The notes beneath the pieces are model-generated. The model searched no databases. It saw only the letters and a list, made by a program, of their open reading frames with translations, and had not been told where the DNA came from. A DNA stretch of 17,626 bases. Origin: Calditrichota bacterium. GTDB lineage: Bacteria > Calditrichota > Calditrichia > Calditrichales > Calditrichaceae. A program made the position numbers and the translations under genes. This document shows positions 1 to 17,626 of the stretch, piece after piece. Positions within the stretch are counted from its first letter, which is position 1, and each line of letters opens with the position of its first letter. The stretch is taken from positions 1-17,626 of the forward strand of contig RQOG01000153.1 of the NCBI GenBank assembly GCA_003854985.1, written 5' to 3'.

Positions 1-912
1 CCTAAAACTTTAAAACTTTCTCAACAATTAGTCAAACAGGCTGAAAAAGAGTTGAATGAGAATCGTTATGATACTGATATGGCGCGTAGTCTGGCGCAGC
101 AGGCCAATTATCAGGCTAAGCATGCGATTTATCTCGCAAAGGCTATTAAACAGATTAAAGACAATGATCAGAGCTGGGAAGACTTGATGCTGGTTTCGGA
201 AAGACCCTTACAGCAAATTGCATATGAGGCGAACCTGGATGTTTCGTTCGAAACCGGTCTTGGTACTGCGACCAATGAAATAATTGAATACATCGCTACA
301 AACCAGATTAACCTTGCTGTATTAAATCAGAATATGGACTTTAATGAACATGAACTCTACCTGCAAAATAGGCGGATAGTTGAACTTGAGCAACAGCTTG
401 GGAGTCAGGCCGAGGAAAAGTCAGAGTTAGCACAGCAGATTAGAATGCAAAAGAAAACAGTTGAGCTATTTACCAATATAGAACGCTCATTCAAAAGCAC
501 GGAAGCCAGAGTATTGCGGGAGGGTAATGACATCATAATCCGCCTGGTTGGATTAAATTTCCCCAGTGCCCAGGCGACTATAGAGCAAAAATCGTTTGGC
601 TTATTGACCAAAGTGCGTGATGCCATAAATGACTTCCCCGGATGTACTGTTTCTGTTCTGGGCTATACGGATTCGTACGGTGGCGATGCGCAGAACTTGG
701 AGTTATCAAAGGATCGCGCCGAAGCGGTAAAACAATATCTTCTGGCTAATTCCAAGCTCGCTGCTGCACAAATTGAGGCGATAGGGTATGGCGAAATCAA
801 ACCAATTGCCAGTAACGATAGTGAGGGAGGCCGCGCCACTAACCGCCGTGTTGAGGTTGTCATTCATCCGGCAATGACGATGCGAATGTTATCTGATGGT
901 TCTTCATTATGA
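1..912 (+). CDS. OmpA/MotB C-terminal-domain protein with an N-terminal coiled-coil region. It is 5'-partial: the reading frame is open back to the window edge.
   Basis: Frame 1 is open from nt 1. The ORF track begins at a TTG at 52, but there is no upstream stop. The C-terminal half carries the OmpA-like peptidoglycan-binding signature (VLGYTDSYGGDAQNLELSKDRAEAVKQYL...NRRVEVVI). The N-terminal half is heptad-like and Q/E/K-rich. Confidence 0.7.
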   Translation, partial: PKTLKLSQQLVKQAEKELNENRYDTDMARSLAQQANYQAKHAIYLAKAIKQIKDNDQSWEDLMLVSERPLQQIAYEANLDVSFETGLGTATNEIIEYIATNQINLAVLNQNMDFNEHELYLQNRRIVELEQQLGSQAEEKSELAQQIRMQKKTVELFTNIERSFKSTEARVLREGNDIIIRLVGLNFPSAQATIEQKSFGLLTKVRDAINDFPGCTVSVLGYTDSYGGDAQNLELSKDRAEAVKQYLLANSKLAAAQIEAIGYGEIKPIASNDSEGGRATNRRVEVVIHPAMTMRMLSDGSSL

Positions 913-979
913 TAACGAAGACAAAATTCATGAACAAACCGATGGCATTCAGGATTTTATGAACTGGATACTGTTGAGT

Positions 980-1010
980 AAAGCGCTGAGCCTATCAGCG
1001 CTTTATCTTA
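980..1010 (+). terminator. Rho-independent terminator candidate downstream of the OmpA-like gene.
   Basis: Perfect 10-bp inverted repeat AAAGCGCTGA (980-989) and TCAGCGCTTT (995-1004) with a 5-nt loop, followed by the T-rich run ATCTTAAAAAA. Confidence 0.5.
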
Positions 1011-1068
1011 AAAAATATCAAAGAAAAAGTTTGGTCAAAAAACAAATGGTAAGATAAAACAGGAGTTC

Positions 1069-1962
1069 ATGATGATTTTTATATTAGTAGTAATGATTAC
1101 TATAGCTGCTTTTTTTGTGTGGTTGAACGCAGCAAAAAAGATACGCCAGAATGAAGCCAAATTTCGACAGGTTCGTAGTGTAAGTCTTTTAATAATGAGT
1201 ATTTTTATAATTCTTATGTTAATCCAATTTTTCACACAGGTTCCGGCTGGACATGTTGGCGTGGTTGATTTTTTTGGAATTGTATCTAAGAATTCACTTC
1301 CTTCCGGAATAAATCTGGTGAATCCGCTGGCAAGAGTCATTAAATTTTCAATCCAGACCAAAGAACATAAAGAAACAATGCAAGTACTCTCGCGTGAAGG
1401 ACTTACCATCGGGCTGGAGATAAGCGCACTCTATAGACTCGACCCTGATTCTGCAGCTCGTGTTTATAAAACCGTTGCCGGGGGCGACTATGAGACAATT
1501 ATTTTGATTCCGCAATTCCGCTCTATAAGCCGTGCAGTTACGGCAAGTTTCCAAGCCAGCGCGCTCTATTCGACCGAACGGGACCGGCTGGGCATGGCAA
1601 TTCAGGAAGAACTTGCCAGGACAATTGCACCTCGTGGAGTTATTATTGAAACAACGCCATTGCGTAATGTGGCGTTGCCTGTTCAACTAACAGAAGCTAT
1701 TGAACAAAAACAAAAAGCTGATCAGGAAAGCCAGCGAATGGAATTTATCCTGACGAAAGAAAAACAGGAAGCAGACAGGAAACGGATCGAAGCAAAAGGT
1801 ATTGCTGATTTTCAGACAATTGTAGCGGCAGGTATTAGCGAACAATTATTGCGCTGGAAGGGCATTGAAGCTACTGAAAAACTGGCAAGCTCACCCAATA
1901 CAAAGGTGATTATTGTGGGAGCGGGTAAGGACGGATTGCCTATTATTCTGGATACAAAATAG
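1069..1962 (+). CDS. SPFH/band-7 (prohibitin/HflC-like) membrane protein.
   Basis: AGGAG sits 4-7 nt upstream of the ATGATG start. Two N-terminal hydrophobic helices are followed by SPFH-domain motifs (VPAGHVGVVDFFG..., ...QTIVAAGISEQLLRWKGIEATEKLASSPNTKVIIVG). Antisense ORFs 1035-1409 and 1348-1686 lie inside it and are discounted. Confidence 0.8.
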   Translation: MMIFILVVMITIAAFFVWLNAAKKIRQNEAKFRQVRSVSLLIMSIFIILMLIQFFTQVPAGHVGVVDFFGIVSKNSLPSGINLVNPLARVIKFSIQTKEHKETMQVLSREGLTIGLEISALYRLDPDSAARVYKTVAGGDYETIILIPQFRSISRAVTASFQASALYSTERDRLGMAIQEELARTIAPRGVIIETTPLRNVALPVQLTEAIEQKQKADQESQRMEFILTKEKQEADRKRIEAKGIADFQTIVAAGISEQLLRWKGIEATEKLASSPNTKVIIVGAGKDGLPIILDTK

Positions 1963-2077
1963 GAAAAACCTGTTTCCGGTAATTCAATTATTAGGATCTT
2001 GATAAAACGATCCTATTGTTGAATGCAATTCTCCAAAGGGATTGCACAAATTTATTTGATTTGAAAGGAAGGTTAAA

Positions 2078-2290
2078 ATGAAATCCAAAATAATTCTGAG
2101 CGTAATCCTGACAGGTCTGGCGTTAATCTTCATGATTCAAAATTTCTCTGTCATAAATATACGTCTGTTATTCTGGTCGTTCTCTATATCCGGCTCACTG
2201 CTCATGTTCTCACTATTCTTAACGGGATTTATTCTTGGATGGGTAATACATAGCTATAGCATTCATAGCAGGAGAAATGTTAAAGATTGA
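2078..2290 (+). CDS. Small two-helix inner-membrane protein, LapA/YciS-like (DUF1049).
   Basis: Strong SD AAGGAAGG 8 nt upstream of the ATG. The 70-aa product has two TM helices with QN...W...GF.LGW spacing typical of the LapA family. Confidence 0.55.
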   Translation: MKSKIILSVILTGLALIFMIQNFSVINIRLLFWSFSISGSLLMFSLFLTGFILGWVIHSYSIHSRRNVKD

Positions 2291-2379
2291 TAGATTCTAT
2301 GATAACGATTGGCACAATGTGTAAGAAATAATCAGATTTGACAAAAAAGTAAAATGTGACAGTGTGAATAATGTTATCC

Positions 2380-2392
2380 TTTAGTATAGAAT
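2380..2392 (+). promoter_or_regulatory. Copy 1 of the recurrent intergenic motif TTTAG-TA-TAGAAT, a candidate −10-like promoter element.
   Basis: TTTAGTATAGAAT. TAGAAT matches the TATAAT consensus at 5 of 6 positions. Every copy of this 8-mer in the window lies in intergenic DNA. Confidence 0.3.
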
Positions 2393-2470
2393 TGAAACGA
2401 GCTTTGATCCATGCACATCCATGCAGGAGAATAGTTCATGATGGAATTCATTGAGTACATAGTAAAAAAA

Positions 2471-2478
2471 ATTCTATA
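2471..2478 (-). promoter_or_regulatory. Inverted copy of TATAGAAT (the + strand reads ATTCTATA) in the same long intergenic region.
   Basis: On the minus strand this reads GGTTTATAGAATTTT. It would fire toward lower coordinates, where no gene lies nearby, so it could mark a small RNA or a divergent promoter. Confidence 0.2.
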
Positions 2479-2692
2479 AACCACGTTAAGTTCCTATCAT
2501 TTAAAATACATTGAAATGGCAGAACTATTAACTGTATGTCCCTCATAATCCAAAACTATAATCAGGTATACAAAGCGAATCAAATGCAGCAGATTAAATG
2601 GGTAACGCGGCGGCAAAGATTTTTTTCTTGATATTTGATCAGATGAAATGTATTATTTAACCCTATTTCCATATATGAGTATAAGAGACCCA

Positions 2693-2706
2693 TTTAGCTA
2701 TAGAAT
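2693..2706 (+). promoter_or_regulatory. Copy 2 of TTTAG-CTA-TAGAAT, the promoter candidate for the gene starting at 2727.
   Basis: TTTAGCTATAGAAT ends 20 nt before the ATG at 2727 and 11 nt before its GGAGG Shine-Dalgarno site. Confidence 0.3.
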
Positions 2707-2726
2707 ATGACAAGTTGGAGGTAAAA

Positions 2727-3311
2727 ATGAGAGCGTTGTCTGTTTTAAGCCTGGCGTTTTTACTCTGCTATTGTGAAAAATCAACCACATCGGTTGAAAA
2801 ATATACAATCAGCTGGCCGTTACGGGCGGACTCCATGAACTTTGCCATTTTAGGCGTTAACGGGGAAACGTATGCTCTGGAAGGCGGATATTTTGCTCAT
2901 TATGAAAAATGCGCGAACTGTTCTGCCGACAGTCTGCCTTTCGATGTAACAACTATACTTGCCCATGGCTTTGATGTAATAACCTTCAGGTATTCTTATA
3001 CAATGGACACATTATTCCGCGCTTTTCTTTTCCTGAGCAGCTCTCAATCCAATTCGGTTTTTTCCCCTGAATTAAATCTTTTATCAGATCAATTTAAAAC
3101 AGTAAACCGAAAGGTTGAAATGCCTCAGCAGGTTGAATATTATGGTCATTATTATCTGTTTGATCAGGCGACGCTGGAGCAGAAAAGCGACAGTGCATGG
3201 AATGCCATAAGTGATCTGGATATTGTTAATGATTTCAGTCAGCAAAATTTTCAGGTTGGATTTTTTCGCTTTAACAAACAACCGGAATGGCTTGTATTTC
3301 TGGTAAGGTAA
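2727..3311 (+). CDS. Hypothetical secreted protein with an N-terminal signal peptide and no recognisable domain.
   Basis: The track ORF starts at a TTG at 2715. The ATG at 2727 is better supported because GGAGGT sits 4 nt upstream. The N-terminus MRALSVLSLAFLLCYC is signal-like. The rest is Y/F/S-rich and matches no family I recognise. Confidence 0.5.
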   Translation: MRALSVLSLAFLLCYCEKSTTSVEKYTISWPLRADSMNFAILGVNGETYALEGGYFAHYEKCANCSADSLPFDVTTILAHGFDVITFRYSYTMDTLFRAFLFLSSSQSNSVFSPELNLLSDQFKTVNRKVEMPQQVEYYGHYYLFDQATLEQKSDSAWNAISDLDIVNDFSQQNFQVGFFRFNKQPEWLVFLVR

Positions 3312-3538
3312 GGCTTGCTATAATAACTATCGTTAAAATAAAATATCATTAATTTTTATACTATTGATTTGGATATCAAGTCGAATGTTTTAATTACATT
3401 ATAATTTTTATGAAATTTGAACTTATGCACTATAAAATAGTTTGAGGATTTAAATGTAGAAAAAAAACGACTCATCCTTATTAAAACACCCAATGTAGTT
3501 ACATTTAAAATTTAGGTTTAAAGATCAAGGAGGTTGTA

Positions 3539-4021
3539 ATGCGAAATTTACCGCTCATTATGTTTGGGATTATAACAATGTTAGTATTATCCTGCAGTAG
3601 TGTTAAATATGTTAAGTCTTCCGATGATCCTGATGAAACGCTCAGGGAATTCAATTATCTGGCGCGACATCGCACTGGTTATATCGTGCTTAATTCCGGA
3701 GAAATTATCGAAACCTACCTTATTAAATTACAGAAAGACAGTTTGGAATATATTGAACAGGATGAATCATCGTATAAAACCATCCATTCGAATGAGATTA
3801 AACTGATATATTTTAAAGACCGCTTTTCGTCCGCCATGCAGGGAGCGCTGGCAGGCGCAATAGGAACAGGACTGATTAGTCTTGCAGTGATTGACAGAGA
3901 TGCGGATATGGCAGGTCTTGCAGTTGCTTATGCTATGGCTGGCGGTACTGTTGTCGGCGCGGCAACCGGAGGATTGATTGGTAATAAGGTTAAATACATC
4001 ATCCTGCCCGATGAAAAATAA
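3539..4021 (+). CDS. Lipoprotein with a C-terminal glycine-zipper (Gly-zipper_2TM / 17-kDa-antigen-like) domain.
   Basis: GGAGG SD sits 6 nt upstream of the ATG. The N-terminus has a signal peptide plus a VLSC lipobox-like Cys. The C-terminus is GALAGAIGTGLISLAVI...AYAMAGGTVVGAATGGLIGN, a GxxxG-repeat glycine zipper. Confidence 0.55.
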   Translation: MRNLPLIMFGIITMLVLSCSSVKYVKSSDDPDETLREFNYLARHRTGYIVLNSGEIIETYLIKLQKDSLEYIEQDESSYKTIHSNEIKLIYFKDRFSSAMQGALAGAIGTGLISLAVIDRDADMAGLAVAYAMAGGTVVGAATGGLIGNKVKYIILPDEK

Positions 4022-4196
4022 TAGATAAACATCCTGGTTAGAGAGTTATACGATAAAAATAGTCAAAGCATGGCTGAATACATATATCGTTTTCATCGTT
4101 AACTCCTGTGATGACGGCAGAGGTAAAAATATCATTCTTAATGTATTCGAAATTGTTTTGTATTTTCTCTTTGCGTAATCTCCTTGTGAGAAATGT

Positions 4197-4207
4197 TTTA
4201 ATAGAAT
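4197..4207 (+). promoter_or_regulatory. TAATAGAAT, a −10-like element about 46 nt upstream of the HD-domain gene.
   Basis: TTTTAATAGAATTGC shares TAGAATTG with copy 1 at 2387-2394. Confidence 0.25.
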
Positions 4208-4253
4208 TGCTGAATTATTTTGGTTTCGTTGATTATTAAAAGGGAAGCGTGCA

Positions 4254-4832
4254 TTGAAGGAAATCGAAAATATTTTAAGCTTCATCGTGGAGCTTGATAA
4301 ACTCAAGAATGTATATAGAAAATCCAGGCCGGTTGGTGTGGACCGTTATGAAAATTCCGCCGAACACAGCTGGCAAGTCTGCCTGGCTGCCCTGGCTCTG
4401 AAAGATTTTGCCAACGAAAAAACCGACATCGACCGGGTGATTAAAATGCTGTTAATCCATGATCTTGGCGAGATTGACGCCGGAGACACCATTGTTTATG
4501 CGGGTAAAAGCAGGGAACAGAAGGCGCAGGAAACAGCCGGTGTGGAGAGGCTGCTGAGCTTTCTTTCCGAAAGCAACTGTAAGGAATACCTGGCGCTGTG
4601 GTTTGAATTTGAAGAGGGTGAAACCCCGGAAGCAAAATTTGCCCGGGCGATCGACCGGGTGCCGCCGTTACTGCAAAACCTGAATGGTAAGGGATGTACC
4701 TGGCAGGAAAACAATATCGGCAAAGAGCAGGTGTTTACCGTGAACCGCCGCATCAGCGAGGGCAGCAGGGAACTTTGGAAAACCATAAAAGCCATGCTGG
4801 ACAAAGCCGTAGCAGACGGCATTTTGAAATAA
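4254..4832 (+). CDS. HD-domain phosphohydrolase, YfbR/HDDC2-like 5'-deoxynucleotidase family.
   Basis: TTG start with AAGGGAAG SD. Motifs ENSAEHSWQVCLAA and LLIHDLGEIDAGD supply the His...His-Asp...Asp metal ligands of HD hydrolases in the same order as E. coli YfbR. Confidence 0.75.
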   Translation: MKEIENILSFIVELDKLKNVYRKSRPVGVDRYENSAEHSWQVCLAALALKDFANEKTDIDRVIKMLLIHDLGEIDAGDTIVYAGKSREQKAQETAGVERLLSFLSESNCKEYLALWFEFEEGETPEAKFARAIDRVPPLLQNLNGKGCTWQENNIGKEQVFTVNRRISEGSRELWKTIKAMLDKAVADGILK

Positions 4833-4848
4833 ATAAGGATGAAAATTT

Positions 4849-5181
4849 ATGAACCGGATATTTCCTGAACCGATTACAAATCTGCCGGAGGCGGATATTC
4901 CGCTGGATGGCGTAACCGCTTATCTTTCTCAATCGGATACGCATCAGATAATATTTATGCAGTTTGCAAAAGATGTTGATCTGCCGGAACACGCACATGC
5001 TTCGCAGGTGGGCATCGTTTTAGAGGGCAGGATCGAATTGATTATTGATGGCAAAAAACAATGTTTCACAAAAGGAGACCGTTATCATATTCCCGCAGGC
5101 GTAAAACATTCCGGTAAAATCTATGCCGGATATGCGGATATAACTTTTTTCAATGAGCCGGACCGGTATTCTGAGAAATAA
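4849..5181 (+). CDS. Cupin-2 conserved-barrel protein.
   Basis: AAGGA SD. The HAHASQVGIVLEGRIELIIDGK...GDRYHIPAGVKHS stretch is the two-motif cupin signature (G(X)5HXH...G(X)5PXG(X)2H). Confidence 0.7.
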   Translation: MNRIFPEPITNLPEADIPLDGVTAYLSQSDTHQIIFMQFAKDVDLPEHAHASQVGIVLEGRIELIIDGKKQCFTKGDRYHIPAGVKHSGKIYAGYADITFFNEPDRYSEK

Positions 5182-5226
5182 TAACTGGCATTAACTGTAC
5201 TTACTGGGAAATCGGGACATAAATAC

Positions 5227-5265
5227 TTGACAGTACGTACGTTTGTTTATATTTTACATACGTAT
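5227..5265 (+). promoter_or_regulatory. Promoter of the toxin-antitoxin operon with two palindromic operator candidates.
   Basis: TTGACA (5227-5232), a 15-17 nt spacer, then TATATT/TATTTT (5248-5255). The perfect palindrome GTACGTAC (5233-5240) sits in the spacer, and ATACGTAT (5258-5265) sits at the expected transcription start. Confidence 0.4.
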
Positions 5266-5282
5266 TGATTGGGGTGAATAAC

Positions 5283-5540
5283 ATGAATAAAAAATTAACT
5301 TTATTACTTGATGAAACAATAATCAGCCAGGCCAAGGAATACGCAAGAAAACAAAATGAAACGCTTTCCGGAATGGTTGAAAAATATTTTTCCTATATAA
5401 CAACAAAAAATCCCGGAAAAGTACATATAAGTACTTCCCGTGATATTGAAGAACTTTCGGGTATAATCAAAGTTCCGGATAATTATAATATTAAAGAAGA
5501 CTATCGTCAATATCGTTCAAATCGGATTTTAAGTGAATAA
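5283..5540 (+). CDS. Type II antitoxin, ribbon-helix-helix (CopG/VapB-like).
   Basis: The ATG at 5283 (MNKKLTLLLDETIISQAKEYARKQNETLSGMVEKYF) has a GGGGTGA SD. A beta-strand then two helices is typical of RHH. It overlaps the downstream PIN gene by 8 nt (GTGAATAA). Confidence 0.6.
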   Translation: MNKKLTLLLDETIISQAKEYARKQNETLSGMVEKYFSYITTKNPGKVHISTSRDIEELSGIIKVPDNYNIKEDYRQYRSNRILSE

Positions 5541-5964
5541 ACTTTTTATTGATTCTGATATTTTAATTGATTTACTGGCCAAAAGACCGCACTATGATGA
5601 AGCGCTGGGATTATTAGCACTTATTGCAGAGAATAAGGCTAAAGCCTATACTACGCCGCTTGTGTTCGCAAACGTAGATTATATTGTTACCAAATTCGGG
5701 AACAAACAAAAATCAAGAAAAGCAATAAGAACACTTCGAAAGAATATTTCTGTTTTAACCATGAATGAAAAGATCTTTGATGAAGCTCTTGAATCTTCTT
5801 TTTCTGATTTTGAAGATGCCTTACAATATTTCTCCGCGATGAATCAGGCCGTTGACTTCATAATTACGCGAAACAAAAAGGACTATGCTGCGGGAAAACT
5901 TAAAGTACTTACAGCAGGAGAATATCTGGATATTCACTATGCAGAGCAACGCTCAAAAGGCTAA
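5533..5964 (+). CDS. PIN-domain toxin (VapC-like ribonuclease).
   Basis: GTG start. The N-terminal LFIDSDILIDLL carries the first catalytic Asp, and further acidic residues fall in FSDFEDALQYFSAM and DFIITRNKKDY. The 143-aa size and position after a small RHH gene fit a toxin. Confidence 0.75.
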   Translation: MNKLFIDSDILIDLLAKRPHYDEALGLLALIAENKAKAYTTPLVFANVDYIVTKFGNKQKSRKAIRTLRKNISVLTMNEKIFDEALESSFSDFEDALQYFSAMNQAVDFIITRNKKDYAAGKLKVLTAGEYLDIHYAEQRSKG

Positions 5965-6341
5965 ATGCTTCAGGTTAAAACCGGAAGATTTTTTATTATG
6001 GTTCAATATAGATTAAATTATGGAAAAAAATCGTTAACCGGCATACGCCTTTCCGTTTGGCCGATCAGAACATCGCCGAGTGGGAAACCCGTCTTCCGGG
6101 TGGTCTGCCTGTTTCGCCTGTCCAGGCGGCTTTATGCCTGCGTGAAATTTCCCGTACAGCCATGTTTATCAAAGGATTGGCTGGTGCTATCCGGAAAGAA
6201 ATGAGTAAAGTCCGCAAGCGCCTGTCTGCGTTTTATATGCGGGCTGCGGCCTTTATGCCTTGCTGCCCTGGCCGCTTCCAGCGTAACCACTTTTGTTTCG
6301 GGCAAATGATTCAAAATATAACAATGGCTTTCGATAGTTGA
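5965..6341. other. GC-rich non-coding island with internal imperfect direct repeats. It is a candidate structured RNA or gene remnant.
   Basis: GC content here is clearly higher than the flanking AT-rich DNA. It lies between the convergent PIN and feoB ends. Only short overlapping ORFs on both strands are present, none with a start context. CGCCTGTCy occurs at 6115 and 6219, and GCGGCyTTTATGCCTkGC at 6125 and 6247. Confidence 0.3.
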
Positions 6342-6468
6342 GTGTTAATAGTAATCGTTATCGAGAGCGGTTAAAAGTTAAAAAAAATTTTTGCTGATTG
6401 ACATTCGATACTCGGTTATACATTTTATCATGCCGAGTGCTCTGTCGACGCCTTTTTGATTCAGTCTT

Positions 6469-7851
6469 TTAAAACGAACGCACAATCTGAGCCACCAGAA
6501 AAGTGACCATAAAAGCAATAACCAGGGGCATCAGTGCTCCGATGGTGGTCCATTTGGCGCTTTTGGTTTCTTTCCAGATGGTTAAAATAGTTGTGGAACA
6601 AGGATTATGCAGTAAGGAAAACAGCATCAGATTGACAGCGGTGAGCAATGTCCAGCCGGCTTGATCGACTAATAATGATTTTAATTGCACCAGATCGCTT
6701 ATCTCAATCATCATGCCCGAATTGGTATAGCTCATGAGTATGGTGGGGACTACAATTTCATTGGCCGGAATGGCTATAATATAGGCCAGTAATATAGTGC
6801 CATCCATGCCAAGAAGATGCCCGAATGGCTGCAGGAACCGGGCAATCCACAAACTCAGGGATATGCCATCGATTGAAATATTAGCCAGCAGCCAGATGAT
6901 TCTGCCGGCTGGTGCCGCCATAATGATCGCTCGCCACAGGACAAATATGGTGCGGTCAATCAGTGATGTATAAAGAATGCGCATAATGTTTGGCTTGCGG
7001 TAAGGCGGCAGTTCCAGGGTAAAACTGCTGGCTTCCCCTTTTAAAATTGTTTTCGAAAGCGCCCAGGAAACCACGAAGGTAAAAATCACACCGAATAATA
7101 CAATACCGACCACCGATCCTGCGGCGATTATGGATGAAACTGCCGGGGGGAATGCGGCGGACACAAATACAATGGAAAGCATAATCAACGTGGGAAAACG
7201 TCCGTTGCAGGGAACGAAATTATTGGTTAAAATGGCGATCAGTCTTTCCCGCGGTGATTCGATAATCCGCGTGGCAATGACGCCGGCGGCATTACAGCCG
7301 AAGCCCATACTCATGGTCAGTGCCTGCTTGCCATGCGCGCCGGCCTTTTTAAATAACCAATCCAGATTAAAGGCTACCCGCGGCAGGTATCCGAAATCTT
7401 CCAGGATGGTAAAAATAGGGAAGAAGATGGCCATGGGCTGCAGCATCACCGCCACGACCCAGGCTAAACCGCGATATACGCCGTGTACAAAAAATCCGGT
7501 AAACCACCATGGTATATTCAGCCAATCCAAAACGGCCGCCATTTGATCTTCCAGCCAGAACAAAAAACCGGCGATCATCTGCGAAGGATAATTAGCCCCG
7601 ACAATGGTCACCCAGAATACTCCCATTAAAAGCAAAAACATGATGGGAAGTCCCCAGATGGGAGAGGTAAGAATACGATCGATTTTTAGGTCCAAATCGT
7701 ATTTGCGCTGTGAAGAGATATTCAATACTTTTGAACTGATTGTTTCCACATCTTTATAAATATCAATTACCATTATATCGCGGAAATTATCGTCCAGTCC
7801 TGAACGTACCTTGTTTGCTTTCTGGATAAGTTTCTTACCTGCCGAATTCAT
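6469..7851 (-). CDS. feoB: Ferrous iron transporter FeoB, C-terminal permease portion (nucleoside-recognition/gate domains).
   Basis: A 460-aa polytopic membrane protein. It starts with the FeoB linker KIDRILTSPIWGLPIMFLLLMGVF and then carries the paired FeoB membrane modules. Its ATG overlaps the stop of the G-domain ORF (ATGA), and AGGGGA sits 7 nt upstream. Confidence 0.85.
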   Translation of the reverse strand: MNSAGKKLIQKANKVRSGLDDNFRDIMVIDIYKDVETISSKVLNISSQRKYDLDLKIDRILTSPIWGLPIMFLLLMGVFWVTIVGANYPSQMIAGFLFWLEDQMAAVLDWLNIPWWFTGFFVHGVYRGLAWVVAVMLQPMAIFFPIFTILEDFGYLPRVAFNLDWLFKKAGAHGKQALTMSMGFGCNAAGVIATRIIESPRERLIAILTNNFVPCNGRFPTLIMLSIVFVSAAFPPAVSSIIAAGSVVGIVLFGVIFTFVVSWALSKTILKGEASSFTLELPPYRKPNIMRILYTSLIDRTIFVLWRAIIMAAPAGRIIWLLANISIDGISLSLWIARFLQPFGHLLGMDGTILLAYIIAIPANEIVVPTILMSYTNSGMMIEISDLVQLKSLLVDQAGWTLLTAVNLMLFSLLHNPCSTTILTIWKETKSAKWTTIGALMPLVIAFMVTFLVAQIVRSF

Positions 7852-8675
7852 AATGCCGTCCCCTGATCTTTTTGAGACGGACGGTCAAATATTGATTCGC
7901 CCAGAAATACATTCCATTCACCTTTTTCTATGGCTTTTTGCACCTTGATATCCCCATCGAGTAAGCGCATGGCTACCCAGCGCGGATTGGGCATATCGGG
8001 GAAAATCGTTTTGATTTCAGGAACCAGTTCATCCAGCGATTTTTTAATTTTATCACTGACCACAATACGGTGCGGTTTGGTTTTAATAATTCCGTCAATC
8101 ACATCGATTACTGCCTGAATGAGCTGACCTAAACCCTGTCCACTTCTGGCCACGGTTGGTATGACCGGCACGCCCAGTTCTTTTGAAAGCTGCGTATGAG
8201 ATACATCGATCCCTTTACGTTTAGCCTCATCAACCAGGTTAAGAGCTATGACCACTTTATTGGTAATCTCCAGAATCTGCAGGGTAAGATTCAGATTACG
8301 TTCCAGAACAGAGGCATCCACCACTATAATCGTGCAGTCCGGTTGACCAAAAAGTAGAAAATCCCTGGCAATTTCTTCATCAACGGATGCGGATAATAGT
8401 GAATATGTACCCGGCAGATCGACCAGTTTAAAGGATCTGCCACCCCATTTGAATCCACCTTCGGCACGGGTCACGGTTTTGCCGGGCCAGTTGCCGGTAT
8501 GCTGTTTTAAACCGGTTAAACTGTTAAAAACTGTACTTTTACCTGTATTGGGATTTCCGGCAAGCGCCACTACATGATCGATTTTATCAATTTCGATACC
8601 CAACCTTTTCAAATTGAAGCTGCAGGTATCGCAGACATTACCGGGAATAAGTCTGTTCTTTTTCTTGCGTTCCAT
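7848..8675 (-). CDS. feoB: FeoB N-terminal GTPase (G domain plus part of the helical/GDI domain) as a separate ORF.
   Basis: G1 GNPNTGKST, G3 DLPGT, G4 NLVD and G5 SGQG are all present. There is a roughly 30-aa N-terminal extension containing CDTC. GGAGAT SD sits 7 nt upstream of the ATG. Confidence 0.85.
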   Translation of the reverse strand: MERKKKNRLIPGNVCDTCSFNLKRLGIEIDKIDHVVALAGNPNTGKSTVFNSLTGLKQHTGNWPGKTVTRAEGGFKWGGRSFKLVDLPGTYSLLSASVDEEIARDFLLFGQPDCTIIVVDASVLERNLNLTLQILEITNKVVIALNLVDEAKRKGIDVSHTQLSKELGVPVIPTVARSGQGLGQLIQAVIDVIDGIIKTKPHRIVVSDKIKKSLDELVPEIKTIFPDMPNPRWVAMRLLDGDIKVQKAIEKGEWNVFLGESIFDRPSQKDQGTAL

Positions 8676-8691
8676 TAAAGATCTCCATCGT

Positions 8692-8707
8692 AAGAATATT
8701 AATTCTT
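8692..8707 (-). promoter_or_regulatory. A 16-bp palindrome (AAGAAT-ATTA-ATTCTT) immediately upstream of the feoB RBS. It is a candidate operator.
   Basis: The 6-bp arms are perfect. It lies in the 74-nt gap between the FeoA-fused regulator and feoB. The 10-mer AGAATATTAA also occurs upstream of the first dtxR-like gene (minus strand, + coordinates 10538-10547). Confidence 0.3.
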
Positions 8708-8749
8708 CTTTTCCTCATTTGATGTACCTGAAATGCTTTCCTTTGCGTT

Positions 8750-9736
8750 TCAGAATTTTTCAATAAAAATATTTCCGGCCTGTTTTTTACGTAAAGCGAT
8801 TTTAGCCCCACGGATGGAATAAGCCACCGGATCACCGCCAAATGAGCTGACTATAGCTTTGGTTATTTTTGCCCCTGGTGTAATACCCAGATCCAATATT
8901 CGCCTTCTGGCCAAACCCTGTATATCCGGTGAGAGGCCGATAACAATACCTGTTTCATTGGCAGACAGGTCCAACAGGCTTTTATTTTTCCTTGTTATCC
9001 CGCCCGTATAAGCAACCACATGAATATTTAGTGCTTCAAAAGTACTCAGAATCTGTTCCTTATCTTCAAATTTTATTGTAATTTTACAATCCTGCTTATC
9101 CGTAATTTTAATAAGCTGTTGAGGACGCAATCCCAACTTAAACAGTTTTTTACTGATATTATAGGGTTCATCTTCAATGTGATGAATCAATGCCTGATCC
9201 CCGGTAGTTAATTCGGTTACTGCCCGGATCTCTGTTTTTTTAATCCTGTGATCGATCGTCGGAATGGGATCACCATGCGGATCAATGGTTGGAAATCCGA
9301 GATGGACGTTTAATGCTTCCAGTCTGTCGCCCCGCAGATCATGTTCCATGTTTTCGGCCATACGGTGTATCTGGTGTATTGGCAGGTCTGTTTCCCTCCC
9401 CAGATAGGTTTCCCATAAACGATGAGCCCGGATAATTTCAATTACAACAGGTCGTCCTTCCGCTTTAAGCTCAATCCCTGTGGAAGTCATCCGGATCAAT
9501 CCTTTATTTTCCAGTTGATCCAAAATCCGGTAAATTTTATTTACCGATAATGATAGGGCACCTTTAAGACTTTCCACTGAGGCCGGTAATCCACGTTCAT
9601 TCCTGTGAAAAATAAACTTTAAGGCATCCTCATAATAAATACGGGTAAGTTTATTGTTGTAAGTTTTATCACGTTTGTAATAATAAATACCCAGGCCTGT
9701 AATTATAATTCCAAAAATAATATAATAAATCATCAT
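8750..9736 (-). CDS. Membrane-anchored DtxR-family metalloregulator with an extra C-terminal FeoA domain (TM, HTH, metal/dimerisation domain, SH3-like/FeoA, FeoA).
   Basis: Residues 1-21 (MMIYYIIFGIIITGLGIYYYK) form a hydrophobic helix. A winged-helix region and RAHRLWETYL...HQIHRMAENMEH...FPTIDPHGDPIP follow the DtxR N-domain pattern, then two SH3-like repeats. The second repeat (LGITPGAKI...GGDPVAYSIRGAKIALRKKQAGNIFI) is a textbook FeoA. Confidence 0.75.
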   Translation of the reverse strand: MMIYYIIFGIIITGLGIYYYKRDKTYNNKLTRIYYEDALKFIFHRNERGLPASVESLKGALSLSVNKIYRILDQLENKGLIRMTSTGIELKAEGRPVVIEIIRAHRLWETYLGRETDLPIHQIHRMAENMEHDLRGDRLEALNVHLGFPTIDPHGDPIPTIDHRIKKTEIRAVTELTTGDQALIHHIEDEPYNISKKLFKLGLRPQQLIKITDKQDCKITIKFEDKEQILSTFEALNIHVVAYTGGITRKNKSLLDLSANETGIVIGLSPDIQGLARRRILDLGITPGAKITKAIVSSFGGDPVAYSIRGAKIALRKKQAGNIFIEKF

Positions 9737-9754
9737 CTACCTGTTTAATATATG

Positions 9755-10411
9755 TTATTTAATAATTACTATAATTCCTTCCGCCATTTTACCTGAAAGC
9801 GACAAAAACTGTTTTCCATTAGTCAGCAGAAAGCTCGATTTACCAGGAGATAAATCGACCAACTCCCATACCGATCCTATCTTAAACTTTCTTTCAGTGA
9901 GGTAGTTCTCCGCTTTTGTATCCAGGTTTAGTTCATCTATTGTGAACATTAATCCGGTCTTCAAAGATTTAAGAACATGTTTTTTAATTTTTATGTCCAG
10001 GCAGGGAATTGATGAACCGTGCGGATCAACTGTTGGAAAATCCAGATATTTGTCGATATGATGCATCAGTTGATCGGAGACCACATGTTCCAATCGTTCA
10101 GCCTCTTCATGTAATAACTGACCGTCAAGTTTCAATACTTTTTCCAGAAAGGATTCGATCAAACGGTGTTTGCGAACCAGCCTAAGGGCAATCTGCTTCC
10201 CGGCATCTGTAAGACAGGCTCCATCCGATTTATTGTAATCAATAAGGCTTATTTTACACAATTGTTGAAACATGGATAGCACTGTAGGTGGTTTGACCTT
10301 ATATAATTCCGAAACCCTTTTTGCTGTCGCTTTACTATTTTTATCATTGATATACCAGATTAATTTTAGATAATCTTCCTGGCTGGGTGTTAATTTTGTA
10401 AACGAATTCAT
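9755..10411 (-). CDS. DtxR/IdeR/MntR-family metal-dependent transcriptional repressor with the usual C-terminal SH3-like domain.
   Basis: SQEDYLKLIW, RKHRLIESFL, HEEAERLEH and FPTVDPHG match the DtxR family. It lies 18 nt upstream of the next gene. Confidence 0.8.
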   Translation of the reverse strand: MNSFTKLTPSQEDYLKLIWYINDKNSKATAKRVSELYKVKPPTVLSMFQQLCKISLIDYNKSDGACLTDAGKQIALRLVRKHRLIESFLEKVLKLDGQLLHEEAERLEHVVSDQLMHHIDKYLDFPTVDPHGSSIPCLDIKIKKHVLKSLKTGLMFTIDELNLDTKAENYLTERKFKIGSVWELVDLSPGKSSFLLTNGKQFLSLSGKMAEGIIVIIK

Positions 10412-10523
10412 AAAGTTAGATATACCTACTTTAAAATAAGATTGCTCTAATTTATATTGTTTTTAAGAAAATGCAATTGTTTTTTTATGACCCGGGTAAA
10501 AAAATTGTTAATTATATTTCTCC

Positions 10524-10532
10524 ATTCTAATC
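10524..10532 (-). promoter_or_regulatory. Minus-strand GATTAGAAT, a −10-like element about 113 nt upstream of the dtxR-like gene. It is a candidate feo-operon promoter.
   Basis: The + strand reads ATTCTAATC. It is divergent from the + strand motif at 10563-10577. Confidence 0.25.
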
Positions 10533-10562
10533 TCATTTTAATATTCTCTGATTGATACGCTA

Positions 10563-10577
10563 TTTTAGGTATAGAAT
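10563..10577 (+). promoter_or_regulatory. Copy 3 of TTTAG-GTA-TAGAAT, a promoter candidate for the 2-oxoacid dehydrogenase operon.
   Basis: TTTTAGGTATAGAATTAT lies about 150 nt before the ORF at 10726 and 355 nt before the E1 ATG. Confidence 0.3.
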
Positions 10578-10725
10578 TATAAAACCAACTTTTTTGTTTG
10601 AACAGAACTGTTTCCGTCCGGGAAATTCCAGATCCTGTGGTCAGATTATTAAAATACCTGGCCGGAAATTTTTTCTTACGATTATTTCGTTTACTAAGGC
10701 GTCATAAAAAATAAAAGGCGCTGAT

Positions 10726-10941
10726 GTGAAATCCAAAAAACAGGCCATGTGCCCGCTCTTTCCGGATGTTGTCTGCCCGCAGGGGCAGGAAGCCGCCGAT
10801 GCCTGCCAGGTGCGGCAGAACGGCGATTATGATCCGGTTAACGATTTCCGCGATTATCTTTATATGAACTGTGCGATTCAGATCGCTCACCGGCAGAGTG
10901 AGAGTGAACAGAAAATGACCGGGAAACAGTCCGATGAATGA
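10726..10941 (+). CDS. Possible small Cys-containing ORF (71 aa) or structured GC-rich leader overlapping the E1 start by 8 nt.
   Basis: GTG start with a weak SD. The composition is GC-rich and coding-like, with four Cys residues and no recognisable family. It contains the hairpin CTGCCC-GCAG-GGGCAG (10775-10790). Confidence 0.2.
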   Translation: MKSKKQAMCPLFPDVVCPQGQEAADACQVRQNGDYDPVNDFRDYLYMNCAIQIAHRQSESEQKMTGKQSDE

Positions 10942-12982
10942 AGCGCTTGCCGTCAAATCTCAGCCTAAAGTCCGGAAATCGGGATTAAATAAATCCGTGC
11001 TGATTTCCCTGTATAAAAATATGATTACTTCGCGTTTGATGGATGAGAAAATGTTGATTATGCTTAAACAGGGTAAAAGCTTTTTTCATATCGGCGCGGC
11101 CGGCCATGAGGCGGCTCAGACCGCAGCCGGATTCGTTCTGCGTCCCGGAATTGACTATGCCTATCCCTATTATCGCGACCTGGCGTTTGTGCTGCAATAC
11201 GGAGTTACACCTGTGGAAATCTTTCTCAATTTTTTAGCCAAAGCGGCTGATCCCAGTTCCGGCGGCCGGCAAATGTCCAATCATTACGGTCATAGAGAAA
11301 AACGAATAGTCTCCCAGTCCAGTCCAACGGGCACGCAGTATTTACAGGCTGTCGGCACGGCCCTGGCCATCAAAAAAACAGGCGGCGATGAAGTCGTCTA
11401 TGTTTCTTCGGGCGAGGGCGCTACCAGTCAGGGTGATTTTCATGAGGCGTTAAACTGGGCGTCACGGGACCGTTTGCCGGTGATTTTTTTCATAGAAAAC
11501 AATAAATATGCCATATCCACGCCGGTAACCGAACAGATGAGCGGTGAATCGGTTTTTAAATTTACCGCTGGGTATGAAGGATTGAACCGTTTTCGGGCAG
11601 ACGGCACCGATTTTTTTGACACATACAACATAATACATCAGGCGGTTGAACGGGCAAAATCAGGAGATGGAGCGGCGCTGATCGAAGCCGATACGGTGCG
11701 GCTGATGCCTCATTCTTCTTCCGATTCACAAAAAAAATATCGCAGCAGGGAAGACCTGGAAAATGATATCAGGCGCGATCCGGTTTTGAGATTTCAGAAT
11801 TTCCTGCTTGAAAAAGAATATGCGGATGAATATGAAATTGATGAAATAAAAGCCGGATGCCGGAAGCTAGTCGATGAATCCGCTGAGGAGGCGCAGTCTT
11901 TTGCTGATCCGGATAAAAAAACACTATTCAATTTTATCCTGGCGCCGCAGGAAGAACACGCGCATTTAGCTTATGAAAAAATCGAGCCAAGCGGCAATAA
12001 AGTAGTTATGGTTGACGCTATCAATCATGCCTTAAAGGAAGAAATGGCTGCCAATGATAAAATGTATATTTTTGGCCAGGATGTGGCCGACGGCAAGGGC
12101 GGCGTATTCACGGCCACAACCGGCATCTCTACGGAATTCGGCAAAGAGCGTTGTTTTAACTCGCCTTTGGCCGAATCGAGCATCGTTGGCGTAGCCATCG
12201 GGATGGCGGTTACCGGATTAAAACCGGTGGTGGAAATCCAGTTCGGCGATTATATCTGGACGGCCATGATGCAGATTCGTAACGAGCTTTCCACGATGCG
12301 CTGGCGCTCTAATAATTTCTGGCAAGCGCCGGTGGTTATCCGCATACCGGTTGGCGGGTATATCCATGGCGGATTGTGCCATTCGCAGAATATCGAAGCG
12401 TTTTTCTCGCATATCCCGGGATTAAAAATTGCTTATCCCTCCAATGCGGCCGATGCCAAAGGACTTTTAAAAACCGCCGTCAGAGGCGGCGATCCGGTAT
12501 TGTTTTTGGAGCATAAAGGATTATACCGTCAGAGTAATGCCGCTACGCCGGAACCGGACAGCAAATACTTACTGCCTTTTGGGAAGGCAGCCCTGAAAAA
12601 GGAAGGACAGGATATCACCATAATCACCTGGGGGGCGTTGGTGCAGAAATCGCTCGAAGCCGCCAAAGCGCTGGAGAAGGAAGGCGTTTCCGTTGAAATT
12701 ATCGATATCAGGACCATTAATCCTTTGGATAAAGAAACGATTCTGCAATCGGTTAAAAAAACCGGAAAGGTTTTAGTGGCCCATGAAGATACCCGCTTCC
12801 AGGGTTTCGGGGCGGAAATTGCCGCACACCTTGCCGAATTTACCTTTGAATATCTGGATGCCCCGGTTATGCGCCTTGCCGGCGCGGACACGCCGGTGCC
12901 GTTTAGTCCGGTTCTGGAAGAAGAGGCGTTACCGCAGATTGATGATATAGCGGATGCGCTTAGAAAGTTATCGGAGTATTAA
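10934..12982 (+). CDS. 2-oxoacid dehydrogenase E1 component with fused alpha and beta subunits (TPP-dependent).
   Basis: 682 aa. The alpha part has the TPP motif GEGATSQGDFHEALNWASRDRLPVIFFIENN (GDG-X26-NN). The beta part has transketolase-like Pyr and C-terminal domains (GQDVADGKGGVF..., VVEIQFGDY..., PVLFLEHKGLY). Confidence 0.85.
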   Translation: MNEALAVKSQPKVRKSGLNKSVLISLYKNMITSRLMDEKMLIMLKQGKSFFHIGAAGHEAAQTAAGFVLRPGIDYAYPYYRDLAFVLQYGVTPVEIFLNFLAKAADPSSGGRQMSNHYGHREKRIVSQSSPTGTQYLQAVGTALAIKKTGGDEVVYVSSGEGATSQGDFHEALNWASRDRLPVIFFIENNKYAISTPVTEQMSGESVFKFTAGYEGLNRFRADGTDFFDTYNIIHQAVERAKSGDGAALIEADTVRLMPHSSSDSQKKYRSREDLENDIRRDPVLRFQNFLLEKEYADEYEIDEIKAGCRKLVDESAEEAQSFADPDKKTLFNFILAPQEEHAHLAYEKIEPSGNKVVMVDAINHALKEEMAANDKMYIFGQDVADGKGGVFTATTGISTEFGKERCFNSPLAESSIVGVAIGMAVTGLKPVVEIQFGDYIWTAMMQIRNELSTMRWRSNNFWQAPVVIRIPVGGYIHGGLCHSQNIEAFFSHIPGLKIAYPSNAADAKGLLKTAVRGGDPVLFLEHKGLYRQSNAATPEPDSKYLLPFGKAALKKEGQDITIITWGALVQKSLEAAKALEKEGVSVEIIDIRTINPLDKETILQSVKKTGKVLVAHEDTRFQGFGAEIAAHLAEFTFEYLDAPVMRLAGADTPVPFSPVLEEEALPQIDDIADALRKLSEY

Positions 12983-12984
12983 AT

Positions 12985-14220
12985 ATGAAACTGGAAATGG
13001 TTATGCCAAAAATGGGTGAGTCCATTACCGAAGGCGTTATTGTAAAATGGTTAAAAGCGGCAGGGGACACGGTGGAAAATGATGAGATCATTCTGGAAAT
13101 AAGCACCGATAAAGTGGATTCGGAAATACCGACGCCTGCGGCGGGTAAAATCATTGAATTGCTGGCCGGAGAAGGCGAAACGGTCGAAGTAGGTAAACCT
13201 ATCGCCGTAATAGAGACAGATCATGTAACCTATACAAAGAAATCTGCGGAAATAGTCGCCGGTCAAAATGAGCCGGTCAGTCAACCGGTTAAGCAGCCGA
13301 CGCTGAATAAAAGCATACAATTTAAAAAATCAAACCGGTTTTATTCACCGGTGGTCATGAATATGGCTTCGCAGCATAACCTGTCCATGGAAATTCTGGA
13401 AAGCCTTCCCGGATCGGGTTCGGGCGGACGCCTGACCAAAAAGGATTTACTGGCCTATTTAAATTCCGATACTCAGTCTAAATCACAAACCTCCGTATCG
13501 GATACCGTGCAAAAGCCGGCCGGTGACATGGTGGAAATCCTGCCCATGGATCATATACGTAAACGTATCGCGGAGCATATGATCCATTCCATTAAGACTT
13601 CCGCCCAGGTGGCGCTTTATACGGAAGTGGATATGTTAAATATTCATAAAATCCGTGAGGCCAATAATGAAATCTTTAAAGCCAGGGAAGGCTTTGGCCT
13701 GACTTATCTGCCGTTTGTCGTGGAAGCGGCCGTGCAGGCGTTAAAGGAATTTCCCCTGCTTAACGCCCGGATTGACGGCGATAATATTTTAATAAATAAA
13801 TTTTATAATATCGGTATTGCCGTGGCGGTAGAAAACGGATTAATTGTACCCAATATTTTTCATTGTGAAGAACTTAATCTGACAGGCATTGCCCGGGCGA
13901 TTAACGATCTGGCGGTTCGGGCCAGGAATAAAAAACTGAATCCCGATGAATTAACAGGCGGCACATTTTCGGTATCCAATTTCGGCCTTTATGGCGTCAC
14001 CGCGGGATTTCCTATTATAAACCAGCCGCAATCCGCCATTTTAGGCGTCGGCGCGGTGAAAAAACGCCCGGTGGTAATCGATGACGCTATTGCCATCCGG
14101 CCGGTTATGCATCTCTCGCTGACCATTGATCACCGTCTGATTGACGGGGCGATGGGATCACAGTTTTTACAGCGCATCGCTGGTCTTCTCGAAAATTATG
14201 ATATAACCCAAAAACCATAA
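12985..14220 (+). CDS. Dihydrolipoamide acyltransferase E2 (lipoyl domain, peripheral-subunit-binding domain, catalytic domain).
   Basis: Lipoyl-lysine motif EISTDKVDSEIP. E3-binding domain SPVVMNMASQHNLSMEILESLPGSGSGGRLTKKDLLAYL. Catalytic DHRLIDG motif. It lies 2 nt after E1. Confidence 0.85.
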   Translation: MKLEMVMPKMGESITEGVIVKWLKAAGDTVENDEIILEISTDKVDSEIPTPAAGKIIELLAGEGETVEVGKPIAVIETDHVTYTKKSAEIVAGQNEPVSQPVKQPTLNKSIQFKKSNRFYSPVVMNMASQHNLSMEILESLPGSGSGGRLTKKDLLAYLNSDTQSKSQTSVSDTVQKPAGDMVEILPMDHIRKRIAEHMIHSIKTSAQVALYTEVDMLNIHKIREANNEIFKAREGFGLTYLPFVVEAAVQALKEFPLLNARIDGDNILINKFYNIGIAVAVENGLIVPNIFHCEELNLTGIARAINDLAVRARNKKLNPDELTGGTFSVSNFGLYGVTAGFPIINQPQSAILGVGAVKKRPVVIDDAIAIRPVMHLSLTIDHRLIDGAMGSQFLQRIAGLLENYDITQKP

Positions 14221-14229
14221 TCCTTTAGT

Positions 14230-14568
14230 ATGTTCAAATATGAAAAGCATGTGTTTGTTTGCGGGAACCGCCGTCCGCCGAAAGCGTCTAAAAGGTCATG
14301 TGGCAATCATGGCTCGGATAACCTGTTTGATGCAATGAAAATCCGGGTGGGAGAGTCAGGCCTGGCTTCAAAAGTAAGAATTAACCGGGCGGGCTGTCTT
14401 GGGCGTTGTGATTTTGGACCAACGATTGTAATTTATCCGCAGGGAATCTGGTATGGCGGCGTAAAAATGGATGATATTGAAGAAATCATTGAAAAATCGA
14501 TTTTAAAAGATGAAATTATAGGCAGACTCGTCATCGGGAACAATAATGAAAAAACTGATACTCCATAA
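14230..14568 (+). CDS. Thioredoxin-like [2Fe-2S] ferredoxin.
   Basis: Cys ligands at C11, C24, C56 and C60 give the spacing C-X12-C-X31-C-X3-C, with HVFVCGN and GCLGRCDFGPTIVIYP. This is the pattern of NuoE/Fd4-type thioredoxin-fold ferredoxins. Confidence 0.7.
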   Translation: MFKYEKHVFVCGNRRPPKASKRSCGNHGSDNLFDAMKIRVGESGLASKVRINRAGCLGRCDFGPTIVIYPQGIWYGGVKMDDIEEIIEKSILKDEIIGRLVIGNNNEKTDTP

Positions 14569-15634
14569 ATTTCATAAATCGATGCAGGCGGCATTTGATA
14601 CGCTGGATGACCGCATCATTCCTTATCACTATGGCAACCCGGTAACCGAAGTTAATGCGCTGATGAATTCGGTTGGATTAACAGACCGCAGTTATCTGGG
14701 TAAAGTAAGACTGCGCGGAAAAGATGCCCTGGATTTATTAAACAGAATCAGTACGAATGACATGTCTAAATTGATGCTGGGCCAGGTTTGTGATACTTTG
14801 TTTACAACGCCGAAAGGCAGGATTATCGATTATTGCCGCGCCTTTATTTTAAACGGCGATATCATTCTTATCAGCAGTTATTCCAACACCAACCATCTGA
14901 TCAACTGGATCAACCGTTTTGTAATTACAGAAGACGCGGAAGCTATGGATATCAGCGACGACCTGGTCTGGCTGATGCTCGCCGGTCCCGACAGCTGCAG
15001 GTTTATTGAATCCTTATCTGCGGAAAAAGAAATTACCGCAGAAGACAATTTATGGCTGAACTTTGGTAATATTGCCTTTCCGGTTTTCAGTAATAAGGAT
15101 TATCTGGTTCCGGCCTATGATATCTGCATTTCTCCGGATGAAGCCAGGGAAATAGTTCCGGAACTTAAAGAGCGGTTGTTATTTTCAGAAGGCAGTATGG
15201 CCGGTTATTCTGCCTATCAGACGCTTCGGGTGGAAAGCGGTATGCCGGCCTGGGGAAATGAATTATCCGAAAACTATAATCCGCATGAAGCCAGGCTGAT
15301 TAACGCCGTCAGTTTTACTAAAGGCTGTTATACCGGTCAGGAGGTAATCGCCCGGCTGGATGCTTATGACAAGGTTCAAAAATACTTAATGGTGATTAAT
15401 CCTGATGATACAATTGATTTTAAGCCTCCGCTTGATATTTACCTGGATGATGAAAAGATAGGCACGCTGACCAGCCTGATAACCAATCCGAAGACAAACA
15501 AACCGGTGGGATTAGGTTATGTCAGTAAAAACTATGCGCTGGAAAATATAAATTTAAAAGCGGACATTGTAGCCGGCAACAAGCGAATAAATTCCACCTT
15601 GCGCATACCGCCTAAAAATTTGACATCGTTTTAA
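14546..15634 (+). CDS. ygfZ: YgfZ/CAF17-family folate-binding protein (GcvT-like), an Fe-S cluster repair/assembly factor.
   Basis: The family signature KGCYTGQE is present (FTKGCYTGQEVIARL), on an aminomethyltransferase-like fold. The start is ambiguous: 14546 overlaps the ferredoxin gene by 23 nt, while 14582 leaves a 13-nt gap. Confidence 0.75.
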   Translation: MKKLILHKFHKSMQAAFDTLDDRIIPYHYGNPVTEVNALMNSVGLTDRSYLGKVRLRGKDALDLLNRISTNDMSKLMLGQVCDTLFTTPKGRIIDYCRAFILNGDIILISSYSNTNHLINWINRFVITEDAEAMDISDDLVWLMLAGPDSCRFIESLSAEKEITAEDNLWLNFGNIAFPVFSNKDYLVPAYDICISPDEAREIVPELKERLLFSEGSMAGYSAYQTLRVESGMPAWGNELSENYNPHEARLINAVSFTKGCYTGQEVIARLDAYDKVQKYLMVINPDDTIDFKPPLDIYLDDEKIGTLTSLITNPKTNKPVGLGYVSKNYALENINLKADIVAGNKRINSTLRIPPKNLTSF

Positions 15635-15643
15635 ATTCCATGT

Positions 15644-16045
15644 ATGATTTCACCCATGATGAAGTTTAAAAAGCATTTTAGTGTAAATGAAGCCAATACA
15701 TTGATTACGGAACTAAAACCGATCATGCAGAAAATCCGTAATTTTACCCTGATTTTAAAGGAACAGGGATTTGACGTTTATCGCGGCAAGTTTTTTCCCG
15801 GATTTCATCCCGATACGTTGGATGAGTTTCCTCCTGTGTACCGGGAAATGATTGAATTGATGCACACGGTTTATACAAAAGGTATAGAAATAAAAGGACT
15901 GGAACAGGGATTGTTGGATTTTCCCGCCATGAGAAATAACGGCGAAGAAGTATATCTGTGCTGGAAACTCGATGAAGAAGAAATCGGTTTCTGGCATCCG
16001 CTGGAAGGCGGTTTTGCCGGTCGCAAATCGATTGAGGATTTATAG
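15644..16045 (+). CDS. Small conserved hypothetical protein (133 aa), possibly DUF2203-like.
   Basis: Clean ATG 9 nt after the ygfZ stop. The C-terminal GLLDFPA...EVYLCWKLDEEEIGFWHPLEGGFAGRKSIEDL resembles a conserved small-protein family. The family assignment is from memory only. Confidence 0.5.
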   Translation: MISPMMKFKKHFSVNEANTLITELKPIMQKIRNFTLILKEQGFDVYRGKFFPGFHPDTLDEFPPVYREMIELMHTVYTKGIEIKGLEQGLLDFPAMRNNGEEVYLCWKLDEEEIGFWHPLEGGFAGRKSIEDL

Positions 16046-16066
16046 GTAAATAAGCATAAAACATTT

Positions 16067-17092
16067 ATGAATATCGGCAATATAAATATTGAAAATAGTT
16101 TATTCCTGGCGCCTATGGAATCGGTAACCGATTATCCGTTCCGGATGATTTGCAGGGAATTGGGCGCTGATGTCGTTTATTCGGAATTTATCAGTTCCGA
16201 AGCGCTGGTAAGGGATGCCGAAAAAGCCTTTAAAAAAATGACCATCCGGGATGAGGAACGGCCGATTGCCATACAGATTTACGGTAACCGGGTGGAAGCC
16301 ATGGTAGAAGCGGCTCAGATTGCCGAAGAAAAAGGACCGGATTTTATCGATATAAATTTCGGCTGCCCGGTAAAGAAAGTTGCCTTAAAAGGCGCAGGTT
16401 CCGGCCTGCTGCGCGATGTTCCTAAAATGATTGAAATCTGCAAAGCGGTAGCCCGTTCGGTCAGTCTGCCTGTTACGGCGAAAACCCGTCTTGGCTGGGA
16501 TGAACATACCATTGAGATTGTTGAGATTGCCCGGATGATGCAGGATGTGGGTATTGGAGCCGTTGCCCTACATGCCCGGACCCGGGCCCAGGGCTATAAA
16601 GGTCAGGCCGACTGGACATGGATAAAACAGGTTAAACAGGCGGTTAGTATTCCTGTTATCGGCAATGGCGATATTTTAACGCCCGCGGATGCTAAAAGGA
16701 TGTTTGAAGAAACGGGTTGTGATGCCGTGATGATCGGAAGAGGCGCCATACATAATCCCTGGATTTTCAGAGATATCAAGCATTATTTAAAGACCGGCGA
16801 AATTCTGCCTCCCGTTCCGCTGGCCGATAAAATTGAGCTGCTCCAAAAACATTATCGTTTTTCTGTGGAATATAAGGGCGAGCGTAAAGGCGTCATTGAA
16901 ATGCGCAAGCATCTCAGCGGATATCTGAAAGGATTGCCGCATATTGCCAGGTTTCGTCTGCATATGATGCAATTTGACAAACTGGAACCGGTACTGGAAA
17001 ACCTGCAGGCGCTCAGGGAAGAAAAGGTATATAAGGATTTGATTATTCCGAAACAGGAGTCGTCCCTGGAAGATTCCTGTTTATCGTCATAA
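16067..17092 (+). CDS. tRNA-dihydrouridine synthase (Dus family, DusB-like).
   Basis: [51 protein letters not shown] and [14 protein letters not shown] are the TIM-barrel Dus signature, including the catalytic Cys in GCP. Confidence 0.85.
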
Positions 17093-17626
17093 AGTATAAA
17101 TTAATCCTTTATTTTAGGGAATTGTCGATCGCGAACAGCGTCAAACGATTTCTATATTTATAAAAGTAACCATAACCATTTAAAAAACTGCCTTTTTTAT
17201 GCAAATTCTTTTTTTACCCAATTAAAAAAGAAAGGAATTTTTATGACCAAAAAATTCCCACAAAAGTGGTACCCTGGGCAAAATCTTTGCAAATCAAAAG
17301 TCAGTTTATATCGGATAAAATAATCATCGGCATTGATCCGGCCTGTCCGGCGTCCAGACGTCTATAGAAAAAAATGTCAAGGGTAATAGCCTTCTATTAA
17401 CAAAAAATATGATTTTTGTTTTCTGATATTTGGGTCACTTTCTATACCCGGTTTCCACAATATCTCAGAATTCAATTTTATGGTTTTATTTTTATTACAG
17501 TTAATCTGTATGTTTCTTTACACGTTCTATTTATTGGTGTTTTATTTCCTACACGTCTATATGAACTCTCCTGGACACTGCATATTATAACAGAGTTTCC
17601 TGGGTTACGGTAAATTTGAGTATAAA

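What the first reader, a model, noticed from the sequence alone, without database searches (positions are those of the whole stretch)
5965..6341. GC-rich non-coding island of about 380 nt with internal direct repeats between convergent genes
Flanking intergenic DNA is strongly AT-rich, yet this stretch is GC-rich. It has no ORF with a credible start or SD; the overlapping 60-94 codon ORFs on both strands look like compositional artefacts. It contains two copies each of CGCCTGTCy (6115, 6219) and GCGGCyTTTATGCCTkGC (6125, 6247), plus a tight hairpin CGCCTG-TC-CAGGCG at 6115-6128. GC-rich islands in AT-rich genomes are a classic signature of structured non-coding RNAs; alternatively this could be a decayed gene fragment or a repeat-family element. 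I could not match RNase P, tmRNA, SRP or 6S RNA sequence motifs by eye.
Basis: seen in the sequence. Interest (0 to 1): 0.55.

Follow-up and report, generated by a model that had tools for sequence, protein, structure and literature searches.

The report
Dead methyltransferase gene fragment, not RNA
The GC-rich stretch is the leftover quarter of a broken methyltransferase gene, cut off at both ends and frameshifted, so it is an ordinary pseudogene and not a structured RNA.

Summary
The GC-rich island is real: 6036-6300 is 54.7% GC in a 42% GC contig whose other spacers are 23-39%. It is not an RNA gene. Rfam gives nothing, folding is no better than shuffled sequence, and the flagged repeats and "hairpin" are at chance level. 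A metagenome scan found an intact 342-aa gene in a Candidatus Scalindua contig. Residues 36-96 of that protein match window 6027-6209 at 62% identity. Residues 100-119 match 6218-6277 in the next reading frame at 70% identity (joint E 2e-22). A profile of 110 family members hits only these two stretches in the whole window (E 6.7e-18 and 1.1e-6), covering profile positions 34-117 of 342. Restoring one base gives a gapless 84-aa alignment (64% identity, E 7e-36). Differences from intact homologues fall mainly on third codon positions. The parent family has no Pfam model, and its predicted fold resembles protein arginine methyltransferases. The fragment lacks about 33 N-terminal and 225 C-terminal codons. 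The annotated 94-aa "hypothetical protein" (6057-6341) is a by-product of the frameshift. Interest is low.

The parts
5965..6023 (.). AT-rich spacer after the PIN toxin stop codon. It is the left truncation boundary of the gene remnant.
   Evidence: 5965-6035 is 25.4% GC. The family profile finds nothing here in any frame. The imperfect inverted repeat 5987-6032 folds at -13.3 kcal/mol, z -1.58, which is not significant.
6024..6209 (+). Pseudogene segment A. It is homologous to residues about 34-98 of a 342-aa PRMT-like class I SAM-dependent methyltransferase family and lies in the frame of the annotated 94-aa ORF.
   Evidence: tblastn with P0133 gives residues 36-96 = window 6027-6209 at 62% identity and 84% positives. 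The family HMM matches positions 34-98 with E 6.7e-18. phmmer with this segment alone finds 16 non-self proteins at E <= 1e-3 among 1.8 billion. Differences from L093 by codon position are 23/5/34.
6205..6217 (+). Frameshift site, a one-base deletion relative to intact homologues.
   Evidence: Homology moves to the next frame between 6209 and 6218. Reading base 6209 twice gives a gapless 84-aa alignment to P0134 (64% identity, E 7e-36) and to P0133. The second frame has a TGA just upstream at 6202-6204.
6209..6283 (+). Pseudogene segment B. It is homologous to residues about 96-119 and contains the glycine-rich SAM-binding motif (VLYAGCGLYALL). It ends at a TAA stop at 6284-6286.
   Evidence: tblastn gives residues 100-119 = window 6218-6277 at 70% identity. 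The HMM matches positions 96-117 with E 1.1e-6. Differences from L093 by codon position are 4/4/16.
6057..6341 (+). Annotated 94-aa 'hypothetical protein' (MBN2426189.1, MBN2709713.1, RQV92542.1). It is a chimeric ORF: the first 51 aa are the remnant, and the last 43 aa are read out of frame and beyond the homology.
   Evidence: A gene is called here in L001 and the accessions come. Only residues 1-51 match homologues. The codon score is 0.027. The start codon is TTG with no purine-rich stretch upstream.
6284..6468 (.). AT-rich spacer between the remnant and the feoB stop codon. It is the right truncation boundary; about 225 codons of the parent gene are missing.
   Evidence: 6301-6468 is 34.5% GC. 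No profile hit below E about 50 in any frame. No significant fold, z +0.31. Synteny with sister species starts only at 6481.
5283..5964 (+). Left neighbour: a DUF6364 antitoxin-like gene and a PIN toxin gene. This low-GC toxin-antitoxin pair probably marks an accessory insertion.
   Evidence: Pfam gives PF19891 at 3.2e-19 and PF13470 at 2.7e-15. GC is 30-36%.
6469..7851 (-). Right neighbour: the feoB membrane (C-terminal) gene, convergent with the remnant.
   Evidence: Pfam finds the Gate and FeoB_C domains. The gene is conserved at 76% DNA identity with sister species, starting at 6481.

Best explanation
The GC-rich core (about 6024-6283, + strand) is a non-functional relic of a protein-coding gene. 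The parent gene belonged to a family of about 340-aa class I SAM-dependent methyltransferases. That family has no Pfam model, and its predicted fold resembles protein arginine methyltransferases.

Only the part corresponding to residues about 34-119 of 342 survives. This part covers the N-terminal helices, the first beta-strand and the glycine-rich SAM-binding motif. A one-base deletion near 6205-6215 splits it into two reading frames.

The first 33 or so codons, the promoter and the last 225 or so codons are gone. The missing 3' part includes the rest of the Rossmann domain, the conserved acidic loop and the beta-barrel.

The high GC content, the 'repeats' and the palindrome are residues of former coding sequence. 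They encode conserved family motifs: ISPxxAA, AAxCxRE and LYAGCGPYALL.

Shown: the homology, its extent, the frameshift, the truncation, the codon-periodic divergence, and the absence of RNA signals.

Inferred: the gene was lost through rearrangements in a variable accessory region, next to a toxin-antitoxin insertion and at the break of synteny beside the feo operon. Also inferred: the annotated 94-aa ORF makes no functional product, and the gene may have come from a GC-richer donor.
For: Finding the parent gene:
- A metagenome scan with the ORF found one locus, L093, with an intact 342-aa ORF.
- tblastn of that protein against the window matches residues 36-96 to 6027-6209 (62% identity) and residues 100-119 to 6218-6277 in another frame (70% identity), with joint E 2e-22. 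Every other hit in the 17.6 kb has E >= 3.
- The family has 193 members at E <= 1e-3, typically 335-360 aa.

Extent and frameshift:
- An HMM built from 110 members and run against all six frames of the window hits only these two stretches: E 6.7e-18 for positions 34-98 and E 1.1e-6 for positions 96-117. The next best hit has E 2.9.
- The frameshift-corrected peptide aligns without gaps to all 120 listed members. The best is 64% identity over 84 aa, E 7e-36.
- A filter-free phmmer search with the 66 in-frame residues alone against 1.84 billion proteins gives 16 non-self hits, with E from 3.8e-8 to 7e-4. All fall at about residues 33-103 of proteins mostly 330-600 aa long.

Signs of coding ancestry and decay:
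- Differences from intact homologues by codon position are 23/5/34 and 4/4/16. The intact-versus-intact comparison gives 18/16/47.
- 5 of the 30 columns that are >= 90% conserved in the family are changed in the fragment. 109 of 110 intact members have 3 or fewer changes at those columns.

No RNA signal:
- No Rfam match and no excess fold stability.

Parent family fold:
- The AlphaFold2 model has pLDDT 91.7 and pTM 0.90. Foldseek matches PRMT7, PRMT9, CARM1 and PRMT1 at E 7e-11 to 4e-9 with TM about 0.5.
Against: No intact orthologue from a close relative was found, so the time and mechanism of inactivation are not shown. The nearest homologue is only 64% identical.

No transcript data were available, so expression of the remnant or of the 94-aa ORF cannot be excluded.

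The sequence is identical in three assemblies. These look like the same population, so this says little about selection.

AlphaFold2 gives the 94-aa ORF a confident long helix (pLDDT about 90 for residues 21-60). That segment is also helical in the intact protein, so the result fits a relic as well as a real small protein.
Confidence: 0.93

Rival explanations
1. The 94-aa ORF (6057-6341) is a real small protein, as annotated in GenBank. It would be a domesticated N-terminal piece of the methyltransferase with a new C-terminal tail.
For: Gene callers predict it, and three GenBank accessions exist. The frame is open for 109 codons. AlphaFold2 predicts a confident helix for residues 21-65.
Against: The start codon is TTG with no ribosome-binding stretch upstream. 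The codon score is 0.027 against 0.10-0.26 for real genes. No protein in 5.8 billion or 1.8 billion sequences shares the C-terminal 43 residues. The next family motif continues in the other frame straight after the shift, which is the mark of a frameshift and not of a new gene. Five conserved positions have been lost.
Confidence: 0.04
2. The stretch is a structured non-coding RNA. This could be a new family or a small RNA at the 3' end of feoB or of the toxin-antitoxin operon.
For: The stretch is GC-rich relative to the neighbouring spacers and lies in a non-coding position between convergent genes.
Against: No Rfam hit at gathering score, and the best E-values are 3.5-7.9. The minimum free energy is no better than shuffles, z -0.47 and -1.09. 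No promoter-like or terminator-like sites were found. All detectable conservation is at the protein level with codon periodicity. The region is absent from sister species.
Confidence: 0.02
3. The gene is intact in the organism, and the frameshift and truncation are assembly or sequencing errors.
For: These are metagenome-assembled genomes, and a single-base indel is a common type of error.
Against: The 541-nt region is identical in three assemblies, one of them an independent Logan assembly of a sequencing run. Even with the frame restored, only 84 of 342 codons are present. The flanks (PIN stop at 5964, feoB stop at 6469) leave no room for the missing 258 or so codons.
Confidence: 0.01

Closest known systems
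Uncharacterised bacterial class I SAM-dependent methyltransferase family typified by P0133 (Candidatus Scalindua HON76_14130, 342 aa). Members are annotated 'hypothetical protein', 'class I SAM-dependent methyltransferase' or 'predicted RNA methylase', and the family has no Pfam model.
   Same: The window fragment is homologous to family positions 34-117, with up to 64% identity and profile E 6.7e-18 and 1.1e-6. It keeps 25 of 30 highly conserved residues, including the YAGCG SAM-binding motif.
   Different: Only a quarter of the gene is present. It is frameshifted, has no start and lacks the whole catalytic and beta-barrel part. It is therefore a pseudogene of the family and not a functional member.
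Protein arginine methyltransferases (PRMT1, CARM1, PRMT7, PRMT9), a class I Rossmann domain followed by a beta-barrel
   Same: The parent family's AlphaFold2 model (pLDDT 91.7) matches PRMT structures over its full length (Foldseek E 7e-11 to 4e-9, probability 1.00, TM about 0.5). The family has two invariant glutamates, E181 and E190, nine residues apart in an 'SETM...NEP' segment. From my own knowledge, this is the spacing of the PRMT double-E loop (E144 and E153 of rat PRMT1).
   Different: Sequence identity is 12-16%, rmsd is 8-14 A, and no PRMT Pfam or NCBIfam model is hit. No activity is known. None of the catalytic part survives in the window.
Short annotated 'hypothetical protein' ORFs created by frameshifted or truncated pseudogenes in metagenome-assembled genomes
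   Same: Automated annotation called the longest open frame across the relic as a 94-aa protein with no homologues.
   Different: Nothing unusual. This is the typical case.

Membership tests
P0133-like class I SAM-dependent methyltransferase family (about 340 aa) | Significant sequence match to the family profile | tested here: met
   An HMM of 110 members gives E 6.7e-18 (positions 34-98) and E 1.1e-6 (positions 96-117). phmmer against 1.84 billion proteins gives E down to 3.8e-8.
P0133-like class I SAM-dependent methyltransferase family (about 340 aa) | Full-length open reading frame covering the Rossmann domain and the C-terminal beta-barrel | tested here: not met
   Only profile positions 34-117 of 342 are present. 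No hit to positions 1-33 or 118-342 exists anywhere in the window.
P0133-like class I SAM-dependent methyltransferase family (about 340 aa) | Uninterrupted reading frame | tested here: not met
   The frame changes between 6209 and 6218. One added base restores a gapless alignment.
P0133-like class I SAM-dependent methyltransferase family (about 340 aa) | Invariant glutamates E181 and E190 and the other conserved C-terminal residues | tested here: not met
   These columns are invariant in alignment A3. The corresponding DNA is absent from the window.
Structured non-coding RNA (any Rfam family, or a new one) | Match to a covariance model at the gathering score | tested here: not met
   There were 0 matches in the whole window. 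The best sub-threshold hits score 17-18 bits, E 3.5-7.9.
Structured non-coding RNA (any Rfam family, or a new one) | A fold more stable than composition-matched shuffles | tested here: not met
   z is -0.47 on the + strand and -1.09 on the - strand for 6030-6345.
Structured non-coding RNA (any Rfam family, or a new one) | Conservation pattern driven by base pairing (covariation) | tested here: not met
   The only homologous sequences are protein-coding genes. Differences fall 23/5/34 and 4/4/16 over codon positions 1/2/3.
Repeat-family element (REP, MITE or similar) | Multiple copies in the genome or in relatives, with terminal repeats | tested here: not met
   No second copy exists in the window or in about 90 related loci. 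The internal repeats are at chance level. The rest of the genome could not be scanned.
Protein arginine methyltransferases (applies to the parent family, not to the fragment) | Rossmann plus beta-barrel architecture with a double-E loop | tested here: inconclusive
   Fold match to PRMT7, PRMT9, CARM1 and PRMT1 at E about 1e-10 but TM about 0.5. The invariant glutamates E181 and E190 are nine residues apart. Their equivalence to the PRMT double-E loop rests on my own knowledge and was not aligned here.

The most novel reading that the evidence does not exclude
The relic is kept because it is used. One version is that the 94-aa ORF, which carries the N-terminal helical cofactor-lid of a PRMT-like enzyme, is expressed as a small protein. 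Another is that a transcript through the relic acts on the converging feoB or toxin-antitoxin messages. Nothing found here points to either version. They are simply not excluded without expression data.
Probability: 0.03. Interest if true: 0.35.

Novelty: new member of a known kind. Interest (0 to 1): 0.1.

Why it matters
It matters little for biology. This is an ordinary gene relic in a variable region of a Calditrichaceae metagenome-assembled genome.

It has two practical lessons.
- In an AT-rich genome, a GC-rich 'non-coding' island can be former coding sequence and not a structured RNA.
- The GenBank entries for the 94-aa 'hypothetical protein' (MBN2426189.1, MBN2709713.1, RQV92542.1) should be read as a pseudogene.

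The side observation is of more interest than the relic. The parent family is a widespread, unnamed bacterial methyltransferase family with a PRMT-like predicted fold, and in the loci examined it sits among toxin-antitoxin genes.

Tried and rejected
- Rfam, at gathering score on the whole window and at E-value threshold on 5800-6600: only noise.
- tRNA and tmRNA scan: none found.
- RNA folding of both strands of 6030-6345 and of the flanking spacers: no better than shuffles.
- Promoter and terminator scan of 5700-6700: none found.
- Pfam on the three overlapping ORFs: no hits.
- First word-indexed protein search with the 109-codon open frame: found only itself. This was a false negative, because the later metagenome scan and the filter-free phmmer search found the family.
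- Synteny through feoB: 80 genome loci and contigs of the sister species with 89-90% identical FeoB. Conservation stops at the feoB stop codon. The sister species carry an unrelated 119-aa membrane-protein gene there, which has no similarity to the region.
- Synteny through the left flank: the 90%-identity clusters of the cupin, HD, PIN and antitoxin proteins hold no useful relatives.
- Search for further remnants of the gene in 5965-6023 and 6284-6468, in all frames: nothing found.
- PADLOC defence models on the parent family: one weak generic hit to the SAM-binding region of mad2 for one member only.
- PDB sequence search with the family profile: only marginal hits to leucine carboxyl methyltransferase, E about 0.05.
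- Literature search for bacterial PRMT-like enzymes: nothing pertinent.

Full report
**Setting**

The window is a complete 17,626-bp contig of a Calditrichaceae metagenome-assembled genome. Its FeoB C-terminal protein is MBN2426190.1, which is recorded on a 17,626-bp contig. The same locus occurs base for base in GCA_016937055.1 (L001) and in a Logan assembly of SRR13394437 (L002).

The finding lies in a 504-nt gap between two convergent genes:
- a DUF6364/PIN toxin-antitoxin pair at 5283-5964 on the + strand;
- the membrane part of a split feoB at 6469-7851 on the - strand.

**Checking the observation**

The contig is 42.2% GC. The stated interval is not uniform:
- 5965-6035 is 25% GC.
- 6036-6300 is 54.7% GC, in the top 0.3% of all 265-nt windows of the contig.
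- 6301-6468 is 34.5% GC.
- The other spacers in the contig are 23-39% GC.

So the GC island is real and is unlike normal intergenic DNA here.

The repeats are weaker than described.
- The repeat finder reports only one exact 10-mer, CTTTATGCCT, in two copies.
- The two longer 'copies' differ by indels.
- Dinucleotide shuffles give a 10-mer or longer repeat 8% of the time.
- Shuffles reach the observed best gapped self-alignment in 10 of 200 trials.

The palindrome CGCCTG-TC-CAGGCG would need a 2-nt loop. It is not part of the minimum-energy fold.

**Testing the RNA reading**

- Rfam finds nothing at gathering score in the whole window. It finds only 17-18-bit noise at E 3.5-7.9 around the region.
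- There are no tRNA or tmRNA genes.
- Folding 6030-6345 gives z -0.47 on the + strand and -1.09 on the - strand against shuffles.
- No promoter-like or terminator-like sites are found.

**Testing the coding reading**

Early results were ambiguous.
- The longest open frame (6012-6341, called as a 94-aa gene from a TTG at 6057) has a codon-usage score of 0.02-0.05. Real genes in the contig score 0.10-0.26, and no other frame does better.
- Pfam finds nothing in the overlapping ORFs.
- A word-indexed search of 5.8 billion proteins returned only the ORF itself. This later proved to be a false negative.
- AlphaFold2 on the single ORF sequence predicts a confident long helix and little else.

**Comparative context**

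I fetched 80 genome loci through FeoB and contigs of a sister species with 89-90% identical FeoB. DNA conservation with the sister species covers only 6481-10490, which is the feo operon, at about 76% identity. It stops at the feoB stop codon.

Downstream of feoB, the sister species carry an unrelated 119-aa membrane-protein gene. More distant Calditrichota relatives carry a convergent 733-aa ORF or chemotaxis genes instead. Nothing in these loci resembles the region at the DNA or protein level. The region therefore sits in a variable, lineage-specific spot.

**The decisive result**

Scanning JGI metagenome contigs with peptide patterns from the 94-aa ORF returned one locus. This is L093, a 223-kb contig attributed to Candidatus Scalindua, where the match lies inside an intact 342-aa ORF.

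tblastn of that protein against the window gives two collinear pieces with joint E 2e-22:
- residues 36-96 match 6027-6209 at 62% identity and 84% positives;
- residues 100-119 match 6218-6277 in the adjacent reading frame at 70% identity.

All other hits in the window have E >= 3.

The protein belongs to a family of at least 193 proteins, mostly 335-360 aa. I built a profile from 110 members and searched, without filters, every open stretch of all six frames of the window. It hits only these two stretches:
- E 6.7e-18 for profile positions 34-98;
- E 1.1e-6 for profile positions 96-117;
- the next best hit has E 2.9.

Reading base 6209 twice simulates restoring one deleted base. This yields a 91-aa peptide that aligns without gaps to the family. 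The best match is 64% identity over 84 aa, E 7e-36, and all 120 listed members are hit.

As an independent check, I ran a filter-free phmmer search of 1.84 billion representative proteins with the 66 in-frame residues alone. It gives 16 non-self hits with whole-library E from 3.8e-8 to 7e-4. All lie at about residues 33-103 of proteins mostly 330-600 aa long.

**Nature of the similarity**

Differences between the fragment and the intact Scalindua gene fall 23/5/34 (segment A) and 4/4/16 (segment B) on codon positions 1/2/3. Two intact genes compared with each other give 18/16/47. The sequence therefore evolved as a protein-coding gene.

Of the 30 family columns conserved at >= 90% that the fragment covers, five are changed: L34W, G54W, A63P, P111L and A116P. 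By contrast, 109 of 110 intact members have three or fewer such changes. This fits relaxed constraint after inactivation, although lineage divergence could contribute.

All three flagged features are stretches that encode conserved family motifs.
- The palindrome at 6115-6128 encodes the family's ISPxxAA stretch.
- The first 'repeat' copy at 6126 encodes the conserved AAxCxRE stretch.
- The second copy at 6247 encodes, in the shifted frame, the glycine-rich SAM-binding motif LYAGCGPYALL.

Their resemblance to each other is coincidental.

**What the parent gene was**

The family has no Pfam model. It has only weak, generic matches to known methyltransferases:
- SAM-methyltransferase Pfam models such as Methyltransf_25, best E 0.0015, in 10 of 32 members;
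- the RlmC NCBIfam model, E 6.7e-5, far below its cut-off;
- leucine carboxyl methyltransferase in the PDB, E about 0.05.

An AlphaFold2 model built from a 32-sequence alignment is confident (pLDDT 91.7, pTM 0.90). It shows a Rossmann domain followed by a beta-rich domain.

Foldseek against the PDB ranks protein arginine methyltransferases first: PRMT7, PRMT9, CARM1, PRMT1 and PRMT5. E-values run from 7e-11 to 4e-9 and TM is about 0.5.

The family alignment has invariant glutamates E181 and E190. From my own knowledge, nine residues is the spacing of the PRMT double-E loop. I did not test this equivalence. None of this catalytic part is present in the window.

**Interpretation**

The region holds the middle-N-terminal quarter of a dead gene. 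Homology begins at about 6024 and ends at about 6283, and it is bounded by AT-rich DNA on both sides. About 33 codons and the promoter are missing upstream. About 225 codons are missing downstream. One base is missing inside.

I infer that the gene was destroyed by rearrangements in an accessory region. Three observations support this:
- The left neighbour is a low-GC toxin-antitoxin pair.
- Synteny with relatives breaks on the right at feoB.
- Intact family members in other organisms also sit among toxin-antitoxin genes: HigB-like in L093, and Phd/YefM, BrnT/BrnA and ImmA/DUF4411 in L094.

The fragment's 55% GC compares with 45% for the same segment of the Scalindua gene and 42% for the host contig. 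This hints at acquisition from a GC-richer donor, but that is speculation.

The 94-aa 'hypothetical protein' in GenBank is the longest open frame across the relic. Its first 51 residues are genuine family sequence. Its last 43 are an out-of-frame read-through.

**Verdict**

The island is real, while the repeats and the hairpin are not meaningful.
- The RNA interpretation is not supported.
- This is an ordinary pseudogene and interest is low.

Noticed in passing
L093:7866-8894, L094:6001-7029 (parent family; P0133-P0252): The parent family is an unnamed bacterial family of at least 193 proteins of about 340 aa with no Pfam model. It has a confident predicted fold resembling protein arginine methyltransferases and two invariant glutamates nine residues apart. 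It occurs in Scalindua, Gallionella, Sideroxydans, Methylobacter, Rhodocyclaceae and Kapabacteria. In the two loci examined it lies among toxin-antitoxin genes. Some members are fused to APS kinase (PF01583: P0140, P0143) or to an Asp/Arg hydroxylase domain (PF05118: P0194, P0202, P0242).
   Followed up: partly
window 6469-8675 (-): FeoB is encoded as two genes, a GTPase part (7848-8675, 275 aa) and a membrane part (6469-7851, 460 aa), overlapping by 4 nt. Thousands of proteins match the membrane part strongly, and most of the best 120, about 460 aa long and from many phyla, carry only its domains. The split is therefore a natural arrangement and not a pseudogene.
   Followed up: partly
window 6481-10490: The feo operon (DtxR-like regulator, DtxR-C/FeoA fusion, FeoB-N, FeoB-C) is the only block conserved at the DNA level with the sister species, at about 76% identity. 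Synteny breaks at both ends, exactly at the feoB stop codon on one side. The operon therefore sits between variable regions.
   Followed up: partly
window 5283-5964 (+): The DUF6364/PIN toxin-antitoxin pair has 30-36% GC against 42% for the contig. This suggests a recently acquired cassette directly next to the gene relic.
   Followed up: no
window 6012-6338: The word-indexed protein search returned no homologue for the ORF, although a 9-residue exact word (RTAMFIKGL) is shared with P0133. A negative result from that tool on a short query should not be taken as showing that homologues are absent.
   Followed up: yes
window 8750-9736 (-): A 328-aa protein combines a DtxR-type C-terminal domain (Fe_dep_repr_C) with FeoA. 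It lies next to a separate 218-aa DtxR-like repressor (9755-10411). The pair is conserved in the sister species.
   Followed up: no

Follow-up and report, generated by a model that had tools for sequence, protein, structure and literature searches.

Does a FeoB encoded by two overlapping genes represent a working transporter of two polypeptides, or is it a single gene broken by a recent accident? This question is raised by a window of 17,626 nt (the whole stretch of DNA that was analysed), a short-read MAG contig assigned to the Calditrichaceae (GCA_003854985.1, RQOG01000153.1), in which both genes lie on the minus strand. The initial annotation described a G-domain ORF with intact G1-G5 motifs followed by a permease ORF, a TGA stop overlapping the permease ATG, and an AGGGGA motif preceding that ATG, and all of these elements were located in the sequence (Table 1). 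On the coding strand the junction reads ...GATCAGGGGACGGCATTATGAATTCG, and the 7-nt spacer between AGGGGA and the permease ATG is CGGCATT (7858-7852). The locus very probably encodes a genuine two-subunit FeoB-type divalent-metal importer, which would have arisen by an old gene fission and been kept as two genes by selection.

Table 1 Features of the split feoB locus (positions in the window)
Feature	Coordinates	Strand	Basis or detail
FeoB permease subunit (ORF2), 460 aa	6469..7851	-	ORF call, homologues, profiles
ORF2 residues 1-50, two helices completing the helical (GDI) domain	7702..7851	-	NF007105, P0132 model, Foldseek
ATGA, G-gene stop overlapping permease start	7848..7851	-	ATG 7851-7849, TGA 7850-7848
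FeoB G subunit (ORF1), 275 aa	7848..8675	-	ORF call, homologues
G-subunit variable C-terminal tail, residues 252-275	7851..7922	-	Profiles; fused-relative model
Shine-Dalgarno-like AGGGGA, within G gene	7859..7864	-	7 nt upstream of permease ATG
C15-D-T-C18 codons, N-terminal CxxC motif	8622..8633	-	Family comparison
Accessory protein, 328 aa, DtxR-like with two FeoA domains	8750..9736	-	Pfam, model, Foldseek
Soluble DtxR/MntR-family regulator, 218 aa, first gene of apparent four-gene operon	9755..10411	-	Profiles, neighbourhood

The two products together account for the conserved FeoB domains. In ORF1, an N-terminal extension with a CxxC motif precedes the G domain (FeoB_N, residues 35-188, E=4e-61); next come the first half only of the helical (GDI) domain (residues 208-251, matching FeoB_Cyto profile positions 3-46 of 90) and a variable tail of 24 aa. 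Its G motifs are GNPNTGKS at residue 40 (G1), PGKTV at 64 (G2 region), DLPG at 86 (G3), NLVD at 146 (G4) and TVA at 174 (G5), the last aligned opposite TNA of the P. furiosus NFeoB in an alignment with NFeoB crystal sequences (E=3e-49). The rest of the helical domain is supplied by the N-terminal ~50 residues of ORF2, and the membrane domain follows, recognised as Gate (E=1.3e-24, in two stretches) and FeoB_C (E=2.2e-15). Among NCBI proteins ORF2 has a 100% match, named "ferrous iron transporter B [Calditrichaceae bacterium]"; a sequence search of the PDB with ORF2 gave no match, and neither a solved FeoB membrane domain nor a full-length FeoB was found in the PDB copy searched.

Alignment to full-length FeoB showed that the halves abut exactly. 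With the E. coli-type profile NF007105, ORF1 residues 36-251 covered positions 6-221 and ORF2 residues 4-307 covered positions 222-515, so that no residue was lost or duplicated at the 221/222 junction. The bit scores (213.8 and 171.7 for ORF1, 175.9 and 119.7 for ORF2) all lay under the FeoB equivalog cut-offs (315.65 bits for TIGR00437, 683 bits for NF007105), as expected when each ORF is half a protein; in place of the single polypeptide of FeoB there are thus two ORFs, each below the cut-off. The helical (GDI/S) domain that follows the G domain is present and divided between them. The claim that the split falls inside this domain, and not at a domain boundary, was borne out by Pfam, by NF007105, by the AF2 model of the fused relative P0132 and by Foldseek. 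In the P0132 model, pLDDT drops below 50 only at residues 265-280, which is the split position, and confident helices flank this stretch, with helices 283-299 and 304-323 matching the start of ORF2. Foldseek alignments to crystallographic NFeoB domains extended across ~290 columns (target TM-scores 0.75-0.88), a length that covers the split point. According to these models, the break is in a surface loop in the middle of the helical domain, which is predicted to be disordered in fused relatives. The variable tail of the G subunit is the counterpart of this disordered linker and carries the permease Shine-Dalgarno motif in its last codons.

The sequence around the junction is, taken by itself, compatible with a recent frameshift, a pseudogene or a homopolymer assembly error in a once-single feoB. 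A G4 run (7863-7860) and an A5 run (7873-7869) lie no more than 25 nt from the junction, the open frame of ORF2 extends just 10 codons upstream of the ATG, and a single indel at 7851-7881 could therefore fuse the two frames; moreover, the contig comes from a short-read MAG. The comparative data, however, indicate that the two-ORF state is real and leave this explanation, which the initial annotation had offered as its alternative, with almost no probability. Far from being uniformly fused in related genomes, the orthologous loci are split in 76 of 80 cases, spread over about ten phyla (Calditrichota, Gemmatimonadota, Chloroflexota, Verrucomicrobiota, Acidobacteriota, Planctomycetota, Zixibacteria, Latescibacterota, Armatimonadota and Ignavibacteria) and including closed long-read chromosomes. 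In the closest relative, which comes from an independent sample, the two ORFs again measure 275 and 460 aa and again overlap by 4 nt. Junction frame and spacing vary beyond what one error could produce, a Shine-Dalgarno motif is conserved at the junction, and dN/dS of about 0.06-0.12 for both halves, a rough value since synonymous sites are nearly saturated, points to strong purifying selection. An error or a decaying gene was thus rejected and is effectively refuted, and the two-polypeptide FeoB proposed at the outset was upheld.

Homologue lengths agree with this conclusion. Among the best 120 homologues of the G half, all 120 are stand-alone proteins of 246-295 aa, and permease homologues have ~460 aa in 118 of 120 cases; raw lengths in the representative library were uninformative, since it is rich in contig-end fragments, and 62 of its 150 representatives stayed ambiguous after sequence-based classification. 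The CxxC motif lies 25-27 residues ahead of G1 in 108 of 120 members of the G-subunit family and was found in none of 21 canonical fused FeoB representatives; it is a clade-specific trait of the G subunit. To judge from these sequences, the split FeoB is a large, old and widespread family and is not peculiar to one genome.

Could the two ORFs be only apparent, with programmed ribosomal frameshifting or stop-codon read-through yielding one fused FeoB? The 4-nt overlap would allow it, and fused relatives do read through the equivalent linker, but the diversity of junctions makes this scarcely conceivable. Over the 80 loci, a -4 overlap was counted in 16 and a -1 overlap in nine, and spacers of 0 to +9 nt also occurred; the spacer was longer, from tens to hundreds of nt, in about one third of the loci, partly through uncertain start-codon choice. 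Every frame of ORF2 relative to ORF1 is represented, and the permease ORF follows overlaps, in-frame stops and spacers of up to tens of nt alike; no slippery site is conserved across the loci, and every permease ORF begins at a start codon of its own, preceded by a Shine-Dalgarno motif. Frameshifting was rejected on these grounds.

The junctions also carry a possible signal of translational coupling. A Shine-Dalgarno match of 4/5 or better was present in 38 of 45 tight junctions (84%) against a background of 33%, and a perfect match in 29% against 2.4%; in the window, the stop/start overlap is accompanied by the downstream Shine-Dalgarno motif inside the upstream ORF. Overlap and enrichment together suggest that translation of the G and permease genes is coupled, although the long spacers in about a third of loci mean that tight coupling is not universal.

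The remaining question is one of direction: the two-gene state might be a primitive, pre-fusion form of FeoB and not a product of fission. Within this multi-phylum clade the split state is the ancestral one, and a related FeoA-G subgroup ends at the same point, both of which this reading would explain. On the other hand, the break cuts through the centre of the helical domain, a compact structure that crystallises whole, as the fission of an already integrated protein predicts, and more distant relatives are mostly canonical fused FeoBs; we therefore regard a primitive origin as very unlikely. In the tree, each of the three fused loci is an isolated leaf within a different split subclade.

Under the preferred explanation, fission followed by retention of two genes, the soluble subunit 1 (275 aa) holds the GTPase domain together with three or four helices from the start of the helical/GDI domain, and subunit 2 (460 aa) supplies that domain's two final helices before running on into the membrane pore. 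The two half-domains would re-associate non-covalently, restoring the normal connection between NFeoB and the pore, while the ATGA overlap and the Shine-Dalgarno motif in the last codons of the G gene would couple translation and give the subunits at about 1:1. The split pair forms the distal part of a conserved, apparent four-gene operon, behind the regulator and the 328-aa protein.

The gene order in the window is MntR/DtxR regulator, DtxR-like/2xFeoA protein, G subunit, permease. The 328-aa protein starts with a hydrophobic (TM) helix, continues with a DtxR-like winged HTH and a metal-binding/dimerisation domain, and carries two FeoA (SH3-like) domains at its C-terminus, so that the FeoA partner is present in an unusual form. 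Its model (pLDDT 91.8) shows helix 2-47 leading into a DtxR fold and two SH3 barrels, and Foldseek matched it to 5ZR6, SloR and IdeR; the Pfam DtxR DNA-binding model PF01325 gave no match. The hydrophobic helix is conserved in at least 62 of 75 loci, which argues for membrane anchoring, and H105, E109, H124, E131 and H132, at metal-ligand positions, are invariant. In essentially all loci, this gene is the immediate upstream neighbour of the G gene. The conserved upstream genes probably belong to the split-FeoB system, in which the FeoA function most likely falls to the 328-aa protein, probably membrane-anchored. Since the ligand sets of the upstream regulators are MntR-like, ferrous iron cannot be taken as the established substrate; either Fe2+ or Mn2+ may be transported. 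A promoter scan gave 13 matches against 14.3 in shuffles, that is, no excess, and an inverted-repeat search of the intergenic region 10411-10934 returned short AT-rich palindromes only, with no recognisable DtxR/MntR box.

In a more dynamic arrangement, the G subunit would be no permanent partner but a dissociable switch, recruited to or released from the permease by the DtxR-like/2xFeoA sensor according to the cytoplasmic metal level. The position of the gene, the conserved helix, the invariant ligand positions and the confident model are in keeping with such a role, as is the reported nucleotide-dependent interaction between FeoA and NFeoB (PMC8980893). At the same time, the gene also adjoins all three fused versions, so the protein does not require a free G subunit, and its winged HTH is structurally intact, so it may simply be a DNA-binding regulator. 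We consider the switch unlikely, and post-translational feedback on uptake is likewise only a tentative candidate for the selective reason for staying split. That a split FeoB, a membrane-tethered 328-aa metal sensor and a CxxC-bearing G subunit make up a distinct importer class, with sensor-controlled docking of an exchangeable GTPase, is quite doubtful; if true, it would mean direct feedback gating of uptake beyond transcriptional control and would explain why the fission has been kept across about ten phyla.

No description of an intragenic FeoB split was found in the literature searched, and an earlier mention in a review may exist. The architecture is not described in two major Feo surveys, and the words "split" and "truncated" are absent from the mBio 2022 survey (PMC8749426). 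The separation of feoA from feoB in Helicobacter (PMC10353542) is distinct from an intragenic split of FeoB. FeoA-NFeoB ORFs without a membrane domain have been viewed as possible sequencing errors (PMC8980893). In the present analysis such ORFs end at the break point of the split-FeoB family, and the results correct that view of membrane-domain-less FeoB-type ORFs. Attention is also drawn to the unstudied DtxR-like/2xFeoA protein, probably membrane-anchored, which was explicitly left out of Feo surveys. It has long been an open question how GTP binding and hydrolysis in the G domain of FeoB are signalled to the pore. A natural split allows the G and pore modules to be purified, titrated, labelled and mutated each on its own, and the pairs to be compared with natural re-fusions such as P0132.

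The canonical FeoB is a single chain, as in E. coli, V. cholerae, T. maritima and P. furiosus (NF007105/TIGR00437; NFeoB crystal structures 3HYT, 3I8S, 3K53, 3A1S and 9D8B). By comparison, the split pair has the same G domain with G1-G5, the same helical/GDI domain and the same membrane domain (two Gate, FeoB_C), but it is made as two polypeptides with the break inside the helical domain, has an extra N-terminal CxxC extension and is encoded at a locus without a small stand-alone FeoA or FeoC gene. In ABC transporters, NTPase and pore modules are found on one chain or are encoded by adjacent, often overlapping genes and assemble non-covalently. The resemblance is one of analogy only, since folds and mechanism are unrelated and the cut in split FeoB goes through a domain and not between domains. 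The 328-aa protein shares its winged HTH, dimerisation/metal-binding and SH3-like domains with the three-domain DtxR regulators (IdeR, SloR, ScaR, MtsR, 5ZR6), with Foldseek target TM-scores of 0.75-0.90 and conserved ligand positions, and differs from them in the added N-terminal membrane helix, in the second FeoA domain and in a gene that is genetically locked to the split feoB. Natural FeoA-FeoB fusions are known in Bacteroides fragilis and Porphyromonas gingivalis (Sestok et al. 2022, PMC8980893). Like the split FeoB, they are natural Feo rearrangements that can be used to probe communication between the parts, but the direction is opposite: FeoB has joined FeoA in those species, whereas in the split pair FeoB itself has been divided.

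The two ORFs of the feoB locus were confirmed on the minus strand at the positions first assigned to them, and the coding strand at their junction reads GATCAGGGGACGGCATTATGAATTCG (see table). In Pfam, ORF1 matched FeoB_N (E=4e-61); of the FeoB cytosolic helical domain it carries no more than the first half (profile positions 3-46 of 90). ORF2 matched two Gate stretches and FeoB_C. The G1-G5 set is complete in ORF1, G1 to G4 being recognised by motif and G5 (TVA) by alignment with the TNA of P. furiosus NFeoB, the soluble N-terminal part of FeoB (G domain plus helical/GDI domain). In NF007105, the FeoB profile of E. coli type, ORF1 residues 36-251 occupied positions 6-221 and ORF2 residues 4-307 positions 222-515; since the matches abut at 221/222, the halves adjoin in register with no residue missing or doubled, and ORF1 residues 252-275 form an additional tail beyond the match.

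Features of the feo module and its neighbours in the window
Feature	Position	Strand	Basis or remark
91-aa ORF	5265..5540	+	overlaps PIN ORF by 8 nt
143-aa PIN-domain ORF	5533..5964	+	PIN_3, E=2.7e-15
ORF2, FeoB permease, 460 aa	6469..7851	-	ORF call
ORF2 ATG overlapping ORF1 TGA	7851-7849 (ATG), 7850-7848 (TGA)	-	sequence
AGGGGA (Shine-Dalgarno-like), then 7-nt spacer to ORF2 ATG	7864-7859	-	sequence
ORF1, FeoB G subunit, 275 aa	7848..8675	-	ORF call
CxxC, ORF1 residues 15-18	8622..8633	-	motif
328-aa accessory protein: N-terminal hydrophobic/putative membrane helix, DtxR/MntR-like fold, two FeoA domains	8750..9736	-	domains, model
Soluble DtxR/MntR regulator	9755..10411	-	homology
682-aa fused alpha/beta 2-oxoacid dehydrogenase E1	10934..12982	+	E1_dh, Transket_pyr, Transketolase_C
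E2, after the 682-aa E1	12985..14220		

The initial annotation had left two readings of this split, a genuine two-polypeptide FeoB or a recent frameshift in a single gene. In principle there was good reason to suspect a homopolymer error or indel. Runs of G4 and A5 occur close to the junction, and since the open ORF2 frame extends only ten codons beyond its ATG in the 5' direction, a single indel there would fuse the two ORFs. ORF2 is 100% identical to the NCBI protein "ferrous iron transporter B [Calditrichaceae bacterium]", the two halves being already entered in databases as separate proteins. The best 120 database homologues of ORF1, from several phyla, were all 246-295 aa long, and some are named "FeoB small GTPase domain-containing protein" by NCBI; among the best 120 of ORF2, 118 were ~460 aa and only the database proteins P0132 (742 aa) and P0193 (739 aa) were fused. 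A scan with one genome per species gave 80 loci, closed long-read chromosomes among them, from Calditrichota, Gemmatimonadota, Zixibacteria, Verrucomicrobiota, Armatimonadota, Latescibacterota, Chloroflexota, Acidobacteriota, Planctomycetota and Ignavibacteria, and scripted classification found 76 split, three fused and one with one half absent. The split junctions of this set varied, with a 4-nt ATGA/GTGA overlap in 16 loci, a 1-nt overlap in nine, a spacer of 0-9 nt in ~20 and longer spacers in others, and the permease gene occurred in every frame relative to the G gene, in-frame stops included. Neither one indel nor a systematic artefact of sequencing can yield such heterogeneous spacing and frames, and a conserved programmed frameshift is excluded by the same heterogeneity. 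The closest relative, from the independent sample SRR24270839 (G protein 87% identical), likewise has genes for 275 aa and 460 aa that overlap by the same 4 nt. Between three Calditrichaceae loci, dN/dS was 0.06-0.12 for both halves, a rough estimate with synonymous sites nearly saturated. A recent frameshift is thus refuted by the varied junctions and the split homologues over many phyla, and the recurrence of the split at orthologous loci and in the closest relative supports the two-polypeptide FeoB; ORF1 and ORF2 are members of a large multi-phylum split-FeoB family, apparently unstudied.

The placement of the split inside the helical/GDI domain and not at a domain boundary, as first proposed, was borne out by the Pfam half-match and by modelling of P0132, a fused relative with 73% identity to ORF2 and 68% to ORF1, which stood in for the complex. 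In this model (mean pLDDT 82), the G domain is followed by helices 212-228, 235-244 and 247-254 and a short helix 261-266; residues 265-280 (NGNENGREEGTSVSKN) have pLDDT below 50, and beyond them lie confident helices 283-299 and 304-323, a helix 329-342 and the first membrane helix, starting at 348. The split point of the two-gene versions falls in this disordered segment. Foldseek of the model against the PDB returned as top matches solely NFeoB crystal structures (3K53, 3A1S, 9D8D, 3I8X and others), with ~290 aligned columns and target TM-scores of 0.75-0.88; because only ~228 modelled residues separate the G-domain start from the loop, the crystallographic NFeoB unit must reach past the split into ORF2-encoded helices. 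All of the top 50 fold matches of the full-length model in the PDB copy were soluble NFeoB fragments, and sequence search of that copy detected no related solved structure for the membrane domain. The FeoB of this locus is proposed to be a two-subunit transporter; docking between the soluble G subunit and the permease, through completion of the helical domain by the two N-terminal helices of the latter, is somewhat probable.

Neighbour-joining of the concatenated halves placed the three fused loci as single leaves in three different, otherwise split subclades, a pattern which indicates that two separate genes are ancestral in this clade and the fusions secondary. In the fused proteins, the G-half tail and the permease-half N-terminus are read through, forming a low-complexity linker. 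These loci, L003 (Gemmatimonadetes J002), L008 (Armatimonadota) and L054 (Anaerolineae), appear to be independent re-fusions, with assembly error possible, and can be used as natural controls for split versus fused forms. Since the cut passes through a compact helical domain, fission of an ancestor that was already integrated appears likelier than retention of a primitive, unfused form.

At 45 tight junctions, the interval 4-18 nt ahead of the permease start was examined for Shine-Dalgarno matches, with random positions in the same G genes as control. Matches of 4/5 or better occurred at 84% of the junctions versus 33% of the control positions, and perfect 5/5 matches at 29% versus 2.4%. In Anaerolineae (e.g., loci L024-L038), the G protein has a conserved C-terminus, ...KMSVEGRQ*, with codons that contain GGAAGG or GGAGG. 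These codons serve also as the permease Shine-Dalgarno sequence, so the downstream ribosome-binding site constrains the coding sequence. The enrichment and the conserved tail argue that independent initiation of the permease, placed for possible coupling to G-gene termination, is a conserved design, and the stop/start overlap with its embedded Shine-Dalgarno sequence would co-ordinate synthesis of the two subunits. In the intergenic region 10411..10934, promoter matches did not exceed those in shuffled sequence, and no DtxR/MntR operator was recognisable, only short AT-rich palindromes (10468-10504).

Of 120 G-subunit homologues, 108 have a CxxC motif, low-confidence in the model, 25-27 residues before G1 (the P-loop). 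The motif is absent from all 21 canonical fused FeoBs among the representatives; it is a possible metal or redox site.

A ~330-aa homologue of the 328-aa protein lies directly upstream of the G gene in essentially all loci, fused ones included, often with a homologue of the soluble regulator farther upstream. Members of this family (4478 database matches) go by the names "DtxR family Mn-dependent transcriptional regulator" and "FeoA domain-containing protein", or are entered as "hypothetical". A hydrophobic helix followed by basic residues is conserved at the N-terminus in at least 62 of 75 loci; the DtxR/MntR-type ligand positions H105, E109, H124, E131 and H132 are invariant, as is the motif DPHGDPIP, and Glu at the position of DtxR Cys102 makes the site MntR-like. 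Two FeoA domains follow the ligand region. In the very confident model (pLDDT 91.8, pTM 0.81), residues 2-47 form one helix that leads from the hydrophobic N-terminus to the DtxR fold; a winged HTH, dimerisation helices and two SH3-like barrels are also predicted. Among solved structures, the closest in fold are Mn/Fe repressors (5ZR6, SloR, ScaR, IdeR and MtsR). Annotation pipelines label this protein a Mn-dependent transcriptional regulator, but it appears to be membrane-anchored. Being the sole FeoA-domain protein of the module, it most probably provides the FeoA function, and might also be a metal-dependent modulator. The soluble MntR/DtxR protein would, by family, be the transcriptional regulator, and the substrate may be either Fe2+ or Mn2+.

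The module is flanked by genes of an ordinary chromosomal kind (OmpA-family, SPFH, HD, a PIN toxin pair, 2-oxoacid dehydrogenase E1/E2, GcvT and Dus). The 91-aa/143-aa PIN pair, directly downstream on the opposite strand, is probably a VapBC-type toxin-antitoxin, and the E1 gene is divergent from the module.

When 1.84 billion representatives were searched exhaustively and without a profile, 16,713 matched at E<=1e-3. Among the best 150, 28 seem to be G-only proteins of full length, with their ends no more than 50 residues from the helical-domain first half, 52 more have permease homology and the remainder are fragments or ambiguous. Six G-only representatives (P0253, P0256, P0268, P0274, P0283 and P0290) carry an N-terminal FeoA domain and no membrane domain; they run from FeoA through the G domain into the helical-domain first half (FeoB_Cyto profile positions 1 to 42-48 of 90), with tails ~25-30 residues past the RWxAxRLLDG helix. 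They stop at the split-FeoB break point, which is therefore common to at least two architectures. Sestok et al. (2022; PMC8980893) reported 31-44 FeoA-NFeoB ORFs without membrane region that "may be sequencing errors", the ORF type to which these six belong, and took DtxR-fused FeoA proteins out of their survey. The broad evolutionary survey of Gomez-Garzon et al. (2022; PMC8749426) catalogued FeoA-FeoB fusions, FeoC presence and Cys-rich peptides, with split FeoB unmentioned. No description was found in the further literature searched, older subscription reviews lying outside its coverage, and the architecture is provisionally regarded as hitherto undescribed. Gene fission as such is commonplace; here the break falls in the coupling domain, in a transporter for which the mechanism of coupling is a long-standing question, and it is accompanied by unusual conserved accessory proteins.

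Follow-up and report, generated by a model that had tools for sequence, protein, structure and literature searches.

The locus described here is, in the account that we slightly favor as a whole, one copy of a widely conserved Feo-type cassette for the import of a divalent metal (Fe2+ and/or Mn2+), and the AAGAAT...ATTCTT repeat that precedes feoB in it has no role. In the window, by which we mean the entire 17,626-nt stretch of DNA that was analysed, four genes follow one another on the minus strand in the order dtxR1 (218 aa), G2 (328 aa), feoB-N (275 aa) and feoB-C (460 aa), with an 18-nt gap between dtxR1 and G2, a 74-nt gap between G2 and feoB-N and a 4-nt ATGA overlap of the feoB-N stop and the feoB-C start. 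The ORF coordinates bear out the gene order, ORF sizes and two gaps given in the original prediction, and Pfam and NCBIfam returned the domain assignments that it had made. Its claim that the locus has neither a standalone feoA nor a feoC was also sound; a search of the window in every frame revealed no FeoA-like ORF besides G2, and the ORFs scanned, including those downstream of feoB, gave zero matches to the FeoC family. The ORFs adjoining feoB-C are without a Pfam match, a tRNA search found none and a search of Rfam (E <= 1) over positions 8500-10950 returned nothing, meaning that no Mn or other riboswitch was detected.

In nearly all of the roughly 80 loci that bear G2, which come from at least nine phyla, feoB comes immediately after it, an arrangement that recurs in about 75 genomes, and a 4-nt overlap of the two genes is frequent. 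Given the 74-nt gap in the window, expression of G2 and FeoB would therefore be more weakly coupled here than in loci with the overlap. Relatives in which G2 is 75-52% identical keep all four genes, at equal lengths, in different genomic neighbourhoods. Of the G2 loci, 28 have a classic DtxR gene next to them on the upstream side, 6 have one in divergent orientation and 4 have one downstream. Split feoB genes number 48 and fused ones 20, and in another 8 loci a contig end truncates the gene. Any other FeoA is absent from 85 of 86 loci; the exception (L077) has a DtxR and a separate 79-aa FeoA in place of G2. Homologues of G2 number 4478. Searching genome contigs with the G2 sequence alone yielded zero confirmed relatives, and it was an alignment-based search that succeeded.

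Transcription of the cassette would be controlled by the product of its first gene. dtxR1 (9755-10411, minus strand) encodes a classic soluble regulator of the DtxR/MntR family (PF01325, 4.3e-11; PF02742, 7e-27) made up of a wHTH, scoring 43 bits against a PF01325 cut-off of 26, a dimerisation/metal-binding domain and a weak SH3/FeoA-like C-terminal domain, the last 81 aa giving a weak FeoA match (E=0.012). The metal ligands are D13/E105/E108/H109 at the primary site and H82/E86/H101 at the ancillary site, and an xPxSVTxM-type recognition helix is kept across orthologues. We infer that DtxR1 is the repressor, acting at what is a candidate operator. Soluble DtxR1 with bound metal would recognize TTAG-N6-CTAA boxes and repress the operon, its own gene included, a step suggested by the conservation of the box, its position and the known behaviour of the family.

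The sequence comparisons suggest that the control site likely lies upstream of dtxR1, at a candidate DtxR-type box, and not before feoB. Box 1 (TTAGAGCAATCTTA; 10437-10450, minus strand), which emerged from aligned conservation and enrichment, is located 39 nt upstream of the dtxR1 ATG and fits TTAG-N6-CTAA with one mismatch. Its position is conserved in the aligned relatives L001-L006, and in L004 and L005 it is a perfect 16-bp palindrome, ATTAGATTAATCTAAT; the copy in the window is degenerate, with three mismatches to the 16-bp palindrome of L004. Candidate box 2 (GTAGGTATATCTAA; 10416-10429, minus strand) is 21 nt downstream of box 1 and its site recurs as ATAGGAATATCTAA at -18 in L001-L003, and tandem boxes 21-22 bp apart are also present in L022, L044, L054 and L069. 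The 16.7 kb of DNA upstream of the operons held 35 exact copies of TTAG-N6-CTAA, whereas 700 kb of flanking DNA held 11, a more than 100-fold enrichment, and the consensus across loci is aaTTTAGGCnnGCCTAAAtt. We take this TTAGG-type box to resemble the DtxR/IdeR iron box, TTAGGTTAGCCTAACCTAA. Box 1 is overlapped by the second element of a promoter-like pair detected by alignment ((T/A)TTG, 19 nt, TAAATTAG; 10447-10477, minus strand), which has equal spacing and sequence in the window, L001 and L004 and is presumably akin to the Bacteroidota-type -33/-7 promoter. A sigma-70 promoter and terminator scan of 6300-10950 returned promoters no more often than expected by chance. Transcription of the operon would begin upstream of dtxR1, at a promoter with which one or two TTAG-N6-CTAA boxes overlap.

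The second gene encodes G2 (8750-9736, minus strand), for which Pfam, AF2, Foldseek and a PDB sequence search give the architecture TM helix–DtxR fold–FeoA–FeoA. Pfam finds PF02742 and two FeoA stretches, FeoA-1 and FeoA-2. FeoA-2, the C-terminal domain (aa 253-328; 8753-8980, minus strand), matches PF04023 at residues 253-327 (E=1e-21), bears R-x-R-L-x-D-L-G and GDP...ALR motifs and has R277, R278, R279, D282, G284, P303 and R316 as invariant residues. In the PDB sequence search it matched the standalone FeoA structures 2k4y, 2k5l, 3e19 and 2gcx and the B. fragilis FeoA domain 7r7b, and G2 also matched Mn/Fe repressors. This is the sole canonical FeoA module of the cassette, and it is not a small stand-alone protein of ~75 aa; it is fused at the C-terminus of a 328-aa protein that is predicted to be membrane-anchored. 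The AF2 model of G2 (pLDDT 87.8) was judged confident, its top Foldseek match was M. tuberculosis MntR (5zr6) and its fold fits MntR, IdeR, SloR and ScaR. A TM helix at about aa 2-21 (IYYIIFGIIITGLGIYYY followed by KRDK; codons at 9674-9733, minus strand) is predicted from hydropathy and AF2 only, and in the model one unbroken helix (aa 2-47) runs into helix alpha-1 of the DtxR fold. By the criterion of a hydrophobic 19-aa window with KD >= 1.6, such an N-terminal helix precedes the ED motif in 69 of 71 G2 orthologues. The metal ligands of G2 are invariant, and its domain order and motifs probably place it in the DtxR subfamily with two FeoA domains of which PgMntR of P. gingivalis is the type.

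With regard to the imported metal, the residues that correspond to DtxR Met10/Cys102/Glu105/His106 are Asp/Glu/Glu/His in each of the two paralogs, which is the B. subtilis MntR pattern. In NCBIfam and the PDB the top matches are to repressors that depend on Mn (NF047407, DR2539 (8pvt), M. tuberculosis MntR (5zr4/5zr6) and SloR), although the NCBIfam scores lie far under the equivalog cut-offs, and G2 probably falls in the subfamily of PgMntR, whose operon partner FB2 is a Mn transporter (PMC4805248). We give a little less than an even chance to the possibility that the cassette imports manganese and has regulators that respond to Mn, which would make it the equivalent of mntR-feoB2 in P. gingivalis rather than an iron system. 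Selectivity is not set by the identity of the ligands alone, however, as DR2539 is reported to respond to Mn as well as to Fe (PMC3327659) and PgMntR can bind either metal; moreover, the FeoB parts match generic ferrous-iron FeoB models. The locus had originally been taken for a self-contained iron regulon under a DtxR-type protein, and what stands of that view is a self-contained Feo-type cassette with DtxR-family control. The label "iron" is unsafe because both paralogs have MntR-type ligands and PgMntR is encoded with a Mn-transporting FeoB. If manganese is what is imported, the annotation of such loci as iron-uptake systems may be wrong.

We infer that G2 is a membrane-tethered, metal-sensing FeoA partner of FeoB. 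It would keep an intact metal-binding DtxR dimer module anchored in the membrane via the N-terminal helix, would most likely adjoin FeoB and give FeoA function to the G-protein subunit. Transporter activity may, in addition, respond directly to cytoplasmic metal occupancy by way of G2. In the FeoA-FeoB fusion that occurs naturally in B. fragilis, FeoA touches the G domain (PMC8980893). The earlier proposal that FeoB is acted on by the FeoA domain of the second paralog fits the comparative data, in which G2 lies directly upstream of feoB, is the sole carrier of FeoA and has a near-universal TM anchor and a relaxed recognition helix. In the same 32 genomes the identity of the recognition helix was 0.23 for G2 versus 0.44 for DtxR1, while that of the dimerisation domain was nearly equal (0.54 for G2 and 0.55 for DtxR1), and the mean net charge of the wHTH was -1.4 for G2 and +1.8 for DtxR1. 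The recognition helix of G2 thus appears to evolve faster than that of DtxR1, but these helix and charge contrasts are statistical tendencies and not proof of lost DNA binding. A stronger form of the same idea is that G2 is not mainly a transcription factor but a DtxR-derived membrane sensor that hands FeoA to the FeoB G subunit; transport would be switched off when Fe2+/Mn2+ from the cytoplasm fills the metal sites, the split G subunit would be recruited to the permease via the G2 scaffold and soluble DtxR1 would handle transcription. We put this forward tentatively, as a conjecture that could well turn out to be wrong. If true, it would amount to direct post-translational product feedback on a Feo transporter.

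PgMntR binds a promoter fragment of its own feoB2 operon in vitro, with Mn2+ enhancing the binding, and loss of its FeoA-2 abolishes both DNA and Mn binding (PMC4805248), so G2 may be a DNA-binding repressor as well, or instead. In the fullest version of this alternative, which we regard as rather unlikely, G2 is primarily a metal-dependent autorepressor, a membrane-tethered one-component regulator acting on the TTAG-N6-CTAA box, its FeoA domains are structural and DtxR1 is additional or redundant with a regulon of its own. G2 does have the subfamily motifs, and its DtxR fold is complete, with none of the metal ligands missing. The box is also equally common where no classic DtxR is adjacent (20 boxes upstream of G2 in such loci versus 14 with one), which is most simply explained if G2 binds the box, unless an unlinked DtxR does so. 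On the other hand, conservation of the recognition helix in G2 is half what it is in DtxR1 from these genomes even though the box is kept across phyla, and the wHTH of G2 is acidic on average. The predicted N-terminal TM helix argues against G2 being a soluble protein and, as it runs straight into alpha-1, would put the wHTH at the membrane surface. PgMntR is an atypical guide in that it is without a TM helix and bound DNA even as an apo-protein with EDTA. Finally, an autorepressor role leaves the absence of any other FeoA unexplained.

The original prediction placed an operator for the DtxR paralogs' control of feoB at a 16-bp palindrome before the gene, with a half-site upstream of dtxR1, and we consider this highly improbable. 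The element, AAGAATATTAATTCTT (AAGAAT-ATTA-ATTCTT, 8692-8707), does exist 5 nt upstream of the GGAG Shine-Dalgarno sequence of feoB-N and its half-site AGAATATTAA does recur upstream of the first regulator (10538-10547, minus strand), but only the 6-bp arms AAGAAT/ATTCTT pair, around a non-self-complementary ATTA center, and we judge it to be a chance inverted repeat. Repeats with 6-bp arms number 44 in the window (about 2.5 per kb) and arise in 11% of shuffles of the 74-nt gap, and 34 of 200 whole-window shuffles held such a pattern. Roughly 9-10% of shuffles leave two AT-rich regions of these sizes with some 10-mer in common. The G2-feoB gap and the upstream region have a second 10-mer in common, ATCGTAAGAA, and two or more are shared in about 3% of shuffles, which counts in favor of the operator; relatives L001, L004 and L006, however, have no 10-mer shared between gap and upstream region, and 10-mer sharing was dropped as an operator signal. 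Absence from orthologous loci and a chance-level frequency had been named beforehand as evidence against an operator, and both were found. The orthologous loci L001-L006 lack both the repeat and the 10-mer, and the arms show no compensatory conservation in orthologous gaps (75-52% protein identity). The repeat is also unlike the conserved TTAGG-type box, and in most phyla G2 and feoB overlap, making an intergenic operator impossible there. At the RNA level, the fold of the G2-feoB gap gave z = -0.87, i.e. no significant structure, and the gap matched no Rfam family. A separate hairpin at the G2 stop codon (8728-8753) was rejected as a regulatory element, having no sense-strand U-tract and no evident equivalent in relatives.

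FeoB is encoded here by two ORFs, so that the G domain and the permease are not on a single polypeptide. feoB-N (7848-8675, minus strand) specifies a stand-alone G-protein subunit (FeoB_N PF02421, 4e-61) that consists of the G domain and the beginning of the helical domain, preceded at the N-terminus by an extension of 34 aa with C15-x2-C18; residues 5-223 align to NFeoB crystal structures, GNPNTGKS, DLPG and NLVD are readable and 68 of 77 orthologues also have the CxxC extension. feoB-C (6469-7851, minus strand) specifies the permease subunit, with two PF07670 (Gate) domains, PF07664 (FeoB_C) and a match to TIGR00437 (positions 218-594); a PDB sequence search with FeoB-C gave zero matches. 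FeoB is classically one polypeptide and the two ORFs abut with a 4-nt overlap, but the idea that they reflect a frameshift or sequencing error in one feoB gene is scarcely credible and is refuted by the conservation of the split, as the 275/460-aa division with the identical overlap recurs in independent assemblies, the split point is common to 48 loci from many phyla and an ATGA overlap suits translational coupling. The 275-aa feoB-N ORF is also found in relatives L001-L005. FeoB would work as a GTPase subunit and a permease subunit that are translationally coupled and assemble with each other. Within the literature searched, no description of a split FeoB polypeptide or a membrane-anchored DtxR-FeoA protein came up, although this does not prove that none exists.

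The closest known system is PgMntR (PG1044), encoded in an operon with feoB2 (FB2) in P. gingivalis, which represents DtxR proteins that end in two FeoA domains (Zhang et al. 2016, PMC4805248) and is the sole characterised member of the subfamily to which G2 is assigned. Both proteins have the domain order wHTH, dimerisation/metal domain, FeoA, FeoA, and G2 too is the operon partner of a feoB without its own FeoA. In the alignment fragments compared, HHIEDEP, RAHRLWE.YL and RRRLLDLG are common to G2, PgMntR and its published homologues. The homologues set beside PgMntR in S1 Fig of the same paper come from Melioribacter, Ignavibacterium, Formosa, Roseiflexus and Anaerolinea, genera that overlap with the present loci, and as far as these fragments go they belong to the G2 family (PMC4805248). 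In contrast to G2 and most of the family, PgMntR lacks a TM helix, a point on which the paper is silent (PMC4805248), and PgMntR now seems to be an unusual case, without an anchor, in a family that is for the most part membrane-bound. The primary-site ligand Glu128 of G2 is Cys108 in PgMntR. Here, moreover, a classic DtxR precedes G2 and FeoB is split.

Relative to the classic DtxR/IdeR/MntR proteins (C. diphtheriae DtxR, M. tuberculosis IdeR and MntR, D. radiodurans DR2539, S. mutans SloR and S. gordonii ScaR), the three-domain fold is recognizable in DtxR1 and in residues 36-245 of G2. Primary and ancillary ligands are in place, and there is a candidate palindromic TTAGG-type box at the promoter. 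The box differs, however, from the 19-bp iron box in that its core, TTAG-N6-CTAA, has 14 bp and frequently recurs in tandem at a distance of 21-22 bp, and G2 differs in adding a TM anchor and an extra FeoA and in its poorly conserved recognition helix.

With regard to Feo systems, the role of FeoA and the control of FeoB activity have been described as unresolved (PMC8980893, PMC8749426), and DtxR-fused FeoA architectures were explicitly removed from one Feo survey (PMC8980893). Where surveys discard such proteins, the FeoA component of systems like the present one is therefore missed. Because FeoA is here fused to an anchored, metal-binding DtxR module and the FeoB GTPase is often a separate polypeptide, the cassette supplies, already separated by nature, the parts with which FeoA-GTPase-permease interactions and possible metal feedback could be tested. 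As in known FeoA-FeoB systems, among them the natural FeoA-NFeoB fusions of P. gingivalis FeoB1 and B. fragilis (Sestok et al. 2022, PMC8980893), FeoA would be kept near the FeoB G domain by fusion to another protein, FeoC is absent and the GTPase motifs and Gate/FeoB_C permease are canonical. Unlike those systems, FeoB is present as two polypeptides with an N-terminal CxxC extension, and whereas in the B. fragilis fusion FeoA is joined to FeoB, here it is joined to a DtxR-like sensor that is predicted to be membrane-anchored.

The gene order on the minus strand of the window points to a conserved, under-described Feo cassette. As the original prediction held, a classic DtxR gene (dtxR1; 9755-10411, 218 aa, Fe_dep_repress and Fe_dep_repr_C) is followed by G2, a TM-DtxR-FeoA protein (8750-9736, 328 aa, Fe_dep_repr_C and two FeoA stretches), and then by a FeoB divided into a G-protein subunit (feoB-N; 7848-8675, 275 aa, FeoB_N and part of FeoB_Cyto) and a permease subunit (feoB-C; 6469-7851, 460 aa, two Gate domains and FeoB_C); this order is borne out by the ORF coordinates and by the domain assignments (Pfam/NCBIfam). 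Gaps of 18 and 74 nt separate the first three genes, and the two feoB genes share 4 nt (ATGA). The C-terminal 81 aa of DtxR1 match FeoA/SH3 weakly (E=0.012), making it an ordinary three-domain DtxR. The predicted lack of a standalone feoA or feoC also held within the window: a six-frame search with both G2 FeoA domains found no further FeoA-like fragment, and no window ORF matched FeoC.

The neighbors of the cassette are housekeeping genes without relation to it (OmpA-like, SPFH, HD, a PIN toxin pair, 2-oxoacid dehydrogenase E1/E2, GcvT-like and Dus). Just past the end of feoB-C lies a probable toxin-antitoxin pair (5265-5964, plus strand), in which a DUF6364 protein (91 aa) overlaps a PIN-domain protein (143 aa). 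On the other side, a plus-strand 2-oxoacid dehydrogenase cluster (10934-15634) encodes a fused E1 alpha/beta (682 aa) and E2 (411 aa), then a thioredoxin-like [2Fe-2S] ferredoxin-like protein (112 aa) and a GcvT-like aminomethyltransferase (362 aa). Directly upstream of the E1 gene, and overlapping its start, is a Cys-rich 71-aa ORF (10726-10941, plus strand; VKSKKQAMCPLFPDVVCPQGQEAADACQ...NCAIQ) that has no Pfam match and a GC content above that of the adjacent intergenic DNA.

Homologues of G2 are numerous (4478 at E <= 1e-3), and many, 330-350 aa long, bear no annotation beyond "DtxR family" or "FeoA domain-containing". Among named relatives, the closest (52% identity) are from Calditrichaceae MAGs. 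Scanning GTDB species representatives with an alignment-based query yielded 80 loci from Chloroflexota, Calditrichota, Acidobacteriota, Ignavibacteriota, Bacteroidota, Gemmatimonadota, Verrucomicrobiota, Planctomycetota and Actinomycetota. When the ORFs of all 86 loci compared were sorted by phmmer against the four window proteins, a G2-type gene was found in 80, with feoB following it directly in essentially all. A classic DtxR gene lay immediately upstream in 28 loci and further upstream in 4, was divergent in 6 and lay downstream in 4; in 38 the fetched flank had none. In 48 loci FeoB is divided at one common point (N part ~260-290 aa, C part ~460-490 aa); it is fused in 20, truncated by a contig end in 8 and fragmented in 2. 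A frameshift artefact is excluded as the source of the split, since six close relatives (L001-L006) have ORF lengths identical to those of the window amid different neighbors. FeoB-N matches crystallised NFeoB domains over residues 5-223, which places the natural break at the helical domain's variable end. We also observed a FeoB-N extension of ~30 aa before the G1 motif, with a conserved C-x2-C (window 8622-8633, aa 15-18; orthologues L004-L085). The motif, mostly C-E-T-C-P-x-H and then L-x-(K/R)-L-G, was seen in 68 of the 77 FeoB orthologues linked to G2, whether split or fused; the window has CDTC, without the His. It may serve this FeoB subfamily specifically as a sensor of metal or redox state.

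G2 is a conserved protein with a TM helix, a DtxR fold and tandem FeoA domains, and it is the sole FeoA of the cassette. In 69 of 71 orthologues a 19-residue hydrophobic window precedes an invariant ED motif and is followed by a basic linker (net charge +3.6). An AF2 model (18 sequences; pLDDT 87.8) places a single helix over residues 2-47, so that the TM segment would be continuous with helix alpha-1 of the DtxR fold, and then a wHTH, a dimerisation domain and two SH3/FeoA barrels. Foldseek matched residues ~36-245 to M. tuberculosis MntR, SloR, IdeR and ScaR; matches to PDB sequences include DR2539, MntR and IdeR and, for residues 254-327, genuine FeoA proteins as well as the FeoA domain of the FeoAB fusion from B. 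fragilis. The metal ligands are invariant across the G2 family, and comparison with the DtxR and B. subtilis MntR sequences, with ligand numbering verified, gave both G2 and DtxR1 an Asp/Glu/Glu/His primary site and a His/Glu/His ancillary site. Across the 86 loci, every FeoA-like match belongs to a G2 orthologue, with a single exception in Actinomycetospora chlora (L077; NZ_BAABHO010000018.1, 4465-7743), where split FeoB-N and FeoB-C come after a 239-aa DtxR and a 79-aa FeoA of its own, in place of the single G2 of other genomes. This locus is G2 in unfused form, and it indicates that the C-terminal domain of G2 is the FeoA of the system.

With regard to regulation, the original prediction pointed to a 16-bp palindrome before feoB, with its half-site upstream of dtxR1, in a regulon under DtxR-type control; neither the palindrome nor its regulatory interpretation is supported. 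The repeat AAGAATATTAATTCTT (8692-8707) has 6-bp arms around an ATTA centre that is not self-complementary, and it is therefore not a 16-bp palindrome. Allowing <=1 mismatch, AAGAAT-N4-ATTCTT matched once against 0.18 expected, a count that 34 of 200 shuffles also attained; 44 inverted repeats with 6-bp arms and 0-6 nt spacers occur in the window, and 11% of shuffles of the 32%-GC gap yield one with such arms. The 10-mer AGAATATTAA has exactly two copies, at 8693 (plus) and 10538 (minus), and some 10-mer is common to two regions of these sizes and compositions in ~9-10% of shuffles. A second shared 10-mer, ATCGTAAGAA (8687-8696, plus; 10673-10682, minus), overlaps the repeat; two are shared in ~3% of shuffles, and the relatives have no comparable sharing between gap and upstream region. 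In L001-L006, where G2 identity is 75-52% and the gap is of similar length, the gaps contain neither such a repeat nor conserved arms, and AGAATATTAA is absent throughout. The gap RNA folds no better than shuffles (z = -0.87), and no Rfam family was matched. In the majority of other lineages the G2 and feoB genes overlap (typically by 4 nt), so that an intergenic operator would have no room. By the refuting conditions named in the original prediction, the palindrome hypothesis fails. A separate stem of 7-9 pairs (8728-8753; sense strand CUGAAACGC...GCAUUUCAG) straddles the stop codon of G2; it is not followed by a sense-strand U-tract, and the aligned gaps of L001, L004 and L006 show no evident equivalent.

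The likely operator is instead a TTAG-N6-CTAA pair at 10416-10450, upstream of dtxR1. Aligning this region from the window, L001, L004 and L006 revealed a conserved ATTAGA(G/T)(C/T)(A/T)ATCT(T/A)AT ~39 nt before the ATG, which in L004 and L005 is a perfect 16-bp palindrome, ATTAGATTAATCTAAT. The counterpart in the window, the first candidate box, is TTAGAGCAATCTTA (10437-10450); 21 nt further downstream comes a second, related candidate, GTAGGTATATCTAA (10416-10429), which L001-L003 share. Counting exact cores in all loci gave 35 in the 16.7 kb upstream of the operons and 11 in the other 700 kb; the symmetrised consensus is aaTTTAGGCnnGCCTAAAtt. Its half-site is similar to the TTAGG found in the DtxR/IdeR iron box. 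Boxes often come in tandem, spaced 21-22 bp from centre to centre (~two helical turns), as in the window and four other loci (L022, L044, L054 and L069), which suggests two regulator dimers on one DNA face. Overlapping the first box in the window, L001 and L004 is a conserved arrangement of (T/A)TTG, 19 nt and TAAATTAG, which resembles the -33/-7 promoter of Bacteroidota; a sigma-70 scan was uninformative for this putative promoter. A box-bound repressor would occlude it.

Because the box is conserved across phyla, the classic DtxR is a better candidate than G2 for its binding. Across the window and 32 non-redundant loci that have both paralogs, recognition helices show a pairwise identity of 0.23 in G2 and 0.44 in DtxR1, and dimerisation domains are equally conserved (0.54 and 0.55); the xPA(S/A)VTxM family motif is kept in DtxR1 orthologues and not in those of G2, and the wHTH core has a mean net charge of -1.4 in G2 and +1.8 in DtxR1. 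We keep a DNA-binding role for G2 as a serious, though less likely, rival since boxes are equally frequent without an adjacent DtxR (20 versus 14) and since PgMntR, the characterised Porphyromonas gingivalis relative of G2, binds its own promoter fragment (PMC4805248).

As to the metal, manganese is a real possibility, at a little under even chances, given the Asp/Glu primary site, best matches that are Mn-dependent repressors and the precedent of PgMntR with FeoB2. Iron is still in play because the FeoB matches are generic and because dual Mn/Fe behavior has been reported for DR2539 (PMC3327659) and for PgMntR (PMC4805248). Our working model is that DtxR1 most likely represses transcription and that G2, tethered to the membrane and binding metal, would most likely supply FeoA to a FeoB of two subunits, which it may contact and perhaps gate. 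The FeoB subunits are most likely translationally coupled, as their ATGA overlap suggests.

PgMntR binds Mn2+ and Fe2+ as well as the promoter of its own operon, and without FeoA-2 it loses DNA and Mn binding; Zhang et al. proposed an undescribed subfamily of 41 sequences from 13 genera (PMC4805248). The word "transmembrane" is absent from their paper, and Sestok et al. (2022) explicitly left DtxR-fused FeoA architectures out of their survey (PMC8980893). In the literature searched we found no description of a membrane anchor on such a protein, of its strict pairing with one particular FeoB subfamily, of a split FeoB or of the additional classic DtxR. In S1 Fig of Zhang et al., PgMntR is aligned with homologues from Melioribacter, Ignavibacterium, Formosa, Cytophaga, Roseiflexus, Anaerolinea and others (PMC4805248). 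In that alignment PgMntR, unlike G2, begins without a hydrophobic stretch, whereas its homologues share with G2 both hydrophobic N-termini and the HHIEDEP and RRRLLDLG motifs, and on these grounds G2 would be a member of the already known PgMntR-type subfamily.

Follow-up and report, generated by a model that had tools for sequence, protein, structure and literature searches.

A predicted membrane-anchored member of the DtxR/MntR family with twin FeoA domains, encoded next to a split FeoB

The window, that is, the whole 17.6-kb stretch of DNA analysed, harbors a minus-strand cassette with genes for a soluble DtxR-type regulator, a second DtxR-type protein with appended FeoA domains (hereafter TM-DtxR) and a FeoB-type transporter, together with an operator-like palindrome. 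These features are listed below in the direction of transcription:

10434–10453, no strand assigned: operator-like inverted repeat AAATAAGA-TTGC-TCTAATTT, 23–42 nt 5′ of the start codon of soluble DtxR
9755–10411, minus strand: upstream gene, soluble canonical DtxR/MntR regulator of 218 aa (PF01325 and PF02742)
8750–9736, minus strand: TM-DtxR-FeoA-FeoA gene, 328 aa (ORF list, Pfam, homologues and AF2 model)
7848–8675, minus strand: NFeoB, the FeoB G-domain protein as a separate polypeptide of 275 aa (FeoB_N at 205 bits, and FeoB_Cyto)
8595–8633, minus strand: NFeoB residues 15–27 (CDTCSFNLKRLGI), a Cys-x2-Cys ... L-x-[KR]-L-G extension ahead of the G1 motif
6469–7851, minus strand: FeoB membrane (permease) polypeptide of 460 aa (Gate and FeoB_C; TIGR00437 positions 218–594)

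A gap of 74 nt separates the TM-DtxR and NFeoB genes, and the permease start codon and the stop codon of NFeoB share an ATGA at 7848–7851. Scanning for terminators yielded none on the minus strand between the genes, and promoter-like sites occurred in the window at background level. An earlier note on this DNA had placed TM-DtxR directly upstream of feoB. That position was confirmed, FeoB lying directly 3′ of the TM-DtxR gene in 77/77 genome loci from at least seven phyla, with the correction that FeoB is encoded here by two ORFs. The genes flanking these 77 loci are unrelated and start and stop codons often overlap; the TM-DtxR gene is an obligate neighbor of a special FeoB clade. In 44 loci this split is kept, the G domain and the membrane part of FeoB being encoded by separate ORFs, and an N-terminal extension of the CxxCPxH type is found in 66 of the 72 partner FeoBs, as well as in loci L078, L089 and L090. 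The soluble DtxR gene is directly upstream of that of TM-DtxR in ~29 loci. The genes form a conserved cassette running from soluble DtxR through TM-DtxR-FeoA-FeoA to FeoB.

Anchored DtxR proteins are common. They form at least ~130 distinct clusters at 50% identity, and were found in Calditrichota, Ignavibacteriota, Bacteroidota, Chloroflexota, Acidobacteriota, Gemmatimonadota and Verrucomicrobiota. Cultured carriers are Maribacter caenipelagi CECT 8455 and M. polysiphoniae DSM 23514, and the cassette is also present in a MAG assigned to Melioribacter roseus. One TM-DtxR locus (L061) carries a frameshift. A soluble, canonical twin-FeoA form occurs elsewhere (protein P0268 of L089).

The 328-aa product is organized, from the N-terminus onwards, as a hydrophobic helix, a basic linker, a winged helix, a DtxR dimerization/metal domain, an SH3/FeoA domain and a second FeoA domain, which map as follows:

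9677–9733, minus strand: residues 2–20, N-terminal hydrophobic helix, predicted N-out/C-in signal anchor (hydropathy, family conservation, charges, AF2)
9596–9676, minus strand: residues 21–47, basic linker (KRDK...) merging into helix α1 and holding the E36-D37-A-L-K motif (family and PDB alignments, AF2)
9461–9595, minus strand: residues 48–92, winged helix-turn-helix (wHTH), with a divergent, non-basic "recognition" helix at residues 64–77
9257–9460, minus strand: residues 93–160, DtxR dimerization/metal-binding domain and DPHGDPIP hinge (PF02742, 67.8 bits)
8999–9223, minus strand: residues 172–246, FeoA1, the native DtxR SH3-like domain (Pfam FeoA, 31 bits; AF2 β-barrel)
8753–8989, minus strand: residues 250–328, FeoA2, a bona fide FeoA domain (Pfam FeoA, 52.9 bits; NCBIfam; alignments to PDB FeoA chains)

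This is the domain order that the earlier note had read, and Pfam, the AF2 model and hydropathy all bear it out. Fe_dep_repr_C (PF02742) matched residues 93–160 with 67.8 bits against a cut-off of 27, and two separate Pfam FeoA (PF04023) matches, at residues ~182–248 (31 bits, when scanned alone) and 253–327 (52.9 bits), both exceeded the cut-off of 23 bits. The alternative that residues 166–328 make up one elongated SH3 domain was thereby discarded, also because the AF2 model (pLDDT 92.2, pTM 0.80) displays two distinct β-barrels. Of the profiles anticipated for this protein, Fe_dep_repr_C and the two FeoA matches were thus recovered, but Fe_dep_repress (PF01325) was not: the N-terminal winged helix gave merely weak, sub-threshold matches to generic wHTH models. 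Similarly, NCBIfam holds no specific model for TM-DtxR, and its MntR/DtxR equivalogs match far under their cut-offs. Within the DtxR/MntR family, TM-DtxR belongs to the PgMntR-type (twin-FeoA) branch, of which it would be a membrane-anchored representative.

Hydropathy, charge distribution and conservation predict a single-pass N-out/C-in membrane anchor at the N-terminus. Residues 1–20 are MMIYYIIFGIIITGLGIYYY, followed by KRDK, and MM precedes the helix, whose hydropathy (KD17 2.2, KD19 1.83) contrasts with values of at most 1.13 everywhere else in the protein. The helix is present in ~90% of ~270 homologues overall. Set by set, it was scored in ~110/120 close homologues, 131/148 diverse representatives (50%-identity clustering) and 70/75 assessable genome loci. 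Its hydrophobicity, not its sequence, is kept across at least seven phyla, with KD17 of 2.2–3.5 in most homologues. Mean counts of Lys plus Arg in the diverse homologue set were 0.2 ahead of the helix and 6.3 behind it, a distribution that points to an N-out/C-in anchor. The median length of the extracytoplasmic tail in homologues is 4 residues, with ~1–6 residues lying outside the cell. AF2 predicted a continuous helix over residues 2–47 (pLDDT 95–97), the hydrophobic segment joining α1 either straight or through a short FWPxxG kink.

Among the first 50 codons, none but ATG1 and ATG2 can serve as a start, and the frame is closed by a TAG directly 5′ of them. An internal start therefore could not remove the hydrophobic helix without also losing helix α1 of the DNA-binding domain, and the anchor proposed in the earlier note was upheld. 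Its other reservation, that residues 1–21 might be a cleaved signal peptide, also fell: TM-DtxR lacks the positive n-region that precedes the hydrophobic core of Sec-type signal peptides, and its charges lie behind the helix, the opposite arrangement. With a conserved helix and positive-inside charges, TM-DtxR would thus depart from the soluble cytoplasmic proteins of the DtxR/MntR family. We also considered that the anchor exists because FeoB is split, and rejected this idea, since the locus L090, whose protein is devoid of the helix, has a split FeoB and 19 anchored proteins serve fused FeoBs. Anchored proteins pair with a split FeoB in 44 loci and with a fused one in 19, and the four clean cases without the helix are all fused; these counts, raw with respect to phylogeny, amount at most to a tendency.

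The C-terminal domain has the attributes of a genuine FeoA. FeoA2 is basic (mean charge +5), carries invariant R277, R279, D282, G284 and R316 and the motifs RRRxLDLGxxPG and GDPxAYxxRGxxIALR, and is matched by the NCBIfam "ferrous iron transporter A" model, while the PDB FeoA chains 2k4y, 2k5l, 3e19, 2h3j and 2gcx align to residues 256–327. FeoA is usually a free-standing protein of ~75 aa; here it forms the C-terminal domain of a polypeptide of 328 aa. As the earlier note had stated, the 17.6-kb window contains no stand-alone FeoA ORF, and no free feoA was found within ±6 kb of the genome loci; one may nevertheless be encoded elsewhere in the genome. An unfused counterpart was seen in L078 only, where Actinomycetospora chlora arranges its genes as dtxR-feoA-NfeoB-feoB and the free feoA is orthologous to FeoA2. 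This orthology, the adjacency to FeoB in 77/77 loci and the alignments to PDB FeoA chains lend support to the earlier suggestion of a FeoA surrogate.

We then mapped the putative metal ligands across 120 homologues with 35–76% identity. H105, E109, H124, E131, H132, D152, H154, H186, D189 and E190 are invariant, D37 is conserved in at least 90% of the sequences, and E128 is the majority residue at its position. Alignments equate D37 with Met10 of DtxR and Asp8 of MntR, and the invariant FeoA1 motif H186-I-E188-D189-E190-P provides the ligands of the ancillary site. These positions align to the ligands of DtxR, IdeR and PgMntR; all 12 predicted PgMntR ligands were matched one for one, with an offset constant at 20 from H85 to E170. 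The primary set D37/E128/E131/H132 is of the Mn/Fe type. Judging from this conservation, metal sensing appears to be retained in TM-DtxR. The "iron sensor" of the earlier note is too specific as to the metal, because the ligands are Mn/Fe-type and the characterized relative controls a Mn-importing FeoB.

The winged helix presents a different picture. Its DtxR fold is kept, as indicated by a Foldseek match to Mycobacterium tuberculosis (Mtb) MntR (5zr6) with a TM-score of 0.84–0.89. Nonetheless, in the 28 genomes that encode both proteins, pairwise identity of the recognition helix was 0.20 in TM-DtxR versus 0.47 in the soluble DtxR, which keeps a conserved canonical recognition helix; in the dimerization domain it was 0.54 in both. 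The charge of this helix was −0.4 in TM-DtxR versus +1.2 in the co-resident soluble DtxR, and that of the segment from α2 to the wing −0.8 versus +3.5 (28 genomes). Furthermore, in DR2539, the closest solved homologue, residues just N-terminal of α1 touch the DNA backbone (bioRxiv 10.1101/2024.02.12.579695). As the hydrophobic helix of TM-DtxR runs into α1, DNA contacted in this manner would have to lie against the membrane. DNA binding by TM-DtxR in its clade is doubtful.

The soluble paralogue is the likely transcriptional regulator of the cassette. The palindrome at 10434–10453 is conserved in the relatives L001 and L002, and a related one, TTTAGG-N4-CCTAAA, occurs upstream of the soluble DtxR gene in 21/27 loci (background 0.062 per 280 nt). 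The same signature precedes the gene of the anchored protein itself in 13/44 loci without an adjacent soluble DtxR, and the anchored proteins of those 13 loci may still be repressors. A palindrome at 8692–8707, singled out in the earlier note as a candidate operator, did not hold: its 6-bp arms lie below the threshold of the repeat finder and it is not conserved in L001, a 75% identical relative, the conserved operator-like palindrome being instead that at 10434–10453.

The reading that we favor, and for which we consider the chances to be about even, is that TM-DtxR would be tethered to the membrane as a FeoA subunit that senses Mn/Fe and regulates FeoB, while transcription would be governed mainly via the soluble paralogue. 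As the FeoA of the system, TM-DtxR would sit at the membrane beside the permease, where its DtxR core would dimerize and bind cytosolic Mn2+/Fe2+. Metal binding would link H186, D189 and E190 of FeoA1 to the core and reposition FeoA2, altering its engagement with the FeoB G domain, and the outcome would be a fast post-translational feedback on metal import. At the level of transcription, the main control of the cassette would fall to the soluble paralogue, acting at the palindrome that precedes its own gene. We advance more tentatively, as a version that probably overreaches, that the anchored dimer no longer reads DNA and gates FeoB directly by withdrawing FeoA2 from, or presenting it to, the G domain. 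A family of transcription factors would in that case have turned into a transporter subunit. Its degenerate winged helix would perhaps be offered to the G domain as in FeoC, and the CxxCPxH extension of FeoB would serve as a docking or metal-relay peptide.

A membrane-tethered repressor is the strongest competing explanation, although we regard it as rather unlikely. The Mn/Fe-loaded anchored dimer would bind the operator of the cassette and repress feoB, and the FeoA domains would be structural or metal-binding as in PgMntR; a FeoA role is compatible with such a scheme. What speaks for it also weighs against the subunit reading: the wHTH fold is intact and predicted with high pLDDT by AF2, in agreement with Foldseek, and in the protein encoded at 8750–9736 this domain is roughly neutral rather than acidic. 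Likewise, α3 is more basic (+1.6) in loci of Gemmatimonadota and Acidobacteriota where no soluble DtxR is adjacent, and the operator precedes the gene of the anchored protein in the 13/44 loci mentioned above. In addition, PgMntR, the closest characterized relative, represses its own feoB2 operon by binding promoter DNA, for which it needs its FeoA2 (PMC4805248). Against a tethered repressor stand the lack of a PF01325 match and a hypervariable, often acidic recognition helix facing an operator that is nevertheless conserved across phyla. Moreover, the gene next upstream, here and in ~29 loci, is that of a canonical soluble DtxR, and only ~10–25 mostly helical residues separate the bilayer from the DNA-contacting N-terminal end of α1.

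We deem it improbable that the anchored dimer is a metal acceptor or chaperone at the FeoB exit, taking Mn/Fe from the permease to buffer it or pass it on with no regulation of the transporter. The invariant multi-site ligand set and the membrane location beside FeoB would suit this function, as would the capacity of PgMntR to bind 3 Mn or 2 Fe per monomer with nM–pM affinity. It leaves unexplained, however, the constant attachment of a bona fide FeoA domain, a partner of the G domain, and the cassette shows no sign of downstream acceptors; to our knowledge, DtxR-type sites are sensory, not devoted to transfer, in all characterized members. Finally, an ordinary soluble DtxR, whose hydrophobic N-terminus would have arisen from misannotation, be cleaved off as a signal peptide or pack on the protein as a helix, is highly improbable, because the helix of the 8750–9736 protein, even if only moderately hydrophobic (KD19 1.83, and a summed Hessa-scale value that we take to be ~0 to −1 kcal/mol), has no alternative start codon to remove it, retains its hydrophobicity over at least seven phyla, bears its charges on the side opposite to that of a Sec signal peptide, and is joined to modules (metal sensor and G-domain partner) that are cytoplasmic.

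How FeoA affects FeoB and how Feo is shut off at metal repletion are long-standing questions. The cassette offers a dissectable system in this regard, with a soluble G-domain protein, an anchored sensor-FeoA and a separate canonical repressor. If the anchored dimer does gate FeoB directly, bacteria of at least seven phyla would exert allosteric, seconds-scale feedback on Mn/Fe import, and a natural system revealing the action of FeoA would be at hand. The family is large and uncharacterized, is spread over many phyla, and probably links the Mn/Fe level of the cell directly to the transporter. Anchored DtxRs are currently annotated as "DtxR family Mn-dependent transcriptional regulator" or "FeoA domain-containing protein", labels that are probably misleading for regulon predictions.

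Several known systems resemble parts of this arrangement. In ToxR and CadC, a cytoplasmic N-terminal DNA-binding domain is followed by a membrane helix and a periplasmic sensor. TM-DtxR has in common with them a DNA-binding-type domain on a membrane protein and a possible link to transporter or envelope regulation, but reverses their layout, with the helix at the extreme N-terminus and the sensor in the cytoplasm. The analogy to ToxR drawn in the earlier note thus breaks down on topology; with an N-terminal helix and only ~1–6 residues outside, there is no room for a periplasmic sensor. FeoC, a free winged-helix protein of ~80 aa from gammaproteobacteria, binds the G domain of FeoB and acts through protein–protein contact, not as a classical repressor. 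The likeness to TM-DtxR, for which we claim no sequence kinship, would reside in a winged-helix module tied to the Feo system. DR2539, Mtb MntR, IdeR, SloR and ScaR share the wHTH, dimerization and SH3 core fold (Foldseek TM-score 0.72–0.89), the best PDB sequence matches being 8pvt and 5zr4, and the single-SH3 soluble DtxR/MntR regulators share the Mn-type Asp/Glu/Glu/His primary site. Unlike TM-DtxR, these five proteins have neither the membrane helix nor a second FeoA, hold a conserved basic recognition helix and show no obligate linkage to feoB.

FeoA2 resembles canonical FeoA in being the sole such domain at the locus, directly upstream of feoB, but is fused to a metal sensor and an anchor, neither free nor joined to FeoB. 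FeoA has been reported to stabilize GTP-bound NFeoB (PMC8980893), and tethering would put FeoA2 near the G domain much as in the FeoA-FeoB fusion of Bacteroides fragilis, NFeoAB (PMC8980893).

The closest parallel is PgMntR (PG1044) of Porphyromonas gingivalis, a twin-FeoA regulator of the DtxR family encoded with FeoB2 (Zhang et al. 2016, PMC4805248). Comparison by domain layout and predicted ligand positions revealed in both proteins a DtxR dimerization/metal domain followed by two FeoA domains, the second being basic, and an operon with a FeoB-type transporter without a FeoA of its own. PgMntR, however, is soluble, and its canonical DNA-binding domain (aa 13–65) is recognized by domain databases, whereas TM-DtxR has an N-terminal extension of ~30 residues with the membrane helix and a wHTH without a PF01325 match, in a cassette that adds a separate soluble DtxR and a split FeoB. 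Surveys of Feo systems explicitly left out DtxR-FeoA fusions, and our search of the literature outside subscription journals for membrane-anchored DtxR proteins, DtxR-FeoA fusions and split FeoB retrieved only PgMntR and a note discarding such fusions. The architecture that the earlier note considered uncharacterized is therefore partly known, a twin-FeoA DtxR beside FeoB having its precedent in PgMntR/FeoB2 (PMC4805248). With respect to PgMntR and the literature searched, the new feature is the membrane anchor only.

The gene recognized in the earlier note at 8750-9736 was recovered with exactly these coordinates, as the second member of a four-gene minus-strand cassette flanked by unrelated housekeeping genes. 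The following features were mapped:

9755-10411, minus strand: soluble canonical DtxR/MntR gene (PF01325 and PF02742)
8750-9736, minus strand: ORF of the anchored DtxR-FeoA-FeoA protein, 328 aa
7848-8675, minus strand: FeoB G-domain protein, third gene of the cassette
6469-7851, minus strand: FeoB membrane protein, its ATG overlapping the preceding stop codon
8595-8633, minus strand: N-terminal extension of FeoB (residues 15-27 of the G-domain protein, NFeoB)
10434-10453: palindrome variant AAATAAGA-TTGC-TCTAATTT, kept in the 75%-identity relative
8728-8753: hairpin with a 9-bp stem (CTGAAATGC...GCGTTTCAG) overlapping the stop codon of the anchored gene
5533-5964, plus strand: PIN-domain ORF, 143 aa, ~500 nt past the end of the feoB cassette

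The hairpin has no T-run behind it on the coding (minus) strand and is not conserved in the 75%-identity relative (L001). No free FeoA gene was found in the window.

Pfam assigned residues 93-160 to the DtxR dimerisation/metal domain (67.8 bits) and, with regions scanned separately, ~182-248 and 253-327 to a first (FeoA1, the native DtxR SH3-like domain) and a second FeoA domain (FeoA2), scoring 31 and 52.9 bits at a cut-off of 23 bits. The N-terminal DNA-binding-type region yielded no PF01325 match in Pfam, and its generic winged-helix matches were all sub-threshold. A confident AlphaFold2 model built from 120 homologues (pLDDT 92.2, pTM 0.80) consists of a single long helix (2-47), a winged helix whose predicted fold is intact, a helical dimerisation domain and two distinct beta-barrels; these, with the two separate FeoA matches, argue against a single elongated SH3 domain. 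Foldseek superposed the core on Mtb MntR, SloR, IdeR and ScaR (target TM-scores 0.72-0.89), while by sequence DR2539, the Mn sensor of D. radiodurans, and Mtb MntR rank as the best solved relatives, and several FeoA structures aligned to residues 256-327 in the sequence search against solved structures. The nearest named relative (52% identity, Calditrichaceae) is annotated as 'FeoA domain-containing protein'. The ORF, N-terminal helix, DtxR domain, two FeoA domains and FeoB adjacency described in the earlier note were all confirmed.

Residues 1-20 (MMIYYIIFGIIITGLGIYYY, then KRDK) form the sole strongly hydrophobic window of the whole protein. ATG1 and ATG2, both preceded by an in-frame TAG, are the only start codons within the first 50 codons, and the next Met after ATG2 is residue 82, within the winged helix, which argues against an internal true start that removes the helix. 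A search returned 1158 homologues at E<=1e-30 among 1.84 billion 50%-identity representatives. Of the 120 best homologues in the database (35-76% identity), ~110 share the hydrophobic helix, a basic cluster behind it and the conserved EDALK motif; the helix is also present in 131 of 148 new top matches (50%-identity representatives) and in 70 of the 75 genome loci with an assessable N-terminus (GTDB species representatives). In the helix-bearing representatives, K+R averages 0.2 ahead of the helix versus 6.3 behind it, with a median of 4 preceding residues. Such a pattern marks an N-out/C-in signal anchor and not a cleaved signal peptide, so that a membrane anchor is predicted; the proposed ToxR analogy fails on this topology. 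An FWPxxG kink terminates the helix in most family members, and the AlphaFold2 model of the homologue P0072 shows a helix at 4-22, a break at 23-27 and a helix at 28-56 continuing into a1 of the winged-helix region. A minority of loci (L007, L090, L033, L055, L062, L086) truly lack the helix and keep the divergent winged helix, L086 with FWYRFRP left over from the post-helix motif. Nesting of the TM-less clade P0023/P0025-27 near the window protein (41-48% identity) suggests that the helix was lost secondarily. In a long-read Ignavibacteriales MAG (L061, ~5700-6100), a frameshift after the winged helix interrupts the anchored-protein gene, either as a pseudogene or through sequencing error.

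The cassette recurs with different flanks around homologues of 75%, 47% and ~38% identity. We classified 77 twin-FeoA loci from GTDB species representatives, and FeoB lies directly downstream in every one (77/77), with a soluble DtxR directly upstream in ~29. Carriers belong to Calditrichota, Ignavibacteriota (including a Melioribacter roseus MAG), Bacteroidota (among them the cultured Maribacter caenipelagi CECT 8455 and M. polysiphoniae DSM 23514), Chloroflexota, Acidobacteriota, Gemmatimonadota and Verrucomicrobiota. The window FeoB (6469-8675, minus strand) comprises two polypeptides, a G domain plus helical part and a permease, whose ORFs share an ATGA start/stop overlap at 7848-7851. Among anchored loci, 44 from several phyla have a split FeoB and 19 a fused one; this conservation indicates that the split is not a frameshift. 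We found no description of it in the literature searched. Moreover, in 66 of 72 partner FeoBs the G1 motif is preceded by an N-terminal extension (C-x2-C-P-x-H...L-x-[KR]-L-G) covered by no Pfam model, irrespective of FeoB being split or fused and of the upstream protein being anchored, TM-less (L007, L090) or soluble-canonical (L089). The partner FeoBs form a recognisable clade, and the extension may bind metal or act as the peptide on which the SH3-like FeoA domain docks.

In Actinomycetospora chlora JCM 17979 (L078, 5920-7900), a soluble canonical DtxR with one SH3 and a stop codon is followed by a free-standing FeoA (RRRLMDLGLLPG...GDPVAYEVRG...LRRQQA) and a split CxxC-type FeoB. This FeoA matches FeoA2 in sequence, suggesting that FeoA2 is the FeoA of this Feo system; the unfused arrangement looks like the ancestral state. 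The match and the invariable FeoB adjacency favour the earlier "FeoA surrogate" interpretation. As a separate observation, P0268 (L089, 464-1444) and a Phaeodactylibacter MAG protein (L034, 5866-6930) share ~95% identity over the stretch between the DPHGDPIP hinge and the C-terminus, with identical downstream FeoB N-termini, and the first 150 residues of the two are of unrelated types (soluble canonical DtxR head versus TM helix plus divergent head). This mosaic suggests either a head swap by hinge recombination or a 1.5-kb metagenome contig of chimeric origin.

In an alignment of 120 sequences, the columns without variation match the metal ligands and the hinge almost exactly: E36, H105, E109, H124, E131, H132, D152-P159 (DPHGDPIP), H186 and E188-D189-E190-P191. 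R277, R279, D282, G284 and R316 of FeoA2 are invariant as well. All 12 ligands predicted for P. gingivalis PgMntR have counterparts in the window protein, and its primary site has the Mn-type set Asp/Glu/Glu/His. The DNA-reading helix, on the other hand, is hypervariable in anchored proteins, whereas the soluble neighbour retains the classical xPASVTxMLxKL helix.

Anchored proteins and soluble neighbours compared in 28 genomes with both (anchored; soluble)
Recognition-helix pairwise identity: 0.20; 0.47
Recognition-helix net charge: -0.4; +1.2
a2-to-wing net charge: -0.8; +3.5
Dimerisation-domain pairwise identity: 0.54; 0.54

In the DR2539-DNA complex, Ser6, Ser8 and Tyr12, just N-terminal of a1, contact the DNA backbone (bioRxiv 10.1101/2024.02.12.579695). 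The equivalent positions in the anchored family belong to the helix entering the bilayer 10-25 residues away, a modelled geometry that supports, without proving, loss of DNA binding.

A 16-bp palindrome, TTTAG(G/C)-N4-(G/C)CTAAA or TTTAAG-N4-CTTAAA, precedes the soluble gene by 30-70 nt in 21 of 27 loci (L004, L005, L006, L018, L019, L028, L031, L038, L040, L042, L051, L063, L067 and others), with a background of 0.062 per 280 nt, and constitutes a DtxR/IdeR-like candidate operator. It stands in front of the anchored gene itself in 13 of the 44 loci where this comes first. Since a conserved operator needs a conserved reading head, its predicted reader across phyla is the helix of the soluble paralogue, not that of the anchored protein.

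According to published work, FeoA contacts the G domain of FeoB and stabilises it in the GTP-bound state (PMC8980893). On this basis, the anchored protein would serve this Feo system as its FeoA subunit, joined to a Mn/Fe sensor and kept at the membrane. FeoA1 would contribute ligands to metal binding by the DtxR core, and this binding would rearrange the FeoA domains and modulate FeoB, a post-translational feedback leaving transcription to the soluble paralogue. The architecture, its conservation and the FeoB linkage are observed; the functional model as a whole is an inference, about as likely right as wrong. A membrane-tethered repressor role, perhaps ancestral and coexisting with that of FeoA, stays a serious rival because the winged-helix fold is predicted intact, PgMntR binds DNA, a3 is more basic in those Gemmatimonadota and Acidobacteriota proteins that have no soluble DtxR next to them, and the candidate operator precedes some anchored genes lacking such a neighbour.

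PgMntR, a soluble 310-aa protein (DNA-binding domain, aa 13-65) whose gene accompanies that of the Mn-importing FeoB2, binds Mn, Fe and its own promoter, and its function requires FeoA2 (PMC4805248). It shares the twin-FeoA DtxR architecture adjoining a FeoB gene, so the earlier remark that no characterisation of the architecture was known needs narrowing; overall, the note's interpretation is borne out in part. A survey of FeoA fusions explicitly left out DtxR-linked ones (PMC8980893), and the literature searched contained no paper on a membrane-anchored DtxR. Unlike PgMntR, the window family combines a conserved N-terminal membrane anchor with a degenerate reading head, an accompanying soluble paralogue and a systematic association with an often split FeoB of the CxxCPxH type. 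These traits are what is new in the anchored DtxR-FeoA proteins, a large, widespread and uncharacterised family.
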